Part shown: positions 1 to 64,000 of the stretch, piece by piece
How positions within the stretch are numbered: the stretch's first letter is position 1
Layout of the letters: the number at the start of each line of letters is the position of its first letter
Source of the DNA: a virus
Taxonomy: Duplodnaviria > Heunggongvirae > Uroviricota > Caudoviricetes
IMG/VR virus record: IMGVR_UViG_3300035396_000446
Span: 35,006 to 99,005 of that record
Strand: one strand, 5' to 3'
Length of the DNA stretch: 64,000 bases
Made by a program: the position numbers and the translations under genes
The notes under the pieces: model-generated
Seen by the model: only the letters and a program-made list of their open reading frames with translations
Database searches by the model: none
Told to the model about the DNA's origin: nothing

Positions 1-344
1 GTAACAGTTTCTGTGATAAATCCACGGATAGATTTTGCAAGCTTTTTAACTTGGTCTTCATACTTTCCTTCGAAAAGTTGATTGACACTTTCTTTAAGTA
101 AGTCGATATTCTTATCATCTTTAACTTTCATCTCTTCCATGTTTTCAAAAGAAACATAGTCTGAGTCCACAGAATATGTAGCATAGTAAAATTTCTTATC
201 CACGCTCTCCATAATCAAACTTTTTGTTTCAGGGAAAGTAGCCAAAAGTTTTGCATTTTTAACCTTTGAGAAAGCCTCCTGTAAAATAAAAGTCTCTGAC
301 TGTTTTAAAATATTTATAAATTCATTATCAGAAATAGTTCGCAT
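1..344 (-). CDS. hypothetical protein, 5' portion only (ORF continues past window start)
   Basis: ATG at 344-342 with AGGAG 7 nt upstream. Frame stays open for 114 codons (MRTISDNEFINILKQSETF...) to position 1 with no stop. Sits directly downstream of the portal-like gene, so probably a head-module gene. Confidence 0.5.
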   Translation of the reverse strand, partial: MRTISDNEFINILKQSETFILQEAFSKVKNAKLLATFPETKSLIMESVDKKFYYATYSVDSDYVSFENMEEMKVKDDKNIDLLKESVNQLFEGKYEDQVKKLAKSIRGFITETV

Positions 345-361
345 CTGAAATCTCCTACATA

Positions 362-2338
362 TTAATTATTTTCTGTTAGTATCCCGGTATCTTCCATATA
401 ATCGACTATACCGTCTATTTCGTTCATTAGATTAAGCAAGGAATATCTATTCTCCTCTCTTATCATCTTCTCCATATTATCTTTATTTTCGAAAATATTT
501 TTTTCATTTTTAAATTTTTCGAAGGTTTCCATGAGCTCTGCGTACCTTTTTACCCTATATTCTAGTACTTTATGCTGTGAATCATCTATATGGTTCTCTA
601 CAAGCATTGTGTCTATTTTGTTAAGAGCTACAGATTCAATCGCCATATCTCCGCCTGCGTCCCCGCCAGGAACTTCGGGAGCCTCTGCTGCTCCGCCACT
701 TGTAAGGGCGTCCAAAGCTCCCATGTCAGTTTCAGCTCCGGGAGGAACATCCCCCGCGCCACCTTCTTCGCTTGGAGGTGGTCCTGACTCAGCCCCTCCA
801 CCAAAGAGATCTCCCATTCCGCCGCCGCCTGGGGCTCCACCCCCAGCACCGCCAGGAGCCTTATCCCCTCCGCCTTGTTGCATTTTCATAAGCTCTAACA
901 GATTCTCCGCCTCTTCAATAGGTAGACCAAATATTACTGTTAAAATCCATATGTCAGGAAATAAGTTTGTTCCTTTTGCAGAAGAAATAGCATTAAATCT
1001 AGCAGTCATAAACTCTAAATCTGCTTGCTTTTTAATATTAGACGCGGGGGTTAGTTTTATTACAAACTCTTTTATCTTCTCTGCGGAGAACTTCTTAAGA
1101 ATTAGGTGAACAATTGCTACTTTTTCAAGACCTCTCGTGTAAAATCGTCCAATTCTTTCGATCAATCTTGCAAATCTAACGTCAATAAGAGCTAGGTTTG
1201 ATTTTGATAAAGAAGCGTCTTCACTAAAAAATTGTAATGGGATTTTGAGAGCAAAAAAGAACTTCTTTTTAAAATATAGAACATCATCTATTTCTCCTAA
1301 GTTGGAAGCTCCAGCTAATTGTTGAACCGTATTATTTGTTTTACCTGCAAAGGTAGGTATGAAATAATCTTCTGATATAGAAATAGGATTTACTTCATAG
1401 TTCAATTTACCAGTAGATGAATTAAAATTACTTTTTTTTCTCATGCTTTGTCGCACTAACTCGGTATACTTCATACCATCAACGGGACCTAACTCACCAC
1501 AGTCAATGTTCCAAACTCTCTTTTCTGATGCTCTCGAATACCTATAAACAAGCATGGCATCTTCCATCATATTAAGATGTCTAATAGTTCTTCGAGAGGA
1601 TTCGAGGATCGATTTTCCATACGGAGTAAATCTAGCGTCTTCAATTCTAAAATGAACAATCCTGAATGGTGTTATGGTTCCACCATCAGAAAATTTATCA
1701 TCATCATAAATGGTTGTCCCATGGTCTTCTGATTGGTATTTTACTTTAGTGAATTTAATAATTCTATTTTTTTCTTCTATTCTTTGAATAGAAGCTGGGT
1801 CGATATAGTTCAAGTACAAAACACCTGGATCTTTTTTATTAAGAACTATTTCTTCAAATCTATTACCATACATACACATACTACGAACTTTATCCCAAGA
1901 GGTGTCATCTATCTTTAAAATTTGAAAGAATAGCTTCTCTAGCTCATCTTTCACATCTTTATGCTTGGTTTCTATTTTTGCTATGTGCCCATTGTCCCCA
2001 ATTTGAATAACCTCATCTGCTAAAAGGTCTAAGGCAGCAGATACTTCGGCCGTCCCTTCCATATTCTCGAACTCTCGGTATCTTTCAATAATAGAAGTGT
2101 TAAAATTAGAGTTTAAAGAACCCTCGGCATTTGTTAAATTATTGATAGATAGCTTATCAATATTATTCTTCTCACTGTTCTCATATCCTGTCAGAACTCT
2201 ATCATCTGCCCCGGTATTTATTTCAGTTCCAAAAAATCCTTTTTGATTTATATAACTCTGTAATTCTTTAAAAATAGTACCGTCAATAGAATTTTTATTC
2301 TCTGTTTGACTATTGCTTAAGTTTGTGTATGTTGGCAT
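362..2338 (-). CDS. putative portal protein with internal Gly/Pro-rich low-complexity insert
   Basis: 658-aa ORF co-directional with and 39 nt downstream of the terminase large subunit; size fits portals. No diagnostic motif recognised, so the call is positional. Contains a roughly 75-aa G/P/A-rich segment (GGGDKAPGGAGGGAPGGGGMG...). Confidence 0.4.
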   Translation of the reverse strand: MPTYTNLSNSQTENKNSIDGTIFKELQSYINQKGFFGTEINTGADDRVLTGYENSEKNNIDKLSINNLTNAEGSLNSNFNTSIIERYREFENMEGTAEVSAALDLLADEVIQIGDNGHIAKIETKHKDVKDELEKLFFQILKIDDTSWDKVRSMCMYGNRFEEIVLNKKDPGVLYLNYIDPASIQRIEEKNRIIKFTKVKYQSEDHGTTIYDDDKFSDGGTITPFRIVHFRIEDARFTPYGKSILESSRRTIRHLNMMEDAMLVYRYSRASEKRVWNIDCGELGPVDGMKYTELVRQSMRKKSNFNSSTGKLNYEVNPISISEDYFIPTFAGKTNNTVQQLAGASNLGEIDDVLYFKKKFFFALKIPLQFFSEDASLSKSNLALIDVRFARLIERIGRFYTRGLEKVAIVHLILKKFSAEKIKEFVIKLTPASNIKKQADLEFMTARFNAISSAKGTNLFPDIWILTVIFGLPIEEAENLLELMKMQQGGGDKAPGGAGGGAPGGGGMGDLFGGGAESGPPPSEEGGAGDVPPGAETDMGALDALTSGGAAEAPEVPGGDAGGDMAIESVALNKIDTMLVENHIDDSQHKVLEYRVKRYAELMETFEKFKNEKNIFENKDNMEKMIREENRYSLLNLMNEIDGIVDYMEDTGILTENN

Positions 2339-2376
2339 TTTTTATCCTAAAACAAAATATTCTGGTCTTCTAATAA

Positions 2377-4248
2377 CTACGTCTTAACGTCTGTCCAATT
2401 CTCGTCATCTTCATCATCATATCTAAGGATAGGGATAAGTGGGGCAAACATTGAATCGGATTCATCTATCGTTAAATTATCTTTAATTTTCTTCTGAGTT
2501 TTTTCACTAAATAAATCATAGTTATCATTATAGAATGATACAATTTCTGATTCCTGGAATAACTTCCATACTTTTTCTTCTACTAATTTTTGATCATCTT
2601 TTAAAGGTCTAACACTGAAAACTGACTGTCCTAAGTCCATTAACACTTCTCTTAAATGACAATAGATGCCCAAAGCTATAACTAAGTCATCATTGGCTCC
2701 TGCCGAAGCCTTCGCCTTCCCAGTTCGATCTTCCCAAATAAAACATAATAACTCATCTATTGTTCTTTTACTATTTATTTTTACTCTATCATTTTGGAAA
2801 CAATCAATTAAATCATTCACAAGAAGAGGTCTTGTTTTAGTGGAGGTTACCCAACCATAATCTCGATATGCTGCTTGCTTTCTCTTTCTTTTATAAATAT
2901 GAGATGTGGGATATTTCAGTGTCTTAAATATATGAGACATCACAGCAAGTCCTGGATTATTTATCTCTATTACTAACGTAGCAAGCCCGTAGTAATACCC
3001 TACTTTTACTAATACAGTCGCATAGTCAGGCGTATCCATTTTCTTTTTATACTCGGCAACTTGTTCGTAAGTTTCTAAATCAAATACATGGAATGAGGAA
3101 TAACTTTTAGAACCCGCCCCACAATCGGCAGTTATGGCGTATCTACCGCCTTCTTTTGGTTGTTTAAATATATGTAAATCATTTAAGACTTCTGTCTTTT
3201 TTGTTTCATAACTCACAATAGAGTGAGAGATAGGGTCTATTACTTTATAATTAAGAAGTTTTTCCTTATCTAAAACCGTGTCGCCTGCCACAAGCCACTT
3301 CTTACACACCTCTTGTAAGAAGATGTCTCTTGCTGTATTTTTAAATGCACCGTCTAGCCAAGCGGGATTCGTGATGTACTCGGGGACTTCCCACCAATCT
3401 ACCCCAATTAAATTAAAATCTGTATTTCCTTCCTCGGTTTGAGTAAGCATATTGTAATACCACTCACCCTTGCCCATATTGCCATTTCTTGTAGATATGA
3501 TAATAACTTTAGATTTGTCTGACTTAGCAATAGCATAGTAGGACCCTGCCCACATTTTCTTCATTCCCTCGATAAATGCAGCTTCATCAAAAACTAAGAT
3601 GGATAGGGACCCCGAACGAGACCCCTCTTCTTTTCGAGGTAATGATTTAACAGAGGAGCCATTTCCTAACGATAATCTATGAGCATTTGTAGGCGGAACA
3701 CTTCCAAAATGAGGGATTCGTCTGAACCACTCAGGTAGATTATCGTAGGTTCCTTTTAATTTCTCTAAAAAGGATTTTGAAACTTCATCATCTGTTGATA
3801 TTATCTCTATAAGTTGATCTTTGAAAAATAGTAGTTTATGCAGTAGTAGAGCTTGGGTTGCTATTGAAAATCCAACCTGCCTACATTTATCAGAAATAAT
3901 ATACTTACTTCTCATAAACTCATAATAATAATTCTGTTGATATAAGTACGGATTGTAATTCAAAAACCCTTCGGTTTGATCTTTTATTTTAAGGTGTCTA
4001 CAGAAATAAAGAATATTTTTCTTACAGAGTCTAATTTCTTCTTTTAGCCAAATCTCTGAACCAACTGGGTGAGGGTTTATAGAGACATCTAAGTCTTCTA
4101 AAGATAAATTTTGATATACTTTTTTTCGAGCTCTTTCTAAACCAAGGAAATATTCATCTTGAACTAACTCATTACAAAATTTGTGTTCTTTAGCTTTTGC
4201 GTAAAGTTTATCATAGTCTAATTGATAATAGTCAAAATAAGATATCAA
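2377..4248 (-). CDS. terL: terminase large subunit (ATPase plus nuclease domains)
   Basis: 623 aa. N-terminal ATPase half has the Walker-B/coupling motif SLSILVFDEAAF. C-terminal half is RNaseH-like with acidic clusters (ITADCGAGS, FHVFDLE). T4 gp17-like architecture. Confidence 0.8.
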   Translation of the reverse strand: MISYFDYYQLDYDKLYAKAKEHKFCNELVQDEYFLGLERARKKVYQNLSLEDLDVSINPHPVGSEIWLKEEIRLCKKNILYFCRHLKIKDQTEGFLNYNPYLYQQNYYYEFMRSKYIISDKCRQVGFSIATQALLLHKLLFFKDQLIEIISTDDEVSKSFLEKLKGTYDNLPEWFRRIPHFGSVPPTNAHRLSLGNGSSVKSLPRKEEGSRSGSLSILVFDEAAFIEGMKKMWAGSYYAIAKSDKSKVIIISTRNGNMGKGEWYYNMLTQTEEGNTDFNLIGVDWWEVPEYITNPAWLDGAFKNTARDIFLQEVCKKWLVAGDTVLDKEKLLNYKVIDPISHSIVSYETKKTEVLNDLHIFKQPKEGGRYAITADCGAGSKSYSSFHVFDLETYEQVAEYKKKMDTPDYATVLVKVGYYYGLATLVIEINNPGLAVMSHIFKTLKYPTSHIYKRKRKQAAYRDYGWVTSTKTRPLLVNDLIDCFQNDRVKINSKRTIDELLCFIWEDRTGKAKASAGANDDLVIALGIYCHLREVLMDLGQSVFSVRPLKDDQKLVEEKVWKLFQESEIVSFYNDNYDLFSEKTQKKIKDNLTIDESDSMFAPLIPILRYDDEDDENWTDVKT

Positions 4249-4266
4249 ATTGCGTACCCACTAGGA

Positions 4267-4306
4267 AATTTTTTATAAAAAAGTAAGGGTTTTACCCCTT
4301 ACTTTT
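4267..4306 (-). terminator. rho-independent terminator downstream of the 87-aa gene
   Basis: Minus-strand RNA reads AAAAGUAAGGG-GUAAAA-CCCUUACUUUU followed by UUAUAAAAAAUU: a perfect 11-bp stem, 6-nt loop and a U-tract. Lies between the stop at 4313 and the terL start. Confidence 0.6.
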
Positions 4307-4312
4307 ACCCAA

Positions 4313-4576
4313 TTACAGGACTCTAGAAGCAGTCGCAGATGCGGTTACTGCATAAAATGCGATAACATCTGAGTCTACCATAAAAGCTGTACCTGCTTCT
4401 CGGCCTTGAGCTGCGATTCCAGAAGAAACTGCATCGTAGACATTGAGCGCAACAAAAGGTGTTACTTTTTGAGCAATAGCTTTTGCTGATTGGTCTCTTT
4501 GTCCGGTGATACCGTCTCCAGTTTCGTATGCTGCTCCGAGAGCGGGGCTTTTGGGATTAGAATAAGATCGTGCCAT
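4313..4576 (-). CDS. small Ala/Gly/Ser-rich hypothetical protein (87 aa), locally GC-rich
   Basis: ORF with a strong GGAGGAG RBS about 8 nt upstream of the ATG. Composition and GC are atypical for the window. Followed by a strong intrinsic terminator. Confidence 0.5.
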   Translation of the reverse strand: MARSYSNPKSPALGAAYETGDGITGQRDQSAKAIAQKVTPFVALNVYDAVSSGIAAQGREAGTAFMVDSDVIAFYAVTASATASRVL

Positions 4577-4662
4577 GGCAATTCTCCTCCATAAAATTAT
4601 TTCGCTTTTAGCGTAATATTACATATTATCTTTAATAAACTTATTTTTTTTGTTTTTTTTTC

Positions 4663-5076
4663 TTATAACGGTTTTTTAACAGCGTTTAAAACTTGCTCGG
4701 TTAAATAAGAGTCCGTCATCATTTCTTTTGTTATGACTTTAAAAATCCAACCACGGATAACACAAAACCTTTCTGCGGCTTCGAATTTCTTTAAATTCAT
4801 TCGTGTTTTTAATTGATTCTTAGGTTTAATTTCTATTAGTAAGTTCCCATTAATGAGTAAGTCAGGGTAATATCTTTTACTTTTTCCAAAAAGAACATAT
4901 GGTATTACAATACACTCGGCTTCCCATCTTTTTACAAGTGGGCAATTGTCTAGCCATTGATATACTTTTAATTCCCAGGAAGACTTAAACTTACATAGTT
5001 TAGATGCTTTGGGGCTTCTGTACACACCTTGGAGCCAATTATTTTTTTGTGTTACTTGGAGTACTTTTCCTTCCAT
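4663..5076 (-). CDS. PD-(D/E)XK-fold nuclease (possible free-standing homing endonuclease or restriction-like nuclease)
   Basis: 137 aa with the motif YYPDLLINGNLLIEIKPK (PD...(E)IK) characteristic of PD-(D/E)XK nucleases. Located next to the terminase, as free-standing endonucleases often are in T4-like phages. Confidence 0.5.
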   Translation of the reverse strand: MEGKVLQVTQKNNWLQGVYRSPKASKLCKFKSSWELKVYQWLDNCPLVKRWEAECIVIPYVLFGKSKRYYPDLLINGNLLIEIKPKNQLKTRMNLKKFEAAERFCVIRGWIFKVITKEMMTDSYLTEQVLNAVKKPL

Positions 5077-5078
5077 GA

Positions 5079-5519
5079 TTATTCTTGATTTTTCTTTATC
5101 TTATCCATTACCGAGTTTGCGGGAGTATCTTCATCAAAGATATCCAAACCAATAGAGGAGAAATCAGTGGACGTATTCTTAACAGGTGCGTTTTCTGCAA
5201 CAATCTTAGCTAGTTGTACTAATTTGTCAGAACTAGTCTGTATGGCCTTCTGAGCCTCTGTGAGAGCTGTAAACATAGCCGCTCCCTTCTTATCAGAAGT
5301 TCTAACTATGTTTTGAATATTTTGAAAGTTTAAAACGGCTCTCTTTCTATCTTCCATTAGAAGTTCATAAACTCTTTTAACAACATCATTAGACTCAAAG
5401 GTTTTCGGTAAGGAGAAGTCCCCGACAATATCTTCAAAACTCATATTAGCATCTATGCTGTGAAACTCCCCGTCATCGTCATCAATAAGAGCTGGTTTAA
5501 TCAAATCTGTTCTTCTCAT
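5079..5519 (-). CDS. hypothetical protein
   Basis: 146-aa ORF, co-directional and tightly packed; no recognisable motif. Confidence 0.4.
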   Translation of the reverse strand: MRRTDLIKPALIDDDDGEFHSIDANMSFEDIVGDFSLPKTFESNDVVKRVYELLMEDRKRAVLNFQNIQNIVRTSDKKGAAMFTALTEAQKAIQTSSDKLVQLAKIVAENAPVKNTSTDFSSIGLDIFDEDTPANSVMDKIKKNQE

Positions 5520-5530
5520 GTGGTGCTACC

Positions 5531-5998
5531 TTATAATTTTAAATGTTTATTACTTTTGAACTCGTTTATCGTTGGATGTATCTCTTGTATTTTCAATGCA
5601 AGTTTCTTTACTTTTTTATCTAAGGTAATATTTTCAGGCTTTAGAATATTATCACCATAAATAAAGCAGCTATAGTACTCTATGTTCTTATGTTCTTTTT
5701 TCGCCCCATCTACGTGAAAGGAGTAGCTTTTTTCTCTCCCATGCAGTACAACAGCAAACCATCCTAACTCTTGGATAACGCCTTCAACCTCAATTTTCTC
5801 TTTTGGAATAGATAAACCATATTTCGAGTGAATCCAATCATAATTGTTCTTTATATAATCTTCTAGAGAATCACCAATCTTAGCGTCTGTAAAAAGCTCT
5901 AGCCTATTATTTGCCCACATTTTTTTTACAATAGACTTATTTTCCTGAGAAACAGAAACCTTTTCAATATACTCATTTAATAACATAGAATCCCTCAT
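5531..5998 (-). CDS. hypothetical protein
   Basis: 155-aa ORF; stop overlaps the upstream gene start (ATGA-type junction); no motif recognised. Confidence 0.4.
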   Translation of the reverse strand: MRDSMLLNEYIEKVSVSQENKSIVKKMWANNRLELFTDAKIGDSLEDYIKNNYDWIHSKYGLSIPKEKIEVEGVIQELGWFAVVLHGREKSYSFHVDGAKKEHKNIEYYSCFIYGDNILKPENITLDKKVKKLALKIQEIHPTINEFKSNKHLKL

Positions 5999-6675
5999 AA
6001 AAGAGGATGTTTGCCATGTATATAATACTTATGGAACAAAACAGAACTATCCTCTATTTCTTTTAAAACTTTTCGAATATAAGAATGAGTTACACCAAAA
6101 CTTTTAGTATAATTAATAAATTCCTTTTTATTAAAACTATTAGCCTGAATTCCTATATACCTCTTAAGTAACTTTATTATTTTCAATTTTTTTGGAACAG
6201 AATGGAATAAGCAATACTCTAGATACTTGAAAAACTCAGGTATATCATGAGCATCCAGGCAAGACAGGATAACGTCCCAATCCGAAGTTTTTGCATGTTG
6301 CATATCCTGGATAGTGGTGGTCTCTGAGAAATAATTTCTTTTTTTATATTTACTTTCTTTTAAAGTTATGAATAATAGGTGCTTTTTTACTACATTTGAG
6401 AAGAACTTATGAGCAAGATTTGATTTGTGTTTCCATTTTATTGGGTCGAAACTTTCTATTGCTTTTAAACAGGCGCAAGCAGCCTCCCCTTGTAAATCCT
6501 CTAGTGCAGCGAATCTCCAAAACCGATATAAGTTTATAATAGCGTTTATAATAAGCTGAATATCTACCATTGCCAAATTTCTATACGTAATATCCCCTGT
6601 TATCTTATACTGAGCAAGAAGATTTTCTACCTTCCGACTATCGAAATAATTTTTACTTCTTACTTTTTCATCCAT
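5995..6675 (-). CDS. putative late-transcription sigma factor, T4 gp55-like (sigma-70 region 2 only)
   Basis: 226 aa. The segment NLAMVDIQLIINAIINLYRF...GEAACACLKAIESFDPIKWKHKSNLAHKFFSNVVKKHLLFITLKESK tracks T4 gp55 (GLAIMLIAEGLSKRF...[44 protein letters not shown]). Sits just upstream of the structural genes. Confidence 0.5.
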   Translation of the reverse strand: MDEKVRSKNYFDSRKVENLLAQYKITGDITYRNLAMVDIQLIINAIINLYRFWRFAALEDLQGEAACACLKAIESFDPIKWKHKSNLAHKFFSNVVKKHLLFITLKESKYKKRNYFSETTTIQDMQHAKTSDWDVILSCLDAHDIPEFFKYLEYCLFHSVPKKLKIIKLLKRYIGIQANSFNKKEFINYTKSFGVTHSYIRKVLKEIEDSSVLFHKYYIHGKHPLL

Positions 6676-6704
6676 GCGTTAATTCCTTATAGTATTAAAC
6701 TACG

Positions 6705-7172
6705 TTATGTGTGGCTAATAAAGAATGCCAAGGATTCCGATATTGTTTTGTTGCTGATATTATCATTAAGCTTATCTTCGCTATTCTCCGTATCTTCTAT
6801 ATTTTTCTCAAGTTCCTCAATGCTCCCATTTACACCTGGGTATGAGTATTTTATAAAATGTCTTTGCACTTTATTTTTAGCACCGGATAGATTATTAATT
6901 ATAGATAATTGAAATGGCTTACCTTTAACCTGAATTGTGAAGTTATTTATTTTTTTTAATAGCTCATGTGCTTTATCTTCTGTATCAATACCTAATTCTT
7001 TGATAATTTTAAAAATACCTACGACCTCTGCTCCAGACCTGAAATAGTTATCGATTAAATTATCTTTTTCATAATCTTTCGACTTTATCTCCTCTCCTAT
7101 ACTTACCGTTATCGTATATATTCTTTCTTGTTTTTCTTGTAACTGTTCTAGTAAACTTTTAAAAAATTTCAT
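6705..7172 (-). CDS. hypothetical protein
   Basis: 155-aa ORF, acidic C-terminal half; no motif. Confidence 0.4.
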   Translation of the reverse strand: MKFFKSLLEQLQEKQERIYTITVSIGEEIKSKDYEKDNLIDNYFRSGAEVVGIFKIIKELGIDTEDKAHELLKKINNFTIQVKGKPFQLSIINNLSGAKNKVQRHFIKYSYPGVNGSIEELEKNIEDTENSEDKLNDNISNKTISESLAFFISHT

Positions 7173-7175
7173 AAT

Positions 7176-7577
7176 TTAATCCTCTTCTGTCCAATTTGCG
7201 CAACAATTTTCTACGGGAAGCTCTTTAAAAGCTCCCTCACATGTACATTTTGTTTCATTAAGATACAGACAATTCTGACAACACCATTCTTCTCTTGGGT
7301 GATAAGTAACATCAAACAATTGGTCTATATCTTTCAAGACGGACAAATCCTGCCCGTCTTCTCTATTATACTTTAAAATAAACTGATTTTTCCCACGAGA
7401 AATACTTTTTATAGGGTATGGGAGATAAAAGTTTTCTATAAAATCATTAAGGTGTCTATAAAAAGAGTAAGTCTCATCTAAGAAATAATCTTGAAAAGCA
7501 CATATGAAAAAATACTGAGTGATGTTGTCTGCACTTACTACGTGCTTTATTTTAACACCTACTTGAAGAACTTTCAT
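7176..7577 (-). CDS. hypothetical Cys-rich protein
   Basis: 133 aa; C-terminal cluster CCQNCLYLNETKCTCEG...CCANW suggests a metal-binding module. Confidence 0.4.
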   Translation of the reverse strand: MKVLQVGVKIKHVVSADNITQYFFICAFQDYFLDETYSFYRHLNDFIENFYLPYPIKSISRGKNQFILKYNREDGQDLSVLKDIDQLFDVTYHPREEWCCQNCLYLNETKCTCEGAFKELPVENCCANWTEED

Positions 7578-7867
7578 TCTTGACCTGTTACCGTTTCAGA
7601 AAATTTATTATCTTCTGCTTTTATTTTGTCTATGAACTTCTTATAATCAGACAAAGTAGTTAGCATTCCATCTGGAATAACATCTCGACCATTAAAAATA
7701 TGATCCTCAACTATTGTCTCGAAATCTGACAAATCTAACTCATCGAAAAAAGATATTAAGTTATTATACCTATAAAAATCAGATTCAGTAAAGTTTACAA
7801 CTTTCCCCTGTAGTTTGAAAAAGTGAGTAAGACATACATATAGCTGGCTATCTGTATTTTTCTCCAT
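7574..7867 (-). CDS. hypothetical protein
   Basis: 97-aa ORF with overlapping start and stop junctions to both neighbours. Confidence 0.4.
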   Translation of the reverse strand: MEKNTDSQLYVCLTHFFKLQGKVVNFTESDFYRYNNLISFFDELDLSDFETIVEDHIFNGRDVIPDGMLTTLSDYKKFIDKIKAEDNKFSETVTGQE

Positions 7868-8901
7868 TATATATCCAATAATTCATCCGAATTTATATTT
7901 GATACTTTTTTAGATTTATTTTCTTTTTTTAGGCCTTTGATTTGGTCTTGTACCTCTTTTAGTCTTTGACCAAGTAAAGTATCGGGGAGCGGTAGTCCAT
8001 TTATTAAAATATAACAAGCATCTTGCCCATCCTCGCAGTCTGACTCTGCAACGATTTTAAAGTAAGGCACCCACATATTTAATTTCTCCAATACAGAGAT
8101 TGTTATAGGTTTTTTTGTTTTAAAAAGAACAATTGCTTTTTTACCCTTAGATAAATCGAAATCTATAGATAAGCTATCGGGACCATTCTTTAGACTTAGT
8201 TCAAATATATTTAGAAATCCATGGTATTGTTTGTCTGGATATACAATTCTTTTAAACTCTTCTTTGTCTAAAGATTTTAAACCATTTAACTTGGGATTAC
8301 CTCTGAAGCTATCGAAATCGAACATTTTAATGCAAGCATCTACAATCTTGCTATTTACATCATACCATGTGAAGCCACCACCTTTCCCAAGATGCTTCTG
8401 ATAATCATCATTATTCACTATAACAGCAGTTATTAAACCATTCTCAATGTAATCTGTATTTATTTTTTGTAACAAAGCCAATGCATTTGAGCACGACGGA
8501 TTGCCCTCTAGAGATAAAGGAAGAATCATTGTTGTTTTAACAGTAATGTTCATCTGCAATAAGATGTCTATAATGAAAGGTAACGATCCAGACCCTGTTC
8601 CACCGCCAAGACCCGCAAAAATATTAACTTCATCTACTTCTGTGTCATCCAATAGAACTTGTTTCAAAAAATCTTGAACCTTATCCCTTACCTCAGAGAA
8701 AATCTCAACTGTTTTTTTGGGATTCCTACCTGACCCTTCACCCTTTCCTACTACTAATTTAATAGCAGAGGGTTCGGTTATCTTATTAAGATCGTCCTTT
8801 GCAGTATTTAAAAGTATCAATTTATATTTTCTACGAGTTTTGTTAAAATATTGTACCGCGACGTTACAACCTGACTCACCTAATCCAATAATGGCTTCCA
8901 T
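7867..8901 (-). CDS. FtsZ/tubulin-superfamily GTPase (phage TubZ/PhuZ/FtsZ-like)
   Basis: 344 aa with the G-box IIGLGESGCNVAV, LLNTAKDDL (FtsZ NTD-like), VVGKGEGSGRNP (T3-like), the tubulin/FtsZ signature AGLGGGTGSGSLPFI (GGGTG[ST]G), then TVKTTMILPLSLEG and a VNNDD T7-like loop. RBS AAGGA upstream of the ATG. Confidence 0.8.
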   Translation of the reverse strand: MEAIIGLGESGCNVAVQYFNKTRRKYKLILLNTAKDDLNKITEPSAIKLVVGKGEGSGRNPKKTVEIFSEVRDKVQDFLKQVLLDDTEVDEVNIFAGLGGGTGSGSLPFIIDILLQMNITVKTTMILPLSLEGNPSCSNALALLQKINTDYIENGLITAVIVNNDDYQKHLGKGGGFTWYDVNSKIVDACIKMFDFDSFRGNPKLNGLKSLDKEEFKRIVYPDKQYHGFLNIFELSLKNGPDSLSIDFDLSKGKKAIVLFKTKKPITISVLEKLNMWVPYFKIVAESDCEDGQDACYILINGLPLPDTLLGQRLKEVQDQIKGLKKENKSKKVSNINSDELLDI

Positions 8902-8917
8902 ATATATTCCTTATCAA

Positions 8918-8941
8918 AAGACGCACTTTCTAGTGCGTCTT
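8918..8941. terminator. intercistronic stem-loop between the 1193-aa gene and the FtsZ-like gene
   Basis: 9-bp perfect stem AAGACGCAC/GTGCGTCTT with a 6-nt loop. T-runs follow on the plus side and a short U-run on the minus side. Possible attenuator or processing site. Confidence 0.35.
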
Positions 8942-8961
8942 CATCTTTTTTAATTACGATA

Positions 8962-11900
8962 TTAGTCGAATAAGTTTAAATAATCTAAAACATTGTCTGA
9001 TTTTTTTGATTCTACTAAGGATGCTTCAATATCCAGTATAACAGAGCTCAGTTGAACGTTATTGAGGTCTCTCTTTCTACTAGCGTCAAAAAGCTGTGAG
9101 ATTACCTTTTTGATAGACAAAAGGTCAGGAAAAACACTGGCATATAAGCTATTTATCGCTCGTAAATATGCCCTACAAAAATCCTCAAAAAATTGTTTAT
9201 TTGAAAAATTTAGATTTTTTGAGTTCATAGCTTTTTTACTTTTAAAAAAACTATCTAGCTTCTTTTTATTTAATCCAAAAGAATCTACGTCTGTTGCAAG
9301 TATTTCACGCACAGCGTCGCCCATTTGTATAACATAGGTTCCTTCCGAATTTTTAGATATTTGCGTTATACTAACTGTATCTAAAGCTTCATCCTCTAGT
9401 AATTTAGCAACCCTTAGAAAAAAACTACCGATCTTATTTTGTTTTTTATCTACTATTAGCTTATATAACTCCATTGTATCACTTGCATAAATAGATTGTA
9501 TAAAGCTAGATAGAGTCATATTTATCTGTGCAACACCCTCTCCTCCAGTTGCTTTTATTTTCTTTAAAAATGCATCACTAATTATTGTGCATACATTATT
9601 AGGAGACATGGATTTATTCTTATCATCGTATGCATTAGAAAATGGCTTTACATTTATAGAATCTAGAAAAGCTGCGAATACTTCTCTAGACACCTTACTT
9701 CCAGAAAATATCATATCCTTTATAGAGGAATTAGTAATCGTTTGACCTTTAGTATTTATAATTCTGTATTTATCCACAAACTTCATTATTGCATAGACTA
9801 AGGGAGATCTAGAATCCACATTGATATCTCTGGTGGAGATGTCATATTTTTTTATCTGCGAAGTAAAGTCTTTAGCTTTTTTTTGTAACGTTGTATCGTT
9901 TAAGTAACTAAGAAAAGTTTCATTTTTAGATATTGACTTTTTAGAAATATAATTTGCTCTCTGAAGACTCGGTTGAAGCTTTGACTGTTCTTCTACACTG
10001 CTATTGTATATATTCACAAATTCTGTAAACATTTTATTTAAGGTAGAGTAAGGAAGCCCATACATTATATAGAAAGAATAAGAAGCGAACCACTCTTCTA
10101 AACTTACAAGACTTATAGCATCCTTTGATAAAATGGAGCTATATTTTTGTGTATCTCCAATGATATCCCGAGCGCCATTTATAATACCTTTTATTTGTGC
10201 ATCTGTTAGTATCAAGTTTCGATGCTGTGAACTAGGTACCATGCCTTTTTGAGTTTTATATATAACCGGGACGGCTCCCACTGCCGCATCAGCAGTTAGA
10301 GGAAGGGGCATCTCTAGAAGGATTGCGTCGTCCTGAGATATAGAGAGGTCTTCTGAAAGAACATTATCCTTTATAACTTTTCTTATCTGTTTAAATAGAT
10401 TTTCTATATCCAATTCTTGATTCATGCTCTTTACTGTTTGGAAAGAATTACCACTTTCAGAAAGAAAGTTTCTTAGGACTCCCTCACAGTAATCAACATC
10501 TGACAGTAAAGTAGATTGAATTCTATTGTAAATCTTATTTACTCTGTCTCTCTGATACTCAGAGGAATTATCTAATTCTTCCGCATCATCTTCAGGTGTC
10601 AGTACATCTACTAGGTCTGAATCTGTTGTTATCATTGGATCTTTAATTTTTAAACAAGTAGACAATAGTACAGAATATGTATTACTAACGCGAGAATACT
10701 TATATAGACCATCTCCCTCTTTATTTTTAGTAATATAAGTGTCCAATAAAGACCTGAGCTTTTGAAAATACTTTTTAATATTTTCTTCTTTGAAAATAAA
10801 ATCCTCATCCTCTATTGCCATAATCCTAGATTTTTTTGCAGACTGCTCTTTAATTAACATCTCTACTGGTAGTAAAGAACCTAGGTGTGACATATAAGAC
10901 TCAAAGTATTGAGAAAGATCTGTTTTTTTCCTCTCTCCAATAAAGTCATTATAAAAATTTAAAACAGAGTTAATTTCTGCTACCGGGTTAGTTATTATAA
11001 GACCTGCTTCAACTTGCCCATCATTTTTATTGTCATTTATACTTCTATACTTATTAAAGTTATAGACATTCCCCCAACCACCCTTCGAAGTTCCATCATA
11101 GTAGAAAAATGAAGAATCTCTAATTTCTAATGGTAGAAAATAACTTCCTTCCGCAGTCTTTAATGTTTCAACCGTATCTATAGCATAAATAGCAGTGTAT
11201 GTTTTACCTTCATACGTAACCTTTGGAGGATTCCCAGCAACACCTAAATCACTATATTTTACCATTATAGCGCCAGCCTGCGTAAATCCATCACTAAGCT
11301 TTATCGAAGTATCAGTATATTTGTCATTTAAAACCATATTAGCATATTGCAGCTTTCCGTTATACTGAAGATGGTCTACCTGATTATTATCCCCATCTAT
11401 TATCCTACTTAGACCACTTTCACCCTTTTTTACTAACTTTGGCATATAAGAGTAATGAGGTAATTGATAATAGTGAAAATAGTTAATTATGTTGTCTATA
11501 TTATCAACAGAGATTTTATATGAACCATCTCTCCCTTGTATTTCTATAACGTCGCTGCCTTCAAACAGGCTGGTTAGATATTCTGCTGCTTCTTTTGGTT
11601 GTTTTATAACATCATCAGGATACAGCACATGATAAAGAGTTTCCGGAAGAACTTCCTCGTCCTTAGTATATGTAAGTTCCTTACCATTTTTTTTAATAAT
11701 ATTTAAGCTTTTTGATATTTTACCGCCTAATAGCCTTTTGTGCATAAAAGCATAGAATAATATCTCGTTTATTACTTGTGCAAAAACAAAAGCATTATAC
11801 TGAAGATCTACTTTATCTATATTTTTCTTTTCTTGTTCTGATATATTATTGAATATATCTACTATTCTTTGATCTCGTCCTATGACTATATTCTCTACTT

Positions 11901-12543
11901 CAGTGTCCTCTAATTGTTTTATAAAAGGATCTAAAGAATAGTTCAGTATATCTTGGAAATTTTTATGACCTATTATATTCCCTTCATAAAATTGATTAAA
12001 AAGTGTTGATATTTCCTCTCTATTTTGACTTCTAACTCCATATGACGCCCTCTGCTCTTTTGTTTTTATTACAAGAGGCAGACTAATATTTAAAATAGGG
12101 TTACCTTCCTCATCAAAGTCTGTTTCTTCAATAGCAACATCAGGAAGAGGTTTGTAGGAATGTATAAAGGGAAGAAGTATTACCAGTATTTTTTTCTTCG
12201 CTTCATCATTTAAAGTAGAGGAAAATTTAGGTTGAAGAACTTGATTAATCCATTCGAAAATACCATGCTCATTTTGTGGTGTGTGTTTCGCATTACTTAA
12301 TTCACTGATGCCTAGTAATTTTTTCACTATAAGAGCAAGGGACATAACATCACAAGGGGGTTGCCCATAAGACATGTAATATCTCTTAGCATCATCTCTC
12401 GCAGCCACACCCACTATGTTTTTTGGGTCGCTATATCTTGAGTCAGCACTCTTCGCCTCTTGTAGATCACATTTCTTTATAACTTCAGATGCAATGTCTA
12501 ATAAATAAGCCATATTATTTTTCCTTTTTCTTAGTCTTCCCAA
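8962..12543 (-). CDS. large hypothetical protein (1193 aa)
   Basis: Single uninterrupted 3.58-kb ORF on the gene strand immediately upstream of the FtsZ-like gene. No catalytic motif recognised; could be a virion or cytoskeleton-associated protein. Confidence 0.6.
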   Translation of the reverse strand: MGRLRKRKNNMAYLLDIASEVIKKCDLQEAKSADSRYSDPKNIVGVAARDDAKRYYMSYGQPPCDVMSLALIVKKLLGISELSNAKHTPQNEHGIFEWINQVLQPKFSSTLNDEAKKKILVILLPFIHSYKPLPDVAIEETDFDEEGNPILNISLPLVIKTKEQRASYGVRSQNREEISTLFNQFYEGNIIGHKNFQDILNYSLDPFIKQLEDTEVENIVIGRDQRIVDIFNNISEQEKKNIDKVDLQYNAFVFAQVINEILFYAFMHKRLLGGKISKSLNIIKKNGKELTYTKDEEVLPETLYHVLYPDDVIKQPKEAAEYLTSLFEGSDVIEIQGRDGSYKISVDNIDNIINYFHYYQLPHYSYMPKLVKKGESGLSRIIDGDNNQVDHLQYNGKLQYANMVLNDKYTDTSIKLSDGFTQAGAIMVKYSDLGVAGNPPKVTYEGKTYTAIYAIDTVETLKTAEGSYFLPLEIRDSSFFYYDGTSKGGWGNVYNFNKYRSINDNKNDGQVEAGLIITNPVAEINSVLNFYNDFIGERKKTDLSQYFESYMSHLGSLLPVEMLIKEQSAKKSRIMAIEDEDFIFKEENIKKYFQKLRSLLDTYITKNKEGDGLYKYSRVSNTYSVLLSTCLKIKDPMITTDSDLVDVLTPEDDAEELDNSSEYQRDRVNKIYNRIQSTLLSDVDYCEGVLRNFLSESGNSFQTVKSMNQELDIENLFKQIRKVIKDNVLSEDLSISQDDAILLEMPLPLTADAAVGAVPVIYKTQKGMVPSSQHRNLILTDAQIKGIINGARDIIGDTQKYSSILSKDAISLVSLEEWFASYSFYIMYGLPYSTLNKMFTEFVNIYNSSVEEQSKLQPSLQRANYISKKSISKNETFLSYLNDTTLQKKAKDFTSQIKKYDISTRDINVDSRSPLVYAIMKFVDKYRIINTKGQTITNSSIKDMIFSGSKVSREVFAAFLDSINVKPFSNAYDDKNKSMSPNNVCTIISDAFLKKIKATGGEGVAQINMTLSSFIQSIYASDTMELYKLIVDKKQNKIGSFFLRVAKLLEDEALDTVSITQISKNSEGTYVIQMGDAVREILATDVDSFGLNKKKLDSFFKSKKAMNSKNLNFSNKQFFEDFCRAYLRAINSLYASVFPDLLSIKKVISQLFDASRKRDLNNVQLSSVILDIEASLVESKKSDNVLDYLNLFD

Positions 12544-12895
12544 GCAAATAAAAAGACCACTCTTTATCTTCTAAACTTTTTACATTGTGTGGCATGTCCG
12601 TCTCATACCTTAGAAAATTTAAAAAATCTTCTTTTGTATATAACGAAAATAGATGCATTCTACTAGCCTCTACTTCATAATACGGAACCTCTATAACTTG
12701 CTCGCTGTCCTTATGCTCATAAAATGCTTTACACTTTATCACATCTTTTTTATCGAATCTTATATCAAATAATTTAAAAAACTTTTTAATTTCAGAACTT
12801 TTTATAGTTCCCTCTTTGTCTTGAACTTTAATAGAAAAAGGAGATGGCTCTTCTACATTCTTAAATCGTAGCTTTAAAAATTCATTTAAAATCAT
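12515..12895 (-). CDS. hypothetical protein
   Basis: 126-aa ORF; 29-nt overlap with the downstream large gene. Confidence 0.4.
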   Translation of the reverse strand: MILNEFLKLRFKNVEEPSPFSIKVQDKEGTIKSSEIKKFFKLFDIRFDKKDVIKCKAFYEHKDSEQVIEVPYYEVEASRMHLFSLYTKEDFLNFLRYETDMPHNVKSLEDKEWSFYLLGKTKKKEK

Positions 12896-13257
12896 ACTTC
12901 TTCTTTGTGTGGTAAATAACTTCTTATATCTGTATTTGAGCTACTTAAAAATCGAACCCATCTTACATTTCCATTCTCAATGTACCCAATATTACTGTCT
13001 TGAATAATAAAAGAACCTTCTTTAATATCCCTAAACTTTTCATCCATTATTTTTACTAATTTAGTGAAATTAGTAAAACTATAGAACTTCTTATCTAATA
13101 ACCTATTTTTCAGATAATCATCCATAAACCTGTAAAACTTTCTCCGAATAACTTCCTCATCTTGGTTATTCTCGGCAATTAATTTCTTGTAAAGTTGTTT
13201 CTTAAAATTCAAAAACGGTTCTGTCTTTATGATTATTTCATAGGAAGTAGCTATCAA
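12892..13257 (-). CDS. hypothetical protein
   Basis: 121-aa ORF, ATGA overlap with neighbour. Confidence 0.4.
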   Translation of the reverse strand: MIATSYEIIIKTEPFLNFKKQLYKKLIAENNQDEEVIRRKFYRFMDDYLKNRLLDKKFYSFTNFTKLVKIMDEKFRDIKEGSFIIQDSNIGYIENGNVRWVRFLSSSNTDIRSYLPHKEEV

Positions 13258-13260
13258 TTT

Positions 13261-13467
13261 TTAATCCTTATCTTGAACACTTTCCCCTTTGTCTAATTCT
13301 TTGCGAAAGTCTTCTTTGTATGTATATTCTAACGCTTCGTATACACTATCCCGATAAGAGCTTATCTGTCTGTTTCTTTCTTTTACAAACGCTTCACCTT
13401 CTTTATTGCTAAGAAAGTTCCAAGGATTAGTTTTTACGTCTTCTATAAATACGCTGTCTTTTATCAT
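13261..13467 (-). CDS. hypothetical small protein
   Basis: 68-aa ORF in the operon-like array. Confidence 0.35.
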   Translation of the reverse strand: MIKDSVFIEDVKTNPWNFLSNKEGEAFVKERNRQISSYRDSVYEALEYTYKEDFRKELDKGESVQDKD

Positions 13468-13492
13468 TTTTTAGTTCTCCAATTTATATTTG

Positions 13493-14497
13493 TTAAATAA
13501 ATCTGTAATTATCGTCCTGAATAGGCTCTAATCCAAGTTTATCAAACATGATGTCCTCTACTGTGCTATCTATCTCTTCTAGGTACTCTGATTCCACTGT
13601 TTTTTTTATACTTTTTTCCTGGTCTCGCATAAACTTAGGTTTATTTCCAACAAACTCAGGGATATGTGATTTCTTATTAGGGTCCGTATTTTTAATGAAG
13701 TTATCTATACCTAGTAAAATATACTTAATATCTTCTTCCGAAAAATTATAGTCCCTTCTCAACTCCTCAGACAACGTATCTGGGGAATAAGTGGGAGATT
13801 TTGAGAAACGTATAATATTATTGAAAGTATCCATCACTTTATCATGAATCTTTTTAAAATTTGCATCTTTGTTAGAGAGTTCAGTAAAATGTTTTGGAGA
13901 TTTCATGGTGTCGATCTCATTGTCTGCTACATAATTTTTTACAATAGATTTAAAATAATCAATAACAGAAACAGACCTTGCAAAAACATCTTTTAATAGC
14001 TCTAAGTTTTCAACCTCGGCAGGTGTGTTGTTTTCACTTGACGGTATATTATTTTGAATTTCCTCATCTGGTGCGTCATCTTCAAATGGGTCTTTTCCTG
14101 TCTTAGACTCTATGGCATCCGCTTCCTTTTCTATCTTCTGTTCTTCTTGATCATTTGATGCTTCAAGACTTGCTAGTTTCTCTATGGTTGCTGATAGTTC
14201 TTCTTGTTTCTCTTCAACCGGTTTATTATCTATGGAGTTCGGATTAGAAGATTCTTTTAAAAAGTTTTGTTCAAACTCTTTCTTAAAATTAGAAACATAT
14301 TCATCGAATAAATTTAAAAGAACGCCTTTTACTTGCCCTGTCTTATGTGTTTTTATATAGGCTTCTGACCAATATCTAAAAAGAGATAGACTTCTAATAA
14401 TAGAGTAGGCCGCTGATACTTCGGGGGATGTGTCTTCTTTTAAGATATTGGAAGATTTTAAATATGTACTACATAGTATATCATCTAAATTTGCCAT
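13493..14497 (-). CDS. hypothetical acidic protein
   Basis: 334 aa, strongly acidic central region (EEQKIEKEADAIESK...DPFEDDAPDEE). Confidence 0.45.
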   Translation of the reverse strand: MANLDDILCSTYLKSSNILKEDTSPEVSAAYSIIRSLSLFRYWSEAYIKTHKTGQVKGVLLNLFDEYVSNFKKEFEQNFLKESSNPNSIDNKPVEEKQEELSATIEKLASLEASNDQEEQKIEKEADAIESKTGKDPFEDDAPDEEIQNNIPSSENNTPAEVENLELLKDVFARSVSVIDYFKSIVKNYVADNEIDTMKSPKHFTELSNKDANFKKIHDKVMDTFNNIIRFSKSPTYSPDTLSEELRRDYNFSEEDIKYILLGIDNFIKNTDPNKKSHIPEFVGNKPKFMRDQEKSIKKTVESEYLEEIDSTVEDIMFDKLGLEPIQDDNYRFI

Positions 14498-14826
14498 TAT
14501 TTTACATCCTCGATTTGTTTTCTAATAGAATCAAATAAAATATTAAGCTCATTATATAAGTTTTTAGCACTCTCAGTAGATAATACAAAAGATTTCTCTC
14601 CTAAATTTAAGTTCTCTAGATACTTCTGGATAATCTGATCAATACATTCATTTATAACTTTTTTTAATTTAACTTTATATCCGATGTCAGAGAATAGACC
14701 CTCTTGCAGAGTATCTTCCATTGTCATGCCAACTGAGTATGACTCTAGTAAAAATTTCTCTTCTGATATTAAACCATTTTTAAAATCAGATACTAGTTTA
14801 TTCTTCTTGTATATAGTTTCTAGCAT
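14497..14826 (-). CDS. hypothetical protein
   Basis: 109-aa ORF; its start overlaps the stop of the upstream gene. Confidence 0.4.
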   Translation of the reverse strand: MLETIYKKNKLVSDFKNGLISEEKFLLESYSVGMTMEDTLQEGLFSDIGYKVKLKKVINECIDQIIQKYLENLNLGEKSFVLSTESAKNLYNELNILFDSIRKQIEDVK

Positions 14827-15682
14827 CGTTTATATATTCCCCCTGAACACGTGGTTTCCGTGATGATTTATACTGCTTAGTAGCGTCAGTAGTAGAGTCA
14901 GATACTGTTTCTGTCGGAGTCTCAGGTGGCTGACCGACCGGTGGTTGGTCTACCTGTGTCGTAGTCGCCGGTGTCTGAGTTGTCAAAGGAGCACCTTTAC
15001 CACTGAGTATTGTGTCCAACTCTCTTTGTTGTGTTAGATATAACTGTTTATTTCTTGCGAAGTCGTCTTTTATTTGAGCGTTTTGTTCTGGGTCTATTTG
15101 ACTCTGTATTTGGTTGTTAGGAGATAATTTTGTTCCGTATCTCGCAAAATAAATAACTTTGCCTTTCTCTGGATCGTTTGTTTTGCTTATCTTTGCAAAA
15201 AAAGCATATAATTTAGTAAGTCTAGGATCTCCACTTTTAATAGCCTGTACCGTAGGGGCGAACGATTGCTGACCTATCTTAGACTTCATAGGTCCCGCTT
15301 CTAATTTTTGTAAAATTGCATTTCTTGATTTCTGATCATCTCTTAGTTTCAGCTTTTCAGAAACAAGTTTTAAGTAATTCTGGGAACTTGACTCATATGA
15401 TTTATTAATAGCCTGGTTATATTCGGACTCTATTTTTGATATGGCTTGGGTTTGTCTTTTGACTACATCATTCTTCATAGCGTCCGTTGCACCAGTCATA
15501 ACTCTATTTCCAAGGTCCCCTATCCTATCTAGAAGACCCTCATTAATAAGGTCCTGTTCCGACACCCCTATCGCTATACATTCTTTTAAAATTTCAGTTC
15601 GGGATAGTTTATTTGCTCTTATTTTTTTGAATAGTATAGTTTTCTTTTGTTCTTTCTCTAGTAATTCTTCTATATATGACAT
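14798..15682 (-). CDS. hypothetical protein with C-terminal Thr/Pro/Gln-rich linker
   Basis: 294 aa. The GC-rich stretch 14860-14960 encodes TQTPATTTQVDQPPVGQPPETPTETVSDSTTD. Confidence 0.45.
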   Translation of the reverse strand: MSYIEELLEKEQKKTILFKKIRANKLSRTEILKECIAIGVSEQDLINEGLLDRIGDLGNRVMTGATDAMKNDVVKRQTQAISKIESEYNQAINKSYESSSQNYLKLVSEKLKLRDDQKSRNAILQKLEAGPMKSKIGQQSFAPTVQAIKSGDPRLTKLYAFFAKISKTNDPEKGKVIYFARYGTKLSPNNQIQSQIDPEQNAQIKDDFARNKQLYLTQQRELDTILSGKGAPLTTQTPATTTQVDQPPVGQPPETPTETVSDSTTDATKQYKSSRKPRVQGEYINDARNYIQEE

Positions 15683-15749
15683 ATTGAAATCCTTTTATTG
15701 GCATAGAATATAAGAATTATCTTTATTTTATTTATTTTTTTCGCATAAA

Positions 15750-16988
15750 TTAAGAATTGTAGAAGATATTTGTGACTTTAACGGGAGCCACATCTATCTT
15801 TAACTGACGATAAGCTTCGAGAGCGTGAAATCCGGATAATGCTTGAAACTTTATCTTCCTTGACCTAATTCCAAACTCCATAGCTAATATATCCGACTGT
15901 TGCCATAAAACAGGCTTTTCAAAAGTTTCTTTTTTCTCTATTTTATAAACATACTCTTTAATTTTTTTATGGTCATATTTTGTAAAGTTTCCAAGTTTAA
16001 ACTTCTCATTGTAGTTGTTGATTTCTTCAATAGGCACCTCTGCATCCAATAGAAACTTATCTTTACCATTTTTAAATGGTAAAATTTTGATTAAGTTCTC
16101 ATACTCTTCTTTTTCTTTTGTTGGAGCAAATAATGTTAAGTTTTCCTTGAAATCGAATATCAGGTCTTTATTGATTGGCACATCATTTGGAGTATAGAAG
16201 CAAATTGTATTCTTATTCAAAATCCCTGCCAAGCAGAATAACAAGCTAATATTACAAATAACATGTTTAGAGTTTCTAACTAATTCTATAAGAGTGAGAA
16301 CATTCATATCTTCACTTATAAGGCGAGTAGCCCCGTCGATTATACTTGTGTTTATCTCTATTATTTTATACTTTTTTAAGTCATCTTTACTGTATTTATT
16401 AATAACTTCATCAAATATAAGTTTATCTATTGTTTTTCGTTCATTTCTACCTTGCAGTTGCACCAGAATATACTCGCCAACTATGTCATTGTTCTGTAAG
16501 AATCTATTTACATTATCTTTTTTAGAGGAAGTGTCTGGTAGATAGTAAACAGGTTTTTCATGCTGAATTTGAAGTCTTGTTAAAAAGAAAAAGTAATTAT
16601 TAAACCTGTAGTCATTTTTAACGACGGTGTCTTTATACTGGATCAAAGGTACTTTATCATATTTAATAAATTTTCTAATATATGACACTTGTTGCTGTAT
16701 TGCTCCTACATTTAATGCTATTACATCTTTCTCTTTTACCCATACGTTAGATAAAAGATGATATTTTTCTATGATGTCAGTGCAAGCATCTAAGTACTCA
16801 TTCATATAAGAGGTTGTATTAAACGCAGGTTGATAAGGGCTAAGAACTGCTAAATGAATTATTTTTTCTGGATTTCTTTCTTTATATACCTTAAGGCAAG
16901 AGATGAATACAATTAAATCATCTAATCCATATGGAAAAATATAGAGCTCTTTATTAGACCTGTTATCAATTTTATTTAATTGTACCAT
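15750..16988 (-). CDS. putative glycosyltransferase, divergent GT9-like (GT-B fold)
   Basis: 412 aa. N-terminus ELYIFPYGLDDLIVFISCLK resembles the GT9 LSxLGD N-terminal motif. C-terminal HVICNISLLFCLAGILNKNTICFYTPND resembles the GT9 DTGxxHLAAAxxxPxVxLFGPTD region. Adjacent to a clear GT9 enzyme. Confidence 0.4.
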   Translation of the reverse strand: MVQLNKIDNRSNKELYIFPYGLDDLIVFISCLKVYKERNPEKIIHLAVLSPYQPAFNTTSYMNEYLDACTDIIEKYHLLSNVWVKEKDVIALNVGAIQQQVSYIRKFIKYDKVPLIQYKDTVVKNDYRFNNYFFFLTRLQIQHEKPVYYLPDTSSKKDNVNRFLQNNDIVGEYILVQLQGRNERKTIDKLIFDEVINKYSKDDLKKYKIIEINTSIIDGATRLISEDMNVLTLIELVRNSKHVICNISLLFCLAGILNKNTICFYTPNDVPINKDLIFDFKENLTLFAPTKEKEEYENLIKILPFKNGKDKFLLDAEVPIEEINNYNEKFKLGNFTKYDHKKIKEYVYKIEKKETFEKPVLWQQSDILAMEFGIRSRKIKFQALSGFHALEAYRQLKIDVAPVKVTNIFYNS

Positions 16989-16999
16989 TTTTATTGCCC

Positions 17000-18442
17000 T
17001 TACTCAGTATAACAAATAGTATAGACATCTTTATCCGCCATAGTTATATTTGCATATTCTACTAATGTTGGTAAAGTAGTTTTAATCATATCCATGTCTA
17101 TTGTCTTCTGCTTTATGTAAGATGTTTTATTGTATTTGCTGAACTTATCTATAATAATAAACTTTTTATTTTTATATTTTTCTAGGTCTTTGAAGCTATC
17201 TAACCAAGATAGAGTATTGCTCATAAATACTGTATCTACATCTTCTGGTAGCTCATTACTGTCTGTTATCAAAGTATAATTATTTGGTATATTAAAAGAC
17301 CCCGGATATTTATCATATCCATACATTTTTTCAAAAGTTTTACTCAAAGCAATATTGAATACTCCCATGCCAACTCCAAAATCCAATACAGTTTTTCCAA
17401 AAATGTCCTTTTTCTCTGAAAGAAGGGCAAGAACATTTGGTAAAAAAGAAATAGATTCAGGCTCGTAGCTATGATGCCTTTTCCAAAATCTTTCTATGTT
17501 TTTTTCAGGATAAGGGAACACTTTCTCTATTCTAAGAGCAGCCTCTACTACTTCATCCGCAGGAAGAGAGTATAAGCACTCCACATTTTTTTGCTCTTTT
17601 TCGCATTGAGTCTCGCTTACCATCATAACACAAGGCTGGCATTTCATACCTTTTGTAACAATAGCAATTGGATTATTCCAAGGTTTAACCCGTACAGAAG
17701 GAGTAGGCCCGAGAATCATTACAGTTGGAGCCCCTGTTGCGTTAGCAAGATGAGTATTACCACTATCGTTCCCGAGATACACACCGCAATTTGCAATTAG
17801 TCCAGCGGTCTCATATAGGTCTAACTTACCAATAAAGTTAGAGCAATTGTTTGGAAAATTAAACTTATCGTCTTTTTCAGAAGATCCTCCGACAATAGCG
17901 ATATTACCCTTCAATCTTCTTGCAACCTCTGCAAAATAAGGGTACTTTTTATTATTCCCGCCTGCGCCAGCACAAATAACGTAATCAAAATATTCAAACT
18001 CATTCGTAGGAAAATTAACCTTTGCTCTTGGAATTTCCCCAATATACCCCAATTCTCTGGCATAACGAAAGTTAAGCTCCGTGTCATTCATTTTACCAAG
18101 GTCTTTGGCTATATCTGGGTCTTGCATAACCTCAGAACCATCAAAATCTTCCTTCCAATATTTGTAGGACTCAATATGCCCAAACTCGGTAAGAATTATT
18201 TTACTGTAACCTTGTTTACCAATTCTTTCCGCATGTACATTATAAATATTATTAACTTCGGGAATAGAGAAAAGTTGTCTATACCCTGAAAAATTACATC
18301 TAATCGCAAGGTCTACGGTATACCCGAGCTCATGAATAGCTATGATTGTTGGGGTAATTTGGATCATATTTCCAATACCCTCTCCCATAAAAATTAAAAC
18401 TTTTTCTTTTGAATCCAATGTTTCATCCTTTCTATATAGCAT
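17000..18442 (-). CDS. GT9-family glycosyltransferase (heptosyltransferase-like) fused to a C-terminal class-I SAM-dependent methyltransferase
   Basis: 480 aa. GT9 motifs: KVLIFMGEGIGNMIQITP (N-terminal), ICAGAGGNNKKYP...IAIVGGSSEKDD, LGNDSGNTHLANATGAPTVMILGPTPS. C-terminal VLDFGVGMGVFNIALSK is SAM-MTase motif I. Confidence 0.7.
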   Translation of the reverse strand: MLYRKDETLDSKEKVLIFMGEGIGNMIQITPTIIAIHELGYTVDLAIRCNFSGYRQLFSIPEVNNIYNVHAERIGKQGYSKIILTEFGHIESYKYWKEDFDGSEVMQDPDIAKDLGKMNDTELNFRYARELGYIGEIPRAKVNFPTNEFEYFDYVICAGAGGNNKKYPYFAEVARRLKGNIAIVGGSSEKDDKFNFPNNCSNFIGKLDLYETAGLIANCGVYLGNDSGNTHLANATGAPTVMILGPTPSVRVKPWNNPIAIVTKGMKCQPCVMMVSETQCEKEQKNVECLYSLPADEVVEAALRIEKVFPYPEKNIERFWKRHHSYEPESISFLPNVLALLSEKKDIFGKTVLDFGVGMGVFNIALSKTFEKMYGYDKYPGSFNIPNNYTLITDSNELPEDVDTVFMSNTLSWLDSFKDLEKYKNKKFIIIDKFSKYNKTSYIKQKTIDMDMIKTTLPTLVEYANITMADKDVYTICYTE

Positions 18443-18511
18443 ACTACGTCTAGACTTAGCACGAGGTAGGCTTTCCTATATTGTTTTTTCTTGATAAAAT
18501 AAAGTACGTCT

Positions 18512-18790
18512 TTAATTCCCATCGTGTAAGTATGCGTGTGGTTCGTAAGTTGCTCCGCATATATTACATTGACGGTAACTATTAACATACGGAACCTTTT
18601 CGTGTAAAACTAAACGCCCATTTTTACAATTTGGGCATAGATCTTTGACAGCTACAATATTGTGTATCTCTGAAATCAACATCTGGTCTTCCAGGATATG
18701 TAACAGCAACCGAGCTCGATCTTTTTTCGTAAAATCTTCTGTTTCTGTCTTTGCTAATTTCAAAATTAATTCTATGTATTCTTTATTCAT
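18512..18790 (-). CDS. small zinc-ribbon protein
   Basis: 92 aa with CPNCKNG...CNICGATY (CxxC...CxxC). Confidence 0.4.
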   Translation of the reverse strand: MNKEYIELILKLAKTETEDFTKKDRARLLLHILEDQMLISEIHNIVAVKDLCPNCKNGRLVLHEKVPYVNSYRQCNICGATYEPHAYLHDGN

Positions 18791-19410
18791 GGGTTACTCC
18801 TATAAAAATCTTCTGCGAATCCCTGGGAACACATTGACCGAATATCTGCGTCCGTTTTAATGTGCTCTTTCGCCCACTGAAACTCTTCAATATAATTTAC
18901 GGCGCTTTTGTGTAGGAAAGCAAGGGCGGGCTTCGGCCTCCCTGGTCTGACATATAATTTATCATTCTTTGGCACGTCTTCCCATTTGGTGTATCTGTAC
19001 GCAGGCATAGTAAACCTACCCCATAAGGCAGTGTCTTTCGTCCAAGGGCTCCCAAATTGCCAAGGCTGATAGGCCGCAACAGGATCTCCGAGAACCTCTC
19101 TTAGTCTGCCTCTTGCGGGGTTTTCTAGTACCCACCATTTAGGATTACATTGCTCAATAATTCTTAGGCAATGATTTACTAAAAACATCCCTTTTTCCAT
19201 ATCATTAACCTTATGAAATCCCTTCGCTGTGGACAGATCCGTGCAAACGGGGTTCGCAATAATCCCATGTACGTTTTTAGGCGGTATAAAATTTTCCACG
19301 CCTATTTTTTCTCCAACCATAATTACTTCATAGTTGTCTTTATCTCTTTGATAGAACAAACTATCACTACCTAAATCCGCACATAAATGCAAAATTATCT
19401 TTTTTTCCAT
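18787..19410 (-). CDS. C5-cytosine methyltransferase-like catalytic core, short, no obvious target-recognition domain
   Basis: 207 aa. HLCADLGS is motif I-like; IIANPVCTDLSTAKG resembles motif IV (PCQ, with PC-T); WWVLENPARG resembles motif VI (ENV). Only 207 aa, so atypical or truncated. Confidence 0.45.
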   Translation of the reverse strand: MEKKIILHLCADLGSDSLFYQRDKDNYEVIMVGEKIGVENFIPPKNVHGIIANPVCTDLSTAKGFHKVNDMEKGMFLVNHCLRIIEQCNPKWWVLENPARGRLREVLGDPVAAYQPWQFGSPWTKDTALWGRFTMPAYRYTKWEDVPKNDKLYVRPGRPKPALAFLHKSAVNYIEEFQWAKEHIKTDADIRSMCSQGFAEDFYRSNP

Positions 19411-19427
19411 ACTTTATTCTACCATAA

Positions 19428-21311
19428 CTAAGCTATAATGTCAATAGTATTTCTTAATCTTAAAACTTCTTTCATTTTTGCAAATATGAAAGCGTCTGGG
19501 TTATGAAATAAGCTTCCGTTTAAAATACGATCTTTCTCTAATATATAGCAAGCAAGCTCGTCCATTTCTCCAATACACTCTAAATAATAGCAATTAACAT
19601 CACTTTTCTGCCCAATTCTATGAGACCTAGCCTCCGCCTGAAAATGCCGTATAGTTTCCATGTATATATCGAAAAATATATGGTCGTTAGTATTCAGTAA
19701 GGTAATGCCTGTGTCCATTACCAAAGTAGAAAATAATGCCAATTTGCATTCAGGATCATTTATAAACTTATCCTTTCTCGCTTCTCTTTCTTTTATTTGG
19801 TCTTTCCCTGACTTTGGGTTTTCGCCATGAACAACTACAGGGTTGTATTTCTTAAATACCTCTGCCAAATAGTCCAGAACCGCTGGTTGATAGCTCCAAA
19901 TAACAACATCCCTTCCAAACTCATCGATAAGAGTTTCTAGGTAATCTTTTATAATACTGATCCTCGGATTATCTTCAACCGGAGACGCTATAAATCTAAG
20001 AACAGATAACATATGCTTCTTTATATCAGAATAATGGATAGTTTTACCATTTATAAATAAATTTTGTTTTTCTAAATCCTTCGTAATCTCATCTATGAAC
20101 TCAAGGTAACTTTTCTCAAAACTAGTATCTCTCAAGGAGTACCTTAAAAAAGAAATATTTAAGTCAGGCAAGTCAAGATGATCTTTTTTAAACGCTCTTA
20201 ATATATATGGGCTTAGGTCTTCATCTATGAGTTTTTTAACTTCATTCCTATAATAATACTCTATCTGCTTGTTTTTAAAACCACCTTTTTTGCATAATCT
20301 ATTTTCAAAATCATCATAGGGTTGAATTATTATACCAAGAGACAGTATTCGCATAAGAGCCCATAATTCTAATGGAGTTTTTCTTATTGGAGTTCCTGAG
20401 AGTAAATATCTGAACTCAAAACACGGAGCCTCTCTCATTATAGTTTGGGTTGTTTTACTTTTTTTTGAGCTTGCTTTATGTGCTTCATCTAAAATAAGAC
20501 AATATTTCCCATTTGAAGTAACTTTCTCTAATACTTGCTTGTACCCACCGTAATGAAATCTTCCTAAGTCCTTCTTCTTCTCTCTAAGCATTTTTACTTG
20601 CTCAGAGTCTTTTGCATACCCATCTTTTAGAAGTTTCTCTATTTTTCCATCAAGTTTATTCTTTTTTTTATCATACTCTACAAAGGCCTCGCTCTGTTCA
20701 TTACATACAATTTTAAAACTATCATATGTCATTATGTATATTTTCTTATTGAGTTTGAAAGGATCTCGATGCTCTTCTTTATTTGTATTTATTATTAAAA
20801 TATCATCTTCAGTAAAATCATTAGAATATTTTAAAAACTCTATTTTCCAATTGTATAAAACTGAGGGAGGACAAACTATAATGCAATTCGTTGCATTATT
20901 ATATCTAAAATGATAAGTAAATGTAACAATGGCGATATATGTTTTCCCTAAGCCTTGTTCAAAGAATAAACCAAAAGCGTTAGTGTTACACATGCGAGAT
21001 ATGCCTGTATATTGAATATCATAAGGTTTATAAAGAAATAAATCAATTGGTACACGTTTTTTAGTAAACCAAACAGTTAGTAGTTGCTCTTTTAACTCCA
21101 TAATCTGTTTTTCAGCGTCTGGATGAACATAGGTCATAAACTTAATAAATTCATAGTAGAAATTAACTATGTTTTTTTTACTAAGTTTGATAAAACCATC
21201 GGTTATTTTCTCATAACCACATACTTTCGCTATGGTATGAACTTCTGAAATGTCTTTTTCTAATTTAACAAAAAAAAACTTGGAATCCGAGTCCCAATAC
21301 AAAGATGACAT
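19428..21311 (-). CDS. SNF2-family helicase/ATPase
   Basis: 627 aa with QGLGKTYIAI (Walker A), LILDEAHKASS (DEAH box), LLSGTPI (motif III) and a C-terminal helicase-C segment (FSTLVMDTGITLL...HRIGQ). Confidence 0.8.
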   Translation of the reverse strand: MSSLYWDSDSKFFFVKLEKDISEVHTIAKVCGYEKITDGFIKLSKKNIVNFYYEFIKFMTYVHPDAEKQIMELKEQLLTVWFTKKRVPIDLFLYKPYDIQYTGISRMCNTNAFGLFFEQGLGKTYIAIVTFTYHFRYNNATNCIIVCPPSVLYNWKIEFLKYSNDFTEDDILIINTNKEEHRDPFKLNKKIYIMTYDSFKIVCNEQSEAFVEYDKKKNKLDGKIEKLLKDGYAKDSEQVKMLREKKKDLGRFHYGGYKQVLEKVTSNGKYCLILDEAHKASSKKSKTTQTIMREAPCFEFRYLLSGTPIRKTPLELWALMRILSLGIIIQPYDDFENRLCKKGGFKNKQIEYYYRNEVKKLIDEDLSPYILRAFKKDHLDLPDLNISFLRYSLRDTSFEKSYLEFIDEITKDLEKQNLFINGKTIHYSDIKKHMLSVLRFIASPVEDNPRISIIKDYLETLIDEFGRDVVIWSYQPAVLDYLAEVFKKYNPVVVHGENPKSGKDQIKEREARKDKFINDPECKLALFSTLVMDTGITLLNTNDHIFFDIYMETIRHFQAEARSHRIGQKSDVNCYYLECIGEMDELACYILEKDRILNGSLFHNPDAFIFAKMKEVLRLRNTIDIIA

Positions 21312-21328
21312 ATTTTTTCCTTGTGCAT

Positions 21329-21357
21329 ATTATATAATGAAAAAAAATTCTTGTCAA
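21329..21357 (-). promoter_or_regulatory. sigma70-type consensus promoter (TTGACA-N17-TATAAT) for the SNF2 operon
   Basis: Minus strand reads TTGACA (plus 21352-21357), a 17-nt spacer, then TATAAT (plus 21329-21334), followed by AAGGAAAAAAT-ATG of the SNF2 gene. Confidence 0.6.
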
Positions 21358-21387
21358 GAGTAAAGATAATACTATAAGGAATAGATA

Positions 21388-22587
21388 ATGTTTACTGATA
21401 GAATACTAGATTTAGCCGGTATAAGAAATTCAAATAACTCCCTCAATACTAAGGGACGAAGTTTTAGTGATTTATGGACAATAAAGGAAGATGGCGCAAT
21501 ACAGGGGTCAAGTCTAGATAGAGTCTTAGAACTAGCGGGAGAATCTCTACTAGAGATGATTCAGGTCTCAAAGGCTAACAATGAAAGCGATTACGATATA
21601 ATAGCCTACAAAGATAAGATTTTTACTTACAATAATGAACAAAGAGAGGAAGTCGCGCCACTAATAATAAAGCATCTTGGATTAGAAAATTCAGAAATAC
21701 CTTATAACAACACTCCAATTGAAAACATGGAACAAGTTGAATACTATATTCAAGAAGAAGGCCCAGATGTTTTATATGGACGAGTATCGGACAATACTCT
21801 TTATCTTCACAGTTACGTTTTTAAGCACTCTAAACTTTCTTCTCTACTTAAAAAGGTTGTAAATCAGTTAGATATACTTGAAGTTAGTTATGATTATATT
21901 ACTAATGATGGAGAAGATTCTGAGGTTATAGTAAGACGAAATGAGATTGACGAAGAAATAAAGAATCACGTATTCTACCATGGCACTAGCTCCAAAGCTT
22001 TATATGGTATAGCACAAAAGGGGCTAATGCCAGGTGGAAGTAAAACTAACTTCCCAGGAATAGAGCATGATGAAGATATTTTCATTACAGTAAACAAAGA
22101 TAAGGCTTTTTTTCATGCGGAGACTGCTGCTAGAAATAACCAAGACATTCCTGTTATATTGGAATTAAGAGTTCCTAATCCATCTTTGCTGGGAGATGAT
22201 TATGATGTAGTTGTCAATATACTTAAATCTAACTCTGAGAAAAGCGATAGGTATGAGAATATAAATAGTAAAGTACGGAGACCAAAGACAACAGCGGATG
22301 AGAGTCTAATAAAAAGATTAACAGACACTGGAGAAGATATAAATAAAAAACTTGGTATATTTTCCTATTCTGGCAGAATCCCTGCAACTTATATAGACTC
22401 CTTTTTAATCGATGATGAAGCCTTTTCTTTTTATCACGTATACGAGGAAAAACCTGACAAAATAAAAGATTTAAACTCATGGGATAGGTATGATTTAAAA
22501 GATTTCAATGGTTATCTCGAAGATATAGAGAATAAATACGCACAAGAACAGGAAGATTACGAAGAAGACTATGAGGAAGAGGATTAG
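21388..22587 (+). CDS. ADP-ribosyltransferase-superfamily protein, Tpt1/KptA-like (RNA 2'-phosphotransferase / NAD-dependent)
   Basis: Only long plus-strand ORF (399 aa). VFYHGTSSKALYGIAQKGLMPGG...FFHAETAARNN...IPVILELR parallels E. coli KptA [23 protein letters not shown]...HLSADEATARKVG...SPVILTV. The HGT motif is also shared with diphtheria-toxin-class ARTs. Acidic C-terminal tail. AAGGA RBS 8 nt before the ATG. Confidence 0.55.
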   Translation: MFTDRILDLAGIRNSNNSLNTKGRSFSDLWTIKEDGAIQGSSLDRVLELAGESLLEMIQVSKANNESDYDIIAYKDKIFTYNNEQREEVAPLIIKHLGLENSEIPYNNTPIENMEQVEYYIQEEGPDVLYGRVSDNTLYLHSYVFKHSKLSSLLKKVVNQLDILEVSYDYITNDGEDSEVIVRRNEIDEEIKNHVFYHGTSSKALYGIAQKGLMPGGSKTNFPGIEHDEDIFITVNKDKAFFHAETAARNNQDIPVILELRVPNPSLLGDDYDVVVNILKSNSEKSDRYENINSKVRRPKTTADESLIKRLTDTGEDINKKLGIFSYSGRIPATYIDSFLIDDEAFSFYHVYEEKPDKIKDLNSWDRYDLKDFNGYLEDIENKYAQEQEDYEEDYEEED

Positions 22588-22617
22588 ACCCTCTAATCTA
22601 AAAAGATTAGAGGGCTA
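22588..22617. terminator. stem-loop between convergent genes
   Basis: CCCTCTAATC-TAAAAA-GATTAGAGGG, a 10-bp perfect inverted repeat placed exactly between the plus-strand gene stop (22587) and the minus-strand gene stop (22621). No clear U-tract. Confidence 0.4.
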
Positions 22618-22620
22618 GAA

Positions 22621-22923
22621 CTAGCTCTTCTTATTCATATTTTCAAACATCCCACCAAGACCCGCATAAGCAAATACTGTGCCCCATAAAGGTATTACTA
22701 TGGCTGTCCATAGCATAGCTGTCTCAGCTACAGCTTTATAGTTCATAAAAGTTAATACTAATAATGAAGCAGTAATAATAGCGGCCGCATATTTAGCAAC
22801 TTCAACAATTTGCCATTTTCTACTTGCTTTCTTCTTTAAGAGCTCGTAATGGAAGTCCTCCACGGTATCTTTATTATGCGATTTATTGACGGCGTTTTTA
22901 TCTTCTTCTGTTAATTTAAGCAT
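22621..22923 (-). CDS. small membrane protein
   Basis: 100 aa with two hydrophobic helices (AAIITASLLVLTFM..., AIVIPLWGTVFAYAGLGG). Confidence 0.45.
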   Translation of the reverse strand: MLKLTEEDKNAVNKSHNKDTVEDFHYELLKKKASRKWQIVEVAKYAAAIITASLLVLTFMNYKAVAETAMLWTAIVIPLWGTVFAYAGLGGMFENMNKKS

Positions 22924-22977
22924 GATTTCCCCCTAAGTGTAGATATTATCTTTACTTAGGAGTAAATTTTTGACAAT

Positions 22978-23436
22978 CTAAACTAACATAAACTCTTTTA
23001 CTTTTTGTTTTAGTTTCTCTAATTCTACTATGGGTTTCCTATTATCTATTTTAGCTATAGGTTCTTCATAATGCTGATTATTTTTTGAAGATTTTTCAAA
23101 AGAACAAGCTACTTGAAATTTCAAACCGTCTTGTGCATATCTTAAATCCTGTACATATCCAAAATTAGCTCCAAAGAAGTAAAAATAAGTATTTCTATGC
23201 TTCTCTAATTTAGATATAAAATCTGAATAGTCTAAATAAGAAACGTGTTGCGTTACGTTATCTGCGTCAATAAAAGAAGTACCTTGAATTGGTATGTATG
23301 AAACACCTTTTAATTGGAAATACTCAATCAAAGTTAAAGATAGTATAGCTGTGTTTTTTTCTAATAAGTTATCCGACTCTAACATTTTATAGAAGTATTC
23401 TTCTTGGGCTGTTTTCGTATATTTAATAATTGCCAT
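22978..23436 (-). CDS. hypothetical protein
   Basis: 152-aa ORF with a strong AGGGGGAAATC RBS. Confidence 0.4.
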   Translation of the reverse strand: MAIIKYTKTAQEEYFYKMLESDNLLEKNTAILSLTLIEYFQLKGVSYIPIQGTSFIDADNVTQHVSYLDYSDFISKLEKHRNTYFYFFGANFGYVQDLRYAQDGLKFQVACSFEKSSKNNQHYEEPIAKIDNRKPIVELEKLKQKVKEFMLV

Positions 23437-23438
23437 AA

Positions 23439-23861
23439 TTAAAGCTCCATCAATTCAAAAGTCATAACTTTCTTTTTCAGTTTTTTAACTATGGAGTCTG
23501 ATGATATATCTTCTTCATCAGCTTTTTTTACATCTTTCAGTAGTTGTCCTTTAATACTCTCATAGGTTATTTTGTTGTCATTCCAAGCACCATGTTGAAC
23601 AGAGTTAAGTATTACATTGTCCGTACAAGTAGTAAGCCCTATTATGTTTTGGTATTCTTCGGCGGTAGTAGCCCCATACCCTATTGTTTGTGGGTATACA
23701 TGGTCGGAAGTATTATAATTTCCATAGTTTAGTATAGTACCATTCACTTGTAATCTGGAATCATACATTGGGTTATACCCTTTAAGCATTTCTAATTCCG
23801 CATCAAGCTCAGGTTTAGGTTTCATGTAAGTAGAGTTCCCTATTTGAACTGTTTTACTCAT
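23439..23861 (-). CDS. hypothetical protein
   Basis: 140-aa ORF. Confidence 0.4.
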   Translation of the reverse strand: MSKTVQIGNSTYMKPKPELDAELEMLKGYNPMYDSRLQVNGTILNYGNYNTSDHVYPQTIGYGATTAEEYQNIIGLTTCTDNVILNSVQHGAWNDNKITYESIKGQLLKDVKKADEEDISSDSIVKKLKKKVMTFELMEL

Positions 23862-23877
23862 TGTTATTTCCTTTTTA

Positions 23878-23911
23878 ATATAGAGGTAAAAATATGATTT
23901 TACCTCTATAT
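23878..23911. promoter_or_regulatory. intercistronic stem-loop (14-bp stem)
   Basis: AATATAGAGGTAAAA/TTTTACCTCTATAT with loop ATATGA, directly between the stop at 23921 and the RBS of the gene at 23861. Confidence 0.4.
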
Positions 23912-23920
23912 CTTAGTTTT

Positions 23921-24499
23921 TTAGTGTTCGTTTGACGATAGTACTTTAACAGTAGTTTGGGACCCTTTATCTTTTTCCATCATACCAAGAGCCATTTGTT
24001 GAATGAATTGAGTTGTGACAGTTCCCTCTGTATTAAACTTAGTCATCATTTGATGTAAGTCTTCATAGTATTTACTTGCAAGACTGCTTCTAAGCTCAGA
24101 AATCTCTGCGGAGTGCGTTGTTTTAATTTCATTGATTTTCTTTTCATAATCCATTTTTAGTTGGGCTACGGTTTGTTGCGCATCTAATTTAGCATAAGCA
24201 ATCGCCTCGGATAACTTAGTTTCATGCTCAGATTTAAGTTTTTCTTCTAGACGTTTATTATCTTCAATAAGATTTCTTTCTTTTCTTTGAAAATTAGATC
24301 TCTCGTCTTCTGCCTCTGCTTTAAGTTTCCGTCGTTCCGAGTCTACTAGAAAAGAATGTTCTTTTTGAGAAACATCTAAGGTGTTCTTTAGGTTTCGAAT
24401 CTCAATTTCTAATTCTTTTTTAGTTACTTGGAGATTTAGAATCTCATTTGTTACACTGTCTAATTTTACTTTTTTTGGGTCTTTAAATATATTTAACAT
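23921..24499 (-). CDS. coiled-coil hypothetical protein
   Basis: 192 aa, heptad-like E/K/L-rich sequence throughout. Confidence 0.4.
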   Translation of the reverse strand: MLNIFKDPKKVKLDSVTNEILNLQVTKKELEIEIRNLKNTLDVSQKEHSFLVDSERRKLKAEAEDERSNFQRKERNLIEDNKRLEEKLKSEHETKLSEAIAYAKLDAQQTVAQLKMDYEKKINEIKTTHSAEISELRSSLASKYYEDLHQMMTKFNTEGTVTTQFIQQMALGMMEKDKGSQTTVKVLSSNEH

Positions 24500-24537
24500 T
24501 TTTGTTCCTTTTTTTGTTTTTAATCCACTATTTGATA

Positions 24538-25407
24538 TTAAATATCAAATGTTTGTCCGACTTCTAGAAATCCTCGGAATCCGTCATCTTTTGCTTTTGT
24601 TTTCCAATCGCAAGGTTTCCCAAAGAAATCTTTATCATCAAGAACATAATCTTGATAATGACTTAACCACATTTTATTTTTAATTTCTAAAGGTAGCACC
24701 TCGGCATTTGCTTCTGGATACCCCGCTAATTCTGTGTAATTTGCATGTACCCCTGATTTGAAGGGTAGACACTCACAATCTTGAATAATAATATCAGCCT
24801 TAGAGTAAAACACTCTCACTTGTTTCGGGGAACAATGTTGGGAGTCCGTTGTAAAGTAAATAGATTGATGACCTTGCTTACTCACAATAAGGCCAAATGT
24901 ATCACTAATTTTAGATCCTGTCATTATGTGAACCTGTTGGATAAGTTCAAAGTTCCAACCCTGCCATATAAATGACTTATCTACGGGCTTTGGCTCAAAG
25001 TAAGTTTCAATTGTAGCGTCAAATCCCTCCATGGATTCTAAACCACCCCTTAATGTGTTTTTCCAAAGACTTTTAATTAATTCCTTCTGCGCATATAATT
25101 TAGGAGCATAGGGTTTCATCTTACCAATGTTTTCTAGCTGTGTAAAATCATTCCATCTTACAGGTCTATTCATCCAGTCATACCTATCAAAGGCGAAGTT
25201 CTCTAGAGATCCGCAATGATCGTTATGCTGATGTGAGATATATACACTATCTATATCTTTAAAAGATAACCCAGCATTTGTTAATGCCTCGGGGACTAGC
25301 CTCCCACAATCAATTAGCATTCGTTTGCCGTCCTGCTCTAGCACAAAGCTCTGATTAAAATTTCTTTTTGAGAATGCATTACCACATCCAATTATTGTTA
25401 TACGCAT
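24538..25407 (-). CDS. metallo-beta-lactamase-fold hydrolase (RNase Z/PhnP-like)
   Basis: 289 aa with MRITIIGCGNAF, LIDCG and ISHQHNDHCGSL (the HxHxDH zinc motif). Confidence 0.7.
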   Translation of the reverse strand: MRITIIGCGNAFSKRNFNQSFVLEQDGKRMLIDCGRLVPEALTNAGLSFKDIDSVYISHQHNDHCGSLENFAFDRYDWMNRPVRWNDFTQLENIGKMKPYAPKLYAQKELIKSLWKNTLRGGLESMEGFDATIETYFEPKPVDKSFIWQGWNFELIQQVHIMTGSKISDTFGLIVSKQGHQSIYFTTDSQHCSPKQVRVFYSKADIIIQDCECLPFKSGVHANYTELAGYPEANAEVLPLEIKNKMWLSHYQDYVLDDKDFFGKPCDWKTKAKDDGFRGFLEVGQTFDI

Positions 25408-25420
25408 ATTATTTTTCCTT

Positions 25421-26347
25421 TTATTTGATATAAAACCCGTTAGAATCTAACGTATCTATTTTTTGCTTTTGGGTTACAAAAACATCATAGAACTCATCTA
25501 CAATAAGTCTCATTTCTAAACTAAGCTGATTTAGTATTGGAGACTTGATTGCATTAGGTATTCCATAGAAAGCCTCTGCTATGCCCCCTACGATTGCGCA
25601 TAGAGTATCTGTATCCCCGCCTACCATAACTGCGTTTCGTATAGCATCTTCAAAGCTGGTAGAGTTTACAAAGCAATTAAAAGCTAAAGGCACTGTTCCT
25701 TGGCATGTTACATCGAACTTGTATGTTTTACTTATTACTTCTAAATCATCCCCAAGTAGGCTTCCCCTGTAAGGTGTCTCTACCCCTCGATAATGATCTG
25801 TGTATCCATTGATATAACATAAATCTAAAAACTTACACATGGAAGTATTAAAATCTCCCATCTCCGCTATGCTTGTTTGTAAAGCATTGTAAACCATTCC
25901 TGCTGTAGCTTGAGCCCCATATATGCCCTCTGAGTGATTATGGGTTACAGCCGCAGACTTAGCTGCTTCGATATGAATAGTTTCTATCGGGCAACTCAAA
26001 CTATAAGCGTATGCCACAGGAGCGACACGCATGGCTGACCCGTTACCATAACTATTGTAGGGGTTATTATCTTTATTTAACAGCCAAGCATGAAAACTCT
26101 GACCAAACCCAGATTTATACTTTCGTTGTTTATTAGAAAATGTGCTATTCTTAGAATACTTATTACCCCAATACTTATAGCATACCTCGTATGGCATTTT
26201 GTTTAACAGAGCATCCATAGTTGCTACTGTAAGAATTGTGTCGTCCGTAAAGAAACAAGAGTCATTAAACAAAGGAAAATCCTTGCTTCTATGATTCTCA
26301 AACTCGTATCTTGAACCTATGTAATCACCAATAATTGAACCTAACAT
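25421..26347 (-). CDS. ADP-ribosylglycohydrolase (ARH/DraG family)
   Basis: 308 aa with MLGSIIGDYIGSRYEF, FFTDDTIL, GNGSAMRVAPVAY and MVGGDTDT..AIVGGIAEAFYG, all hallmark ARH motifs. Confidence 0.75.
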   Translation of the reverse strand: MLGSIIGDYIGSRYEFENHRSKDFPLFNDSCFFTDDTILTVATMDALLNKMPYEVCYKYWGNKYSKNSTFSNKQRKYKSGFGQSFHAWLLNKDNNPYNSYGNGSAMRVAPVAYAYSLSCPIETIHIEAAKSAAVTHNHSEGIYGAQATAGMVYNALQTSIAEMGDFNTSMCKFLDLCYINGYTDHYRGVETPYRGSLLGDDLEVISKTYKFDVTCQGTVPLAFNCFVNSTSFEDAIRNAVMVGGDTDTLCAIVGGIAEAFYGIPNAIKSPILNQLSLEMRLIVDEFYDVFVTQKQKIDTLDSNGFYIK

Positions 26348-26952
26348 TTTTTATCCTTCTTATTTACTACCCATTTTTGTACGTCCATAAAGAGGATAAT
26401 GGGCGGTTCCCCTCTTCTTTTATGTTTGCTAAAATGATACCAGCCTACGACCATCATCCCTGTTTCAAATTTTCCATCTTCTCTAAGCTCGGAAGAGAAC
26501 ATGGGCATTCTGGATAATATATCCACGGAGCATAGGTAACTGCCATAAATATCTTTTTCAAACCTTTCTTGCCCAGACAAATGAGCAATTGGCATAAGTA
26601 AAAATACATTGTTTGCTATTTTTAGTGAATGTTCAATAATTTTCAAAGTATCTTTATACGGTGGGTTTGACACTATTACATCATATTTTTCTTTAATATC
26701 GAAGAAATTTACGCCAGTATTAAAGGAATTTACGCCGTCAGATATATCAGAGCCTGTTATGTCTAATTTATCATTCTTCTCTTTCAGAGCTTGTACTATG
26801 GCACCCTTACCCGCAAATGGCTCTAAAATTCGATTACCTTTTAGAAAACTACTATACATGCGGTAGAACTCATAGGTTATACCCTTTGGAGTTTGATACA
26901 TGTCATTTGGATTTCTTTGACCTACATTGGCCAAGGAGTATCTTTTACCCAA
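26341..26952 (-). CDS. DNA N6-adenine methyltransferase (phage Dam-like, NPPY class)
   Basis: 203 aa with YQTP near the N-terminus, ILEPFAGKGAI (motif I) and VIVSNPPYKD (motif IV). Confidence 0.7.
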   Translation of the reverse strand: MGKRYSLANVGQRNPNDMYQTPKGITYEFYRMYSSFLKGNRILEPFAGKGAIVQALKEKNDKLDITGSDISDGVNSFNTGVNFFDIKEKYDVIVSNPPYKDTLKIIEHSLKIANNVFLLMPIAHLSGQERFEKDIYGSYLCSVDILSRMPMFSSELREDGKFETGMMVVGWYHFSKHKRRGEPPIILFMDVQKWVVNKKDKKC

Positions 26953-27147
26953 CTAAAATTCCTTCTTTGTGATTAAGAATACGCCGCTGGCATCTTTTGT
27001 TAAGCTAATGAAGATTGCAAAACAGAGTATGTTAATAGCTATTTGTTGTGTATGTTCATAATACAGCCCAATACCAATTCCAGGTTGTAAATAAATTGCT
27101 AATCTATAGTTATCATCCATTAGATTTTCCTTCCTATCTTTCTGCAA
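26953..27147 (-). CDS. small membrane protein
   Basis: 64-aa ORF with a hydrophobic core; AGGAAGGA RBS. Confidence 0.35.
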   Translation of the reverse strand: MQKDRKENLMDDNYRLAIYLQPGIGIGLYYEHTQQIAINILCFAIFISLTKDASGVFLITKKEF

Positions 27148-27236
27148 AATAGTACAAAGAATTTCTTAATCTTATAGATTGTATAATCGAGTTTATAGTT
27201 ATTCATATAGTATCACCTTTTGAATTTTTGAACTGC

Positions 27237-27265
27237 GAATTATATCATAGGGATGCTATAATTGC
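27237..27265 (-). promoter_or_regulatory. sigma70-type promoter TTGCAA-N17-TATAAT
   Basis: Minus strand reads TTGCAA (plus 27260-27265), a 17-nt spacer, then TATAAT (plus 27237-27242), in a 123-nt intergenic region upstream of the gene starting at 27147. Confidence 0.4.
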
Positions 27266-27270
27266 AAGTG

Positions 27271-27525
27271 TTAGTTTTTATTTTTTTTAAAAGTACACCA
27301 GGGTATATTTTCTGAGTCTAAATCCTGATTTAAACATAATCCTTTTCCATTTTCATAACATTCTGCATTTGGGCATAATTCTTGTCCAACATCGGTATAA
27401 TTGCACTGTAAGTCTCTAATCGTAGCTAAGACATCTATATACGCTTCTCTTTTAGATTCATCGGAACATTCTGTTAGTTTCTTAAAAATTAATTCTTCTA
27501 AAACGCTTCTTTTTGAAAATGACAT
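27271..27525 (-). CDS. small Cys-rich hypothetical protein
   Basis: 84 aa with six Cys (CNYTD...CPNAECYENGKGLC...WC). Confidence 0.35.
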   Translation of the reverse strand: MSFSKRSVLEELIFKKLTECSDESKREAYIDVLATIRDLQCNYTDVGQELCPNAECYENGKGLCLNQDLDSENIPWCTFKKNKN

Positions 27526-27528
27526 GGG

Positions 27529-27831
27529 TTATTTCCTTTCACACTTTATTTTTAGATTGTACTCTTGTTCAGCACATATACACTTTCTATTATCTCCAAC
27601 CTCATCTAAATGCTCTAACAGCTTAAAAGCCATTGTCGCTTCTTCTTTTGTAAAATGAACTGACTCGATTTCCCCTAAACTAATTTGTTTAAGTATAATC
27701 AAACATAGTTTTCTGTCATTTATTATATCCGCATCTTCAACTTCAAACTTTGTTCTTAGTTGAAAAGTTTCAGAAACCATCATGTTAAGTTTCTCTAGAT
27801 ATTTATCCAAATAACACTCAAAAATAGACAT
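27529..27831 (-). CDS. hypothetical protein
   Basis: 100-aa ORF. Confidence 0.35.
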   Translation of the reverse strand: MSIFECYLDKYLEKLNMMVSETFQLRTKFEVEDADIINDRKLCLIILKQISLGEIESVHFTKEEATMAFKLLEHLDEVGDNRKCICAEQEYNLKIKCERK

Positions 27832-27846
27832 TTCGCCCCAGTTTGA

Positions 27847-28026
27847 TTATTTGACTTTTTCCCACTCATGACCGCCAAAGCCTAATTGAAGCTTTGCATG
27901 TCTCTCACAATACCCTGGATTCCCTTCTACTGCGTTCCTCTTTATCCAAACTACGCTTTCGTAGCACCCTGTTTTACAACAGATAACAACTGACGGAGGT
28001 TCTTCAGGTCTTTCAGGTTCTTCCAT
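27847..28026 (-). CDS. small Cys-rich protein (59 aa), below the ORF-track cutoff
   Basis: ATG at 28026-28024, TAA at 27849-27847. Translation: MEEPERPEEPPSVVICCKTGCYESVVWIKRNAVEGNPGYCERHAKLQLGFGGHEWEKVK. Fills an otherwise uncalled gap. Confidence 0.3.
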   Translation of the reverse strand: MEEPERPEEPPSVVICCKTGCYESVVWIKRNAVEGNPGYCERHAKLQLGFGGHEWEKVK

Positions 28027-28792
28027 GTATCCTCACTGCTAGGTGGTATAATAGATTATCTTTAATTTTCTATTAGTTTTTACAATTTTTTTCTGTTATG
28101 ACCAAAATCTAAAAGCCCAGTCTAGTAATTTCTTGGTCATAAGATAAGATACTGTTATTGAAACTAAAAGTCCCAATATTAGTATCTTTACAGAATCTGT
28201 CATAAATGCAATGATATACACTACTGAGGGAATTAATTGTAATAAGAAATATTTAATCATTGTATTCCCCATATTAACATTAAAGCCGTTACGAACATTG
28301 TTACAAAACTCACCATTATTATAACCGATAACATTATTGGTGATATTGTAAATGAAGAAAATACATCTTGTGACTTGAGTGCCTTACTACTTATTAACCA
28401 TGTGATGATTGATGTTAGAAATATCTTTAAGATTAGTATTGTATTCATTTTGTCATCAATCCTAGTAAATATATGATAGACATGCTTATAACAATAGCAC
28501 CTACTAAATAGACACCAAAGCCTATTAGGGTTATTATCTTTGTGAGAATAGAACTATTCTCACATGATAAGTTTTTTATTGTTATCATTTTGTAATAATC
28601 ACTCATTTATGTTTCCTTATTTTGAGAAAATTGAATAATAAACCAGGGTCAAGTTCATTTTGATCTTCTAAATACCATTGTTCAATTTGATTGTACCTTT
28701 CCTTGGTAAGTTTAATTGATCTAATCCCAACTTTAAATTCGACTAAGTTGTCTTCTTCTGCTATCAGTACATCTTTATAATAGTTCACCATT

Positions 28793-30013
28793 TTATAGAA
28801 ACCTACCCATAAACTGATTTTTCGCTTCATCCAAGTTGCTTACTGATGTCAATAGATTGACATCAACAGAGGCACTCTTGTCCACGAACGTAGATCCTTT
28901 CGGGTCGGTTTTGGCCAACTCGGCCATACCTTGGTTTAGAATATTAATAGAGGCGTTATAGTCTCTATCTATTTCTAAACCACATTTTTCACATTTAAAA
29001 GTCCTATCTTTCAAAGTTAGATCAACTTTTTTCCAACCACAACTAGAGCATGTCTTACTGGAAGGGAAGAACCTATCTACTTGATGAATAGTTCTACCAT
29101 ACCAACCTGACTTATATTTTAATTTTGTAACAAAAGAAGACCAAGACACATCATGGATTGCTTTGGCTAGTTTGTGATTTCTCACTATTCCTTTTATATG
29201 TAAATCCTCCAAACAGATAACTTGGCTCTCGTTAGCTATTTTAGAAGATAATTCATTTAAAAAATGGTTTCTCTGATTTGATACATGAAGATGGACTTTT
29301 GCTAACTTTACTCTTTGTTTTTCATAACGATTACTTCCTTTTACTTTTCTACTTAGCCTTCTTTGTAGAGTCTTTGTTTTATTTTCTGAATTTCTTCCAA
29401 AATGGGGATTCTCTATAATAGTTTTATCAGACATTACAGCAAACTCTTTTAGGCCTAGATCTATCCCAATGGATTTTGACTGGACCGGTAAGGTAGGAAT
29501 TTCTACATCACATAAGATTGATGCGAAATAATGACCTACCTTATTTTTGGATATAGTCACGTTACATATTTTTATAGTTTGTAGTATATCAAGGTATGAC
29601 CCCGATGCCTTAAATGAAACAAACCCAAGTTTTAATAATTTTATCTTAGTCTCAAGTACTTTACAGAAAGTTTCTGTCTGTGGTTCTCTATATGAATCTT
29701 TCATCCCCTTCTTCTTAAACTTAGGGAACCCTGATCCCATCTTTTTCATATTTTTGAAAGCTTCTGTTAAATCATTTTGAGCTTGTTGTAGTCCCCTAGA
29801 AGACCCTAAGGCCAACCATTCCAACTCTTTCTTAAAATCTTTTGGATTTAATTGTTTAAAGCCCTCATAACTACCATGCTCTTTTTTCCAAGAAATAACA
29901 TGTTCAAGACATTTATTATACCAAAAACGACAGTTTCCTATTGTCTGATTAATTTGTTGTTCCTGTTTTTTGTTAGGATACAATCTGACTTTAAATGCCT
30001 TCTTTCGTATCAT
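28793..30013 (-). CDS. tnpB: TnpB (OrfB) RuvC-like RNA-guided nuclease, IS200/IS605 family
   Basis: 406 aa. N-terminal KVRLYPNKKQ...CRFWYNKCLE; RuvC-I IGIDLGLKEFAV; RuvC-II VICLEDLHIKG; zinc finger CSSCGW...CEKCG; RuvC-III DRDYNASINI. All catalytic residues present. Confidence 0.8.
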   Translation of the reverse strand: MIRKKAFKVRLYPNKKQEQQINQTIGNCRFWYNKCLEHVISWKKEHGSYEGFKQLNPKDFKKELEWLALGSSRGLQQAQNDLTEAFKNMKKMGSGFPKFKKKGMKDSYREPQTETFCKVLETKIKLLKLGFVSFKASGSYLDILQTIKICNVTISKNKVGHYFASILCDVEIPTLPVQSKSIGIDLGLKEFAVMSDKTIIENPHFGRNSENKTKTLQRRLSRKVKGSNRYEKQRVKLAKVHLHVSNQRNHFLNELSSKIANESQVICLEDLHIKGIVRNHKLAKAIHDVSWSSFVTKLKYKSGWYGRTIHQVDRFFPSSKTCSSCGWKKVDLTLKDRTFKCEKCGLEIDRDYNASINILNQGMAELAKTDPKGSTFVDKSASVDVNLLTSVSNLDEAKNQFMGRFL

Positions 30014-30016
30014 TTC

Positions 30017-30157
30017 TTATTTCTTTTCCTTGGATTTCTTTTCAAGCCATTCTTTTAAAAGTTCTTCAATCAGAACACTAAAGAACTTTCTTTCTTTGGC
30101 CAACTGAGTTTTAGCTTTTATAAATGTTTCGTCGGTTATTGATATATTTGTTTTCAT
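30017..30157 (-). CDS. ribbon-helix-helix (CopG/Arc-like) small protein (46 aa) immediately upstream of tnpB
   Basis: ATG 30157-30155, TAA 30019-30017, stop only 3 nt before the tnpB ATG and in the same frame. MKTNISITDETFIKAKTQLAKERKFFSVLIEELLKEWLEKKSKEKK has a beta strand (ISIT) then two helices, typical of RHH. AGGAG RBS upstream. Confidence 0.4.
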   Translation of the reverse strand: MKTNISITDETFIKAKTQLAKERKFFSVLIEELLKEWLEKKSKEKK

Positions 30158-30216
30158 AATTATTAGTTACTCCTGTGTATAAATGTACGTTTACATAAAG
30201 CATTGCTTCAATTTCA

Positions 30217-30435
30217 TTATACATATGTCTCTCCTGTTCTAAGAAATAGAATATCTTTAAACTCTTCATTTAGACCGAGTTTAGCTATTAAGTCAGAAAA
30301 CCTAAAAATATAATCACAAGTGCAGCTGCTCATTTTAACATCTTCACCTGTTGTTGGAATGTTTGTAATATTAAGTGGGCAGTTTGAGGAATGTTGTAGA
30401 TTCTCTAGTTGTTCTTTTAATTCTTCTTTTGTCAT
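30217..30435 (-). CDS. hypothetical small protein
   Basis: 72-aa ORF with CxC/CDY Cys pairs. Confidence 0.35.
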   Translation of the reverse strand: MTKEELKEQLENLQHSSNCPLNITNIPTTGEDVKMSSCTCDYIFRFSDLIAKLGLNEEFKDILFLRTGETYV

Positions 30436-30438
30436 TTT

Positions 30439-32049
30439 TTAATACTCTATATCATCAAAAAGTAATGGGATACTTTCTTGAAACTCTTTTAGTAAAGGTC
30501 TCATTAACTCATGCATAATTGGATGTGCTACATCAGCAGTTCGTAAATCCATAATGTGTCGCCACTCTCTAATATTTGTGGTAACAACGATATCTGCTTT
30601 AATTCCAATAGGAAGTACATCCCTTGCAACTTGTGCTTTTACACCCATTCCAATAAGTTTCATGTAATTATTTTGAGAAGATTCCCAAGAGGATAAGAAT
30701 ATATCCTTGGCTTCTTGTCCAAGATTTTCAATATAGTCTGGAATGATTACTGAAATTTCGTTTCCGAACTTTTCTTTTGAATAATTCACGTATCTTGTAC
30801 TGTTATGGGTGATAAATCCTTCAGCAACATAATTGTTTAAAGGAGAGTTCATCTCCAAATCATAAAAAAACTCTTCTACTCCAATCTTTTCTATACTCGT
30901 TATTCTAGATAGTTTGGTATAAGAACATTTTTTCATCTCTTTATGGATCAACTTATGGCATTTGACACATAAAGGTAAAAGATTATACTCCTCATTATTT
31001 TTGGTATCTTTATCCGAGTGATGTCTCTCCTTTGCAGTGGACCCACAATTTAAGCATACAACCTCCTTTAATGAGAAGTTTCTATTAGCTCTACTATACC
31101 CATTCTTTACAGAGTTGCCTAGCCACGCACTATTTTCTTCACCTTTCCCGTTGTTGTGATGGTGGTTTCTTAATGTCTCGGCCTGTTTAGCTACAGATTT
31201 ATTTTCTGACTCTTTTACCCCACGATTCCATACTACCCTCCCATTCTTATATTGATTGTCTATTGTTTCTTTCATTTTTTTATAAGAATCTTCAGTATGA
31301 TTTATGTTGTATTTTCCTGGGTTTTTATCATTTTTCCTAGGAGTAAAAACATTTAATTTTTTAAGGATACGTATAATGCTTCTATATGGAATTTTATGCT
31401 TTTCACTTATTTCCAGAGGGCTCAAGTCTTTGTACTCTTCCACTAGTGAATCCTCGTCTATATTTAAGAGAGATGGTCTTCCGTTGACATTAATATACTC
31501 GCCAACTTTAAGATTTTTTACTGAATCATACTCGTTACTGTTCCTTAATAATTTGTGCTCGCAAGAACAGTCTAAGGAGTACCCTTCTTCCGTGTTAGCC
31601 CTGTATACATCTCCACCTTTCTTTTTGAATACGTGCATAATCTTATTGGCGACTATTAACTGATCATTTGTTACACTTTTTGCTAAGGGAAGGCTTTCCC
31701 CCTTTTCTTGCAGCTCATGTAGTTCTTCAATTGTTATCTTTGTCCCATCTGACATACTTATTTTTGTATTACCTGTGACACATTCCTGGGCAAAAGAAGC
31801 TAAACGCATTCTAACAATTTCATGGCTGAATCCCCGGTTTCCGTGGAATAGAACAGATATTACAGGAGCATGTTCAATCATCGCTTCATGTTTATTTTTA
31901 AGTAAAGTAGCAATCATTTTAAGATCGCTACCCTCTTGAATCAGATCTTCTGATTTATAACAAACCCTAGCAATTCTCTCAATCTGTTTTGTGAACTCTG
32001 TATTCCTGATGTCAGTTAAAATTTCATATGTTGGTTTTATTAATCTCAT
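30439..32049 (-). CDS. thyX: flavin-dependent thymidylate synthase ThyX interrupted by an intein
   Basis: N-extein (aa 1-89) has ARVCYKS and HxxIxxxRxRLASFAQE. The sequence is then broken by C (CVTGNTKI) and resumes after ...ITHN with STRYVNY, restoring the ThyX R(H/M)RxxSxxxxSxRY motif. Exteins total about 209 aa. Confidence 0.8.
   Translation of the reverse strand: MRLIKPTYEILTDIRNTEFTKQIERIARVCYKSEDLIQEGSDLKMIATLLKNKHEAMIEHAPVISVLFHGNRGFSHEIVRMRLASFAQECVTGNTKISMSDGTKITIEELHELQEKGESLPLAKSVTNDQLIVANKIMHVFKKKGGDVYRANTEEGYSLDCSCEHKLLRNSNEYDSVKNLKVGEYINVNGRPSLLNIDEDSLVEEYKDLSPLEISEKHKIPYRSIIRILKKLNVFTPRKNDKNPGKYNINHTEDSYKKMKETIDNQYKNGRVVWNRGVKESENKSVAKQAETLRNHHHNNGKGEENSAWLGNSVKNGYSRANRNFSLKEVVCLNCGSTAKERHHSDKDTKNNEEYNLLPLCVKCHKLIHKEMKKCSYTKLSRITSIEKIGVEEFFYDLEMNSPLNNYVAEGFITHNSTRYVNYSKEKFGNEISVIIPDYIENLGQEAKDIFLSSWESSQNNYMKLIGMGVKAQVARDVLPIGIKADIVVTTNIREWRHIMDLRTADVAHPIMHELMRPLLKEFQESIPLLFDDIEY
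30802..31782 (-). other. intein (327 aa) with embedded HNH homing-endonuclease domain, inserted in the ThyX RHR/SxRY active-site motif
   Basis: Cys+1 at 31782-31780; terminal His-Asn (30807-30802) followed by Ser+1 (30801-30799, checked against the nucleotides). HNH module: CLNCGSTAKERHHSDKDTKNNEEYNLLPLCVKCHKLIH. Confidence 0.75.
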
Positions 32050-32063
32050 TTGTTTTTTCCTTT

Positions 32064-32333
32064 TTAATTAAAATTACTCTCATCGACAAACTCAAAGTTC
32101 AAGTCAAACTCATCGACTCTTACGCTTTCTCCACAAAATCCAGCAGATGCGTAGTAGTATACCGCACCATTGCCTGATATACCAGTGATTGTAGTTACAA
32201 AACATTCAGTTAGTGCCCAACCTTTATATCTAATTTTTCTACCGATATTGTCAAACATTTTTCTTGGTATAGGGTTATTCTTGTGTGTTATTACAAACTC
32301 TCTTTCCTTTCTTTCTTGTTCAGTCATTTTCAC
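32064..32333 (-). CDS. hypothetical protein
   Basis: 89-aa ORF. Confidence 0.35.
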   Translation of the reverse strand: MKMTEQERKEREFVITHKNNPIPRKMFDNIGRKIRYKGWALTECFVTTITGISGNGAVYYYASAGFCGESVRVDEFDLNFEFVDESNFN

Positions 32334-32339
32334 CCCTCA

Positions 32340-32612
32340 TCATTTATAAATCTCCCCAACAATTGGGAATATATCAAAGTACTCGTAACCAATGTTACCA
32401 CAATATCTAAAAGAACCATCAGTATCGCAATACCCAAGATCGGTTATATACTCTTGAGTATAACCTAAGACCACTAGAGCTTTTGGTATATTAATCTCTT
32501 GTTTATCTTGAGGAATAATTACACAATCATCCTTATGTTGCATTTTTAGTATTAGTTTCATTTCCATTCTCCTCGTTATCCCAGCCCCCTTCACATATTT
32601 CATCCGCACCAC
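32340..32612 (-). CDS. hypothetical protein
   Basis: 90-aa ORF; overlaps the next ORF by 80 nt, so one of the two starts is probably internal. Confidence 0.3.
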   Translation of the reverse strand: MVRMKYVKGAGITRRMEMKLILKMQHKDDCVIIPQDKQEINIPKALVVLGYTQEYITDLGYCDTDGSFRYCGNIGYEYFDIFPIVGEIYK

Positions 32613-32745
32613 ATTTAGGACATAACGGGTCTTCTACTGTTGTAGAAAATTCTTCTCCACAAACAAGGCATTGATACAAATATGGTTCATTGCTTGGAAA
32701 GCATAAAGGCATATTATCTTCCATTTTAGAAATCCTCGTCTTCAA
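32533..32745 (-). CDS. small zinc-ribbon protein
   Basis: 70 aa with CLVCGEEF...CPKCG. Confidence 0.35.
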   Translation of the reverse strand: MKTRISKMEDNMPLCFPSNEPYLYQCLVCGEEFSTTVEDPLCPKCGADEICEGGWDNEENGNETNTKNAT

Positions 32746-33106
32746 TGTAAAAAGTTTCTTTTAACGTATCAATAGTAAATGAATCTGGAAGAACAGATGT
32801 AAAATAAAATTTACCATCTCTGAAGTTAATTATACCTTGCTGAGTTACATCTTCTCTTAAAATCACTTGTTTCCCAATATAAGTGTCTTTTTTAAGAACA
32901 GGTTTTTCTTCCATTACTCTATACGTACAATGTCCCCAATCAAAAGACGGGAACGCGTTAAATGCCCAATTTCCTGTAGCACCTTCCATCTCAATCTTTT
33001 TCCCTTCTTCATAATATGCTTTCTCTATTAAATATTGTTCTTTATTTTTCGCCATCTGTATTTTCCTCTCTTTCGTTTTCAAATAATTCTCTTTTAAGTT
33101 CTGCAT
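32726..33106 (-). CDS. hypothetical protein
   Basis: 126-aa ORF. Confidence 0.35.
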   Translation of the reverse strand: MQNLKENYLKTKERKIQMAKNKEQYLIEKAYYEEGKKIEMEGATGNWAFNAFPSFDWGHCTYRVMEEKPVLKKDTYIGKQVILREDVTQQGIINFRDGKFYFTSVLPDSFTIDTLKETFYIEDEDF

Positions 33107-33362
33107 CCGTTCTATATAGTAATTTAATTAACGTTTGAATGTCATTTATTCTTCCATCTGATTCTAAAAACTGATGGAATCTAAATAACATTTCCTGGCC
33201 AGCAGTAAACTCTGCACAGAAATCTTTCATCGCTCGTTCGCATAAACCTGGATTGAAAGTAGCATAAGCAGTTTCAGGGCTACTAATCATATTATTTAAT
33301 ATTTTTCCGTCTTTGTATGTTATATCAAACATTTTATTTCTCCTTTTCATATAAATCGCCAT
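33042..33362 (-). CDS. hypothetical protein
   Basis: 106-aa ORF; start uncertain because of overlaps. Confidence 0.3.
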   Translation of the reverse strand: MAIYMKRRNKMFDITYKDGKILNNMISSPETAYATFNPGLCERAMKDFCAEFTAGQEMLFRFHQFLESDGRINDIQTLIKLLYRTDAELKRELFENEREENTDGEK

Positions 33363-33576
33363 GTAATTTATTTCTAATACATTTACTGCATGGAAACTCT
33401 AAATTATTATGAGGTTGATTATGACAATCATCTTGACATTTTGAGCTGTCTTCAATAAGATTATTTATTATTTCCACAATGTTACCATCGGAGTACTTAA
33501 CTTCAAACAGCCACTGCACATGTCCGTTTTTGTCATAAGTATATATTTTACCATCACCATCATGATATATTTTCAT
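33334..33576 (-). CDS. hypothetical protein
   Basis: 80-aa ORF; Cys/His-rich C-terminus. Confidence 0.3.
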   Translation of the reverse strand: MKIYHDGDGKIYTYDKNGHVQWLFEVKYSDGNIVEIINNLIEDSSKCQDDCHNQPHNNLEFPCSKCIRNKLHGDLYEKEK

Positions 33577-33580
33577 TTTT

Positions 33581-35233
33581 TTACCTAAACATGGAATAAC
33601 CTTCGGCTCTGCATACTACTGGGTCATAGCATATCCCATTTTTCACACAATTGTAACATTTTTTAATTATCTCGCAACTCTTAATCTGCGCTTTAACTTT
33701 TTCTAAACTTGGCGCAGATGCATTCTGAGATGCTTCCATAGTTCTTCTTGTTGCTTCTGATGCGGGTTTAATTCCTGGGTCTATTTTCCATACTCCATTT
33801 CTAGTATGCCATGCTTTAATGGTTTCTTCTTTTGTTCCAAAAGCATCTGTATTGCAACAACCATAACACAAAGTTTTATCCATGTCCTCATATCTACTTT
33901 TGTTAAAAATATACCAACTTTTTCCATTGATTATATTATCTTCACATTCCAATGTTACTTCTTCACCACAAAATGGACATGGTAGAAGTTCTTCGGTATC
34001 ATCGTATCCACTTGTATCTAATAGTTTGTCTTTTATCTCTTCGTAAGTTTTTAATATATCTTCATCTGTCAATGTATTTTTTTCGGAGGGTTCTTTTATT
34101 TCATTGTATAGTTTGCAATATTCCTCTTTAGACATATGCTTAAATTGCTCTGCCACGTCCTTAAGTACTTTTTCACCATAAGTTTGTTCTTCCGTATCAA
34201 GCAATTCCATGAACTTTTTATTTCTTAGTTCATGTATTTCATTATCACCCGAACTATTATAAAGTTCCATAATCTCTTTAGAATTTGCGGGATGTTCTTT
34301 TACAAAGTCTGATGGTTCTTTTTCAGCATAATCTTTAAGAGGACAATCTTCTGGGAATCTCACATTATCATGATCTCGCCAATATTTATCAACAATTGTT
34401 CCCGTTGCAGCACAGACTGTTTCAATATCTTTTCCGCAGGTTCCGCTAGATGCTCTAAGATTGCAAGTCTCGCAGCTTTCTATTAACATATATTTTAAAG
34501 ACTTTTTTCTACCAATGGTATCTAATGATTCTCTATGGTTCTTAGATACAATCTCATATAGTTCAATATTAGACAGTTTTCTAATAGAGTAATCAGTACC
34601 TTGCCCACTCATCTCTCGATATAATAAACCATTATCAATAAAATATGTTGTCGGAAAATCGTCATCCTCTGACACTATGTTTTTAGCATCATCTCGTTTA
34701 CAATCAAAAAACATGTAAAACTCTTTATTGGACACATTCCCGAACAATGGTTCTTTATAAGGGTTATCTGAGATTATATTTTCAAATTCAAGATGCATCA
34801 GAAGTTGCTTCTCAATATCTTTAAATCTTTCAGATGATTTAAAATCTTCTTTGGCTTTTTCTCGTTTCTCTAAACTATCTATACATTTTTCTATAAAATC
34901 TGGAGAGTCTACAAAAATTTCTTTTAATTTAGCATTCATTTTGTTTGCCCGGTCTCTTGTAAAATGTTCGTCTAATTCTTCTTTAGTTAATGCTATAGTC
35001 TTGTCTATTTTATTAGCATACTCTTTATATTTTGGATTAAGCTCGTTTGGTTCTTTATCTATATATTTAGATTGGGTATCCCTTGCAATTTTTGTAGTCT
35101 GCAAAAAAGTTTCTGATTTTCTAATTTTATCTAAGATACTCATTTTGCTTTCCTCTTTACATTTATCACATCCCCAGATTTCATGATAGGAATGATAATC
35201 AGTTGGCCATTGAATTTGTATTTGACAATTCAT
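33581..35233 (-). CDS. large Zn-finger protein with C-terminal Lar-like (restriction-alleviation family) zinc-ribbon domain
   Basis: 550 aa. C-terminus LPCPFCGEEVTLECED...WY...CYGCCNTDAFGTKEETIKAWHTRNG matches the Lar-family pattern CPFCG...C..C...eeAIxAWNRR. Additional CxxC pairs mid-protein. Confidence 0.45.
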   Translation of the reverse strand: MNCQIQIQWPTDYHSYHEIWGCDKCKEESKMSILDKIRKSETFLQTTKIARDTQSKYIDKEPNELNPKYKEYANKIDKTIALTKEELDEHFTRDRANKMNAKLKEIFVDSPDFIEKCIDSLEKREKAKEDFKSSERFKDIEKQLLMHLEFENIISDNPYKEPLFGNVSNKEFYMFFDCKRDDAKNIVSEDDDFPTTYFIDNGLLYREMSGQGTDYSIRKLSNIELYEIVSKNHRESLDTIGRKKSLKYMLIESCETCNLRASSGTCGKDIETVCAATGTIVDKYWRDHDNVRFPEDCPLKDYAEKEPSDFVKEHPANSKEIMELYNSSGDNEIHELRNKKFMELLDTEEQTYGEKVLKDVAEQFKHMSKEEYCKLYNEIKEPSEKNTLTDEDILKTYEEIKDKLLDTSGYDDTEELLPCPFCGEEVTLECEDNIINGKSWYIFNKSRYEDMDKTLCYGCCNTDAFGTKEETIKAWHTRNGVWKIDPGIKPASEATRRTMEASQNASAPSLEKVKAQIKSCEIIKKCYNCVKNGICYDPVVCRAEGYSMFR

Positions 35234-35235
35234 TT

Positions 35236-35457
35236 CTATACCTTAACATAATCAGGAAACTTTGGAATAACGGATGTTAGTTGCCTAACTACAAATCCCT
35301 CAGATTTATAATGATATAGACCATCTTCATATGCTTTTTCATATGAGGTAAATACTCTCATTGATGAGCCTCCGCAATAAACAATATATAACCCATCTTC
35401 GATAATCTTATCTAAGTTTTTAGCATTTTCAATTACTTGTTTTTCTATTTTATTCAT
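35236..35457 (-). CDS. hypothetical protein
   Basis: 73-aa ORF; start context AAAGGACAAACAAATG. Confidence 0.35.
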   Translation of the reverse strand: MNKIEKQVIENAKNLDKIIEDGLYIVYCGGSSMRVFTSYEKAYEDGLYHYKSEGFVVRQLTSVIPKFPDYVKV

Positions 35458-35767
35458 TTGTTTGTCCTTTAGATTCCTTATATGAAAATAGTTTAATTTT
35501 ATATTTCAACATTTTGAGTGTAGTTTTGAATATTGAAATATGTTCTATCCAATCTTTATCTATTTCATTATGAAGTTTTTCATTATTATTTAAAAAAATA
35601 TGAATAAACCAATGCAATAATTCATGTAATAGTATTTTGATTGTTGTTAATCCTAAGTCATTTCTTATCCATATTGATGTACGAAATGGATGATAAGCCG
35701 CGATATCACTATTTATTATCCATTGTGGTAATTCATTAACAAATATTATTTTAGGAAATTTTATCAT
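35450..35767 (-). CDS. putative zinc metallopeptidase (HExxH)
   Basis: 105 aa containing LLHELLHWFIH (HExxHxxxH). Confidence 0.35.
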   Translation of the reverse strand: MIKFPKIIFVNELPQWIINSDIAAYHPFRTSIWIRNDLGLTTIKILLHELLHWFIHIFLNNNEKLHNEIDKDWIEHISIFKTTLKMLKYKIKLFSYKESKGQTNE

Positions 35768-35832
35768 ATTGTTTCAGTTTTTGCAGCGTTTTCAATTACT
35801 TTTTTTTCTATTTTTTTCATTTTATTTCCTTT

Positions 35833-36282
35833 TTAATATATCCTATACCCTCCCAAAGGTGTTGGGTCAAAATAATCACGTTCATATGGTTTCTTAACCT
35901 TGGTTTTTTTGGTCTTAGCTTTTTTAATTTTATCCTCTTCCCAAGGTGGTGTTTTAGTTTCACAAACATGTCCTTCCGCACTGTTATATGCTTTTCTACA
36001 TTTTTGACATATTATAAATCCACCGAATACCATTGGTTTTTCTTCTAGATTCTTTTCTAATTTAGAAAATCTCTTATACATATCGATAGAAACATCTATC
36101 TTATCTCTGAGGCTTGAAAGATGTTCTAATGCTTTTTTGGCACTAATATTAAAACATGGTTCTATTTCCGTTCCACTGGACATTTCACAATGGTTATTAA
36201 AAGAACATTTGTTACACTTACCTGCTTGACACCATCTAATCCCAACTGTTAATAATTTAATCGAATCTTTTGTTTTTCCCAT
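35833..36282 (-). CDS. Cys-rich hypothetical protein
   Basis: 149 aa with multiple CxxC pairs (CQAGKCNKC...CQKC...C). Confidence 0.4.
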   Translation of the reverse strand: MGKTKDSIKLLTVGIRWCQAGKCNKCSFNNHCEMSSGTEIEPCFNISAKKALEHLSSLRDKIDVSIDMYKRFSKLEKNLEEKPMVFGGFIICQKCRKAYNSAEGHVCETKTPPWEEDKIKKAKTKKTKVKKPYERDYFDPTPLGGYRIY

Positions 36283-36292
36283 TTATCTATTC

Positions 36293-36490
36293 CTATATAG
36301 TGAAAGGTCTATTCATTTTTTCTATTGGTACAGTTAAAATCTTATCGATTCTCTCGGCTTCTTTAATTGCTTTTTCTCTTATTTGTTTTTCTCTTTCTGC
36401 AAAATTAGTCTGACCCCAAGTAGATGCTTTTTCAACAGATTTTGCGAATGTTTCAGAGTTCTTAATTTCATCTAATATGTTCATTTTCAA
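36293..36490 (-). CDS. hypothetical small protein
   Basis: 65-aa ORF. Confidence 0.3.
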   Translation of the reverse strand: MKMNILDEIKNSETFAKSVEKASTWGQTNFAEREKQIREKAIKEAERIDKILTVPIEKMNRPFTI

Positions 36491-36493
36491 TCC

Positions 36494-36763
36494 TTAGTAA
36501 GTACATTCATAGCAACAATATTTCTTCCAGTCATCTCTCAACATTTTCTTTCGTTTAACTTTAACGCCACATTTACAGACATCAGATTCTGGCAGACATA
36601 CATGATGTAGTTCATCTATACCAATACAGTCAATATACATTTCAATATCAGAATAATCAGTTTTAGAATCTTTTTCGTCAAATGCTTCTTGTGTCATTTC
36701 TTCAGTTTCTTTTATTAGTTTCTCGATGAATTTCAAATCTTTTGAAGTCATTTTGTTACCCAT
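36494..36763 (-). CDS. small Cys-rich protein
   Basis: 89 aa with CKCGVKVKRKK...CCYEC. Confidence 0.35.
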   Translation of the reverse strand: MGNKMTSKDLKFIEKLIKETEEMTQEAFDEKDSKTDYSDIEMYIDCIGIDELHHVCLPESDVCKCGVKVKRKKMLRDDWKKYCCYECTY

Positions 36764-36768
36764 ACCTA

Positions 36769-36845
36769 TATTATATCATGAATTTTTGTAGAAACATTTG
36801 CTTTAAATTCTGCCGATATTCTACCATGATTCAAATAGAATGTCA
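36769..36845 (-). promoter_or_regulatory. tandem sigma70-type promoters upstream of the gene at 36763
   Basis: Distal: TTGACA (plus 36840-36845), 17-nt spacer, TAGAAT (36817-36822) with TGg. Proximal: extended -10 TGATATAAT (TATAAT at plus 36769-36774). Confidence 0.45.
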
Positions 36846-36850
36846 AGTAT

Positions 36851-37423
36851 TTATGGGTTATAATTATAGCAACCTTGACAATCGCCGGTGCCTTCGTTAG
36901 ACTTATGAGTAGGACATTTTTTGCATGTCCAAGGGATATGGTCTACAGGCATCTGATAATTATAGAATGGAACATCAATTGGAGTGTATGTCCAGTCAAC
37001 CTTAGTTTGCTTGTATGCTTTGTTATCTTCAATAATCTGATTTAATTTCTGTTCAATGGAATCAAACCTTTTATCAAGAGCATCCATGCGTTCTTTAATT
37101 TGTTCTTCTACTGTTTTAATAGTACCAAATTCGTTTGTGAGGATTGTTTTAGTTGCAGGCTCTTTACTTTTTTCAGATAACTGTGGATAGTCATCAAATT
37201 GAGGTTCTATGTTTCTATCATCTAATTCAAATGCTTTTTTGATGGAATTGATATGCTTTTCGTATTTACCTGTATTTTCTGAAAACTTTTCTAGCTCCTT
37301 TTCATATTCACATGCAATCCATTCATAACCACAGTTAGTACAAGAACATAGATTTCTATCATCTTTAGTATAATTCACTAATGTTTTAGTGAATGAGTCA
37401 TTTTTACATCTTGGACATTTCAT
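36851..37423 (-). CDS. zinc-ribbon protein
   Basis: 190 aa; N-terminal CPRCKN...CSCTNCGYEW and C-terminal CKKCPTHKSNEGTGDCQGC. Confidence 0.4.
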   Translation of the reverse strand: MKCPRCKNDSFTKTLVNYTKDDRNLCSCTNCGYEWIACEYEKELEKFSENTGKYEKHINSIKKAFELDDRNIEPQFDDYPQLSEKSKEPATKTILTNEFGTIKTVEEQIKERMDALDKRFDSIEQKLNQIIEDNKAYKQTKVDWTYTPIDVPFYNYQMPVDHIPWTCKKCPTHKSNEGTGDCQGCYNYNP

Positions 37424-37426
37424 TTG

Positions 37427-37633
37427 TTAATCCTTTTTAATTTTCTCATATGTAATCTCATTCATGTCGCATCCATAAACTTGAAAACAAATATTGTTAT
37501 CTTCACTCAAATAAACATCATAACCTTGCCTAACAAGTGCTACAATAAGTTGGTTTGTATATTTCTCATCTAATATTTTAATTTTTAATTCAAATTGTTT
37601 ATCATTCATTTTTATTCCCATCTCCTTTTGCAT
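37427..37633 (-). CDS. hypothetical small protein
   Basis: 68-aa ORF. Confidence 0.3.
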   Translation of the reverse strand: MQKEMGIKMNDKQFELKIKILDEKYTNQLIVALVRQGYDVYLSEDNNICFQVYGCDMNEITYEKIKKD

Positions 37634-37995
37634 TCTTCTGGTCTTATTTGTTTAAGATGTGGTATTTCTTTTTTGAGAAATTCTGCTTCTTTCTCGAAGT
37701 ATTCATCAGACAATCCATTCGTTCTAAGATACTCTGCCGCGTGCCCAAAATCTGTTAGTATCTTTTTTACTACATCAACTTTTGATAAAATATTAGGCAG
37801 TTCTGTCATAAATTGTTGACTATCTACAAGTAAATTGTGCTTTTTAATTTCGCATGATAGACAGGTTGATGCTCGTTTATCTCCTATAAACTCAGAACCA
37901 CATTCTACACATTTATTGTGGTAAGAACCTGTTGCAAATGCACCTAGTTTAAAATTGGAAACCGAGCCACCTATGTTATAAATTATTTCTTTCAT
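37612..37995 (-). CDS. zinc-ribbon protein
   Basis: 127 aa with CVECGSEF...CLSCE. Confidence 0.35.
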   Translation of the reverse strand: MKEIIYNIGGSVSNFKLGAFATGSYHNKCVECGSEFIGDKRASTCLSCEIKKHNLLVDSQQFMTELPNILSKVDVVKKILTDFGHAAEYLRTNGLSDEYFEKEAEFLKKEIPHLKQIRPEECKRRWE

Positions 37996-37996
37996 T

Positions 37997-38194
37997 TTAT
38001 TCTATCCTTTTACAATTCAATTTATCTCTAAGAAATATTTCTAACTCTGCCAATTTCCAACGAATATTTTCAAATAATCTTGTGTTGATAAGAGTGAAAC
38101 TTGCAACATACAGAGCATAATCTAATAGTGTTACAATCCCACCAACCCAATCAAATATAAAATCTATAAATCTGCTAAGCAATTTTTTATTCAT
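37997..38194 (-). CDS. hypothetical small protein
   Basis: 65-aa ORF with a hydrophobic segment. Confidence 0.3.
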   Translation of the reverse strand: MNKKLLSRFIDFIFDWVGGIVTLLDYALYVASFTLINTRLFENIRWKLAELEIFLRDKLNCKRIE

Positions 38195-38378
38195 TTTGAA
38201 TCCTCATGATTATTTCAGTCTTTTTCTTAGAAAAGAAATGCATTATTTTAAAATCAAAAAATGGTCGATATAACGTAAATGTTAAAACGCCCATCAGTTC
38301 ACAAAATAAACTTACCCAGGTAACAGCCCAATCTATTAATAGTAATTGTAATCTATCTTTCATGGTTTCCACCCACAA
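38187..38378 (-). CDS. small membrane protein
   Basis: 63-aa ORF with a TM-like core. Confidence 0.3.
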   Translation of the reverse strand: MWVETMKDRLQLLLIDWAVTWVSLFCELMGVLTFTLYRPFFDFKIMHFFSKKKTEIIMRIQNE

Positions 38379-38635
38379 TATACACAGGTTGGTTTGCTAC
38401 CATCAGTTGGATATACCATATTGTGATCACATTTTTTATCAGATATATTATTTCTGATATTAGAAAAGGAGAATAGTATTTCTTCTCTCTTTCTACTCAT
38501 TTCAAGTGCTTGTCTTAATCGTCTCTTTTCAGCATTTGCTTTTTTAAAAAGTCTTTTGTATTTTTTATTTGTATCCACTAAATTTATAACTGCACTATGA
38601 ATTTTATTTAATCTGTCATCTATTTTTTCACTCAT
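38360..38635 (-). CDS. hypothetical protein with C-terminal zinc ribbon
   Basis: 91 aa ending CDHN...CVYCGWKP. Confidence 0.35.
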   Translation of the reverse strand: MSEKIDDRLNKIHSAVINLVDTNKKYKRLFKKANAEKRRLRQALEMSRKREEILFSFSNIRNNISDKKCDHNMVYPTDGSKPTCVYCGWKP

Positions 38636-38638
38636 AAT

Positions 38639-38950
38639 TCAATCCAAGTATTTATTATTTTTCTTAATAACTTTCTCAGTCTTTGTCATATCTTTTTTTA
38701 GTTTATCTGCGAAGGCATATTCTTCTTTTGAAACTAATCGTTCTTTTGCAGGATAACCAAAGATTTTATTTTCAGGTTTTTCATTTTCAATGTATTCATC
38801 TATGTATTGAAATGCTTTTTCCAATGTTTGTCTAAATACTGGGAGATTACGAAAATTATTAACTACATCTACCATATTAAACCACATGAAAAATATTCTC
38901 TTCTGTGGGTAATACATATTATCAACTCTTACTACTCGATATTTTTTCAT
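38639..38950 (-). CDS. hypothetical protein
   Basis: 103-aa ORF. Start context AAAGGACAAACAAATG, directly downstream of a consensus promoter. Confidence 0.4.
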   Translation of the reverse strand: MKKYRVVRVDNMYYPQKRIFFMWFNMVDVVNNFRNLPVFRQTLEKAFQYIDEYIENEKPENKIFGYPAKERLVSKEEYAFADKLKKDMTKTEKVIKKNNKYLD

Positions 38951-38973
38951 TTGTTTGTCCTTTCGATTGGCAT

Positions 38974-39002
38974 ATTATATCATGGTTCTTTAGGTGTGTC
39001 AA
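38974..39002 (-). promoter_or_regulatory. sigma70-type consensus promoter TTGACA-N17-TATAAT (extended -10 TGaTATAAT)
   Basis: Minus strand: TTGACA (plus 38997-39002), 17-nt spacer ending CATGA, TATAAT (plus 38974-38979), then a roughly 17-nt leader to the AAGGA RBS. Confidence 0.55.
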
Positions 39003-39018
39003 ATGCTTTAAATTTCTA

Positions 39019-39423
39019 TTAATAATGAATAGAATCATCTATAATAGAAAATAATAAAGCGACACCAAATATAGTTATTTCACATATAACAAATAATCTC
39101 AACCAAAAGAAAGATGACAAACTCATTATTTTATCTAAAGGAATTAATAAATATTTATTATCCCAGTATAGGAAAGCACTAAATCCATAGTATAAAAATC
39201 CAAATAATATTGCTAATATAATTAGTACAGGAAAAACCCAAAGAAATTTGATAGCAAATGCTATGTGAGGGTGTTTACCCCATAAGGGTTCTCTAAGAAA
39301 TTCTTTATTCATTTTAAAAACTCCCATTCTGTACCATGTAAATAGGTGCAATAGCAATAAGTTCACACCATGACCAAGCATCTTCATGCCCGCCATTAAA
39401 GAAGAAATTGTAAATATATACAA
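39019..39423 (-). CDS. membrane protein
   Basis: 134 aa with several hydrophobic helices. Confidence 0.4.
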   Translation of the reverse strand: MYIFTISSLMAGMKMLGHGVNLLLLHLFTWYRMGVFKMNKEFLREPLWGKHPHIAFAIKFLWVFPVLIILAILFGFLYYGFSAFLYWDNKYLLIPLDKIMSLSSFFWLRLFVICEITIFGVALLFSIIDDSIHY

Positions 39424-39662
39424 TCGGTAGAACTATTGGTAGAAGTGCTATTAGGAATAATCCTAAGATTCTAATTAATGTTTTTTTCATTTTTCTTTCC
39501 TTTTTTCTGGTTCCTTTTCAATAACTGGTGTATTTGTTTTTGGATTTTCTTTAATCATTTTTGAGAATTCCTTGGCATCCTTTGTGCTATGCCATTCTGA
39601 ACTCACACTCTCAAAACACGATGGGCATATATAACTACAATCTACTTCACATGTTGGACATC

Positions 39663-40004
39663 TCATTTTTGTTTCCTTATTTTATTCAATTCAAATATAT
39701 CAATACCTTCTGAATCTGTTTTACCATTTACTGTAAACAAAACATAACCATTTGACACTGCCAGAATCCTATATTCTTCAACTTTATAGTTCGTATCAAA
39801 TGGATTCTCTGATGGTGAAGTCATATACACTTCACCAACTCTTGGTATTTTATCTTTTATACCAAATGCTACTGATAAAGTTATCAATATAAATCCGAAT
39901 ACTAATAATGCCGCTTGTGCTGCTGAAGTTAATAAACCACATCCTGTTAGGTATAAAGTGAATATAATAATAATTGTTGCAAGTATTAAAAATAATGTAC
40001 TCAT
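39663..40004 (-). CDS. membrane protein
   Basis: 113 aa; N-terminal two TM helices. Confidence 0.4.
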   Translation of the reverse strand: MSTLFLILATIIIIFTLYLTGCGLLTSAAQAALLVFGFILITLSVAFGIKDKIPRVGEVYMTSPSENPFDTNYKVEEYRILAVSNGYVLFTVNGKTDSEGIDIFELNKIRKQK

Positions 40005-40005
40005 T

Positions 40006-40269
40006 CTAAACTTCCCTTGTTATAAATTCTCGTAAATCTTTAATAGCATTATAGATTCTCTCTACATCACCTTCGATGAATTTAATATCCGATCTTAGAG
40101 ATAATATTCTTTTCACATCTTCCAATTCTGGAAAATATTTGTTTGCTTCGTCTATTCTTATAAGAGTGAATTCTGGAACCCATCTTTCACCGTTGATTAT
40201 AACAGATGTTTCTTTTTTATCTTCCGAAGCCCATATTGGTGTTGCCATTTTTAGTTCCCATTCAAACAA
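40006..40269 (-). CDS. hypothetical protein
   Basis: 87-aa ORF. Confidence 0.35.
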   Translation of the reverse strand: MFEWELKMATPIWASEDKKETSVIINGERWVPEFTLIRIDEANKYFPELEDVKRILSLRSDIKFIEGDVERIYNAIKDLREFITREV

Positions 40270-40544
40270 TCAACCGCAACAATATACATTCTTGCATATT
40301 TTTGAATGTCATTATATATTTCAGATTTTCCAATTTCTACGATTTTTTGTAATTGTTTTTCAACTTCTCTTAATCTCATTATTTCTGTCCACACCCATTC
40401 CTCTTCTACTGCAACATATTCATTTAGTTGTCTGCTTTTAGTGGATTCTTTGAACACATCTATTTCTTCTATTCTAGTTTTGTTTCTGTAGTCTAAATAA
40501 TTCATAAGTTTTCCTTCATTTTGTCTCATCGTCATAATATTCAT
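40251..40544 (-). CDS. hypothetical protein
   Basis: 97-aa ORF. Confidence 0.35.
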   Translation of the reverse strand: MNIMTMRQNEGKLMNYLDYRNKTRIEEIDVFKESTKSRQLNEYVAVEEEWVWTEIMRLREVEKQLQKIVEIGKSEIYNDIQKYARMYIVAVDCLNGN

Positions 40545-40896
40545 AGTCTATACAATCAGCACAAACATCACTTTCAAATAGGATACAATCTAAACACTTG
40601 GCATCATTTTCATTTGGCTTTCCATTCCCTATTCCAAAGTTCTTACCATAGTTATCACTTATACTTCCATCTTCATTAAGATATCCGATGGCAATAAGAG
40701 TCTTTCTTGCTTCTTCTTTTGCTTGTTCTTCTGGAAGGTTTTTGAATCTCTCAATTTCTCTTTTCATCGAGTCTTGTAGTGATTCTTTTGGTTCAAGTAG
40801 ATGTTTGATGTCTTCGTATCTTACCCATTCACCTTCTTCATTTCCAATCATCCCTTCATATACATCATAAAACTCATCAGTATATCTTTTAATCAT
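40516..40896 (-). CDS. hypothetical protein, Cys-rich C-terminus
   Basis: 126 aa ending CLDCILFESDVCADC. Confidence 0.35.
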   Translation of the reverse strand: MIKRYTDEFYDVYEGMIGNEEGEWVRYEDIKHLLEPKESLQDSMKREIERFKNLPEEQAKEEARKTLIAIGYLNEDGSISDNYGKNFGIGNGKPNENDAKCLDCILFESDVCADCIDYEYYDDETK

Positions 40897-41287
40897 TTTT
40901 TACCTCTTTATCAAACAAATAACTAGTTCCGGCATTACCACAAATCGGGCATACAAACCTTACTGCATTTTTTGGTTCTGATAAACGTTCAAGTTTAAAA
41001 GACTCATCGGCTGAAATTTTACCATCGCAATAACCACATCTTACATATTTTGTTTCCAATTCTTTTTGTTCTTTTAACTTTTCTAATATTGGTCCTACAC
41101 CATAATTGTCATATAGTTCTTGATCAGTAAATTTAATTCCGAAACTTGTTCTACAATCTTTAAAATCTCTGTTATAGATAGATTGCCAATAATCTCCACC
41201 ACATCTATATCCAACTTTCCCATCTACAATATCTTGTAATGTAACAGACTTTAAATCATGAATTTCTTTATAAGGAGGGATTATCAT
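40889..41287 (-). CDS. zinc-ribbon protein
   Basis: 132 aa with CGYCDG...CPICG. Confidence 0.35.
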   Translation of the reverse strand: MIIPPYKEIHDLKSVTLQDIVDGKVGYRCGGDYWQSIYNRDFKDCRTSFGIKFTDQELYDNYGVGPILEKLKEQKELETKYVRCGYCDGKISADESFKLERLSEPKNAVRFVCPICGNAGTSYLFDKEVKND

Positions 41288-41672
41288 TTTTCACATCCTT
41301 AATATAACCAAACTCTTTTAGAATTTCTTCCAAACCTTCCGGACTATATCTCTGCCAATCTTCTAATTCAATTTTAAGCAATGAATCTTCCGATTTATAA
41401 GTTCTAATTTTAAAACCGGAACTCCAATCGTCTATGATGTTCTTAATATTGTATAAAAATGAATCAAACTCTTTAATATCAGCACTGCCGAGTTCATCTT
41501 CCAAATTAAATGAAATAGAATCTAAGGCATATGGATTTATTCCACCCCCATCTTCTTTATCATATTCTTTGGAAGCATTCTCTCCGATAGAATAGATTGT
41601 TGCTCCAAACTTTGTTTTCTGAATGAACATATCACCATTGTCTAACCATTTCAATATTTTTTTATTTAACAT
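41268..41672 (-). CDS. hypothetical protein
   Basis: 134-aa ORF. Confidence 0.35.
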   Translation of the reverse strand: MLNKKILKWLDNGDMFIQKTKFGATIYSIGENASKEYDKEDGGGINPYALDSISFNLEDELGSADIKEFDSFLYNIKNIIDDWSSGFKIRTYKSEDSLLKIELEDWQRYSPEGLEEILKEFGYIKDVKNDNPSL

Positions 41673-41683
41673 TTTGTTTCTCC

Positions 41684-41959
41684 TTAGCCCGCGTTAAATG
41701 AAGCGCATATAACAGAATTTTCAATTTGATCTTTTGTGGCTGTTCCAATTAATTCAACATCAACATCTTTTGATCTTCTACACCAACTACTAGCATAATA
41801 GTTACTCCAATCACTGTCTTCCCCATTTTCATTGAATGGAAAATCAGCACCCCCAGGGTGTATTTTCCTAGCATCTTCTTCTGACTTAGCACAAACTACA
41901 GCAGAATCATAAGTATCGTAACCATGTGCTTTACTTTGAGATATTAAGTATAAATTCAT
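41684..41959 (-). CDS. hypothetical protein
   Basis: 91-aa ORF. Confidence 0.35.
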   Translation of the reverse strand: MNLYLISQSKAHGYDTYDSAVVCAKSEEDARKIHPGGADFPFNENGEDSDWSNYYASSWCRRSKDVDVELIGTATKDQIENSVICASFNAG

Positions 41960-41968
41960 TTTTTTCTC

Positions 41969-42526
41969 CTACTTAATTAAATTTCTAAACTCTTCTGCCG
42001 TCTTATATCCCTTGGCATTCACATATCTTAATTGTTCGTAGTTATAACCTCTGATAGGATATATTACTTCTAATTTAGGATTCTTTAATTCTACAGCTGC
42101 GATAACATTTTCAACTTTATCATCTATAAAAATTACTCTATCATAATCATTGATATATTTATTTATAGTGATGTTTTTATCTGGGCCAAAGTACACCACA
42201 TTTTTACTAGGATCAAAGTATTCATTGATATTATATCTTCTACTCTTTTGAGCATATTCAGGCACATCAGTAGCGAATACTAAATCATGTCTAGTAAAAC
42301 ATAATGCTAACATTATTTCAGAATAACATGGAATATATTTGAAATCTTCTGACTTAAAGAATGAAGTAATCATCTCTATCAAGAGGGGTTTTTCTAATCC
42401 ATAATCAAATCTCATAGGATCTGTTGAAATATAAACTTTATAATGTTTCCAACAAAAGTCATGAAATGCTTGGGAGAAATTTAATACTACTCCGTCTAAA
42501 TCTGATACTATTAATGTTTTATTCAT
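41969..42526 (-). CDS. HAD-superfamily phosphatase, 5'(3')-deoxyribonucleotidase-like
   Basis: 185 aa with LIVSDLDGVVLNF (DxDG motif I) and FIDDKVENV (motif IV-like). Confidence 0.6.
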   Translation of the reverse strand: MNKTLIVSDLDGVVLNFSQAFHDFCWKHYKVYISTDPMRFDYGLEKPLLIEMITSFFKSEDFKYIPCYSEIMLALCFTRHDLVFATDVPEYAQKSRRYNINEYFDPSKNVVYFGPDKNITINKYINDYDRVIFIDDKVENVIAAVELKNPKLEVIYPIRGYNYEQLRYVNAKGYKTAEEFRNLIK

Positions 42527-42700
42527 TTGTTAATCCTTTTTTTTATTAGAGTCTCTAACATGTATGGCAAACCAAACAATAGCAGTTAGCCAGCCGAACA
42601 CTGCTTCCCAATTTTCTTTATGAAATGCGTTAATTACATTAAGCATGAGCACGGTTCCAAGAAAGATATAAAATGAGGTAGCTATATTATTATTTTTCAT
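42524..42700 (-). CDS. small membrane protein (58 aa), not in ORF track
   Basis: ATG 42700-42698 with AAAGGACAAACAAATG context. MKNNNIATSFYIFLGTVLMLNVINAFHKENWEAVFGWLTAIVWFAIHVRDSNKKRINK. Stop overlaps the HAD start (ATGA). Confidence 0.35.
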
Positions 42701-42727
42701 TTGTTTGTCCTTAACTTAATTTTGGAT

Positions 42728-42756
42728 ATTATATCATGATAGCGAAATAAAAGCAA
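42728..42756 (-). promoter_or_regulatory. sigma70-type promoter TTGCTT-N17-TATAAT (extended -10 TGaTATAAT)
   Basis: Minus strand: TTGCTT (plus 42751-42756), 17-nt spacer ending CATGA, TATAAT (plus 42728-42733). Near-identical copy at 44700-44728. Confidence 0.55.
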
Positions 42757-42830
42757 GTGTGTATCTCGGTAAAAATAGAATTTTTTTTAGAGGAACGAAT
42801 AGAGGCTTATAACCCCTATTCGTTAGGATA

Positions 42831-43667
42831 TTATTTCGCTAGATTAACAAAAGGGAGAGATCCACCAGGAATCATTGTTCCAGGTAAAGCACCATTCCAT
42901 TTATCAATCGCTTTTTCTTCGAGTTCGATTCTTCGCCATTCAATAAGAGAATTATTAATAGAACTTGACAAAACCTGATTAGCTTTTGCTTCGGCAGAGG
43001 CTTTTACGACAGTTTTCTCTGCTTCCCATTTAGTTTTCTCCAATTCATTCTTTGCTTTATCAGCGTCTTGAATTGCTTGAACCTTATTATTAAGAGCAGT
43101 TACCACGTTTTCAGGAAGTCTAATGGAACCAATATAGTATAGATTATCAACAATAATCCCTTGCGAAGAAAATCTAGTTTGGATTTGTTTTAAAACTTCT
43201 TTAAGTAGGTCAGTTTTACCTTCTCCATATACATATTCTACAGGGTATCTACTTGCTGTATTATTGAAAGCATCTCTTACTGCATTCCTAAGAACAATAT
43301 CCGTCAACTCTTCTACGCCTTTTCTATATTTAGAAAATATAGCTGTAACGTTAGTTGGGTTAATATGGTATTCAATTCCAAGGTCTGTATTAACTGACAT
43401 TCCTTCACTTGTTTGAAAAGTAAAAGATTCGTCGTTAGAAGATCCTTCGTCTTTTCCGGCAGTCCAGACATAGTTTTGTTGATAAGTTGGGAAAATATAG
43501 AGTTCTTCGTTCATACCAATGTAGTAACGTCCTACTCCAAGCTCTATAGAATCAATACCTTTTTGTTGTCCTAGTAGAAATACTTTGATTCCCACGTGTC
43601 CAACAGGTACCCGCTGACATGATAAAATTGTCGCTATAAATAGCACACCTAGTAATATTTTTTTCAT
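42831..43667 (-). CDS. SPFH/band-7 (prohibitin/HflK-like) lipoprotein
   Basis: 278 aa. Signal peptide with lipobox ILSC. SPFH-type start VPVGHVGIKV; coiled-coil ENVVTALNNKVQAIQDADKAKNELEKTKWEAEK. Confidence 0.6.
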   Translation of the reverse strand: MKKILLGVLFIATILSCQRVPVGHVGIKVFLLGQQKGIDSIELGVGRYYIGMNEELYIFPTYQQNYVWTAGKDEGSSNDESFTFQTSEGMSVNTDLGIEYHINPTNVTAIFSKYRKGVEELTDIVLRNAVRDAFNNTASRYPVEYVYGEGKTDLLKEVLKQIQTRFSSQGIIVDNLYYIGSIRLPENVVTALNNKVQAIQDADKAKNELEKTKWEAEKTVVKASAEAKANQVLSSSINNSLIEWRRIELEEKAIDKWNGALPGTMIPGGSLPFVNLAK

Positions 43668-43864
43668 TTTTTTTCCTTATTTGTTAGTTTTTTGATTTGA
43701 ATTATAGTTAGTTTGACAAGAATCGGAAGACTCCCTAAACCAAGTATAATACCAACTATTACCAGCTCATTATTCTTCGCAGATATAAGATATGGTAACG
43801 CTAGTCCGTAGATTACAACCGATACGATTGCAATCGTGATTAATTTGTATATTGTTGTTAGCAT
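43664..43864 (-). CDS. small membrane protein
   Basis: 66 aa, two TM helices; start context AAAGGACAAACAAATG. Confidence 0.4.
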   Translation of the reverse strand: MLTTIYKLITIAIVSVVIYGLALPYLISAKNNELVIVGIILGLGSLPILVKLTIIQIKKLTNKEKK

Positions 43865-44211
43865 TTGTTTGTCCTTTTTTGTATGATGTTAAATATTAAG
43901 ACTTCTGAAATTATAAGTAGTGGTATTATTATCGATAATTTAATCCAATCATTTGTTATTCCAATACTATCTAAAAAGTTACCACCGAAGTGACCCCATG
44001 GATAACCATAAACGCCACCTAGTAAAGCCCATAATGGATAGCAGTATGGTGTTCGCCAGAATGAGATTTTCTTTGGAAATAGTTCTTCTTTCATTCTGAT
44101 CTCCTTATCAGTTATTAGGTTCTGACAAGGACATCCTGGGTCAAAACTTATCTGACATTTTTTACATTTTGCGTAAATCATTTTAATATTCTCCTTGTGT
44201 AATACCACCAT
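43858..44211 (-). CDS. membrane/zinc-ribbon protein
   Basis: 117 aa with CKKCQISFDPGCPC plus a C-terminal TM helix. The true start may be the internal Met at 44181. Confidence 0.35.
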   Translation of the reverse strand: MVVLHKENIKMIYAKCKKCQISFDPGCPCQNLITDKEIRMKEELFPKKISFWRTPYCYPLWALLGGVYGYPWGHFGGNFLDSIGITNDWIKLSIIIPLLIISEVLIFNIIQKRTNKC

Positions 44212-44396
44212 CTTATCGCAGTATAAATGATTCCTAAGTTGCAGAAAACTAAAGCTATTAGTAACTCTCTAGTTGTTTGTAAATCGAAAGCTAATAAAAG
44301 TAAAAAGTATATTATCGCAAAACCTATTGTAATAAACAACATATTCATTTCCTTACGCCCAGATTTGTGGTTCGTTCTTCCAAAGTAGCCATTCAA
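44178..44396 (-). CDS. small membrane protein
   Basis: 72-aa ORF with two TM helices. Confidence 0.35.
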   Translation of the reverse strand: MNGYFGRTNHKSGRKEMNMLFITIGFAIIYFLLLLAFDLQTTRELLIALVFCNLGIIYTAIRWWYYTRRILK

Positions 44397-44667
44397 ATAA
44401 CATATGACCCCATTTTGCTACATGAGCTGCGTGGAGTCTTGCAATTTCTTTTTTATTTTCATCAATTCTACGCTTAATTGTTTGTATGTCTCTTTCCAAA
44501 ATATATGAGTTTTTTGTAAGCAAACTAATTTTTGAATCGTTGTAGAAAATTTCAAACTCAGTAGAAATATAACCTAAACTTAGGAAATTATCAATTTTCC
44601 ACCAGATGGTTCTTTTTGATTTAATATAATTGTAGGCTGGGATTAGTTCTTCTGTCTGTCGTATCAT
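44353..44667 (-). CDS. hypothetical protein
   Basis: 104-aa ORF with an AGGAG RBS, directly downstream of a promoter. Confidence 0.4.
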   Translation of the reverse strand: MIRQTEELIPAYNYIKSKRTIWWKIDNFLSLGYISTEFEIFYNDSKISLLTKNSYILERDIQTIKRRIDENKKEIARLHAAHVAKWGHMLFEWLLWKNEPQIWA

Positions 44668-44699
44668 TTTCTCTCCTAAGCTGAATGTTTAGGGGGGAT

Positions 44700-44728
44700 A
44701 TTATATCATGATATGGAAATAAAAGCAA
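44700..44728 (-). promoter_or_regulatory. sigma70-type promoter TTGCTT-N17-TATAAT (extended -10)
   Basis: Minus strand: TTGCTT (plus 44723-44728), 17-nt spacer ending CATGA, TATAAT (plus 44700-44705). Paralog of the 42728-42756 element. Confidence 0.55.
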
Positions 44729-44734
44729 GAGGCA

Positions 44735-44772
44735 AACAGAATAATTTACATTTTTTTGCAAATTATTCTGTT
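44735..44772. terminator. stem-loop (12-13 bp stem) at operon boundary
   Basis: AACAGAATAATTT-loop-AAATTATTCTGTT between the stop of the gene at 44779 and the promoter at 44700-44728. T-run follows on the plus side. Confidence 0.4.
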
Positions 44773-44778
44773 AATTTT

Positions 44779-45153
44779 TTAGAGTTTTTTGTAGGCTTTT
44801 AGAGCTCGAACTTGTGCATCATGGAATACATAAGCAAGTTCTGGGTAAAAATAAAGTTTGACCTTTTGTTTGCCAAGTTTCCCATAATCTACAGTTCCAA
44901 CAATATTTTTGTGATCAGCAAAATAACCTGAGCATGTGTTATCTTCTGTTCCAATTATGGTTATAATCATCCCTGGCAATTCAATTTTAGAAACAACAAT
45001 GTCTGTCTTGTTTTTGTTTCCTACGTATTCCCAATGGACAACCAGCCCTTCTTTTGTAACGGTTCCTTTTTCTAGGACATTCCACCCAGAGAACAAGTCA
45101 TCTTGGGCAAAAGCCATAGCAAAAAGGACTATTAGCATTATAATTTTTTTCAT
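44779..45153 (-). CDS. secreted/periplasmic hypothetical protein
   Basis: ORF-track start is 45189. The Met at 45153 has an AAGGA RBS and begins the signal peptide MKKIIMLIVLFAMAFAQ, so it is the more likely start. Confidence 0.4.
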   Translation of the reverse strand: MKKIIMLIVLFAMAFAQDDLFSGWNVLEKGTVTKEGLVVHWEYVGNKNKTDIVVSKIELPGMIITIIGTEDNTCSGYFADHKNIVGTVDYGKLGKQKVKLYFYPELAYVFHDAQVRALKAYKKL

Positions 45154-45185
45154 ATTTTTTCCTTTATATTTTTGTTTAACAAAAA

Positions 45186-45401
45186 TCATTTCATCTTAAA
45201 CATGCCTTTTAAGAAATCCATAGAATCCCCGTCAAACATATTATTGCTTTCTTTACTAGGCTCTGACCCTTCAATCAGCTTAACCGCATCTATTTTAAGT
45301 TTGTCATACACTATGTTTTCAGCATCATATCTATCATCTGCCTCTACTTCCATAGCCATCTTTTTTCCGTTAAACTGAAAATACACCTTATATTTATTCA
45401 T
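45186..45401 (-). CDS. hypothetical small protein
   Basis: 71-aa ORF. Confidence 0.35.
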   Translation of the reverse strand: MNKYKVYFQFNGKKMAMEVEADDRYDAENIVYDKLKIDAVKLIEGSEPSKESNNMFDGDSMDFLKGMFKMK

Positions 45402-45403
45402 TT

Positions 45404-46069
45404 TTAAACCTCTATTATTGTCACAGGATTTACTATGTCATAGTCATTGTTCATTAATGATACATTATAAAAGGTATCTTTTATAATTCTCTTGAACTTA
45501 GCATCAGACTCTTCTCTATGGATATGTCCGAATATGTTTATAATACCTGGTTTGTTTTCTTTATATCTTTTTTGAAACCACTCTGCAAGAGCTTCTGACC
45601 CGCAGTTTCTTCTTTCTTGTTTCTTGTATCTATCTCTAACATCATCTAAAATACCCCGTGGGGGACCGTGGGTAATAAGTACATCAGTATCTTTGTGAAT
45701 CTTTGCATATCTTTTCTCTAATTGTTCCTCAGATTCCATAAACGCCCAATTCATAAATGTTGGGGTATAAGGAGTCCCATAAAAGGTTACTCCATCTATT
45801 TTTACTTTCGAATCAATTAAATAATGAATATTGTACTTTTTCTCACTTAATTCTTTGGAGTTTTTATCTTGGAAATACCAATCATGGTTTCCAGGTACTA
45901 TTAATTTATATTTAACTTGGTCTAAACTATGTAACCACATAGAAAATTGAAGATAGTAAATACTATCCTTAATTTCAAAATCACCCGCCATAATTAAAAC
46001 ATCGCATTCCGGTATTTTAATACTATATGCAGAGGGTTGATGTAAGTCAGATATTGCTGCTATTTTCAT
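45404..46069 (-). CDS. calcineurin-like metallophosphoesterase
   Basis: 221 aa with ISDLHQ (DxH), LIMAGDF (GD), VPGNHDW (GNHD/E), ITHGPP and IFGHIH motifs. Confidence 0.65.
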   Translation of the reverse strand: MKIAAISDLHQPSAYSIKIPECDVLIMAGDFEIKDSIYYLQFSMWLHSLDQVKYKLIVPGNHDWYFQDKNSKELSEKKYNIHYLIDSKVKIDGVTFYGTPYTPTFMNWAFMESEEQLEKRYAKIHKDTDVLITHGPPRGILDDVRDRYKKQERRNCGSEALAEWFQKRYKENKPGIINIFGHIHREESDAKFKRIIKDTFYNVSLMNNDYDIVNPVTIIEV

Positions 46070-46231
46070 TTTAGTTTGTTTTCAATTCTCTGTTTTTTTA
46101 GGGCTTCATAGTTTTCTTTTTCATCTATATAAGCATTTAGTAAATCTTGATTACTCATCTCTATTTGTTTTTCATTTTTTGTATGCTGTAAAAGCTCTTC
46201 TTTCCATTCTGCAAAATTAGGGAATTCTTGT

Positions 46232-46591
46232 TTAGTCATTATTTTCTCCTACTTTAAACCATAATTCATCTTGGCTATAGATATTTCCATTATAGTTTGT
46301 AAATATTTCTTCATTTTCATTAATATCTTTAATAGAAATAAATAAGAACAGATTATTTTCGAAATCTGGAACATACATAGCATTTGGGGTGTATGAATGA
46401 TTATAGAGTGACCCATAACCGGTAACAAAACAAAAATAATCTGAATCCCAATTAAAACTATAATCATCTTTTTCTATTATTACAGCCCTACTTATTTTTA
46501 TTATAGGACATTTTTCTATAATTCTACTACTTCGAATAAATTGAGTGGCATATACTCCTAGACCCATATTATTTTTTCTAAATTGTATCAC
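46232..46591 (-). CDS. hypothetical protein
   Basis: 119-aa ORF. Confidence 0.35.
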   Translation of the reverse strand: MIQFRKNNMGLGVYATQFIRSSRIIEKCPIIKISRAVIIEKDDYSFNWDSDYFCFVTGYGSLYNHSYTPNAMYVPDFENNLFLFISIKDINENEEIFTNYNGNIYSQDELWFKVGENND

Positions 46592-47085
46592 ACTTCCTCT
46601 TCAGATAGTTCTTCAAAATCTCCAATGTGATATCCAAACTCTATTGTGTTCTTTAACGTCCCATAGAAGCAAACAAAAACACCATGCCCCCTCATATTAG
46701 GAATCTCTCCTAGATATATAATAGAGTTATATTTATTAAAATGGTCTCTAACTTCGGAAGGTGCTCTTTCAGAAACTTTGATTGAAGAATATTGTCTTAA
46801 ATCATCTTTACCTGAAAGCATTCTATTCTCTTTATCTATTTCAGATTGCGATTTATTATGATCTTGCTTTAATAAATCGTCCAATATTTCACTTGGTATA
46901 CCACATTCAACTTCTGTTTCCATGTTCTTTATTAGTTCCTGTAATAATATTTTTTCTTTGCTTGGAGGCTCTATAACTTTTATTAATTCAAAATTATTTT
47001 CTAACATTTGAAATCCTCGTATTTTTCTTCTAAATGTTCTTTTAATTTCTCGATAGAGTCTCTTTGTGCCTCTTGGCATGAGCAT
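46588..47085 (-). CDS. hypothetical protein
   Basis: 165-aa ORF; overlaps the upstream ORF by 85 nt, so the true start may be the internal Met (MLENNF...). Confidence 0.35.
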   Translation of the reverse strand: MLMPRGTKRLYREIKRTFRRKIRGFQMLENNFELIKVIEPPSKEKILLQELIKNMETEVECGIPSEILDDLLKQDHNKSQSEIDKENRMLSGKDDLRQYSSIKVSERAPSEVRDHFNKYNSIIYLGEIPNMRGHGVFVCFYGTLKNTIEFGYHIGDFEELSEEEV

Positions 47086-47234
47086 GATATTTTTTGAAAA
47101 TCATAAAAGGCACATCTAGAACCTGCTATAACAACTTCTTCTCTATAATATTTACATTTTTCTCTTTCTTTCCGATTATCGCCATTACATTTGAACTGTA
47201 TTTTTGAAAGAAATTGAATAAAGCACAAATTCAT
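47001..47234 (-). CDS. small Cys-rich protein
   Basis: 77-aa ORF with CNGD...C...C..C.C. Confidence 0.3.
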   Translation of the reverse strand: MNLCFIQFLSKIQFKCNGDNRKEREKCKYYREEVVIAGSRCAFYDFQKISCSCQEAQRDSIEKLKEHLEEKYEDFKC

Positions 47235-47461
47235 TTATCTTTCCTAGTACAAAATCTAAAGATAAAGAGTAACTTAATCTCTAAGAAGTATTTTTTCTCT
47301 TGTTCTTTGTCATAGTGATAGTTAATACATAACAAAGCTCGGCCCGCTTCTGAGAAATCTAAAATACTTATTCCCGTTCCCCATCCGCATTCATGATAAT
47401 TCATTGCCCATATATGGAATAAATATATAAAAGGCTTTTGAATCCAAATTAGAATTTCCAT
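47231..47461 (-). CDS. hypothetical small protein
   Basis: 76-aa ORF with an AAGGA RBS. Confidence 0.35.
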   Translation of the reverse strand: MEILIWIQKPFIYLFHIWAMNYHECGWGTGISILDFSEAGRALLCINYHYDKEQEKKYFLEIKLLFIFRFCTRKDK

Positions 47462-47476
47462 ATTATATCCTTATCT

Positions 47477-47692
47477 TTAATGCCCATAGTTGCAACCTAT
47501 CATTGCTTTTTTACCAGCAATAATTACGACATCATCAAAAAATCCGCAACAACCTTTTAGTCTAGCTTTCTTATATGTTTCCATTCCTTTTTTGGAATCC
47601 ATAAATGTGCTTCTTAGATTATCTATACAAGGATCATTTACTTGCTCTAACATCCAAGCCTCTGCTTCCTTGTAAGTTTTAAACTTTTCCAT
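47477..47692 (-). CDS. hypothetical small protein
   Basis: 71-aa ORF. Confidence 0.35.
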   Translation of the reverse strand: MEKFKTYKEAEAWMLEQVNDPCIDNLRSTFMDSKKGMETYKKARLKGCCGFFDDVVIIAGKKAMIGCNYGH

Positions 47693-47693
47693 A

Positions 47694-48158
47694 TTATTCT
47701 TCCTTATAGTCGAACAACTCTACACTATTGAGTAAAATACTTTTTAATTGCGGAGATAACTTGAATCTATCAGTATTTATTTCAATAGATTTTGTTAAAT
47801 CTCCATCGGCGTGTCTCAATGTTGCAGCTTTCCAATCACATAGCATCTCTACCAAATCAATTATGTTCATCCCATCTACTCCATTTTCAAAATTTTCAGG
47901 ATGGTGTCTATTATTCGCATAATGGTGATCAAGTGCGGGCTTCATCTCTTTCAGAAATGTTTTATACTCTTCACTACCATAAGTAGATGCTTTTAGCTTT
48001 TCAGTATAGACTCTAAATGTTTCAAACTCAGGTTCTTCTAGTTTAGAGTTATCATGAAATTCTCCTCTGAGTTCTAACATCATAGCTATATTTTCTAAAT
48101 ATAATTGGACTGTTTTAATGTGATCTTTTGTTTGTTGTACTACTTCTTCTTTGGTCAT
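47694..48158 (-). CDS. putative HD-superfamily phosphohydrolase
   Basis: 154 aa with H...HD (EFHDNSK), LDHHYANNRHH and a downstream D, the spacing of HD-domain metal ligands. Confidence 0.4.
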   Translation of the reverse strand: MTKEEVVQQTKDHIKTVQLYLENIAMMLELRGEFHDNSKLEEPEFETFRVYTEKLKASTYGSEEYKTFLKEMKPALDHHYANNRHHPENFENGVDGMNIIDLVEMLCDWKAATLRHADGDLTKSIEINTDRFKLSPQLKSILLNSVELFDYKEE

Positions 48159-48499
48159 TTTATTCTCTCTACTTTGAGTATTTTTCCTAGTTTAATTACA
48201 AAAACTCTATAATCTGGGGCGCCCCATTTTTTCTTTCCTTGGTCTATTTTAATCCCTTTACATTCAACTTCCATACAAGGGGAATCTTTAGCATAGCCAT
48301 TCTTAAATTTAACAATATCGAAAACATTTTTTATTTTAATATAACCTTTATCTTTTACCCAAGTATAATTATGACCCTTTACGTTAGCAAGTCTTCTAAT
48401 CCAATAGTCTTTCACTTCCCTGTATTCTTCTTTCTTTTCACCGGAAAGAATCATATCAAACCATTGTTTCTTCAAAGTTAAGTTCAAAACTCTGACCAA
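48155..48499 (-). CDS. ASCH/PUA-like (DUF3850-like) domain protein
   Basis: 114 aa; LTLKKQWFDMILSGEKKEEYREVKDYW matches the ASCH/DUF3850 N-terminal signature (hxLKxxxFDxIxSGxKxxExR). Confidence 0.45.
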   Translation of the reverse strand: MVRVLNLTLKKQWFDMILSGEKKEEYREVKDYWIRRLANVKGHNYTWVKDKGYIKIKNVFDIVKFKNGYAKDSPCMEVECKGIKIDQGKKKWGAPDYRVFVIKLGKILKVERIK

Positions 48500-48500
48500 T

Positions 48501-49073
48501 CTAATCCCACCATCTATTGATATGTTTATTTAATATATAAAAGAATCTTTCTTTATATTTTTCTCTAAGAAAACACTCATAATTAAAAATTCTACCCATT
48601 ACTTTATCTGCATATTCTTTATCTGTAGATGCTCTAACATAAAAGGATTCCAGATAAGAGCATTTGCTACCATCGTTACATGGAACAAACGCAAATGTCT
48701 TCTTACCAAATTTTCTCTCATGTTTCTCGTACAGAGATTTGCATATATCATCTTCTACAAGCCTTTCAAGATACCATAGAGCGATATTCATTATCTTTAC
48801 AGTATGATTAGACCCTCTGTGATGACCATAATCTCTCATACAATTTCTCATTTCAGTTATTTTCTTTTGCATCACAGTATACAGATAATAATGGTCCCAT
48901 GGTTCATTTGTGTACATAAATTTAAACCAGGAAAAAGCACGTTTAAGTCTCTTAAACTGATATAAGAATACGTTTATGTTACTTTGAGTATTATCAATAA
49001 GATTCTCAAAGAACATTTGTATTTCAGAAGATTCTTTTTTCATTCGTTGTATTGCTCTTTCTATCTTATTCAA
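48501..49073 (-). CDS. hypothetical protein
   Basis: 190-aa ORF. Confidence 0.4.
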   Translation of the reverse strand: MNKIERAIQRMKKESSEIQMFFENLIDNTQSNINVFLYQFKRLKRAFSWFKFMYTNEPWDHYYLYTVMQKKITEMRNCMRDYGHHRGSNHTVKIMNIALWYLERLVEDDICKSLYEKHERKFGKKTFAFVPCNDGSKCSYLESFYVRASTDKEYADKVMGRIFNYECFLREKYKERFFYILNKHINRWWD

Positions 49074-49344
49074 CTGTTGCCCCTTTTAATATTTCTTTTA
49101 ACACATTCAAATCTTCTGGAATCACATCATTGAAGTAGTCAGAGGTGTACCCATCCTCATACTCAAAATAAATCTCTAACAAATCTCTTTTGTAATTGAC
49201 AATGGCATTTAACGACGTCCCCCTCTTCTCCAAATCTTCGCTGTGGAAAGTGTAAGAGTTTGACCCTTCAACTGGGTCGGCATTAACTAAAATCCATCCA
49301 TTTCTAGTAAAAACGTGATTTAATTCTCTATTTTCTGTTTTCAT
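49066..49344 (-). CDS. hypothetical protein
   Basis: 92-aa ORF. Confidence 0.35.
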   Translation of the reverse strand: MKTENRELNHVFTRNGWILVNADPVEGSNSYTFHSEDLEKRGTSLNAIVNYKRDLLEIYFEYEDGYTSDYFNDVIPEDLNVLKEILKGATVE

Positions 49345-49377
49345 TTTTCTAAACCTCTATTATCAGAAAATACGTTG

Positions 49378-49899
49378 TTATTTGTAACTTTTTATTAATT
49401 GTGCTATTTGTTCTAAAACTTCGTTTTGTTTTTTTTTGCCCTCGGTTCTTTCTTTATTCTCATCGAAACTCTCAATAAGATTCTCGAAATACTGATAAAC
49501 ACTTAGTCGCTTATCGCTCCACAAAAATGAAAGTTGACCATCATACTGCTCAATTATAGTAAAGTCGTATATAATAAAACTCTTAATCTTTCCACCCTCA
49601 TATTCAAATCTTACATGCCCAGGGTAAGGTAGCTCGCTCATTATAATACAGTCTATCTCATCAGACTTCCTACTGTCTGTGACAGCGGGCTTCTCTCCTA
49701 TCTTAAAAAGACCTAACAATTTTATATCTTTTTTAGGCTTAATTTCTACGTCTTTGTACTTGTATTTAATGTACGGGTCTAACTTAAGTATGTCTTTGCA
49801 AAAAGTATAAAGGAGATTTGGGTCAAACTTCTTCTCCTCTACTAATGCTGAATTTTGTGTTTGTAGATATGTAAAAAATTCTTGTATTTTTTCTTTCAT
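49378..49899 (-). CDS. hypothetical protein
   Basis: 173-aa ORF. Confidence 0.4.
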   Translation of the reverse strand: MKEKIQEFFTYLQTQNSALVEEKKFDPNLLYTFCKDILKLDPYIKYKYKDVEIKPKKDIKLLGLFKIGEKPAVTDSRKSDEIDCIIMSELPYPGHVRFEYEGGKIKSFIIYDFTIIEQYDGQLSFLWSDKRLSVYQYFENLIESFDENKERTEGKKKQNEVLEQIAQLIKSYK

Positions 49900-49900
49900 T

Positions 49901-50098
49901 TTATTTTTCCTCTATTTCTTCTTCGACGCTATAGTCTACGTCTACTCTCTTATCTGCGCCAGAGTACATATGTGTACCATCTATTAATTTCTGAAATATA
50001 TCTCGCATTTCAATTAGCGCCTCTTTACTCCAATTTCTATAGTTCCAACCACAAGTACATGGGTCATCCCAACACTGTATGCAACTTCTTAATGACAT
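49901..50098 (-). CDS. hypothetical small protein
   Basis: 65 aa with a CIQCWDDPCTCGW Cys cluster. Confidence 0.3.
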   Translation of the reverse strand: MSLRSCIQCWDDPCTCGWNYRNWSKEALIEMRDIFQKLIDGTHMYSGADKRVDVDYSVEEEIEEK

Positions 50099-50646
50099 TT
50101 TTGTCTCCTTATTTCTCTTATCTTATCACGAACCTGCTGAAAAGTCAAGGGTCTTAGTCCATGAAGTTCGCAGTTGACATTGAAGTATCTTTCACCCAAT
50201 TGTTGTATTTTAGTTTGGTCATTTCCAGGATGGAGGTGACCATGTAAATTTATTGCGTCTTTCCATCTCCCCTCTAATTGCATCGGATGAATAGGTACAT
50301 GTGTTAAAACAAACTCGGAGTTCTCTTCATAGCCGCCCCTAACAAAAATAGAGACAACTTTATCGAAATATTGGAATAGCTTTTTATTCATATCATGGTT
50401 CCCCATTATAAGAACTTTCTTTCCATTAAGTCTTGGAAGTATTCTATCTATGGATGTTTCAGGTTTGAAACATACGTCCCCAAAGTGATAAACAGTATCG
50501 TCCCAGGAGACATCTTCATTCCAATTCTTGATAAGGGTCTCATCATGTTCTTCTATTGAACTAAACCCTCTTGCTTCGTAAATGAATTTTTTGTTATGAC
50601 AAAAATGCGTATCAGATATAGCAAATGATTTTTGATTCTTTCCCAT
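50089..50646 (-). CDS. calcineurin-like metallophosphoesterase (second copy; Ser/Thr or polynucleotide phosphatase-like)
   Basis: 185 aa with ISDTHF (DxH), HFGDV (GD), IMGNHD (GNHD), VLTHVP and LHGHLH motifs. Confidence 0.65.
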   Translation of the reverse strand: MGKNQKSFAISDTHFCHNKKFIYEARGFSSIEEHDETLIKNWNEDVSWDDTVYHFGDVCFKPETSIDRILPRLNGKKVLIMGNHDMNKKLFQYFDKVVSIFVRGGYEENSEFVLTHVPIHPMQLEGRWKDAINLHGHLHPGNDQTKIQQLGERYFNVNCELHGLRPLTFQQVRDKIREIRRQKCH

Positions 50647-50649
50647 ATT

Positions 50650-51033
50650 TTACATTCCTCTTTTAATAGGAGACCTGACTCCATAGTATCCTAAAAATTG
50701 AGATGTCGATTTTAAATCCATACACTTGGATACATATTCTTTCACTTTGTTCTCGGGCAGATTATCACAACCAAATATCTCTACTTCCTTGATTTTAGAC
50801 ATTGTTTCTTCATATACTTTCTTTGGAACATAATACCCATCTGCTTCCCCTAGGATATGAAGGTGTCTGTGTTTTTCAATTCGATCCTCAAATTCAGAAC
50901 TTAGTGCGTTTTTAATACTATTCATAATAAGAAAAAATATAGTAAGTCCAATCAAGCCTATAATAAACATTGTAAGATAGAAAAAATCACCTTCTTCTTT
51001 CATCATTGCCGTAAGCTGCGATAATGTACTCAT
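50650..51033 (-). CDS. membrane protein
   Basis: 127 aa with an N-terminal TM helix. Confidence 0.4.
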   Translation of the reverse strand: MSTLSQLTAMMKEEGDFFYLTMFIIGLIGLTIFFLIMNSIKNALSSEFEDRIEKHRHLHILGEADGYYVPKKVYEETMSKIKEVEIFGCDNLPENKVKEYVSKCMDLKSTSQFLGYYGVRSPIKRGM

Positions 51034-51242
51034 TTTACTTCCTCTATTAAAATAAAACCAGAAAGAATGACTTCTAATCCAGTTTTTTGATCTACAAACT
51101 TAATGAAAGGAGTACTTCCTATAATTAATGGCATTTTTTCAGAGTACCACACTCTGTAAACACCATTAACGTTCCAAGCTATTCTCCATTTTCCAAAAGA
51201 AAATGATGTTAGTAGTATTAAGATTATAATTAGTTTTTTCAT
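51030..51242 (-). CDS. small secreted protein
   Basis: 70 aa with an N-terminal signal-like segment. Confidence 0.35.
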   Translation of the reverse strand: MKKLIIILILLTSFSFGKWRIAWNVNGVYRVWYSEKMPLIIGSTPFIKFVDQKTGLEVILSGFILIEEVK

Positions 51243-51425
51243 CTTTTTTTGTACTCCGATTCCAATTCCTCTTCTATTTGGTCAAATTGATCAAATGCTA
51301 GTTGCACAGTATCTTCTGCAAGGTCACCAAGCTTAACATGCCCTTTCAAAACACTGCCTTTGTTTATAGACATTACCAGTTCTAATATAATCTTTCTTTT
51401 ATCATCTATGTGCATTTTGGTCTCC

Positions 51426-51725
51426 TCATCCTAAAAATTTATCTAAATCAAACACTTTCCCAGTTGGTGATTCCATTTTCATAACATCCCAACCAACACC
51501 TTGAATGTTTGGATTAACATGTTTCTTGTTGACAAATCCAATTTCAAAATAACCTTTATCATCGTTACTGCTCTTTTTTGGGATAAAGCCGGGCATAATA
51601 ATATTGTCAATGTATCCAGATTGTTTATCTCCGGACCCCAACAAATATAAGAAATCATCGTCACTCAAATATCCATGATCGATACAAAATTGTATTCGTT
51701 CTTTTAGTTCTCTAACTGTTATCAT
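51426..51725 (-). CDS. hypothetical protein
   Basis: 99-aa ORF. Confidence 0.35.
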   Translation of the reverse strand: MITVRELKERIQFCIDHGYLSDDDFLYLLGSGDKQSGYIDNIIMPGFIPKKSSNDDKGYFEIGFVNKKHVNPNIQGVGWDVMKMESPTGKVFDLDKFLG

Positions 51726-51726
51726 T

Positions 51727-52149
51727 TTATTCCTCCAATTTCAAAGTATCAAATTTACCTAATAGTGCTTCAATCATAAATAGACGTTTACTATTCATTT
51801 TATCAGTATTGCTGTAATAGTTTCTCAGTTGTATCAGATTTGATTTATCGAAACAAGCAAAGAACCTGTAATCTCCATCATCCTTTTTAAAGTCCAATGA
51901 ATAAATCAATTTAATGACATTTGTCGGCTGATCAAACTCACAAGATAACACCTCTCCTGTAGTTTCAGAGAAATATATATGGCCGGAAGACTTAAATAGA
52001 ATCTCTTCAAACTCAGCGTTTGGAATAGTGTCTTTTAAGACTAGCATATATCCAACTTCATCTATGTGGTCTTGGATGTTTTCAACTGTATAAGTGATAT
52101 CATCACCACAACTTGTGAGTAGTAGTAACAATCCTAGTAATCTTTTCAT
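51727..52149 (-). CDS. putative lipoprotein
   Basis: 140 aa; LLGLLLLLTSCGDD is a lipobox-type signal. Confidence 0.45.
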   Translation of the reverse strand: MKRLLGLLLLLTSCGDDITYTVENIQDHIDEVGYMLVLKDTIPNAEFEEILFKSSGHIYFSETTGEVLSCEFDQPTNVIKLIYSLDFKKDDGDYRFFACFDKSNLIQLRNYYSNTDKMNSKRLFMIEALLGKFDTLKLEE

Positions 52150-52406
52150 TCTGACAAACTCCTATACCAATCATTAAAACGAACCCACCCTTGGAAGCAC
52201 ATATAAGTCAAAAACAAAACAAATATCACTACCCATATGAATATACCAATATGAAACATTATTACATACAAAGGAATAATTTCAGATCTAGTAAATATAA
52301 GGTCGCATATACCCCAGTTCATTACATTAAAATATGTCCATAAGCTATATAACACTATACATAATATTGTTAATATTGCTCTAACGGTTGCTCTTGTCAG
52401 TTTCAT
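52146..52406 (-). CDS. membrane protein
   Basis: 86 aa with two or three TM helices. Confidence 0.4.
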   Translation of the reverse strand: MKLTRATVRAILTILCIVLYSLWTYFNVMNWGICDLIFTRSEIIPLYVIMFHIGIFIWVVIFVLFLTYMCFQGWVRFNDWYRSLSE

Positions 52407-52673
52407 CTATTTCTCCCCTAAATATACCCAATGTGTTGGATAGGTAATAACAGTAGTATCTCCAACCTTCAAAGAATATCTACCCTCACGACTATGTAGA
52501 TCAGAAGTTGATAATAAATATTGATCTTCTTTCTCAAAGTATAATAGTATTTGTTTCCTATGCCTTGAAGGTTCAAAGTTCTCAAATGTCATCATGTCGT
52601 GTTTGCTGAAAAAAGTCATTTTCTTCCTCCTCATAATTATCTTCGTCCATCCAAACCCCTGCGTGAGTACCAC
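52407..52673 (-). CDS. hypothetical protein
   Basis: 88-aa ORF. Its 5' end overlaps the upstream ORF by 92 nt, so the true start is probably an internal Met near 52619 or 52595. Confidence 0.3.
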   Translation of the reverse strand: MVLTQGFGWTKIIMRRKKMTFFSKHDMMTFENFEPSRHRKQILLYFEKEDQYLLSTSDLHSREGRYSLKVGDTTVITYPTHWVYLGEK

Positions 52674-52920
52674 AATGGGGGCAGTCGTCTAGGCTAATTA
52701 CATATGTCTGCCAAACCTTGCCTTTAGAAACTTTGAAGTTAAAAGATACGTCCGGCCATTTTACGGAAAAAACCTTTTCATAATTTTCTTCAATATGGGT
52801 TAAGACACTACTAAATATATTATAGTTATCTGTGTCTTTTGGAATATCTAAGTTTAATGTTTTCTTTCGCAACGTAATTTCATTGCCTCTAATGTCCGTT
52901 AATTCAATTGTGAATCTCAT
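52582..52920 (-). CDS. hypothetical protein
   Basis: 112 aa with a CPHCGTH motif. Confidence 0.35.
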   Translation of the reverse strand: MRFTIELTDIRGNEITLRKKTLNLDIPKDTDNYNIFSSVLTHIEENYEKVFSVKWPDVSFNFKVSKGKVWQTYVISLDDCPHCGTHAGVWMDEDNYEEEENDFFQQTRHDDI

Positions 52921-53113
52921 TTTTTATTCTCATTGTGTTTTCTAGTATTTCTTTTGTTTCTTCATTTAATTTTGTACTAGCATCAAGTACTTCAATTGAT
53001 TCATCTAAAGTTTTACTAGCCTTATCATTTGACTTTTCAGCTTCTTTAAGAAGTACTACTGCTATTATTATAAAAACAAATCCAATAATTAGTGTTAAGT
53101 CTTCTATAATCAT
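52904..53113 (-). CDS. small membrane protein
   Basis: 69 aa with an N-terminal TM helix. Confidence 0.35.
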   Translation of the reverse strand: MIIEDLTLIIGFVFIIIAVVLLKEAEKSNDKASKTLDESIEVLDASTKLNEETKEILENTMRIKNEIHN

Positions 53114-53269
53114 TTTAAAAATTCTCCTTAATCGAAAACATCATTATAGTATACGCTGAAAAAACAAATGCATATACAGATGGCTTAACAATGTGCAATG
53201 CATTTTCCATAGTAAGACCAATTGCGATAAAAAATACCATGTAAGACAATATAAATAATATTTTGTTTT

Positions 53270-53479
53270 TCATTTTTTAATTTCTCCTTTAATATCTTCA
53301 TAATTACAAGTTATTATAAAGTCATTTCCTTCATCTGTCAGCTTCATAAAATATTCACATGCTTCAGTACATCTATTCGGTATTTCATTGATGTCTTCCT
53401 GGTTTTTTCCAATATTATACGGACATCTAAAACCACCGTCAATACTTACTTGTGCTATATTAGTTCTTATTTCTTTCAT
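53270..53479 (-). CDS. hypothetical small protein
   Basis: 69-aa ORF with scattered Cys. Confidence 0.3.
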   Translation of the reverse strand: MKEIRTNIAQVSIDGGFRCPYNIGKNQEDINEIPNRCTEACEYFMKLTDEGNDFIITCNYEDIKGEIKK

Positions 53480-53900
53480 TTTCTTTCTCCTTATATCCTA
53501 AAAATGCGGCAAACTTATCTATTATAAAAAAGAATAGTATAAAAAAATGTACAATCAAGAAAAAACACCAAAGCAAACTTTTAAATAAAAGCAATACCTC
53601 ATGCGGGACGTAAAAATATGCAAACCCAGTCAGCCCTAGTATAGGAGAGTAAAGAACCGTGTTCACAAATGTATCTCCAATTTTAACTGGGTATCTCCCG
53701 TAATTAACAGTTGCGTTATTATTTAATGCTATTATGCTAGAACCGCCTCTATCTGTAGTAACATTAATAACAGTATATTTTTTTCCATTATACTCTTTAT
53801 AAATATTATACTCTTCTATTTTAAAAGAAATAAGGAATGCGAGGATTGCAATATAAGCAATTGCTGCAACTGCAAGTCTTCTTTTTAGATACTTGCTCAT
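53460..53900 (-). CDS. membrane protein
   Basis: 146 aa with N-terminal and C-terminal TM helices. Confidence 0.4.
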   Translation of the reverse strand: MSKYLKRRLAVAAIAYIAILAFLISFKIEEYNIYKEYNGKKYTVINVTTDRGGSSIIALNNNATVNYGRYPVKIGDTFVNTVLYSPILGLTGFAYFYVPHEVLLLFKSLLWCFFLIVHFFILFFFIIDKFAAFLGYKEKENERNKN

Positions 53901-54160
53901 TTTATTTTTCCTCTTTTTTTAGGTTCAACATGTTCTCTGGTGTCTAGAATATTTTTTATAGCTTGGTATTTAGACTTATATCGTTCATTCCAATCTTTTT
54001 TGCGTTTACAATCCTCGCATTCACAATCCCACACATAATCCTCCAACCCAGTTAAAAAAGGAGTTCGGAAGTACTTTTTCTTATAAGTTAAAAGCCTTTT
54101 AGTTGATAAAGCTTTTAAAGCTTTAATAGAGAGTTCAATATCAGGAAAGCTCAATCTCAT
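53897..54160 (-). CDS. hypothetical protein
   Basis: 87 aa with CECEDCKRKKDW. Confidence 0.35.
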   Translation of the reverse strand: MRLSFPDIELSIKALKALSTKRLLTYKKKYFRTPFLTGLEDYVWDCECEDCKRKKDWNERYKSKYQAIKNILDTREHVEPKKRGKIK

Positions 54161-54573
54161 TTTAAAATTTCTCCTTCAATATCTTCAAATCTTGCTTTCA
54201 TTTTCTCGATAGATTCTGCTGGCACATCATGAATAGAACCATAATCACTTGTCATTCTAAAAATTGTTACTTGATAACCTAACTTTTCAGCAAGTTCTAG
54301 ATAAGACTCCATTTCCCATTTCTGGGTAAAAGTATTAGACACTATAACACCTTTACTTTGTTTCATCATTTCCATTGCAGTCTTTTTGCACCACTCATGG
54401 GCATTTTTAATCCTAGAGCCATCAAAGTCATAATGTCCATCTACATCTTCAAAGTACATATCAGCTTCTAGATGGACATAACCCTCCATTTCCAATTGGT
54501 ACGTCAAATTTGCTTTAACAAACGTGGATTTTCCAGAGCCAGGCGTTCCGCGCACGAGAATGAGATGTTTCAT
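54157..54573 (-). CDS. P-loop kinase, T4 polynucleotide-kinase (Pnk) kinase-domain-like
   Basis: 138 aa. ILVRGTPGSGKSTFVKANL matches T4 Pnk ILTIGCPGSGKSTWAREFI. KGVIVSNTF...LAEKLGYQVTIF...VPAESIEKMKARF tracks Pnk GVIISDTN...AKEYGWKVEHKVF...VPIDVLRSMYKSM. Confidence 0.5.
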   Translation of the reverse strand: MKHLILVRGTPGSGKSTFVKANLTYQLEMEGYVHLEADMYFEDVDGHYDFDGSRIKNAHEWCKKTAMEMMKQSKGVIVSNTFTQKWEMESYLELAEKLGYQVTIFRMTSDYGSIHDVPAESIEKMKARFEDIEGEILK

Positions 54574-54773
54574 TATTTTTCTCCTTTATTATCAGCCTTA
54601 AAGTCAAATGTCATTATAATCATATCTACAGGAACATGTTTAATACATTCGTATTTAACTACATTTCCCTTGATAGACAGTTTATCTTTTACTATATTCT
54701 TTCTGCCTGCAAAGCTTCTACAAATCTCTAACCAACCAATGAAGTTATCGTGAACTACGCTGAATGGATTCAT
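54573..54773 (-). CDS. hypothetical small protein
   Basis: 66-aa ORF. Confidence 0.3.
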   Translation of the reverse strand: MNPFSVVHDNFIGWLEICRSFAGRKNIVKDKLSIKGNVVKYECIKHVPVDMIIMTFDFKADNKGEK

Positions 54774-55090
54774 GTTTTAGCCTTATTCTTAATTTCTTTT
54801 GAAATTTCTTCGCACAAACCCTCTACTGCTTCCTTACTATGTAAGCATACCATGTCTGTTGTTTCGAAAGTAGGCAGTGCCATTACAACTGGTTTTCTGA
54901 TAATAAACCTTATAAGTTCTTCTATCTTTACTAATAGCTTAAAATACCATGTATTATGTTTATCACACCTAGGTATAATATTGTACACCCACCACCAAGC
55001 CATAGGTCTAATTTTACGAGGTTTTACTTCTATGGTTTCGCTTTTGATTGTTAATTGTATTTCTTGTTCCATATCGTTTTTCTTGTACAT
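54770..55090 (-). CDS. hypothetical protein
   Basis: 106-aa ORF. Confidence 0.35.
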   Translation of the reverse strand: MYKKNDMEQEIQLTIKSETIEVKPRKIRPMAWWWVYNIIPRCDKHNTWYFKLLVKIEELIRFIIRKPVVMALPTFETTDMVCLHSKEAVEGLCEEISKEIKNKAKT

Positions 55091-55106
55091 AATAATTCCT
55101 TTCCCC

Positions 55107-55415
55107 TTAAAATGTGTTTGTCGTTATAAGCTTTTTACAATAATCTGAAAAGGGTTTTTCGTATACTACCTTTGGAATATATGGGCAGTATATAACTGGG
55201 TCTTCAAATTCTCTAATAGCTTTAAACCCTCGATAAATAACCTTATCATCTTCTGGGTCTAAGATGAAATATAAAACTCCTTCTTTTTTGTCTAATGGCT
55301 CTTTAAAACGAAGTAACTCTTTTTCAATAAAAGGCCACCACTTCTCTTCAAATTTCTCTTTGTAGTTTTCTGAGGTAACTTCTATTGGTTTATATCCTAT
55401 TGGCTCTTTTTGCAT
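55107..55415 (-). CDS. hypothetical protein
   Basis: 102-aa ORF. Confidence 0.35.
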   Translation of the reverse strand: MQKEPIGYKPIEVTSENYKEKFEEKWWPFIEKELLRFKEPLDKKEGVLYFILDPEDDKVIYRGFKAIREFEDPVIYCPYIPKVVYEKPFSDYCKKLITTNTF

Positions 55416-55419
55416 TATA

Positions 55420-55674
55420 TTAATCCTTTTTCAATAACTTATCAATAAGGTTTTGTGTGACACGATCATAAAATCTATTTAAAGCCTTTTCTTCTTCTGT
55501 AAGTGTAGGTTGTCTTAATTTTGGTTCTTCATATCTTGGAGAATGAGGCACACTAACAACTAAGCCCGAAAAAAATAAATAAATATCACACCTGTTAAGG
55601 GGTAATACTTGACAATGCGTTTTTTTGTTATCCCACCATTCTTTTAAAAGATAACTTGTATCAAACTCACTCAT
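55420..55674 (-). CDS. hypothetical protein
   Basis: 84-aa ORF. Confidence 0.35.
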   Translation of the reverse strand: MSEFDTSYLLKEWWDNKKTHCQVLPLNRCDIYLFFSGLVVSVPHSPRYEEPKLRQPTLTEEEKALNRFYDRVTQNLIDKLLKKD

Positions 55675-56048
55675 TAGTTAAACTCATGATACGAGCATAA
55701 AAGCAGCACTATAAAGGATAGACCTATAGAGAAAAAAGCAATGAAAAACCTATAGAACTCTCCAGCTCTATCTTGTAGTAGCATTGCCTGTAACTGCTTG
55801 CCGATATTAAAATCTAATGAAACTAAAATCATAAAAAGTAATAATATAAAAGTACCTATTAGTGTAGCTATGACAAATGTCGATAAGAATATCCCTATAA
55901 GTTTAAATATCTTTAAAATGACATTAATACACTTTTTCCAAAAAGGAGTTGGCTTATAAGGTCTACTAGACTCTAGCAGAATATCAAAATACTCGATTCC
56001 AATACGATTATATTCTTTCTGTTCTTCTTCTGTTTTTATTTGACTCAC
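55674..56048 (-). CDS. membrane protein (GTG start)
   Basis: 124 aa with three TM helices. The start codon is GTG (plus 56046-56048 = CAC) with an AGGAG RBS 7 nt upstream. Directly downstream of a promoter. Confidence 0.4.
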   Translation of the reverse strand: MSQIKTEEEQKEYNRIGIEYFDILLESSRPYKPTPFWKKCINVILKIFKLIGIFLSTFVIATLIGTFILLLFMILVSLDFNIGKQLQAMLLQDRAGEFYRFFIAFFSIGLSFIVLLLCSYHEFN

Positions 56049-56065
56049 ACATTACTCCTACGCCT

Positions 56066-56094
56066 ATTTTACCATGATATATGATTTTTGTCAA
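56066..56094 (-). promoter_or_regulatory. sigma70-type promoter TTGACA-N17-TAAAAT (TGg extended -10)
   Basis: Minus strand: TTGACA (plus 56089-56094), 17-nt spacer ending CATGG, TAAAAT (plus 56066-56071). Overlaps the 3' end of the nucleotidyltransferase gene and marks the end of the five-gene operon. Confidence 0.5.
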
Positions 56095-57026
56095 CCTTCT
56101 TTTATGTATTTTTCAGTTAAATCTATAAGATATTTATTTATTTTATCAAAATCAGATCTTTCTGGAAGCGTAGAGTTTTGCTCAACTTCTTGGAATTTCT
56201 TAAATAAGACATCGCAGATTTCCATTACTTCTTCAAAAGTATATATCCCTGTTTTAGTATTAAGAATAACTTTTCTATGTTCTTCAATCATAGGCAATTG
56301 AATAGTTTTCGTTTCTGCTAGTTCTAGTCCCTGATACAGTAGGCGAAGTAGATGCCCGGCGAACTTGCACTCAAATCCATACTTCCGAATATTATCTGCC
56401 CTAGATCCATAAGCATCTATTTCTTTTTTAAGATGGTCTCTTACTTGCTGCATTGGTTGTTTCACCATATAGGCTCTATTCTCACCTACTTTATTTTTAA
56501 ATGCGCCGTAGTGTAAGCCAGATAAAACTTGAACATCATATTCAGTCAAAGTATCATTTGAAATAGATGTGACATAATCATAGGAATTCTTTAAAGCATT
56601 AAATCTTTCTGTTTTTGTTTTAAGTAACTTTCTTTGCTCATTGCTATAACCAAAGTATGATTTAAACAAATTCTTAGTTATAAACATATCCTTCATACTT
56701 TGAATTTCAAAGTATAGGTCGGAGGTAAACAGCCTTTTCGACTCAGGAACAAAGAATAGTTCAAGAATATTTGGATTTGCTTTCATCGCTAATTCAAAAA
56801 ATCTATGGATAGAATACATAGTTGAGTCAATATCCTCTTTGCTATTTGCTGAGTAATTATCCCCTGTAGATGCTTGATATTCATCTCCCCTTGTAAGACC
56901 AAATAGCTCATTTTTAGATTTCATGAATAAACCGCAGTAATCCGTATCGGACGAAGGGGTATCGGTCCCATAGAGTTTAGAGCCTGAGTAACATATCATT
57001 ATTTTATTTGGTATGTTTTCAAACAT
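56091..57026 (-). CDS. polymerase-beta-superfamily nucleotidyltransferase with cGAS/OAS/CD-NTase (SMODS)-like active-site signature
   Basis: 311 aa. N-terminal ICYSGSKLYGTDTPSSDTDYCGLFM matches GS-x3-GT-x4-SDxD-hydrophobic, as in OAS1 [22 protein letters not shown] and cGAS-like enzymes. A further acidic EDID lies about 40 aa downstream. Helical C-terminal domain. Confidence 0.55.
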   Translation of the reverse strand: MFENIPNKIMICYSGSKLYGTDTPSSDTDYCGLFMKSKNELFGLTRGDEYQASTGDNYSANSKEDIDSTMYSIHRFFELAMKANPNILELFFVPESKRLFTSDLYFEIQSMKDMFITKNLFKSYFGYSNEQRKLLKTKTERFNALKNSYDYVTSISNDTLTEYDVQVLSGLHYGAFKNKVGENRAYMVKQPMQQVRDHLKKEIDAYGSRADNIRKYGFECKFAGHLLRLLYQGLELAETKTIQLPMIEEHRKVILNTKTGIYTFEEVMEICDVLFKKFQEVEQNSTLPERSDFDKINKYLIDLTEKYIKEG

Positions 57027-57036
57027 TATTATATCC

Positions 57037-58668
57037 TTAGCTGCTAATTTTGTATATAGTTTTATCTTTTATTCCCAATACCTGGTCTTCCCTATTGACT
57101 AACTTATATTCAGATAAGCCAGAATTAGGTATAACTTTTACATCATTTTGAGACACTGACTGAGCAAAAATTTCTGCGGAGTCATCCCCATTGACTTTAA
57201 ATACCACGCCCTTTGGTAAGCAAACAAAGTTTATACCACTATAGGATATATCCTTATTTATTCTAACAATTGGGTCTGTATATTCTTTTGAGAACTTAAA
57301 GATATATTCGTCGTACTTGCCTTGATAACTACTAATTATCACAAGTACAGTTTTATCGAACTTAGCATCTACTATTTGACCTTTAATATCTTTTAAAGGT
57401 AACTGCATATGCGTTTTCTTATTAGGAAAAAAAGATAATACAGGAGTTCCTAGTAGATTTTGAATAGCACATCCTGTATAAAATGTGGTTGCATTAGGTA
57501 GTACAGATGCTACAGGGTATAAAACAGGATAGGTTGCTGTTAGGTCAGTAATTTCTACTATTTGCTCCCCTATAAGTACATATACTCTTCCCTCGTAATT
57601 CAGGATGTTCTTTACTGCGCCACTATAAGTCCCTTTGATAGTTTTTAATTTATTGATATAATGTAGCTCTCTATTTTTTAATTCAACATAGAAAAACTCT
57701 TTGCCATTATCTAATATTGAAACTATCCCCTCTAAATCTATAGAATCTACATAGGTTTTAGAGGAAGTATAGACAATCTCCACTGCTCCAATTTTCTTGT
57801 AATTAACAATATCCGAGTCTTTACTAATATATTGATCAATCTTAAAAACACAAACGGTATCAATATGTTTTTGAATAACCACTACCGATCCCACTTGGTC
57901 TATCATGTTTGGGTCTAATCTCTTACCTTGCTCGAAGATAGCATGGAACCAACCTTTATAGTTCTGAGGAATCATATTGAGATCCGCCACAGGGGGCACT
58001 GAAACTTCTGCATTTAATACCGACAAGTTTTTTAGCATCCTGTCATTGATATCTTTTACTGTTGGGTGCTTCCCCTTATAAGGATGTATGCCAGTTAACA
58101 TCTGAAATGCTAATACAGCATAGGAAAACCAATCTGTTTCTTTTGAAAACTGTTTGGCATGTCTATCTCTAATACTATCCATAATAGCCGTAGCAGGGTA
58201 CGTCTTGGTTTGATAAGAATCTACATCAATTGCATATAATTTCTTAAAAGACGAATCTAATAGAAAATTGAGTTCATTCATGTCTACTATAAGGATGTTA
58301 TTAGAGTGACAATTATTCATTATAACCTGTAACTGCTTCATAAGATTTACAATAGTGTCTGCTTTTATTTGATTTCTCACTTTAAAAGCTTTTGTAAATA
58401 TTTGACACAAAGCAGTAGTATCTGTCACATAATTCATAGTATACCCAACTGCTTTCGTACCCTCATAAATGATGTCTTCTGGTTTAATAATACTTGGCTC
58501 TTTTAATACCGCCAACTCTTTAATCTTATCGGTAGGAATCATTTTATTGGGGTCTATATATAGTTTATAGGCTACCCCATCTTTTGCATAGATATGACCT
58601 TCCCCGCCGGAAGCGACAAAGTTATTTTTTGTTAAATCAATGTGTCTGTTTTTAACTGTTACTTGCAT
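57037..58668 (-). CDS. eukaryotic-like Ser/Thr protein kinase with about 290-aa C-terminal extension
   Basis: 543 aa. Gly-loop ASGGEGHIY; VAYKLY (beta3 Lys); catalytic loop HSNNILIVDMNELNFLL (like HRDLKPENILL); AIDVDS in the DFG position; FSYAVLAFQMLTGIHPY in the APE/alpha-F region. Confidence 0.7.
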   Translation of the reverse strand: MQVTVKNRHIDLTKNNFVASGGEGHIYAKDGVAYKLYIDPNKMIPTDKIKELAVLKEPSIIKPEDIIYEGTKAVGYTMNYVTDTTALCQIFTKAFKVRNQIKADTIVNLMKQLQVIMNNCHSNNILIVDMNELNFLLDSSFKKLYAIDVDSYQTKTYPATAIMDSIRDRHAKQFSKETDWFSYAVLAFQMLTGIHPYKGKHPTVKDINDRMLKNLSVLNAEVSVPPVADLNMIPQNYKGWFHAIFEQGKRLDPNMIDQVGSVVVIQKHIDTVCVFKIDQYISKDSDIVNYKKIGAVEIVYTSSKTYVDSIDLEGIVSILDNGKEFFYVELKNRELHYINKLKTIKGTYSGAVKNILNYEGRVYVLIGEQIVEITDLTATYPVLYPVASVLPNATTFYTGCAIQNLLGTPVLSFFPNKKTHMQLPLKDIKGQIVDAKFDKTVLVIISSYQGKYDEYIFKFSKEYTDPIVRINKDISYSGINFVCLPKGVVFKVNGDDSAEIFAQSVSQNDVKVIPNSGLSEYKLVNREDQVLGIKDKTIYKISS

Positions 58669-59512
58669 TTGTTATTTCCTTTGGAAATATGATAGAGGAT
58701 ATTGATATATCATCGTAATGTGTAATGTTATTTTTCTTACATTCTTTCAAGAACTTATTCATCGTTCTCTGAGTAACCCCAGATGTGAGTAGTTTAAAAT
58801 CATTCATCTTTTTCACAATAGTAATTGGGTCGATAGGATTATTCTCTGCATCTAAGAAAGAAAAAACTCCGTCAGACATTACAGATACATATTCTACAGA
58901 CCCCTTGGTAACATTATGACTGAAATGACACTCTAGAACGTCACGCTTGATATTTGAAATTTCAAGCCCACCAGCTTGCGTTAATATACTATGTAAAGTG
59001 TAGGAACTCTTATTTAAAATATCTACCTTTGCTTTACGGTTTAAATCATATGAGTATATTGGATAATACGGGTACCCCGATTCATAAGAGAGCAAAAATA
59101 GTTGGGAGTCTCCGTCAATGTATTTTATATAAACGGCACCATCTCCTATAGCTTTAATACATATTTCTCTACCTAGCTCCAAAGCATACAAAAGAGTAGC
59201 ATCTATAGGAGTTGTTCCATCTGTATTTTTAATCCCGAAATCTCGTTCTACTATATCTAATGCAGTTTTTACAGTTTGGACAATACTTAGGTCGCCTCGG
59301 TCAATCGTAAGATTATTTTTTAAAACATTTGCCAACACCATGGAACCTATATGGGTGTTCCCTGACCCCGAGCATCCGTCTGATATAATCGCTATACCAT
59401 TTCCTGACGTAGCATGGTCTTCACAAAAGACGTGGGTATTTCCTTTGGCAAAATAAAAATCTGTAAACATGGTGAACCACCTATTGAATTTTTTTGTAGC
59501 TAAGGTACACAC
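58652..59512 (-). CDS. PP2C-family (PPM) Ser/Thr phosphatase
   Basis: 286 aa with FCEDHATSGNGIAIISDGCSGSG (ED...DG.G motifs I/II), VMSDGVF and C-terminal YDDISISSIIF (DDIT motif). Confidence 0.65.
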   Translation of the reverse strand: MCTLATKKFNRWFTMFTDFYFAKGNTHVFCEDHATSGNGIAIISDGCSGSGNTHIGSMVLANVLKNNLTIDRGDLSIVQTVKTALDIVERDFGIKNTDGTTPIDATLLYALELGREICIKAIGDGAVYIKYIDGDSQLFLLSYESGYPYYPIYSYDLNRKAKVDILNKSSYTLHSILTQAGGLEISNIKRDVLECHFSHNVTKGSVEYVSVMSDGVFSFLDAENNPIDPITIVKKMNDFKLLTSGVTQRTMNKFLKECKKNNITHYDDISISSIIFPKEITNASNS

Positions 59513-59536
59513 CTGGATAGGTGCATACCTTAATTG

Positions 59537-60289
59537 TTAAATGCTTAGACTAATTGGCTTTGAAGCTCCGCCTGATCCAAGCGATTGGCTTTGAGCACTG
59601 ATTGACTTACTAACAAACTGAGCGAGTTTTGCAAGTGTATTCGCATTTGCATTATCGATCTTTTCGTATTGAGAAAACTCTGCTTCTGTTTTGAAGTCAG
59701 TAAGAAACTTATCAACATCTACGTCAGAGGTATTCACCCCGATTAGAATTGTTAGAATAGATTCCAAACTGGTCTCTTCTTTTTGAACTTGTTTAATGAG
59801 TTTTGCAACTTCTTTAGATGTATTTGTTGATTGATTATCATCACCATCTGTGATAACAAATACAATACCATTTACATCGAAATCTTGTGCTGTAAGCTCT
59901 GCGCCATATTGTCTTGTTGCCTCGATACCATTGATTGTTGCATCAAACAACGCAGTCATACCGTAAGGTTTAACAGCATCTTGGTAATCTGACAAATTAC
60001 ACTCGGAGAGCAGTTTGAACCCGTGCTGTTCTGTAACATCTGCATTGAATGAAACGAGTCGGATCATAAGATTATCGGCTCTTGGGGATTTTTGACAAGA
60101 TTTAACAACTTCTTGAATCGCTTTTACAAGGTCATCTCGGAATGAACTTACGGAACCAGATACGTCTACTACTAGAGTAACTAAAGTGTATTCCGAACTA
60201 CCAAGATTTACTAATTTTGTTTTACTGAATTGAAAGCCCCCTGTTTTAACTGCGGGGGTAACTTCCATTGTGTCTGTATTGAATCTCAT
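59537..60289 (-). CDS. von Willebrand factor A (vWA) domain protein, TerY-like
   Basis: 250 aa with MIDAS LVVDVSGSVSS, a downstream T (GMTALFDA) and VFVITDGDDN. Confidence 0.65.
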   Translation of the reverse strand: MRFNTDTMEVTPAVKTGGFQFSKTKLVNLGSSEYTLVTLVVDVSGSVSSFRDDLVKAIQEVVKSCQKSPRADNLMIRLVSFNADVTEQHGFKLLSECNLSDYQDAVKPYGMTALFDATINGIEATRQYGAELTAQDFDVNGIVFVITDGDDNQSTNTSKEVAKLIKQVQKEETSLESILTILIGVNTSDVDVDKFLTDFKTEAEFSQYEKIDNANANTLAKLAQFVSKSISAQSQSLGSGGASKPISLSI

Positions 60290-60304
60290 GTTAATGCTCC
60301 TGTA

Positions 60305-61105
60305 TTATTTAAGGAATTCGTTTGTTGTGGATAACTTCATACCGCGAGCAACCATGCTGTTGATGAAGTCATCTTGGTCTTTCTCGAAACCTGTTACAGG
60401 GCTAGTTGCGTCAGTAAGAAGGGTTACTTTACTTACATATTTGTCTCCGCCTAGAGCATCAACAATATCAATAAGAGTAAACTTCAAACAATGACTTCCT
60501 GCTTCCCCTGCGATAACAAGGTTGTCCACAGCCTCTAAACTTTCAGTAAGGGTAGTATTAAGCTGTGTGCTTAGGTCCGCTGGATCGGGAACTTCTGCTT
60601 TAACTGCTGAATAATGTTCTGTAAGGAAATTGCTCCCTTTTGTAACATAGTCAACATTTGCCACATATTTATCGCCCCAGGTAAGAAGAGATGTATATAG
60701 GTCTGATACAATTTGTGTTCCCCAACTTCCAATAAGGCAATGAGCTGGCCATACACATAATAGATAACGTCCGTTATCTTTAAGAGCCTTAGTGTAAGAT
60801 AGCGCATATTTAGAGAAAGAAGGTATCGTTGGCATCCATGTCCCATTTGCAACATCATCATAAGAGATGATTGTAAACGGATTCGGTTTTTGTCCAGAGG
60901 AATTTTTCCAAAACCCTGGGTGGGCGATGTCAAGTAAGTGATGGCTGTCTAAAGTAACGTGAATGTCCGTTAGTTTAGCACCAACTCGGTCAATCATTTT
61001 TGCAAGTCGAGACATATCTTTGTCTGCACCTGCAACAAAAAGCGCACCTTTAGAGTCACAGAAGTCATTCTGTGGGTCGATGATAAGTAATTGTGTGTTT
61101 TGCAT
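60305..61105 (-). CDS. pncA: nicotinamidase (PncA-like, isochorismatase superfamily)
   Basis: 266 aa. LLIIDPQNDFCDSKGALFVAGAD matches M. tuberculosis PncA IIVDVQNDFCEGGSLAVTGGA. TLDSHHLLDIAH is the D/H metal site. WPAHCLIGSWGTQI matches WPPHCVSGTPGADF. LVIAGEAGSHCL is the catalytic Cys region. Confidence 0.7.
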   Translation of the reverse strand: MQNTQLLIIDPQNDFCDSKGALFVAGADKDMSRLAKMIDRVGAKLTDIHVTLDSHHLLDIAHPGFWKNSSGQKPNPFTIISYDDVANGTWMPTIPSFSKYALSYTKALKDNGRYLLCVWPAHCLIGSWGTQIVSDLYTSLLTWGDKYVANVDYVTKGSNFLTEHYSAVKAEVPDPADLSTQLNTTLTESLEAVDNLVIAGEAGSHCLKFTLIDIVDALGGDKYVSKVTLLTDATSPVTGFEKDQDDFINSMVARGMKLSTTNEFLK

Positions 61106-61138
61106 ATATTATCCTGTTAGTTTTTTTTTAGGAAGCTT

Positions 61139-61167
61139 ATTATACCATGATTGTATAAAAAAAGCAA
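61139..61167 (-). promoter_or_regulatory. sigma70-type promoter TTGCTT-N17-TATAAT (TGg extended -10) for the pncA-vWA-PP2C-kinase-NTase operon
   Basis: Minus strand: TTGCTT (plus 61162-61167), 17-nt spacer ending CATGG, TATAAT (plus 61139-61144). Leader ends ACAGGATAATAT-ATG of pncA. Confidence 0.55.
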
Positions 61168-61218
61168 GTCCTTATTCCGAATTATCTAAAAAATTTTCTA
61201 TTTTTTTTCTTCGCCTTT

Positions 61219-61698
61219 TTATTTAGTTTTAGTATAAACTGTTTCTAAAAAGAATATACTAGAAGACGGCTCACTTAGAGGTTGCGGCACTATTGATTCT
61301 GTATTACATAACGGGATAGAAATTTTATTTGATGAAGAAATTTTACTCTGATATTTCTTTTTCTCATCTCTTTCTCTCTCTTTTTGTTCTTCAGTTATCT
61401 CAATATAGCAAGATTTAAACCCAGGGAACTTGCCTGTATCTCCCTCCATTCTCCAACATCTTTCCCAATCCCAGTCAGTCTCTGAAACAGTTTTATTATA
61501 ATGAATAGTACGGAAATTAAAAGGATGAATCCAAAACTTATGTTCTTCCTCTCCTGAACATTGATAGCAAGAGTTCCCATCCATAACCATACGGTATGAC
61601 CATATATGTTTAAGTTTTTCATTGCATATCGGGCAGTGCAAATAAGTATCTTCTTCTTCTACTTTTCTCTTTTGTGCTTCTAAAATGCTAATTGCCAT
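61219..61698 (-). CDS. zinc-finger protein
   Basis: 159 aa with CPICNEKLKH...CYQCSGEEEH. Confidence 0.4.
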   Translation of the reverse strand: MAISILEAQKRKVEEEDTYLHCPICNEKLKHIWSYRMVMDGNSCYQCSGEEEHKFWIHPFNFRTIHYNKTVSETDWDWERCWRMEGDTGKFPGFKSCYIEITEEQKERERDEKKKYQSKISSSNKISIPLCNTESIVPQPLSEPSSSIFFLETVYTKTK

Positions 61699-62098
61699 CT
61701 AAATCTCCTGATTTTAATGCGGAAACTTCAGTGCAAGACATACAGTTACCGTCTTTGTCTTTTCTTAGTGGTTGCTCACACTTTGAACACTCTTGGTATG
61801 GGATAACCTCCTTAAAATAAAGGTTATCTTCCCATTCCCCGAAATAATCTTGAGTGTGGTCATACCTTACCTCAACCAAATAGACACCGACAGCTAATTT
61901 GTAATAAAAACCCATCCCATCCATATCCTCTTGTAGCTCATCAAACACATAATCATTATGACATTTATCTATATTGAGTATCTGAAGTAAATGAGCTTCT
62001 AGATTACAGTCTATAGCAATAAGACAAAATGGGTGCTCGGTCCCAGGAATATAATCCTCTTCTTGTTCCCTTACTTCCATTTGCATTAGCTTTAGCAT
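61688..62098 (-). CDS. hypothetical protein, C-terminal Cys cluster
   Basis: 136 aa ending CSKCEQPL...CMSC. Confidence 0.4.
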   Translation of the reverse strand: MLKLMQMEVREQEEDYIPGTEHPFCLIAIDCNLEAHLLQILNIDKCHNDYVFDELQEDMDGMGFYYKLAVGVYLVEVRYDHTQDYFGEWEDNLYFKEVIPYQECSKCEQPLRKDKDGNCMSCTEVSALKSGDLDGN

Positions 62099-63150
62099 TC
62101 TTCTTGTCCATTATCTGTATCAACTACACCTGCTTCCTTATCAAGATATTCATGAAACCATCTTCTAGCTTCTTTAGAGATATGCCCGTTGACGCTTTTA
62201 GGCTCAAGATTATTCTTAATAAGCGTATCCATTTCTTCTTTCATAACATCATTTACAACCCATCTCAAGAAGTCGCCTGTTTTCTCCACTACAGGAGGTT
62301 CATTTGCAAATACAATAGAAATACCCTGCATAAGTCTATTCTCTGTTACAGCATATTCAACAAACTCTTTTATACCTTCCATTTTCTCTACATCAACAGC
62401 GGATAAAGTCGTAACACGGGAACTACTATGCTTCTCTCCCTTCGTTTTGAAAATTATACGGTTATCACCTAAATATGTCTCCCATACAATTCCTTCTCCA
62501 ACACCCTCTACCCCAAAAGCTTTTCCAACGGGGCATTGAGTTTCTACTTCTTCTACATACTCAATCATTTTCTTTTGAGCAATATGTGGGTTCTCAAAGT
62601 CGATGTCTATTTCATATGTTTTAAAAGAAAGAATATTGTAGATGTTATGCTCTTTAAGGTCATTAAAATAAGACGCATCAAACTCTTTAAGCCACTTCCC
62701 TTCCGTCTCGTTCTCTACAACATTTGATAATTTTACACCAAATACTACAAACATCTTATTAGGAAGTTGGGAAAGGGCTACTCCTTTTTGAATGCTTTGA
62801 CCACACCATTCACCATAGATAGAGATAATATCTGCGTCTGTTTTTATAGTAGAAAACATATGTTTAAATACTTCTTTCTTGCTCTCTACAAAGAAAGCAA
62901 AACCGGCGTTATCTTTTTCAATAGTAATAATATTTTCTCTTGACTGCGCCCACATGTCGCCTGTTTTTGTATTAAAACACACCCCTGAATTCGTACCATG
63001 GAGTTTGACTGTTCCTCTAAACTTAATAATAGGCAACTTTATAGTTCTATCATACCCTTTCTCTTTATCTACGAATTGAACCCTATCAGATACGGCTCGA
63101 ATTGTTTGTCTAAATTGTTGTGTCTCTGGGTAACTAATTAATTTTTTCAT
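62092..63150 (-). CDS. RNA ligase, Rnl2 family (T4 gp24.1-like)
   Basis: 352 aa. Motif I TVKLHGTNSGVCF matches T4 Rnl2 REKIHGTNFSLI. IYGEWCGQSIQKGV matches FGEFAGPGIQKNV. EGIVWETY is motif IV-like. IIFKTKGEKH is motif V (K-x-K). Confidence 0.7.
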   Translation of the reverse strand: MKKLISYPETQQFRQTIRAVSDRVQFVDKEKGYDRTIKLPIIKFRGTVKLHGTNSGVCFNTKTGDMWAQSRENIITIEKDNAGFAFFVESKKEVFKHMFSTIKTDADIISIYGEWCGQSIQKGVALSQLPNKMFVVFGVKLSNVVENETEGKWLKEFDASYFNDLKEHNIYNILSFKTYEIDIDFENPHIAQKKMIEYVEEVETQCPVGKAFGVEGVGEGIVWETYLGDNRIIFKTKGEKHSSSRVTTLSAVDVEKMEGIKEFVEYAVTENRLMQGISIVFANEPPVVEKTGDFLRWVVNDVMKEEMDTLIKNNLEPKSVNGHISKEARRWFHEYLDKEAGVVDTDNGQEEC

Positions 63151-63161
63151 AATTTTTCCTT

Positions 63162-64000
63162 TTAAACATTAAAATACTGTTCAAACTCTTTATTACCATA
63201 CTGATTCATAGTCATATCAATTACTTCTTGAATACTATATTTTTTCTTAACTTTTTTATCTTGTAAGAACATTTTAACACCTGTTTCACAAGCACCTGTT
63301 ATTACTCTATAGCATTCTATCATCTCTTCTAAACATAAAGTATCTGATAACTTCAGTTTACCATACTTACTTTTATCTCTATCAGTTATTTTATAAATAA
63401 GATTATTCTTTGCTTCTTTAATGGTATCTCCATGTGCATGTGTAGAACCATTAGTTACTATATAAAATACCTTCTCTCTATTTATTTCTTTTACTTTATA
63501 TACATTACCCTTTTTGGATATAACTTCTGTAAACATACCATCTACTTTTATATACTTACCTGATTGCCATGTAAATATATAACTACTAGGTATGTTTTGT
63601 ATTCTTTTACTTTCATTTTTTAGGTCTAAAGATCCTCCAACAGTAGGATTAAATCCTTCGGGTATAGAGGTTAAAGAATCTAGGTTTAAAGATCCTCCAA
63701 CGGTAGGATTAAATCCTTCGGGTATAGAAGTTAAAGAACTTAGGCCTAAATATCCTCCAACGGTAGGATTAAATCCTTCGGGTATAGAGGTTAAAGAATA
63801 TAGGTTTAAAGATCCTCCAACAGTAGGATTAAATCCTTCGGGTATAGAAGTTAAAGAACTTAGGTTTAAAGATCCTCCAACGGTAGGATTAAATCCTTCG
63901 GGTATAGAGGTTAAAGACCTTAGGTCTAAATATCCTCCAGCGGTAGGATTAAATCCTTCGGGTATAGAGGTTAAAGAACTTAGGTCTAAATATCCTCCAA
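63162..64000 (-). CDS. repeat-containing protein, 3' portion (gene start lies beyond the window end); the 124-aa ORF 63162-63536 is its C-terminus
   Basis: The frame of ORF 63162-63536 stays open upstream through 63537-64000 (checked codon by codon: ...EGFNPTVGGSLDLKNESKRIQNIPSSYIFTWQSGKYIKVDG-MFTEV...). The upstream part consists of 20-aa tandem repeats. Confidence 0.55.
   Translation of the reverse strand, partial: GGYLDLSSLTSIPEGFNPTAGGYLDLRSLTSIPEGFNPTVGGSLNLSSLTSIPEGFNPTVGGSLNLYSLTSIPEGFNPTVGGYLGLSSLTSIPEGFNPTVGGSLNLDSLTSIPEGFNPTVGGSLDLKNESKRIQNIPSSYIFTWQSGKYIKVDGMFTEVISKKGNVYKVKEINREKVFYIVTNGSTHAHGDTIKEAKNNLIYKITDRDKSKYGKLKLSDTLCLEEMIECYRVITGACETGVKMFLQDKKVKKKYSIQEVIDMTMNQYGNKEFEQYFNV
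63623..64000 (-). repeat. tandem 60-bp direct repeats (more than 6.3 copies, continuing off-window), in-frame coding repeats of 20 aa
   Basis: Units at 63661, 63721, 63781, 63841, 63901 and 63961 share GGTATAGARGTTAAAGAMNTTAGGYYTAAAKATCCTCCARCRGTAGGATTAAATCCTTCG. Minus-strand translation per unit is EGFNPTVGG[S/Y]L[N/G/D]L[D/S]SLTSIP. Confidence 0.85.

Follow-up and report, generated by a model that had tools for sequence, protein, structure and literature searches.

A TnpB-encoding locus in a T4-like phage is probably a non-autonomous (TnpA-less) IS605-family arc-tnpB element, in which a small ribbon-helix-helix (RHH) protein would serve as the element's own Arc-type repressor. The locus lies in a stretch of 64,000 nucleotides (the 64-kb window) taken from a contig of 190,870 bp, and a T4-type portal (3.9e-70) places it in a bacteriophage context. 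As proposed, the element would run from a promoter region through an arc-like RHH gene and tnpB to an omega-RNA scaffold with the right end (RE). These features and the adjoining guide and phage gene are as follows.

30183..30221, minus strand: candidate promoter/operator upstream of the RHH gene, predicted by reading the sequence
30017..30157, minus strand: arc-like gene for a putative RHH protein of 46 aa, MKTNISITDETFIKAKTQLAKERKFFSVLIEELLKEWLEKKSKEKK, from an open reading frame (ORF) with weak RHH resemblance
28793..30013, minus strand: tnpB, intact IS200/IS605-type RNA-guided nuclease of 406 aa, from the ORF, domains, alignment and solved-structure matches
About 28933-28780, minus strand: omega-RNA scaffold and RE, from covariation and a conserved terminus
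28760..28779, minus strand: predicted guide segment of the omega-RNA, TATAAAGATGTACTGATAGC, from the end of similarity and the established TnpB mechanism
28603..28791, minus strand: downstream phage ORF of 62 aa, from a gene call, with the RE boundary taken from a comparison of elements

The TnpB nuclease and its guide RNA

The predicted TnpB contains the Pfam domains HTH_OrfB_IS605 (6.8e-17), OrfB_IS605 (4.9e-25), and Cas12f1-like_TNB (1.6e-24), all three above their cut-offs. It scored 323.8 bits against the NCBIfam guided_TnpB model, which has a cut-off of 100, and 380.8 against the narrower IS200_TnpB "exception" model, which is under the cut-off of 425 for that model. Residues 1-366 match the solved "RNA-guided DNA endonuclease TnpB" 8bf8/8exa (E 7e-75), which together with 8h1j we take to be entries for the ISDra2 TnpB of Deinococcus radiodurans. 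In an alignment with nine relatives, the RuvC triad (D185, E269, and D351) and the CxxC..CxxC zinc finger (C322/C325/C341/C344) are invariant, in agreement with an earlier note on this DNA that had described the TnpB as intact. The RuvC-III aspartate, D351, is canonical and lies within DRDYN. The possibility of a TldR, or nuclease-dead TnpB repressor, was ruled out, as the triad is intact. Relatives of this TnpB were found in 435 phage records, all at less than 60% identity, and its closest relatives are all in phage-like contigs.

The omega-RNA scaffold takes in the final ~46 codons of tnpB and extends 13 nt beyond the stop codon (28795-28793). Its 3′ terminus is the conserved motif CTATAAAATGGTGAACTAT; right after it similarity among elements is lost, and in six elements the flanks next to this conserved RE end are unrelated. 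The region from 28990 to 28760, which includes ~57 nt upstream of the scaffold as well as the putative guide, folds with z = -3.81. Between the window and the related locus L001, the scaffold has 34 pairs, of which 8 are compensatory and 0 are broken. A covariance model seeded from the two closest sequences recovered this element at the 3′ end of tnpB in L094, L002-5, L073, L093, L092, and L058. In the resulting alignment 95.3% of cells were paired, versus 69.5% in shuffles, and 18 pairs had double changes, so that covariation in 8 related elements backs the structure. RNAalifold found no consensus structure in a raw MAFFT alignment of six sequences, Rfam had no family at this locus or in three related loci, and an exact 23-mer omega-RNA pattern had 0 matches in IMG/VR. 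A 16-mer pattern returned 34 IMG/VR matches, which were discarded as chance because 0/34 fit the covariance model.

Together these results support a conserved guide-RNA scaffold at the tnpB 3′ end, as judged from sequence comparison. The earlier note had predicted an omega-RNA at this end of the gene, and had proposed covariance prediction as a check; the covarying structure agrees with that prediction. Its placement at about 28600-28800 is not retained, since the structured element is found at ~28933-28780 instead and the 62-aa ORF occupies 28603-28791. The predicted guide corresponds to the flank directly adjoining the RE on its 3′ side, and matches to it elsewhere in the window did not exceed chance. 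This arrangement resembles the ISDra2-type system, in which the scaffold also overlaps the tnpB 3′ end and the guide lies in the flank. The protein likewise shares domain order, the DED triad, and the zinc finger with ISDra2-type TnpB. It differs in that translation runs on through the RNA scaffold to give its C-terminal 40 residues, in that the element has no TnpA partner, and in that the nuclease activity of TnpB is predicted.

The small gene upstream of tnpB

Small RHH genes recur beside related tnpB genes. RHH-type small ORFs were found 9 times in 169 tnpB loci, and 9/9 were upstream of tnpB at a distance of at most 600 nt (Fisher p 5.8e-9; for the three RHHs not used as seeds alone, p about 0.002). 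L094, which encodes a TnpB 52% identical to that of the window, has a 44-aa RHH on the same strand that overlaps the tnpB start. L012 has a 46-aa RHH 4 nt upstream of tnpB (Pfam RHH_1, E 0.0017), and L011 has the order RHH-tnpA-tnpB, i.e. it is an arc-tnpA-tnpB element. Six further RHH-tnpB cases are divergent. The 46-aa ORF of the window ends 3 nt upstream of tnpB, and the small RHHs of L094, L012, and L011 likewise directly adjoin tnpB or tnpA. The L094 RHH matches "Arc-like repressor" genes of Streptococcus phages (53% over 32 aa, E 1e-3), and a protein database search with it returned the query only. A 15-nt block common to L094 and L092 lies upstream of the RHH gene in L094, which indicates that the RHH is internal to the element there; this internal position is established for L094 only. 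The tnpB of Clostridium phage c-st was also considered as an arc-tnpB case and was rejected, as the region upstream is a TnpA remnant with no Arc.

The minus-strand junction in the window reads ...AAA TAA GAA ATG..., with the stop codon of the 46-aa ORF at 30019-30017, 3 nt (GAA), and the tnpB start codon at 30013-30011 in the same frame, as the earlier note had stated. In L094 and L012, by comparison, both RHH genes are in a frame other than that of tnpB. A read-through of the stop codon that would fuse the RHH to TnpB was therefore rejected, and the shared frame is incidental.

As an unlikely alternative, the 46-aa ORF could be spurious, or a phage micro-gene of no relation, that abuts an ordinary solo tnpB and has no regulatory link to it. 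Several results point in this direction. In all single-sequence and family searches the ORF comes out as an orphan. Alone it had no match in Pfam, PHROGs, or NCBIfam, and it had no homologue in 5.8 billion (word-indexed) or 1.84 billion (exhaustive phmmer) proteins, where only the query was returned. A tblastn search against phages and plasmids gave nothing, and PDB matches by phmmer reached only E about 1. AlphaFold2 modeled the single-sequence monomer as an extended N-terminus and one unbroken helix (9-45), while a bona fide RHH from a related element, used as a control, was modeled as a helix-turn-helix (H9-21/H26-43). The usual Gly/Ser-Thr turn between the helices is absent from the ORF, the left end of the element is undefined, and the gene finder also called an overlapping 37-aa ORF. 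In addition, the four TnpBs closest to this one among those with readable DNA (64, 57, 56, and 53% identity) have no RHH beside them. The earlier note had held that an RHH ORF not conserved in homologous elements would be spurious; here it is absent from the four closest and present in the 52% relative L094.

The comparison with other small ORFs argues against this explanation. The top four phmmer matches of the 46-aa ORF among 5,442 small ORFs were exactly tnpB-adjacent RHHs (E 0.004-0.13), to which it is 29-37% identical. An HMM built without the ORF scored it at 9.5 bits, a score reached by 2/500 shuffles, and a joint profile of the nine RHHs matched solved RHH proteins (2kel, 7e-6; CopG 7by2, 3e-5). 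The N-terminus of the ORF is strand-like, with alternating polar and hydrophobic residues, and its strand residues N4/S6/T8 parallel the reported DNA contacts N5/N7/T9 of the Petroclostridium Arc. The ORF matches the RHH genes in L094 and L012 in size, strand, and immediate adjacency to tnpB, and the published association of Arc with IS605 elements makes chance adjacency unlikely. On these similarities, the 46-aa ORF most likely encodes a genuine DNA-binding protein of RHH type, one that functionally belongs with tnpB. The earlier description of it as a textbook RHH was overstated, given the lack of a family match and the one-helix model, even though its best matches are the RHHs adjacent to tnpB.

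Several elements upstream of the RHH gene may be associated with its regulation. A perfect TATAAT at 30221-30216 overlaps the stop codon of a 72-aa ORF located upstream, and is followed by the palindromes AAGCAATGCTT (30208-30198) and ATGTAAACGTACAT (30196-30183) and by an AGGAG ribosome-binding site at about 30174-30170. A sigma-70 consensus scan identified no minus-strand promoter in this region, and a repeat scan found weak long-range inverted repeats only.

Element ends and surrounding phage genes

An autonomous IS200/IS605 element encodes a Y1 (HUH) TnpA, and none was found in the 64-kb window (tblastn with two TnpA from related loci, best E 0.2), so the absence of TnpA reported in the earlier note holds across this length. 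The window contains no second tnpB, making this a single copy. An IStron was ruled out, as there was no match to a group I intron in 27500-31000, even at E up to 10, and the space upstream is filled by ORFs. At the ends, the RE terminus that had been sought is conserved, while the left end and the TAM were not located: a left-end profile from L094, L092, L002, and L093 finds nothing in the window, and shared k-mers are not colinear. Because the left end was not located, the RHH gene is only a putative internal part of the element in the window phage.

No empty site was found by tblastn of phage records with the flanking ORFs, by IMG/VR scans, or by exact-sequence look-ups. Among 50,697 phage records, megablast with the locus gave no near-identical phage, and IMG/VR scans with TnpB, the 62-aa ORF, and the 72-aa ORF gave no relatives. 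The sole return from the exact-sequence look-ups was the same phage in a second assembly, 100% identical. The start codon of the 62-aa ORF (28791-28789) and its first four codons are inside the conserved RE, and tblastn against phage records likewise found no homologue of this ORF.

The tnpB gene is located just downstream of thyX both in the window phage and in the distantly related phage contig L092. The two TnpBs are 57% identical, and segments of ThyX are ~43-48% identical. A methyltransferase is also syntenic between the two, and the shared position near thyX fits long residence. However, the genes directly flanking tnpB have no homology between the window and L092, so a common insertion site is only a possibility. 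The thyX beside the element carries an intein, indicating that several selfish elements are clustered there.

These features bear on whether the pair has become a domesticated, fixed phage module, i.e. an RHH-regulated TnpB used as an anti-competitor nuclease or a homing cassette and no longer a transposon. The position downstream of thyX in two phages together with the syntenic methyltransferase would be expected of such a module, as would the fully ameliorated GC (0.33 for both the locus and the phage), the lack of TnpA, the single copy in the 64-kb window, and the fusion of the RE to the start of the next gene. T4-like phages typically carry free-standing homing nucleases, and the literature already contains the idea that TnpB homes into phages infecting the same cell, under the name "transposon non-restorative homing." Nevertheless, the guide is merely the adjacent flank, as in any IS605 element, the genes flanking tnpB differ from those in L092, the RHH gene is absent from L092, and ordinary transposon self-regulation explains the Arc. 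We consider domestication to be quite unlikely.

Comparison with known systems and implications for phage homing

Arc (RHH) genes are found in IS605-family elements, where their product acts as a repressor by binding to the promoter of tnpB (Moon, Zedaveinyte, Wiegand & Sternberg, bioRxiv 2026, doi 10.64898/2026.09.24.754181). The first mention of such Arc-like ORFs, in IStrons, IS605, and IS607, was by Zedaveinyte et al. 2023 (doi 10.1101/2023.11.20.567912). The more recent study also describes elements with arc and tnpB only, reports phage and homing-endonuclease associations of Arc, and finds in many elements that arc (with tnpA) is divergent from tnpB across a bidirectional promoter. The locus in the window is similar in that a micro-protein of <=50 aa with RHH-like features adjoins an intact IS605-type tnpB. 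It differs in having arc co-directional with tnpB and abutting it, in an atypical turn between the helices, and in its host, a lytic T4-like phage. The ORF also resembles the family only weakly and indirectly, through L094, and its repressor role is predicted. The earlier note had suggested that an RHH-TnpB pair could be a sign of domestication. As Arc is a published IS605 accessory that represses the element's own promoter, the pairing instead marks a normal non-autonomous arc-tnpB element. Compared with solo tnpB (IS1341-like) phage insertions, which it resembles in having TnpB relatives in phage genomes, the locus has an arc-like gene and a thyX-proximal neighborhood common to one distant relative.

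A toxin-antitoxin-like pair, in which the RHH would bind TnpB and block guide or target engagement, has been proposed for an archaeal RHH/MazE-TnpB clade (Altae-Tran et al., PNAS 2023, PMC10691335). That putative toxin-antitoxin clade has the same gene order, with a small RHH gene directly upstream of tnpB on the same strand. It is archaeal, immobile, and defined by a RuvC-III Asp to His change, whereas the window TnpB has the canonical D351, is in a bacteriophage, and falls among ordinary IS605 TnpBs, including the solved 8bf8/8exa, making this mode of action highly improbable here.

In the favored arc-tnpB element, the operator bound by an RHH dimer would lie within the ~60 bp that precede the RHH gene. 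Arc-type repression would keep arc-tnpB transcription low, and hence also the omega-RNA processed from the tnpB 3′ end. TnpB with its omega-RNA (scaffold 28933-28780, guide about 28779-28760) would cut where the TAM is joined directly to the downstream flank, so that the target would be a copy of the phage locus without the element. Recombinational repair from an element-bearing genome would then restore or spread the element, which in the absence of TnpA would have no self-driven transposition. Homing between co-infecting phages is plausible and a role in inter-phage competition is possible. More speculatively, and on balance doubtfully, arc-tnpB may be a homing or exclusion module that is RNA-guided, self-regulated, and long resident in this T4-like phage lineage. 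It would have been kept downstream of thyX since before the ~43-48% ThyX divergence and would act on co-infecting relatives that lack it by non-restorative homing. Arc would set when in the infection the module is expressed, and the right end would have been co-opted for the start codon of the next gene.

The association of RHH proteins with TnpB, the presence of TnpB in phages, and the homing hypothesis are already in the literature, and no current concept is changed by this locus. It adds a phage-borne, co-directional arc-tnpB example, hosted by a T4-like lytic phage, to a regulatory pairing that has been characterized only very recently. Should the location near thyX in these two distant phages be due to common descent, the locus would offer a tractable test case for TnpB-driven homing between co-infecting phages, and would also be suited to asking whether Arc gates homing activity.

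The tnpB gene and its upstream ORF

Two adjoining ORFs were compared with known families and related loci.

28793..30013, minus strand: tnpB, 406-aa ORF
30017..30157, minus strand: 46-aa small ORF

The larger product contained the Pfam domains HTH_OrfB_IS605 (E 6.8e-17), OrfB_IS605 (E 4.9e-25) and Cas12f1-like_TNB (E 1.6e-24), scored 323.8 bits against NCBIfam guided_TnpB (cut-off 100), and its residues 1-366 aligned with 8bf8/8exa (E 7e-75), solved structures of an 'RNA-guided DNA endonuclease TnpB' that we take to be ISDra2 TnpB. Catalytic residues D185, E269 and D351 and zinc-binding C322/C325/C341/C344 were invariant in an alignment with nine relatives. Together these results show that the earlier note was correct in calling the TnpB intact. 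It was also right about the in-frame ORF 3 nt upstream: the junction reads AAA-TAA-GAA-ATG, with the small-ORF stop at 30019-30017 and the tnpB start at 30013. TnpB genes are frequent in phages, and our phage record search returned 435 records with TnpB relatives.

The same note saw a textbook ribbon-helix-helix (RHH) fold in the 46-aa protein, which is not established. It had no match in Pfam, PHROGs or NCBIfam, matched only itself in a 5.8-billion-protein search and an exhaustive 1.84-billion-protein phmmer search, and gave nothing in six-frame searches of phages and plasmids. AlphaFold2 without an alignment predicted a single unbroken helix (9-45, pLDDT 92) behind an extended N-terminus, and the usual Gly/Ser-Thr turn is missing, whereas the RHH protein of tnpB locus L094, run alike, gave the expected strand region, helix 9-21, a turn and helix 26-43.

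Comparative evidence points the opposite way from these single-sequence results and favors the window ORF as an RHH gene. We took 5,442 ORFs of 30-95 aa out of 169 tnpB loci. When these were searched with an HMM of RHH-like ORFs that precede tnpB, nine were significant members, each lying no more than 600 nt upstream of tnpB (Fisher's p 5.8e-9; ~0.002 for the three non-seed matches only). The best four phmmer matches of the window ORF in this set were four of the nine (E 0.004-0.13). It shares 29-37% identity with four members of the nine, and an HMM built without it gave it 9.5 bits; 2 of 500 shuffles scored as high. The nine-sequence profile matched solved RHH proteins, including SSV 56B (7e-6), a CopG regulator (3e-5), E73 and NikR. 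Six of the nine are divergent from tnpB and three are on the same strand:

L094: 44-aa RHH, overlapping the tnpB start
L012: 46-aa RHH, 4 nt upstream of tnpB, Pfam RHH_1 E 0.0017
L011: RHH-tnpA-tnpB element

The window pair share a reading frame, but the L094 and L012 pairs do not; the shared frame is therefore incidental. The L094 RHH was 53% identical over 32 aa (E 1e-3) to 'Arc-like repressor' genes of Streptococcus thermophilus phages. Its gene is internal to the element, a 15-nt block upstream of it being also present in the tnpB-upstream region of L092.

Other loci had similar small genes. In Laceyella putida, RHH ORFs divergent from tnpB (L160 2213-2494, L171 1988-2179) lack ATG, GTG or TTG before the conserved KKFTTSLDEE strand, and are either decayed copies or use non-canonical starts. 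The closest TnpB relative (P0002, 66% identity; ENA ERZ1426815, a 1761 bp contig) has a same-strand 45-aa product called at 3-140, 168 nt upstream of tnpB, which could be another Arc. In Streptococcus phage P7632 (NC_070706.1, 1458-2608), a 43-aa 'Arc-like repressor' and a 310-aa hypothetical gene form an adjoining divergent pair. They lie next to the terminase large subunit, whose annotation in that record is split into two CDS, and the arrangement looks like an insertion of the Arc plus homing-endonuclease or intron type.

Right end and predicted omega-RNA

The 3' region was compared with those of the closest relatives with readable DNA (L001, L092, L093, L002-5 and L094). A terminal motif, CTATAAAAnnnnnAACTAT, was conserved at element 3' ends, slightly altered in L092, L093 and L001, and beyond it the sequences were unrelated. 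The window copy ends at 28780, 13 nt past the tnpB stop codon (28795-28793). Folding of 28990-28760 was much better than that of shuffles (z = -3.81), and of 34 pairs in a pairwise consensus fold with L001, 22 were unchanged, 4 had one-sided changes, 8 were compensatory and none was broken. A covariance model of the window and L001 sequences matched related loci precisely at the 3' end of tnpB.

Relatives of the window element: TnpB identity to window; covariance-model E-value (filters off)
L001: 64%; model source
L092: 57%; 0.02
L093: 56%; 9e-4
L002-5: 53%; 1e-6 (L002)
L094: 52%; 3e-9
L073: 9e-5 (E-value)
L058: 0.02 (E-value)

In the 8-sequence alignment, which was fitted to the model and thus biases pairing counts towards structure, 95.3% of cells were paired (69.5% in shuffles, 34-52% in slid controls) and 18 pairs had double changes, reached by 0 of 500 shuffles. 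The conserved motif and covarying structure point to an omega-RNA scaffold at ~28933-28780, overlapping the tnpB 3' end, rather than at 28600-28800 as previously proposed, where 28603-28791 is an ORF. The guide is predicted to follow directly, in the ~16-20 nt at 28779-28760.

28603-28791, minus strand: 62-aa ORF, with its ATG and first four codons within the conserved right end (RE)

This ATG (28789-28791) lies inside the conserved RE, in CTATAAAATGGTGAACTAT (28780-28798), and is absent at the corresponding position in the other five elements; the start codon was apparently supplied by element insertion.

Element type and candidate control region

As the earlier note stated, nothing similar to TnpA was found in the window, which holds one tnpB copy. 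The locus is best read as an IS605-family element without TnpA, of the arc-tnpB type, in which the putative RHH protein would be the element's own repressor. Arc-like RHH ORFs have been reported in IStrons, with hundreds of Arc homologues accompanying TnpB, homing endonucleases and other mobile elements (Zedaveinyte et al., bioRxiv 2023, doi 10.1101/2023.11.20.567912). Moon et al. (bioRxiv, 28 Sep 2026, doi 10.64898/2026.09.24.754181) showed for IS605-family elements, arc and tnpB-only ones included, that Arc binds the element promoter and that tnpB expression is thereby repressed. A number of Arcs have no more than 50 aa, and these often go unannotated. The predicted DNA-contact residues in that study (N5, N7, T9) alternate much like N4, S6 and T8 of the window protein. 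With Arcs that repress their own element already published, an RHH gene beside tnpB is no sign of the domestication suggested earlier. The original observation was partly confirmed, and its interpretation partly supported. Membership in an archaeal RHH/MazE-TnpB clade, proposed as a toxin-antitoxin pair with RuvC-III Asp changed to His (Altae-Tran et al., PNAS 2023, PMC10691335), is ruled out because the window TnpB keeps D351.

Candidate control sites were read from sequence only:

30221-30216, minus strand: candidate promoter, perfect TATAAT
30208-30198, minus strand: candidate operator palindrome AAGCAATGCTT
30196-30183, minus strand: candidate operator palindrome ATGTAAACGTACAT

A consensus promoter scan gave no minus-strand site upstream of the RHH gene. 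The left end and TAM of the window element were searched for and not located; the RHH gene is a putative part of it.

Phage context and the thyX neighbourhood

The window derives from a 190,870-bp metagenomic contig coding nearly all on one strand, with a T4-type portal (3.9e-70), an SNF2 helicase, a protein kinase domain and an anti-Pycsar Apyc1-like gene. The kinase domain (eukaryotic-type, Pkinase 1.3e-09) is in a 543-aa protein (57037-58668, minus strand), and a 399-aa ORF (21388-22587, plus strand), lacking a Pfam match, is the sole long opposite-strand ORF in its part of the window. No close relative was found among 50,697 deposited phages, the best portal matches being ~30% identical. 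A second assembly (Logan SRR10915309) was 100% identical over the locus. Its two contigs overlap by 29 nt within tnpB (29344-29372; L087 ends at 29344, L090 starts at 29372), perhaps a sign of a branching assembly graph, as a further tnpB variant in the sample would produce. A counter-defence cluster lies a few kb downstream of the arc-tnpB locus:

24538-25407, minus strand: anti-Pycsar Apyc1/metallo-beta-lactamase-like gene
25421-26347, minus strand: ADP-ribosylglycohydrolase gene
26341-26952, minus strand: DNA-methyltransferase-like gene (PHROG 799, 1.5e-34)

The distantly related phage contig L092 has the same order of thyX, tnpB and methyltransferase, with tnpB (57% identical) 87 nt downstream of thyX and the homologous methyltransferase a few genes later. 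GC is ~0.32 throughout the window, locus included; this ameliorated GC and the shared neighbourhood would fit long residence near thyX. Common descent of the insertion is at most possible: genes directly flanking tnpB have no homology between window and L092, the L092 locus lacks an RHH, and a search for empty sites found none.

The window thyX (30439-32049, minus strand), directly upstream of arc-tnpB, carries an intein (Thy1 1e-31 split around Intein_splicing 6.9e-16) whose central part contains an HNH-like CxxC...CxxCH motif. The L092 thyX, whose segments are ~43-48% identical, has no intein, and we therefore count the window intein as a second selfish element, ~280 bp from the arc-tnpB cassette. 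In the L092 gene (2263-2916), codon 5 is an in-frame stop (MKLI*SSYEIL...) and the window codon is Lys; a sequencing error, a start further downstream or recoding of the stop could account for this.

'Transposon non-restorative homing' into co-infecting phages is a listed category in a 2026 review. Homing or exclusion of competitors in co-infected cells would be mechanistically plausible for this element, given parallels in transposon retention driven by TnpB and in the free-standing homing endonucleases of T4. The arc-tnpB pairing is already known, and the window locus adds another case.

Follow-up and report, generated by a model that had tools for sequence, protein, structure and literature searches.

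A probably functional intein with an HNH endonuclease in the active-site motif of ThyX from an uncultured phage

The 536-codon open reading frame described here lies in a 64,000-nucleotide stretch of viral DNA (the window), which comes from a metagenomic contig of 190,870 bp (ENA ERZ27248460), and raises the question of whether a ThyX thymidylate synthase has been interrupted by an intein, what kind of endonuclease that intein carries, and whether the parts of the locus could still function. The answer that accounts best for the observations, and which is held here with high confidence, is that the reading frame is the thyX gene of an uncultured phage of ca. 191 kb, and that a class-1 intein bearing an HNH homing endonuclease in the same frame has entered this gene; judged by its sequence, the element is clean and probably functional. 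Domain identities, exact junctions, every catalytic residue, predicted folds and a large family of inteins at the same site, including endonuclease-less mini-inteins, form the basis of this reading, while the points against it are Ser in place of Thr in block B of the intein, Ser in place of Asp292, Met in place of the RHR His of ThyX, the failure of Pfam HNH models to match this copy significantly, and a search for close intein-less phages that returned none. Genes for a portal protein, a large terminase of the T4 type, an RNA ligase and a nucleotidyltransferase mark the window as phage DNA. No GenBank phage has a large terminase more than 33% identical to that of the window.

The thyX gene is preceded by an AAGGA ribosome-binding site ca. 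9 nucleotides upstream of its ATG codon. In the intact precursor, Pfam matches the Thy1 family (PF02511) as two separate stretches and the Intein_splicing family (PF14890) over residues 98-416 (6.9e-16). When residues 90-416 are removed in silico, the resulting 209-residue protein matches Thy1 in one stretch and over its full length (profile positions 8-190 of 191; 1.7e-38; 132.7 bits, cut-off 24.8), and the score against the NCBIfam equivalog TIGR02170 (thyX) increases from 83.6 bits with the intein to 103.6 bits after splicing, for a cut-off of 87.9. In addition, spliced residues 11-208 align with the solved ThyX structures of C. glutamicum, M. tuberculosis and T. maritima (3ge9, 1.3e-14). 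The E-values for Thy1, for the intein and for the ThyX structures are far beyond chance, and they bear out the proposal of an initial annotation of this DNA that a ThyX protein is split by an intein of 327 residues.

Five residues of the spliced protein, H54, E59, R92, R149 and R176 (spliced numbering), represent the HxxxxEH segment and the Arg residues of SxRY and ARxxLP along with the C-terminal Arg; the window ThyX has every one of them, their conservation in 123 relatives is 91-99%, and the structure alignment concurs. Among the extein columns that are conserved at 85% or more, 34 of 36 are kept, the RHR His and one Glu-to-Gln change being the exceptions. The spliced protein is presumably a ThyX that makes dTMP for phage DNA synthesis, and the phage may on this sequence evidence be credited with thymidylate synthesis of its own. 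For annotation purposes, the 536-residue product is an intein-containing ThyX precursor rather than an HNH endonuclease or a hypothetical protein.

Both splice junctions (marked by a slash) can be placed exactly (Table 1). The N-terminal junction reads ...IVRMRLASFAQE/CVTGNTKI..., or with longer upstream context ...SHEIVRMRLASFAQE/CVTGNTKI, and the C-terminal junction reads ...AEGFITHN/STRYVNY..., with the downstream context AEGFITHN/STRYVNYSKEKF...; the reconstructed empty thyX site is TTAGCTTCTTTTGCCCAGGAA/AGTACAAGATACGTGAATTAT. Residue S417, the first of the C-extein, is both the Ser of the RHR(X)7S motif and the +1 nucleophile position, and is equivalent to Ser105 of M. tuberculosis ThyX according to the structure alignment and published residue numbers (PMC6514825). 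The intein therefore sits within the RHR(X)7S/SxRY motif, where the initial annotation had put it, and its removal restores R-x-R-x-x-S-x-x-x-E-S-x-R-Y.

The splicing blocks A, B, F and G were all found in the intein. In an alignment of 66 full-length inteins that share the insertion site, no variation is seen at C1 (precursor C90, block A), H76 (block B), D308 (block F) or the block G residues H326 and N327, and the window copy has each of them. Block B of this copy is S73-C-E-H76, with Ser where 92% of the relatives have Thr, a conservative change, and position 292 is Ser where 94% have Asp; neither position is that of a known catalytic residue. The N-terminal block is recognised by TIGR01445 (intein_Nterm) as listed in Table 1, and TIGR01443 scores 16.0 bits on the precursor for a cut-off of 15.6. 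An AlphaFold2 model of the intein, built on the family alignment (mean pLDDT 85.8), has the Hint fold, with the two predicted lobes (residues 1-105 and 288-327) at pLDDT values above 90. Base composition gives no argument for a recent acquisition, as the difference in GC and GC3 between intein and exteins (GC3 0.336 versus 0.248) is too small and the codons are too few; the GC content of the intein is near that of the host gene.

Table 1. Positions in the window of the thyX precursor, its parts and other genes of the same strand.
Feature	Positions	Strand	Details
thyX precursor ORF	30439-32049	minus	536 codons and stop
N-extein	31783-32049	minus	precursor aa 1-89; HxxxxEH segment and R-M-R (RHR equivalent); ends ...FAQE
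R80-M81-R82	31804-31812	minus	RHR position, Met for His; from sequence and relatives' alignment
Intein	30802-31782	minus	327 aa, precursor aa 90-416; Cys1 to His326-Asn327; from Pfam, NCBIfam, family alignment and model
Hint N-terminal lobe	31468-31782	minus	intein aa 1-105; block A, C1; block B, S73-x-x-H76; TIGR01445, 3.3e-12
Endonuclease DNA-binding region	31081-31467	minus	intein aa 106-234; three-helix HTH (110-142), two NUMOD3-like helices (164-179, 195-207), low-confidence linker
HNH nuclease module	30913-31080	minus	intein aa 235-290; C243-x-x-C246...H254-H255...N263...N267...C272-x-x-C275-H276...H280
Hint C-terminal lobe	30802-30912	minus	intein aa 291-327; block F, D308; block G, H326-N327
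C-extein	30442-30801	minus	precursor aa 417-536; begins at S417 of S-T-R-Y; ARxxLP Arg and WRHxxxLR Arg
TnpB	28793-30013	minus	406 aa; HTH_OrfB_IS605, OrfB_IS605 and Cas12f1-like TNB domains
Apyc1-like (anti-Pycsar) protein	24538-25407	minus	metallo-beta-lactamase fold
ADP-ribosylglycohydrolase	25421-26347	minus	
Short ORF	26341-26952	minus	Eco57I-type methylase match
Nucleotidyltransferase	56091-57026	minus	
Protein-kinase-domain protein	57037-58668	minus	adjoins nucleotidyltransferase
RNA ligase	62092-63150	minus	

The endonuclease is of the HNH type, as first proposed, and not LAGLIDADG. The ten-residue signature given in Table 1 is complete in the window copy and 91-100% conserved in the family, and its two CxxC pairs, which form the structural zinc site of an HNH subclass, are conserved at 98-100%. 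The model places a predicted beta-beta-alpha unit at intein residues 252-282 that would fit the HNH beta-beta-alpha-metal core. Pfam HNH models gave no significant match to the window intein alone (DUF968 at 0.3 only) and phmmer of the intein against the PDB gave weak matches only, but PHROGs HNH families match it at 3.2e-6 and 1.4e-5; of 64 aligned relatives, 24 match Pfam HNH_3, 20 match HNH and one matches NUMOD3. When the HNH segment of the family was made into a profile, it matched the HNH domain of an IscB structure (1.6e-5) and, more weakly, a Cap5-type HNH, a group II intron maturase and I-HmuI. No LAGLIDADG family was detected by Pfam on the window ORF at E-values up to 1, and PF14528 is found in other ThyX proteins of the homologue list (e.g. 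P0073 and P0089). Membership of the HNH class is supported at the level of the family, by residue conservation, PHROGs, the relatives' Pfam matches, the family profile and the fold taken together, and the assignment is sound.

It is a separate matter whether the nuclease is still in use. The intein might splice while its HNH domain no longer homes, being inactive or kept as a structural or DNA-binding passenger of an intein that is fixed and vertically inherited; the failure of the Pfam HNH models on this copy, the low model confidence at the linker (224-233) and at segment 282-286, and a GC content that suggests long residence all lean that way. This is nevertheless unlikely, for all ten of the conserved HNH and zinc residues are in place, the HTH and NUMOD3-like region is conserved as well (168.6 bits to the family HMM), and the family sheds a dispensable endonuclease outright, leaving mini-inteins of 148-216 residues.

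The one mildly unusual feature of the locus is Met81, at the RHR His. The window motif is R-M-R-(X)7-S, with both Arg residues, the spacing and the Ser retained. Among 256 alignable relatives, this position reads RHR in 219, RMR in 30, RNR in one and RQR in one, whereas in the 123 short-form relatives nearest to the window ThyX it is His in 97% and Met in 2%; RMR is further found in two intein-bearing proteins besides that of the window (P0067 and P0096, at sites b and c, respectively, of the classification given below). Since RMR recurs in 30 of 256 relatives and in several subfamilies, the change is probably one that ThyX tolerates, the enzyme being canonical in other respects. The initial annotation was thus right about the residues, but its suggestion of an atypical ThyX is unproven. 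Most occurrences of RMR are in long-form ThyX proteins of ca. 330-370 residues (P0103-P0120, P0134, P0152 and others), which match the N-extein in two stretches, suggesting an insertion after about residue 63; these may constitute a phage ThyX subfamily of their own, with Met consistently at the place of the motif His.

Some ThyX-like enzymes, such as PolB of polyoxin biosynthesis, act on other substrates, and the extein could accordingly be imagined not as a dTMP synthase but as a diverged flavoenzyme, with altered cofactor binding or another pyrimidine substrate, that feeds DNA modification. Both the 97% conservation of the His within the short-form subfamily and the role of the RHR residues, which hydrogen bond to the FAD phosphates and ribityl (PMC6514825), lend this some weight, yet it is improbable: the equivalog TIGR02170 is passed above its cut-off, both motif Arg residues, the motif Ser and the SxRY, ARxxLP and C-terminal Arg residues are all present, and the recurrence of RMR across subfamilies suggests tolerance. 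The modified-pyrimidine pathway that had been envisaged for this enzyme finds no support in the thyX neighbourhood, as Pfam recognised no nucleotide-modification gene in the ten ORFs neighbouring thyX. The more elaborate form of the idea, in which the Met marks a ThyX-like flavoenzyme that has diverged, that handles its cofactor differently or has a non-dUMP substrate or product, and whose activity is gated by splicing at the active-site Ser, is slightly less probable still; if true, it would mean that the phage uses a diverged ThyX for something besides plain dTMP supply.

That the intein is instead decaying and does not splice, thyX being in effect a pseudogene, is just as improbable as a change of substrate, since against two changes at positions that the family conserves strongly (block B T73S, and D292S), the lost RHR His and the standing of this copy as the most divergent of its clade (45% identity or less to every other member) there are an intact frame through all 536 codons, the full set of splicing residues (C1, H76, D308, H326, N327 and S+1), intact HNH metal and zinc ligands, the 34 retained extein columns and a confident model of both Hint lobes.

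Under the preferred reading of a functional HNH intein in thyX, splicing, DNA cleavage and dTMP synthesis would follow the chemistry of established inteins as applied to the anatomy described above. The precursor, of ca. 62 kDa, would presumably have no activity, as its motif is split by the intein into the FAD-binding R-x-R and the dUMP-binding S-x-R-Y parts. Splicing would begin with an N-S acyl shift at Cys1 to give a thioester, which the +1 Ser of RHR(X)7S would attack in a trans-esterification; cyclisation of Asn327, assisted by His326, would then free the intein, and an O-N shift would ligate Glu89 to Ser417. The products would be a 209-residue ThyX of ca. 24 kDa and a free intein of ca. 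38 kDa. With its HTH and NUMOD3-like arm the latter would recognise thyX alleles that have no intein, and in co-infecting related phages the zinc-bound HNH would cut or nick such an allele, after which recombinational repair would copy the intein into the cut gene (homing by gene conversion). A megablast search with the 20-44 kb segment of the window gave no match among GenBank phages, and hence no close empty allele to document homing.

The surroundings of thyX include several genes of separate interest (Table 1). The window also encodes an SNF2 helicase, and the ADP-ribosylglycohydrolase, the Apyc1-like protein and the methylase-like ORF (24538-26952, minus strand) form a cluster of likely counter-defence and modification genes. 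The kinase-domain protein, the nucleotidyltransferase and the RNA ligase may be an RNA-repair or signalling module. The small ORFs that flank thyX have no function recognisable by Pfam, and the only large plus-strand ORF in the otherwise minus-strand gene array (21388-22587, 399 aa) has no Pfam match. About 0.4 kb downstream of thyX and in the same orientation is a tnpB gene, listed together with small ORFs at 30017-30157 and 30217-30435; it is a second mobile-element gene, close to the intein-bearing thyX, and neither a TnpA beside it nor a matching Rfam RNA family was recognised. Elsewhere in the window, no further Hint, HNH or DNA-binding modules of the intein's family came up when its six-frame translation was searched with a local HMM; over its whole length, scans with Rfam (gathering thresholds) and for tRNAs returned nothing.

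The combination of an HNH endonuclease with a ThyX intein had been considered uncommon, which is not borne out by its relatives. A search of 5.8 billion metagenomic proteins gave 1386 homologues, and among the best 120 of these, which were inspected, ca. 100 are ThyX proteins with an intein. Classification by junction distinguishes three adjacent insertion sites in the ThyX motif: site a (RHRxxS[YF]/C...HN/SQES.RY) with 7 examples, two from GenBank phages; site b (...QE/C...HN/STRY) with at least 76, the window copy included; and site c (...ESTRY/C...HN/CNY) with 19. At site b, 66 inteins of 290-334 residues have an endonuclease and 9 are mini-inteins (148-216 residues), the pattern expected of a cycle of homing, fixation and decay. 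In IMG/VR, viral contigs of 17-429 kb bear 12 ThyX inteins of site b and no fewer than 7 of sites a or a0. In species-representative cellular genomes (Streptomyces, Planctomycetota, Polyangia, Chloroflexota, Omnitrophota, Natroniella and Methanomassiliicoccaceae), 49 ThyX-flanked inteins were found, of which only one, from a Desulfobulbaceae MAG, is at site b. HNH inteins placed 3-4 codons from the window site occur in mycobacteriophage Gizmo gp97 as well as in at least 46 cellular species, and a Methanomassiliicoccales virus in GenBank has a site-a HNH intein in ThyX. HNH is thus the prevailing type among the relatives found (the 66 full-length inteins of the same site, Gizmo gp97, the IMG/VR examples and 46 of the 49 cellular inteins, which have a homologous HNH), although all samples were picked by similarity to the window intein and so show abundance rather than the true HNH proportion. 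One candidate, P0121, was set aside, its 19 'ThyX-like' stretches being a tandem repeat translated spuriously.

Relationships among these inteins do not follow the insertion sites throughout. With 57% identity to site-b inteins and at most 41% to other site-c inteins, the site-c intein P0049 nests in a site-b clade, and the site-b inteins P0067 and P0084 group with those of site a. These placements, which come from a neighbour-joining tree, suggest moves of related HNH inteins over 3-4 codons of the ThyX motif. At other IMG/VR loci (L112-L146), viral proteins other than ThyX are interrupted at Walker-A-like motifs (.../SGKT...) by inteins whose C-terminal HNH and block F/G part is shared with that of the window; the lineage of HNH inteins thus extends beyond ThyX. 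In the crAss-like phage Kolpuevirus sp. 'frurule' (OQ198718.1, locus L004, 723-1108), a group I intron (RF00028, 74.1 bits) with a small ORF inside it splits the ThyX gene just before the RHR motif (GVSH/EFVRHR), and many crAss-like records have ThyX matched in two pieces. The motif region is thus targeted by introns as well as inteins. The 14-residue ThyX motif appears as a crowded landing pad, with related HNH inteins at no fewer than three neighbouring codons and, in crAss-like phages, a group I intron shortly before it, and could serve as a natural system for the retargeting of HNH homing endonucleases; this is a property of the family and not a novelty of the window locus.

Compared with known systems, the nearest to the window intein are that of an uncultured huge phage (LR756500.1, 462 kb; locus L001, 3001-4719) and ca. 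65 metagenomic homologues, which have the identical insertion point (..FAQE/C...HN/STRY) and share the Hint, HTH, NUMOD3-like helices and HNH, with ca. 43-45% identity over the whole precursor; for the same-site intein of LR756500.1 the figure is 44%. This group has the canonical R-H-R, in contrast to R-M-R in the window, and the LR756500.1 element, although deposited in GenBank, is unannotated and undescribed. A cyanobacterial counterpart, the Ter ThyX intein of Trichodesmium erythraeum, likewise interrupts a ThyX gene but belongs to a cellular host. ThyX inteins have been on record since 2004 (Liu and Yang, 2004), and the scan of cellular genomes described above did not return the Ter ThyX intein. 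In E. coli this intein splices with an efficiency of ca. 100% (PMC3620165).

Phage ThyX proteins are also the hosts of the inteins of cluster C1 mycobacteriophages (Kelley et al., 2016; PMC5050341), such as Gizmo gp97 (annotated 'ThyX-like, putative intein'), in which a class-1 intein with an in-frame HNH again lies in the motif. The C-terminal 64 residues of the Gizmo intein are 36% identical to those of the window intein, but its insertion point is a few residues further upstream (RHRSGF/C...HN/SYNEESGRY), and the intein is shorter (257 aa), does not have the HTH and NUMOD3-like region and has a variant HNH (D-H...N...CxxCH). HNH inteins in general, like that of the window, have an in-frame HNH within the Hint domain in place of LAGLIDADG, and have been known since Dalgaard et al. 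(1997), as that work is cited in PMC5050341 and in a 2025 preprint (bioRxiv 10.1101/2025.01.02.630785). The preprint reports HNH inteins mainly from phages and includes thymidylate synthase among the actinobacteriophage hosts of inteins with non-canonical endonucleases, in-frame HNH included; it deals with actinobacteriophages only and does not describe the site-b lineage, whose DNA-binding arm is of the HTH and NUMOD3-like kind. Inteins in ThyX, HNH inteins and the combination of the two are therefore already known, and abundant in sequence databases, and the window copy is a divergent added member.

Follow-up and report, generated by a model that had tools for sequence, protein, structure and literature searches.

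A nicotinamidase-like enzyme linked to a TerY-P-type phosphorylation triad in a large uncultured phage and its relatives

Described triads and phage NAD+ salvage

In the Preiss-Handler branch of NAD+ salvage, the nicotinamidase PncA/Pnc1 catalyses the opening reaction. The TerY-P 'phosphorylation triad' was reportedly described by Anantharaman et al. in 2012. According to PMC11090510, the described TerY-P kinases end in a zinc ribbon (TerY-C) or an OB fold, and TerY-P-like modules function by themselves as defence systems (Gao 2020, in the summary given there). In the E. coli counterpart, YegL-PphC-YegI, the tail of YegI spans the membrane (10.1101/819920). Jumbo phages with Preiss-Handler genes are known (PMC11662467), and the role proposed or shown for phage NAD+ salvage is to maintain the NAD+ supply and oppose NADase immunity (PMC11662467; 10.1101/2024.02.11.579819; PMC13464706). 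A kinase, phosphatase or vWA component is mentioned in none of these three sources.

The locus presented here lies in a window of 64,000 nucleotides (the whole stretch of DNA analysed, hereafter the 64-kb window), which is part of a 190,870-bp contig. The source is a large uncultured phage; portal, TerL and helicase genes inside the window bear out the phage origin given in the original prediction. The locus carries vWA, PP2C and kinase genes that follow one another as yegL, pphC and yegI do in E. coli, where no NAD genes adjoin the locus. Unlike TerY-P kinases, with their zinc ribbon (TerY-C) or OB fold, and unlike YegI, with its membrane-spanning tail, the phage kinase carries a tail predicted to be a soluble β-propeller. 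A second difference from TerY-P is the nicotinamidase as a constant companion, often together with PncB, NadD or NadE. This link is not reported for TerY-P, and no description of a triad-nicotinamidase linkage was found in the literature. The likeness to the NAD-jumbo phages and to NARP1-3 lies in large phages carrying NAD+ salvage genes, Preiss-Handler enzymes included. However, NARP1-3 use Adps/Namat, Nampt/Nmnat and PnuC/NadR, whereas the 64-kb window has the PncA step only, and a Pfam scan of the cassette finds none of these six families inside it.

Gene layout and protein identities

The locus consists of five minus-strand ORFs (60305-61105, 59537-60289, 58652-59512, 57037-58668 and 56091-57026; features in Table 1). 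They are co-directional. As in the original prediction, three junctions are short gaps (15, 24 and 10 nt) and one is an overlap of 17 nt; co-transcription is presumed, as the term 'early operon' used there implies. Four domain calls of that prediction hold: the proteins are a cysteine hydrolase resembling nicotinamidases, a vWA protein whose MIDAS is complete, a PP2C and a Ser/Thr kinase of Hanks type. The prediction fails for the fifth gene. Among the Pfam families that it expected, PF00857, PP2C and Pkinase are found above their cut-offs and vWA below its cut-off, and in place of SMODS the fifth gene matches PF10127 (RlaP). The catalytic residues are intact in all four proteins encoded upstream of the fifth gene.

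Table 1 Positions of the cassette genes and neighbouring features in the 64-kb window
Feature	Position	Strand	Basis
Promoter-like site upstream of cassette, TTGCTT-17-TGgTATAAT, extended -10	61139..61167	(-)	sequence reading + motif match
PncA-like nicotinamidase, cysteine hydrolase, 266 aa	60305..61105	(-)	PF00857 + catalytic residues + PDB profile search
vWA protein, 250 aa, complete MIDAS, Ser-rich C-terminal helix	59537..60289	(-)	motif + AF2 + Foldseek
RNA hairpin, vWA-PP2C spacer, 15-bp stem, no U-tract	59500..59533	(-)	folding energy
PP2C-type Ser/Thr phosphatase, 272 aa	58652..59470	(-)	PF13672 + metal residues
Hanks-type Ser/Thr kinase domain, residues 1-257 of 543 aa	57898..58668	(-)	Pkinase
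Kinase C-terminal β-propeller, residues 276-543 + stop codon	57037..57843	(-)	prediction
RlaP nucleotidyltransferase, 311 aa	56091..57026	(-)	PF10127 81.2 bits; phrog_388 E 1e-67
Promoter-like site downstream of RlaP, TTGACA-17-TGgTAAAAT	56066..56094	(-)	consensus + motif match
RNA ligase, RNA-repair context	62092..63150	(-)	phrog_548 E 2e-56; PF09414 in contig gene table
AAA_33 / Zeta_toxin-type P-loop kinase, RNA-repair context	54157..54573	(-)	PF13671 E 2e-16

The PncA-like protein scores 31.9 bits against PF00857 isochorismatase (Pfam cut-off 27). Its catalytic Asp-Lys-Cys triad (D10/K156/C206) aligns with D8/K122/C167 of yeast Pnc1. Its metal ligands D53/H55/H122, which correspond to the DwH and WPvHC motifs of Pnc1, form the Asp/His/His site that separates nicotinamidases from other isochorismatase-like hydrolases. 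None of the triad and metal-site residues varies across 34 homologues. Most hits of a profile search against the PDB are nicotinamidases, with yeast Pnc1 (2h0r, E 8.6e-15) as the top match. Three features set the protein apart from PncA/Pnc1: a conserved insertion of ~46 residues relative to Pnc1, a score of 56.6 bits against the NCBIfam PncA equivalog NF008623, far under the cut-off of 174, and an obligate pairing with the vWA protein. By its sequence, the protein is placed in a divergent nicotinamidase subfamily; because of the insertion and the low equivalog score, it could possibly act on a different amide substrate.

The vWA protein stays below the cut-off of Pfam vWA (E 0.009). The assignment is nevertheless upheld, because the MIDAS (D42-x-S44-x-S46...T112...D148) is invariant among homologues and the AF2 model (pLDDT 90, pTM 0.90) resembles integrin I domains; a Foldseek search with this model matches integrin I and ANTXR vWA domains. 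In the model, a helix formed by residues 216-239 bears S227/S229/S231/S234, and this Ser-rich C-terminal helix is kept in both phages and bacteria. Homologues of the protein are named 'YegL' by JGI; similarity to the E. coli YegL protein itself is weak (hhalign 13%, E 0.002).

The PP2C scores 27.1 bits against PF13672 PP2C_2 (Pfam cut-off 24), with invariant metal-binding residues D18, D31-G, G-D110-G, D200-G and D253-D254, and matches E. coli PphC (hhalign 78%, E 1.8e-5). It could start at ATG 59470, giving 272 aa, or at GTG 59512, giving 286 aa. The ATG is the most likely start, because a GGTGG Shine-Dalgarno lies 7 nt upstream and the resulting protein fits the family N-terminus. The kinase scores 38.3 bits against Pfam Pkinase (cut-off 31.7). 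Its profile matches E. coli YegI with an hhalign probability of 96.9%, in an alignment that includes the unusual YegI motifs GGEG, DxNxxNF, IDxDS[FY]Q and HPY. The predicted C-terminal β-propeller is a domain specific to this kinase family; Pfam finds no TerY-C zinc ribbon in the kinase, and the zinc-ribbon/OB tail of TerY-P is missing. With a MIDAS vWA, a PP2C encoded beside it and a YegI-type Hanks kinase, the predicted triad of TerY-P type is borne out, the vWA match being the weak one.

Promoter-like sites flank the five genes on both sides, each originally described as a consensus sigma70-type promoter. The description suits the downstream site, which matches at 11/12 positions and has the TG extension. 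The upstream site shows a perfect TGnTATAAT but only 3/6 positions of the -35 hexamer, and was missed by a generic sigma-70 scan for that reason; generic matches are no more numerous in the region than chance predicts (41 observed, 35 ± 6 expected). Both sites contain an exact match to the motif TCATGGTAWAAT, which is enriched (9 matches, 1.7 expected), every match being on the coding strand. The vWA-PP2C spacer, 66 nt long when the PP2C start is taken at ATG 59470, folds into a hairpin with a minimum free energy of -22.2 kcal/mol (z -4.45 vs shuffles). The hairpin occupies the junction that is most variable among related loci.

The fifth gene had been assigned to the cGAS/OAS/SMODS nucleotidyltransferases, an identity that gives way to RlaP: the product exceeds the PF10127 cut-off of 23 bits by a wide margin and falls into phrog_388. 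SMODS/CD-NTase families are found for it neither by Pfam (E ≤ 0.1) nor by PADLOC. The family comprises the RNA-ligase-associated Pol-beta nucleotidyltransferases of phage RNA repair (PMC7824862), and a cyclic-nucleotide synthase at this position is rejected on the family assignment. A Pol-beta-type GS...DxD motif is present in RlaP. As in published RlaP systems, RNA ligases and Thg1 are near: one ligase lies within the window, and Thg1 and an Rnl1-like second ligase lie farther upstream of it in the contig. The P-loop kinase on the other side is possibly the polynucleotide kinase of this RNA-repair set. The arrangement differs from published RlaP systems in that the NAD cassette stands between RlaP and the ligases, and is otherwise unremarkable.

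Conservation and linkage to NAD+ salvage genes

With the kinase as seed, the set of non-redundant loci numbers 72, drawn from IMG/VR viral contigs together with three GenBank huge phages and two metagenome contigs, of which one is that of the window itself. Among these loci, 71 contain PP2C, 65 vWA and 65 PncA, and all four genes occur together in 63. Seeding with PncA gives 79 loci, of which 74 contain vWA, 71 PP2C and 71 the kinase. The linkage of the nicotinamidase-like enzyme to the triad, as originally predicted, is thus confirmed from both directions. RlaP occurs in only 6/72 loci, at varying positions, so the predicted co-occurrence stands for four genes and not for five. The conserved unit consists of the PncA-like protein, the vWA protein, the PP2C and the kinase with its C-terminal β-propeller; with the fifth gene identified as RlaP and rarely present, the supposed arm of 'nucleotide-signal synthesis' is dropped. 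RlaP is probably co-transcribed with the cassette, as a mere neighbour from the RNA-repair gene set.

Genes of NAD+ salvage are frequent around the cassette. Of the 72 loci, 28 contain PncB, 24 NadE, 15 NadD, 23 Nudix and 7 NADAR (families confirmed by Pfam), and at least one of PncB/NadE/NadD lies within 10 kb in 37/72. Some of these genes are interleaved among the cassette genes: PncB in 11 cases, NadE in 9 and NadD in 7. No other family is interleaved comparably often, the next being an uncharacterised 369-aa family (4 loci). The tightest junction is that of PncA and vWA (median gap 24-50 nt), which relocate as a pair. The four-gene cassette is a compact copy of this widespread NAD+ salvage neighbourhood. 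In the 64-kb window, HMMs built from the related loci detect no PncB, NadD, NadE or Nudix, so this part of the contig by itself does not supply the whole pathway.

The cassette is also carried by bacterial chromosomes (Armatimonadota, Acidobacteriota, Myxococcota and others), where Nudix and PncB adjoin it and ordinary cellular genes surround it; some of these 'genome' matches may be phage contigs mis-binned into MAGs, such as the low-GC loci L113, L138 and L148. It is thus not phage-specific, which argues against the dedicated host-takeover device of the original prediction. In a cultured Variovorax, an 801-kb replicon carries the cassette in two parts, PncA-vWA and PP2C-kinase-PncB. This split into two halves is a counterpoint to a one-unit model.

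Proposed role of the cassette and competing readings

The reading that follows infers the substrate, which protein phosphorylates which, which way the regulation runs and whatever benefit there may be against defences. The cassette is judged, by somewhat better than an even chance, to serve NAD+ salvage via the Preiss-Handler route, gated by phosphorylation. The nicotinamidase would convert nicotinamide, released by NAD+ consumption, host NADase defence effectors included, into nicotinate. Nicotinate would enter the Preiss-Handler route through PncB, then NadD, then NadE, which lie beside or inside the cassette in about half of the related phages; on the evidence of its 64 kb, this phage would use the enzymes of its host. 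The vWA protein, the PP2C and the kinase would form a reversible phosphorylation switch of the YegL-PphC-YegI (TerY-P) type, gating the nicotinamidase step. The vWA protein is the probable partner of PncA, as its gene almost always directly follows that of PncA, and also the probable phospho-target, through its Ser-rich C-terminal helix and MIDAS site. The β-propeller of the kinase is a probable sensing or docking domain. As far as linkage alone goes, host proteins or other NAD enzymes could be targets of the triad in place of PncA. Tentatively, and with appreciably less confidence, the cassette may be pictured as a phospho-regulated nicotinamidase-vWA complex, in which the β-propeller kinase and the PP2C toggle the entry into NAD+ recycling upon a signal of NAD+ breakdown or infection.

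A role against NAD depletion or NADase defence is plausible in the phage, and the idea is strengthened because PncB, NadD and NadE adjoin or interrupt the cassette. A point against the salvage model is that the removal of nicotinamide would relieve product inhibition of Sir2-type NADases, to the harm of a phage facing such defences.

Variation at the centre of the cassette bears on a different reading, namely two uncoupled units travelling together: PncA-vWA, for NAD/ADP-ribose metabolism, and PP2C-kinase, for takeover or regulation of host or phage proteins. The vWA-PP2C junction has a median gap of 346 nt in phages and exceeds 1 kb in 35%, the stable hairpin divides the halves in the window, and the Variovorax halves are ~20 kb apart. 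In phage loci L028, L044 and L064, the PncA-vWA pair lies on the opposite side of the kinase. However, the halves lie within 10 kb of each other in ~90% of loci with either seed, in phages and at least five bacterial phyla of very different GC; the PP2C-kinase half of Variovorax itself adjoins pncB; and vWA, PP2C and kinase constitute a recognised triad with the E. coli gene order. Uncoupled units are thus unlikely.

Large phages carry exclusion systems. The cassette might accordingly be a TerY-P-type defence or superinfection-exclusion system of bacteria and large phages, with the triad sensing infection and the PncA-like hydrolase acting as effector or accessory; by destroying nicotinamide, for example, it could leave a competing phage unable to rebuild NAD+ by NARP1 or NARP2, both nicotinamide-dependent. 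The horizontal mobility of the cassette between phages and distant phyla is in keeping with this, as are the stand-alone defence function of TerY-P-like modules (PMC11090510) and a weak PADLOC match of the kinase to the PD-T4-6 defence kinases. The only other PADLOC match of the kinase, to mad6, is weak too. Yet the genes most commonly linked and interleaved are the productive PncB/NadD/NadE, which fits the rebuilding of NAD+ and not its denial, and bacterial copies lie amid housekeeping-type genes, with no obvious defence islands. The kinase also lacks the OB or zinc-ribbon tail of described TerY-P kinases. PncA, vWA and PP2C match no PADLOC model, a result of little weight since E. coli YegL and PphC are likewise unmatched. 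A defence or exclusion system is considered quite doubtful.

The original five-gene takeover operon, combining a phospho-switch with a cGAS/OAS/SMODS-like cyclic or oligonucleotide signal against CBASS or Thoeris, accords with co-directional, tightly spaced genes that two matching promoter-like motifs enclose and no terminator interrupts, and with the GS...DxD motif, but is highly improbable given a nucleotidyltransferase that is RlaP, scarce among related loci and variably placed in them, and flanked in the contig by Thg1, two RNA ligases and a P-loop kinase, in line with its published role (PMC7824862).

In conclusion, if the more tentative picture of a phospho-regulated nicotinamidase-vWA complex is correct, the cassette would provide the first physiological context for a YegL-PphC-YegI / TerY-P-like triad. 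Large phages would then possess a regulated fourth route of NAD+ reconstitution, based on the Preiss-Handler pathway and countering NADase immunity.

The cassette and its linkage in phages

The window carries genes for a portal, a large terminase, a helicase, a thymidylate synthase and an RNA ligase, which identifies it as phage DNA. Nearly all of its genes lie on a single strand, its GC content is ~33%, and its source is a 190,870-bp metagenome contig (ENA ERZ27248460 k141_226049). The terminase shares only 25-33% identity with distant T4-like myoviruses. Searches of the 5.2-kb region by megablast and blastn against 50,697 phage records return no match, indicating that there is no close cultured relative. 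Elsewhere in the window, a 406-aa ORF with the look of an IS200/IS605 TnpB would be a mobile element within the phage genome, and a 536-aa ORF may represent thyA with an interruption of homing-endonuclease or intein type, or a thyA fusion.

The five minus-strand ORFs are arranged as first described, separated by 15, 24 and 10 nt at three junctions and overlapping by 17 nt at the fourth. For PP2C, the ATG at 59470, preceded by a GGTGG Shine-Dalgarno sequence 7 nt upstream and in agreement with the family N-terminus and the ENA gene call, is most likely the start codon, which would extend the vWA-PP2C spacer to 66 nt. A stable RNA hairpin with a 15-bp stem (-22.2 kcal/mol, z -4.45) occupies part of this spacer; it lacks a following U-tract and so differs from a canonical terminator. 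Its position is the junction with the greatest variation across related loci, and its role could be in RNA processing, stability or attenuation. Generic sigma-70-like matches number 41 in the region, no more than chance would give (35 ± 6). The two promoter sites of the original prediction, at 56066 and 61139, share an extended -10 motif, TCATGGTAWAAT, which has nine matches in the window (at most one mismatch; 1.7 expected), all on the coding strand. This is probably a host-RNAP promoter motif of the window phage. No terminator-like site is present on the coding strand between the two promoter sites, and the five genes could plausibly be transcribed together.

Features of the window and of the loci compared (window coordinates unless another locus is named)
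Feature	Position	Strand	Description
PncA-like	60305-61105	-	266 aa; PF00857 isochorismatase 31.9 bits (cut-off 27)
vWA	59537-60289	-	250 aa; Pfam VWA_2 E 0.009, under cut-off
PP2C	58652-59512	-	286 aa from GTG; PF13672 PP2C_2 27.1 bits (cut-off 24)
Kinase	57037-58668	-	543 aa; PF00069 Pkinase 38.3 bits (cut-off 31.7)
RlaP	56091-57026	-	311 aa; PF10127 81.2 bits; phrog_388 'nucleotidyltransferase' E 1e-67
RNA hairpin	59500-59533	-	vWA-PP2C spacer
TCATGGTAWAAT sites	11256, 20329, 33545, 36770, 36818, 42728, 44700, 56066, 61139	-	several in intergenic gaps
TnpB-like ORF	28793-30013	-	406 aa; PHROG transposase match (phrog_506, E 1e-121)
thyA-related ORF	30439-32049	-	536 aa; thymidylate synthase match at residues 417-534 only; HNH endonuclease at 326-373
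Second RNA ligase	62092-63150		RNA-repair set
AAA_33 P-loop kinase	54157-54573		RNA-repair set
Metallophosphoesterase	50089-50646		RNA-repair set
Thg1 + Rnl1-like ligase	L004 2133-4779		RNA-repair set; just past the window end
Cassette with insertions	L005 6093-9998		Band_7/SPFH protein between vWA and PP2C; 722-aa protein between PP2C and kinase
369-aa family	L054 7600-8709		uncharacterised; inside the cassette
WGR + ATP-dependent DNA-ligase protein	L087 3675-6677	-	1000 aa; Capsulimonadaceae
PncA-like + vWA	MT837596.1 1362-2648		adjacent; 31.6% and 26.8% identity
Variovorax sp. SRS16 blocks	NZ_LR594667.1 610-648 kb		plasmid 2; loci L245, L247

Public data hold more than 700 full-length homologues of the kinase (~40% identical, ~560 aa), many on 100-550-kb contigs, and more than 1000 vWA homologues of the cassette subfamily. 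The kinase sequence alone finds no relatives in IMG/VR, so an alignment-based scan was needed. The resulting 85 kinase loci comprise 80 from IMG/VR, three from GenBank huge phages (462-595 kb) and two from metagenome contigs, one of them the window's own. Their ORFs were searched with iterated HMMs, and kinases at least 90% identical were collapsed, giving 72 groups. PP2C is found at 71 of these 72 loci, vWA and the PncA-like gene at 65 each, and all four together at 63; RlaP occurs at six, in varying positions, and an RNA ligase at two. The predicted five-gene unit thus holds for four of its genes and fails for RlaP. The four nearly always point the same way and run PncA-vWA-PP2C-kinase. The linkage also holds from the other side: among 79 loci seeded with the PncA-like protein, vWA lies within 10 kb at 74, PP2C at 71 and the kinase at 71, the exceptions being mostly loci that run off the end of the fetched stretch.

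The tightest junction is PncA-vWA (median gap 50 nt in phages, 24 nt in bacteria) and the loosest is vWA-PP2C; where the order is permuted (loci L028, L044 and L064), PncA and vWA relocate together. Such a division would suit two independent units travelling together, a reading that, set beside the presence of all four genes at most loci, is rather unlikely. In L005, the locus of a 191-kb relative with a 43% identical kinase, a Band_7/SPFH protein separates vWA from PP2C and a 722-aa protein that matches vWA faintly separates PP2C from the kinase, so the cassette tolerates large insertions; HNH, ThiF, ARPP-1, NAPRTase and NAD synthase genes follow downstream. An adjacent PncA-like and vWA pair in a 6.5-kb human faecal 'Bacteriophage sp.' shows that this pair also occurs in gut viromes.

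Catalytic features and kinship with TerY-P and YegLKI

Judged by residue conservation, all four cassette proteins look catalytically competent. In the PncA-like protein, D10/K156/C206 and D53/H55/H122 are invariant across 34 sequences and align onto the catalytic triad and zinc ligands of yeast Pnc1 (2h0r), the top match (E 8.6e-15) in a profile search of PDB sequences that returns mostly nicotinamidases. A conserved insertion of ~46 residues and a score of 56.6 bits against the NCBIfam PncA equivalog cut-off of 174 mark it as a divergent subfamily. Invariant residues comprise D18, D31-G, G-D110-G, D200-G and D253-D254 in PP2C, and G21-G22, K35, D129...N134 and D148 in the kinase. The beta-propeller of the kinase has 632 representative homologues, nearly all C-terminal in ~560-aa proteins and none in another architecture, and is specific to this kinase family. 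The vWA protein retains an invariant MIDAS, D42-x-S44-x-S46...T112...D148. Its profile matches no PDB sequence, and its AF2 model (pLDDT 90, pTM 0.90) has Foldseek matches to vWA domains of the integrin I and anthrax-receptor kinds. Its C-terminal helix (216-239), LAKLAxFVS[KR]SIS[AS]QSQ[AS]LG, is as conserved as the MIDAS in phages and bacteria.

The genes yegL (vWA), pphC (PP2C) and yegI (kinase) of E. coli K-12 share the gene order of the cassette triad. Profile-sequence hhalign gives 96.9% (E 1.5e-10) for the kinase against YegI over the whole kinase domain, 78% (E 1.8e-5) for PP2C against PphC, and 13% (E 0.002) for vWA against YegL; 'YegL' is also the JGI name for the vWA homologues. TerY-P triads consist of a vWA protein, a PP2C and a zinc-ribbon-fused kinase, hypothesised to form a metal-sensing phosphorylation switch (PMC11090510). 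YegI is an active kinase with a membrane-spanning tail and an unknown substrate (bioRxiv 10.1101/819920). By its three catalytic domains and their order, the cassette triad belongs to the TerY-P/YegLKI class, from which it differs in the beta-propeller kinase tail and the fixed association with a nicotinamidase. PADLOC reports no TerY-P match for the cassette; as it also misses YegL and PphC of E. coli, this negative is uninformative on the relationship. Triads of this class are widespread in bacteria, with the signals sensed and the phosphorylation targets unknown; one variant, carrying an OB-fold, is a validated anti-phage defence system (PMC11090510) and a further one occurs within CoCoNuT loci. 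That the cassette is itself a TerY-P-type defence or exclusion system would accord with the defence variant and is quite improbable.

Genomic neighbours in phages and bacteria

PncA, PncB, NadD and NadE together cover every step of the Preiss-Handler route, which takes nicotinamide to NAD+. The other ORFs of the 72 loci were clustered, confirmed with Pfam and extended with HMMs, which places NAPRTase (PncB) at 28 loci, NAD synthase (NadE) at 24, Nudix at 23, a NadD-like adenylyltransferase at 15, Thg1 at nine and NADAR at seven. At least one of PncB, NadE and NadD lies within 10 kb at 37 of the 72 loci. These genes even enter the cassette (PncB in 11 cases, NadE in nine, NadD in seven), as in locus L020, which reads PncA-vWA-PncB-NadE-PP2C-NadD-kinase; the sole recurrent non-NAD family inside it is an uncharacterised 369-aa family at four loci. 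PncB, NadD, NadE and Nudix are all absent from the 64-kb window.

In the window contig, RNA-repair genes flank the NAD cassette on both sides. RlaP is an RNA-ligase-associated Pol-beta nucleotidyltransferase whose distribution in jumbo phages parallels that of RNA ligases (PMC7824862). A cGAS/OAS/SMODS identity, originally proposed for the 311-aa protein, is discarded on its PF10127 and phrog_388 matches and its poor conservation at related loci; a Pfam scan finds no SMODS or CD-NTase family in it, even at E 0.1. The occurrence of Thg1, NADAR and RlaP near the cassette indicates that NAD and RNA-repair genes tend to share a neighbourhood. A five-gene signalling module, compatible with the short junctions in the window and contradicted by the identity and rarity of RlaP, is barely credible.

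With each prokaryotic species represented by one genome, a scan yields 211 kinase relatives. Among the best 80 of these loci, PncA is present at 52, vWA at 54 and PP2C at 50, with the order kept and a GC content matching the host's; Nudix lies upstream in 27, and PncB nearby, often downstream, in 16. These loci belong to Armatimonadota (complete 4-6-Mb Capsulimonadaceae chromosomes among them), Acidobacteriota (Blastocatellia, Pyrinomonadaceae), Myxococcota, Desulfobacterales and Thiotrichales. In two complete Capsulimonadaceae chromosomes, the neighbours are genes for an M56 peptidase, an ECF sigma factor, a polyphosphate kinase and a GGDEF protein; these are ordinary cellular genes, which rules out prophages there. 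The low-GC 'MAG' loci L113, L138 and L148 are probably mis-binned phage contigs. At locus L087, in a Capsulimonadaceae chromosome, the gene immediately upstream of the cassette encodes a WGR and DNA-ligase protein; WGR domains are elsewhere known from PARP-type NAD-consuming enzymes.

In cultured Variovorax, the cassette genes lie on a replicon of ~800 kb in two blocks ~20 kb apart, one with a 'cysteine hydrolase' and vWA beside two NUDIX genes, a macro-domain gene and an NAD kinase, the other with PP2C, the kinase and pncB. In strain SRS16 this is an 801-kb 'non-mobilizable plasmid', and the blocks are surrounded by many hypotheticals, RNase HII, AlkB, RecX, an S49 peptidase and a peptidyl-tRNA hydrolase, a gene content that looks phage-like or megaplasmid-like. 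With the cassette also residing in bacterial chromosomes of several phyla, the phage-specific takeover of the original prediction is not sustained. Of the rest of that prediction, the linkage of four genes holds and the cGAS-like arm does not.

A predicted phosphorylation switch on nicotinamide salvage

The best-supported reading of the observed domain identities, catalytic residues and gene linkage is a nicotinamide-salvage step gated by a reversible Ser/Thr phosphorylation switch, the wiring of which we infer. The vWA protein would be a partner or target of the nicotinamidase, and the beta-propeller a sensor or docking domain. For the phage, the benefit may be that NAD+ is kept available during infection, including against defence effectors with nicotinamide-releasing NADase activity.

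Jumbo phages carrying Preiss-Handler genes are already published (PMC11662467), with no mention there of a kinase, phosphatase or vWA component; the abstract of the NARP3 report likewise mentions none of the three. A jumbo-phage survey (PMC7824862) contains no protein kinase or PP2C, a viral NAD-ADPr survey no PP2C, and the huge-phage paper of Al-Shayeb et al. 2020 makes no mention of the cassette genes. No description of a phage nicotinamidase-kinase system or of the four-gene cassette was found in the literature. The novelty is therefore rated as a triad of TerY-P/YegLKI type with a predicted functional link to NAD+ salvage, not as a categorically new system.

The constant wiring to a nicotinamidase and the Preiss-Handler route provides a concrete, testable target for the triad switch, and the cultured Variovorax strains with cassette genes are tractable for experiments. 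NAD+ depletion and reconstitution is a central current theme of phage-bacteria conflict. If the proposed switch is real, the NARP repertoire would gain a regulated route based on PncA in large phages, and this would be, to our knowledge, the first sign of Ser/Thr phosphorylation control over phage NAD+ salvage.
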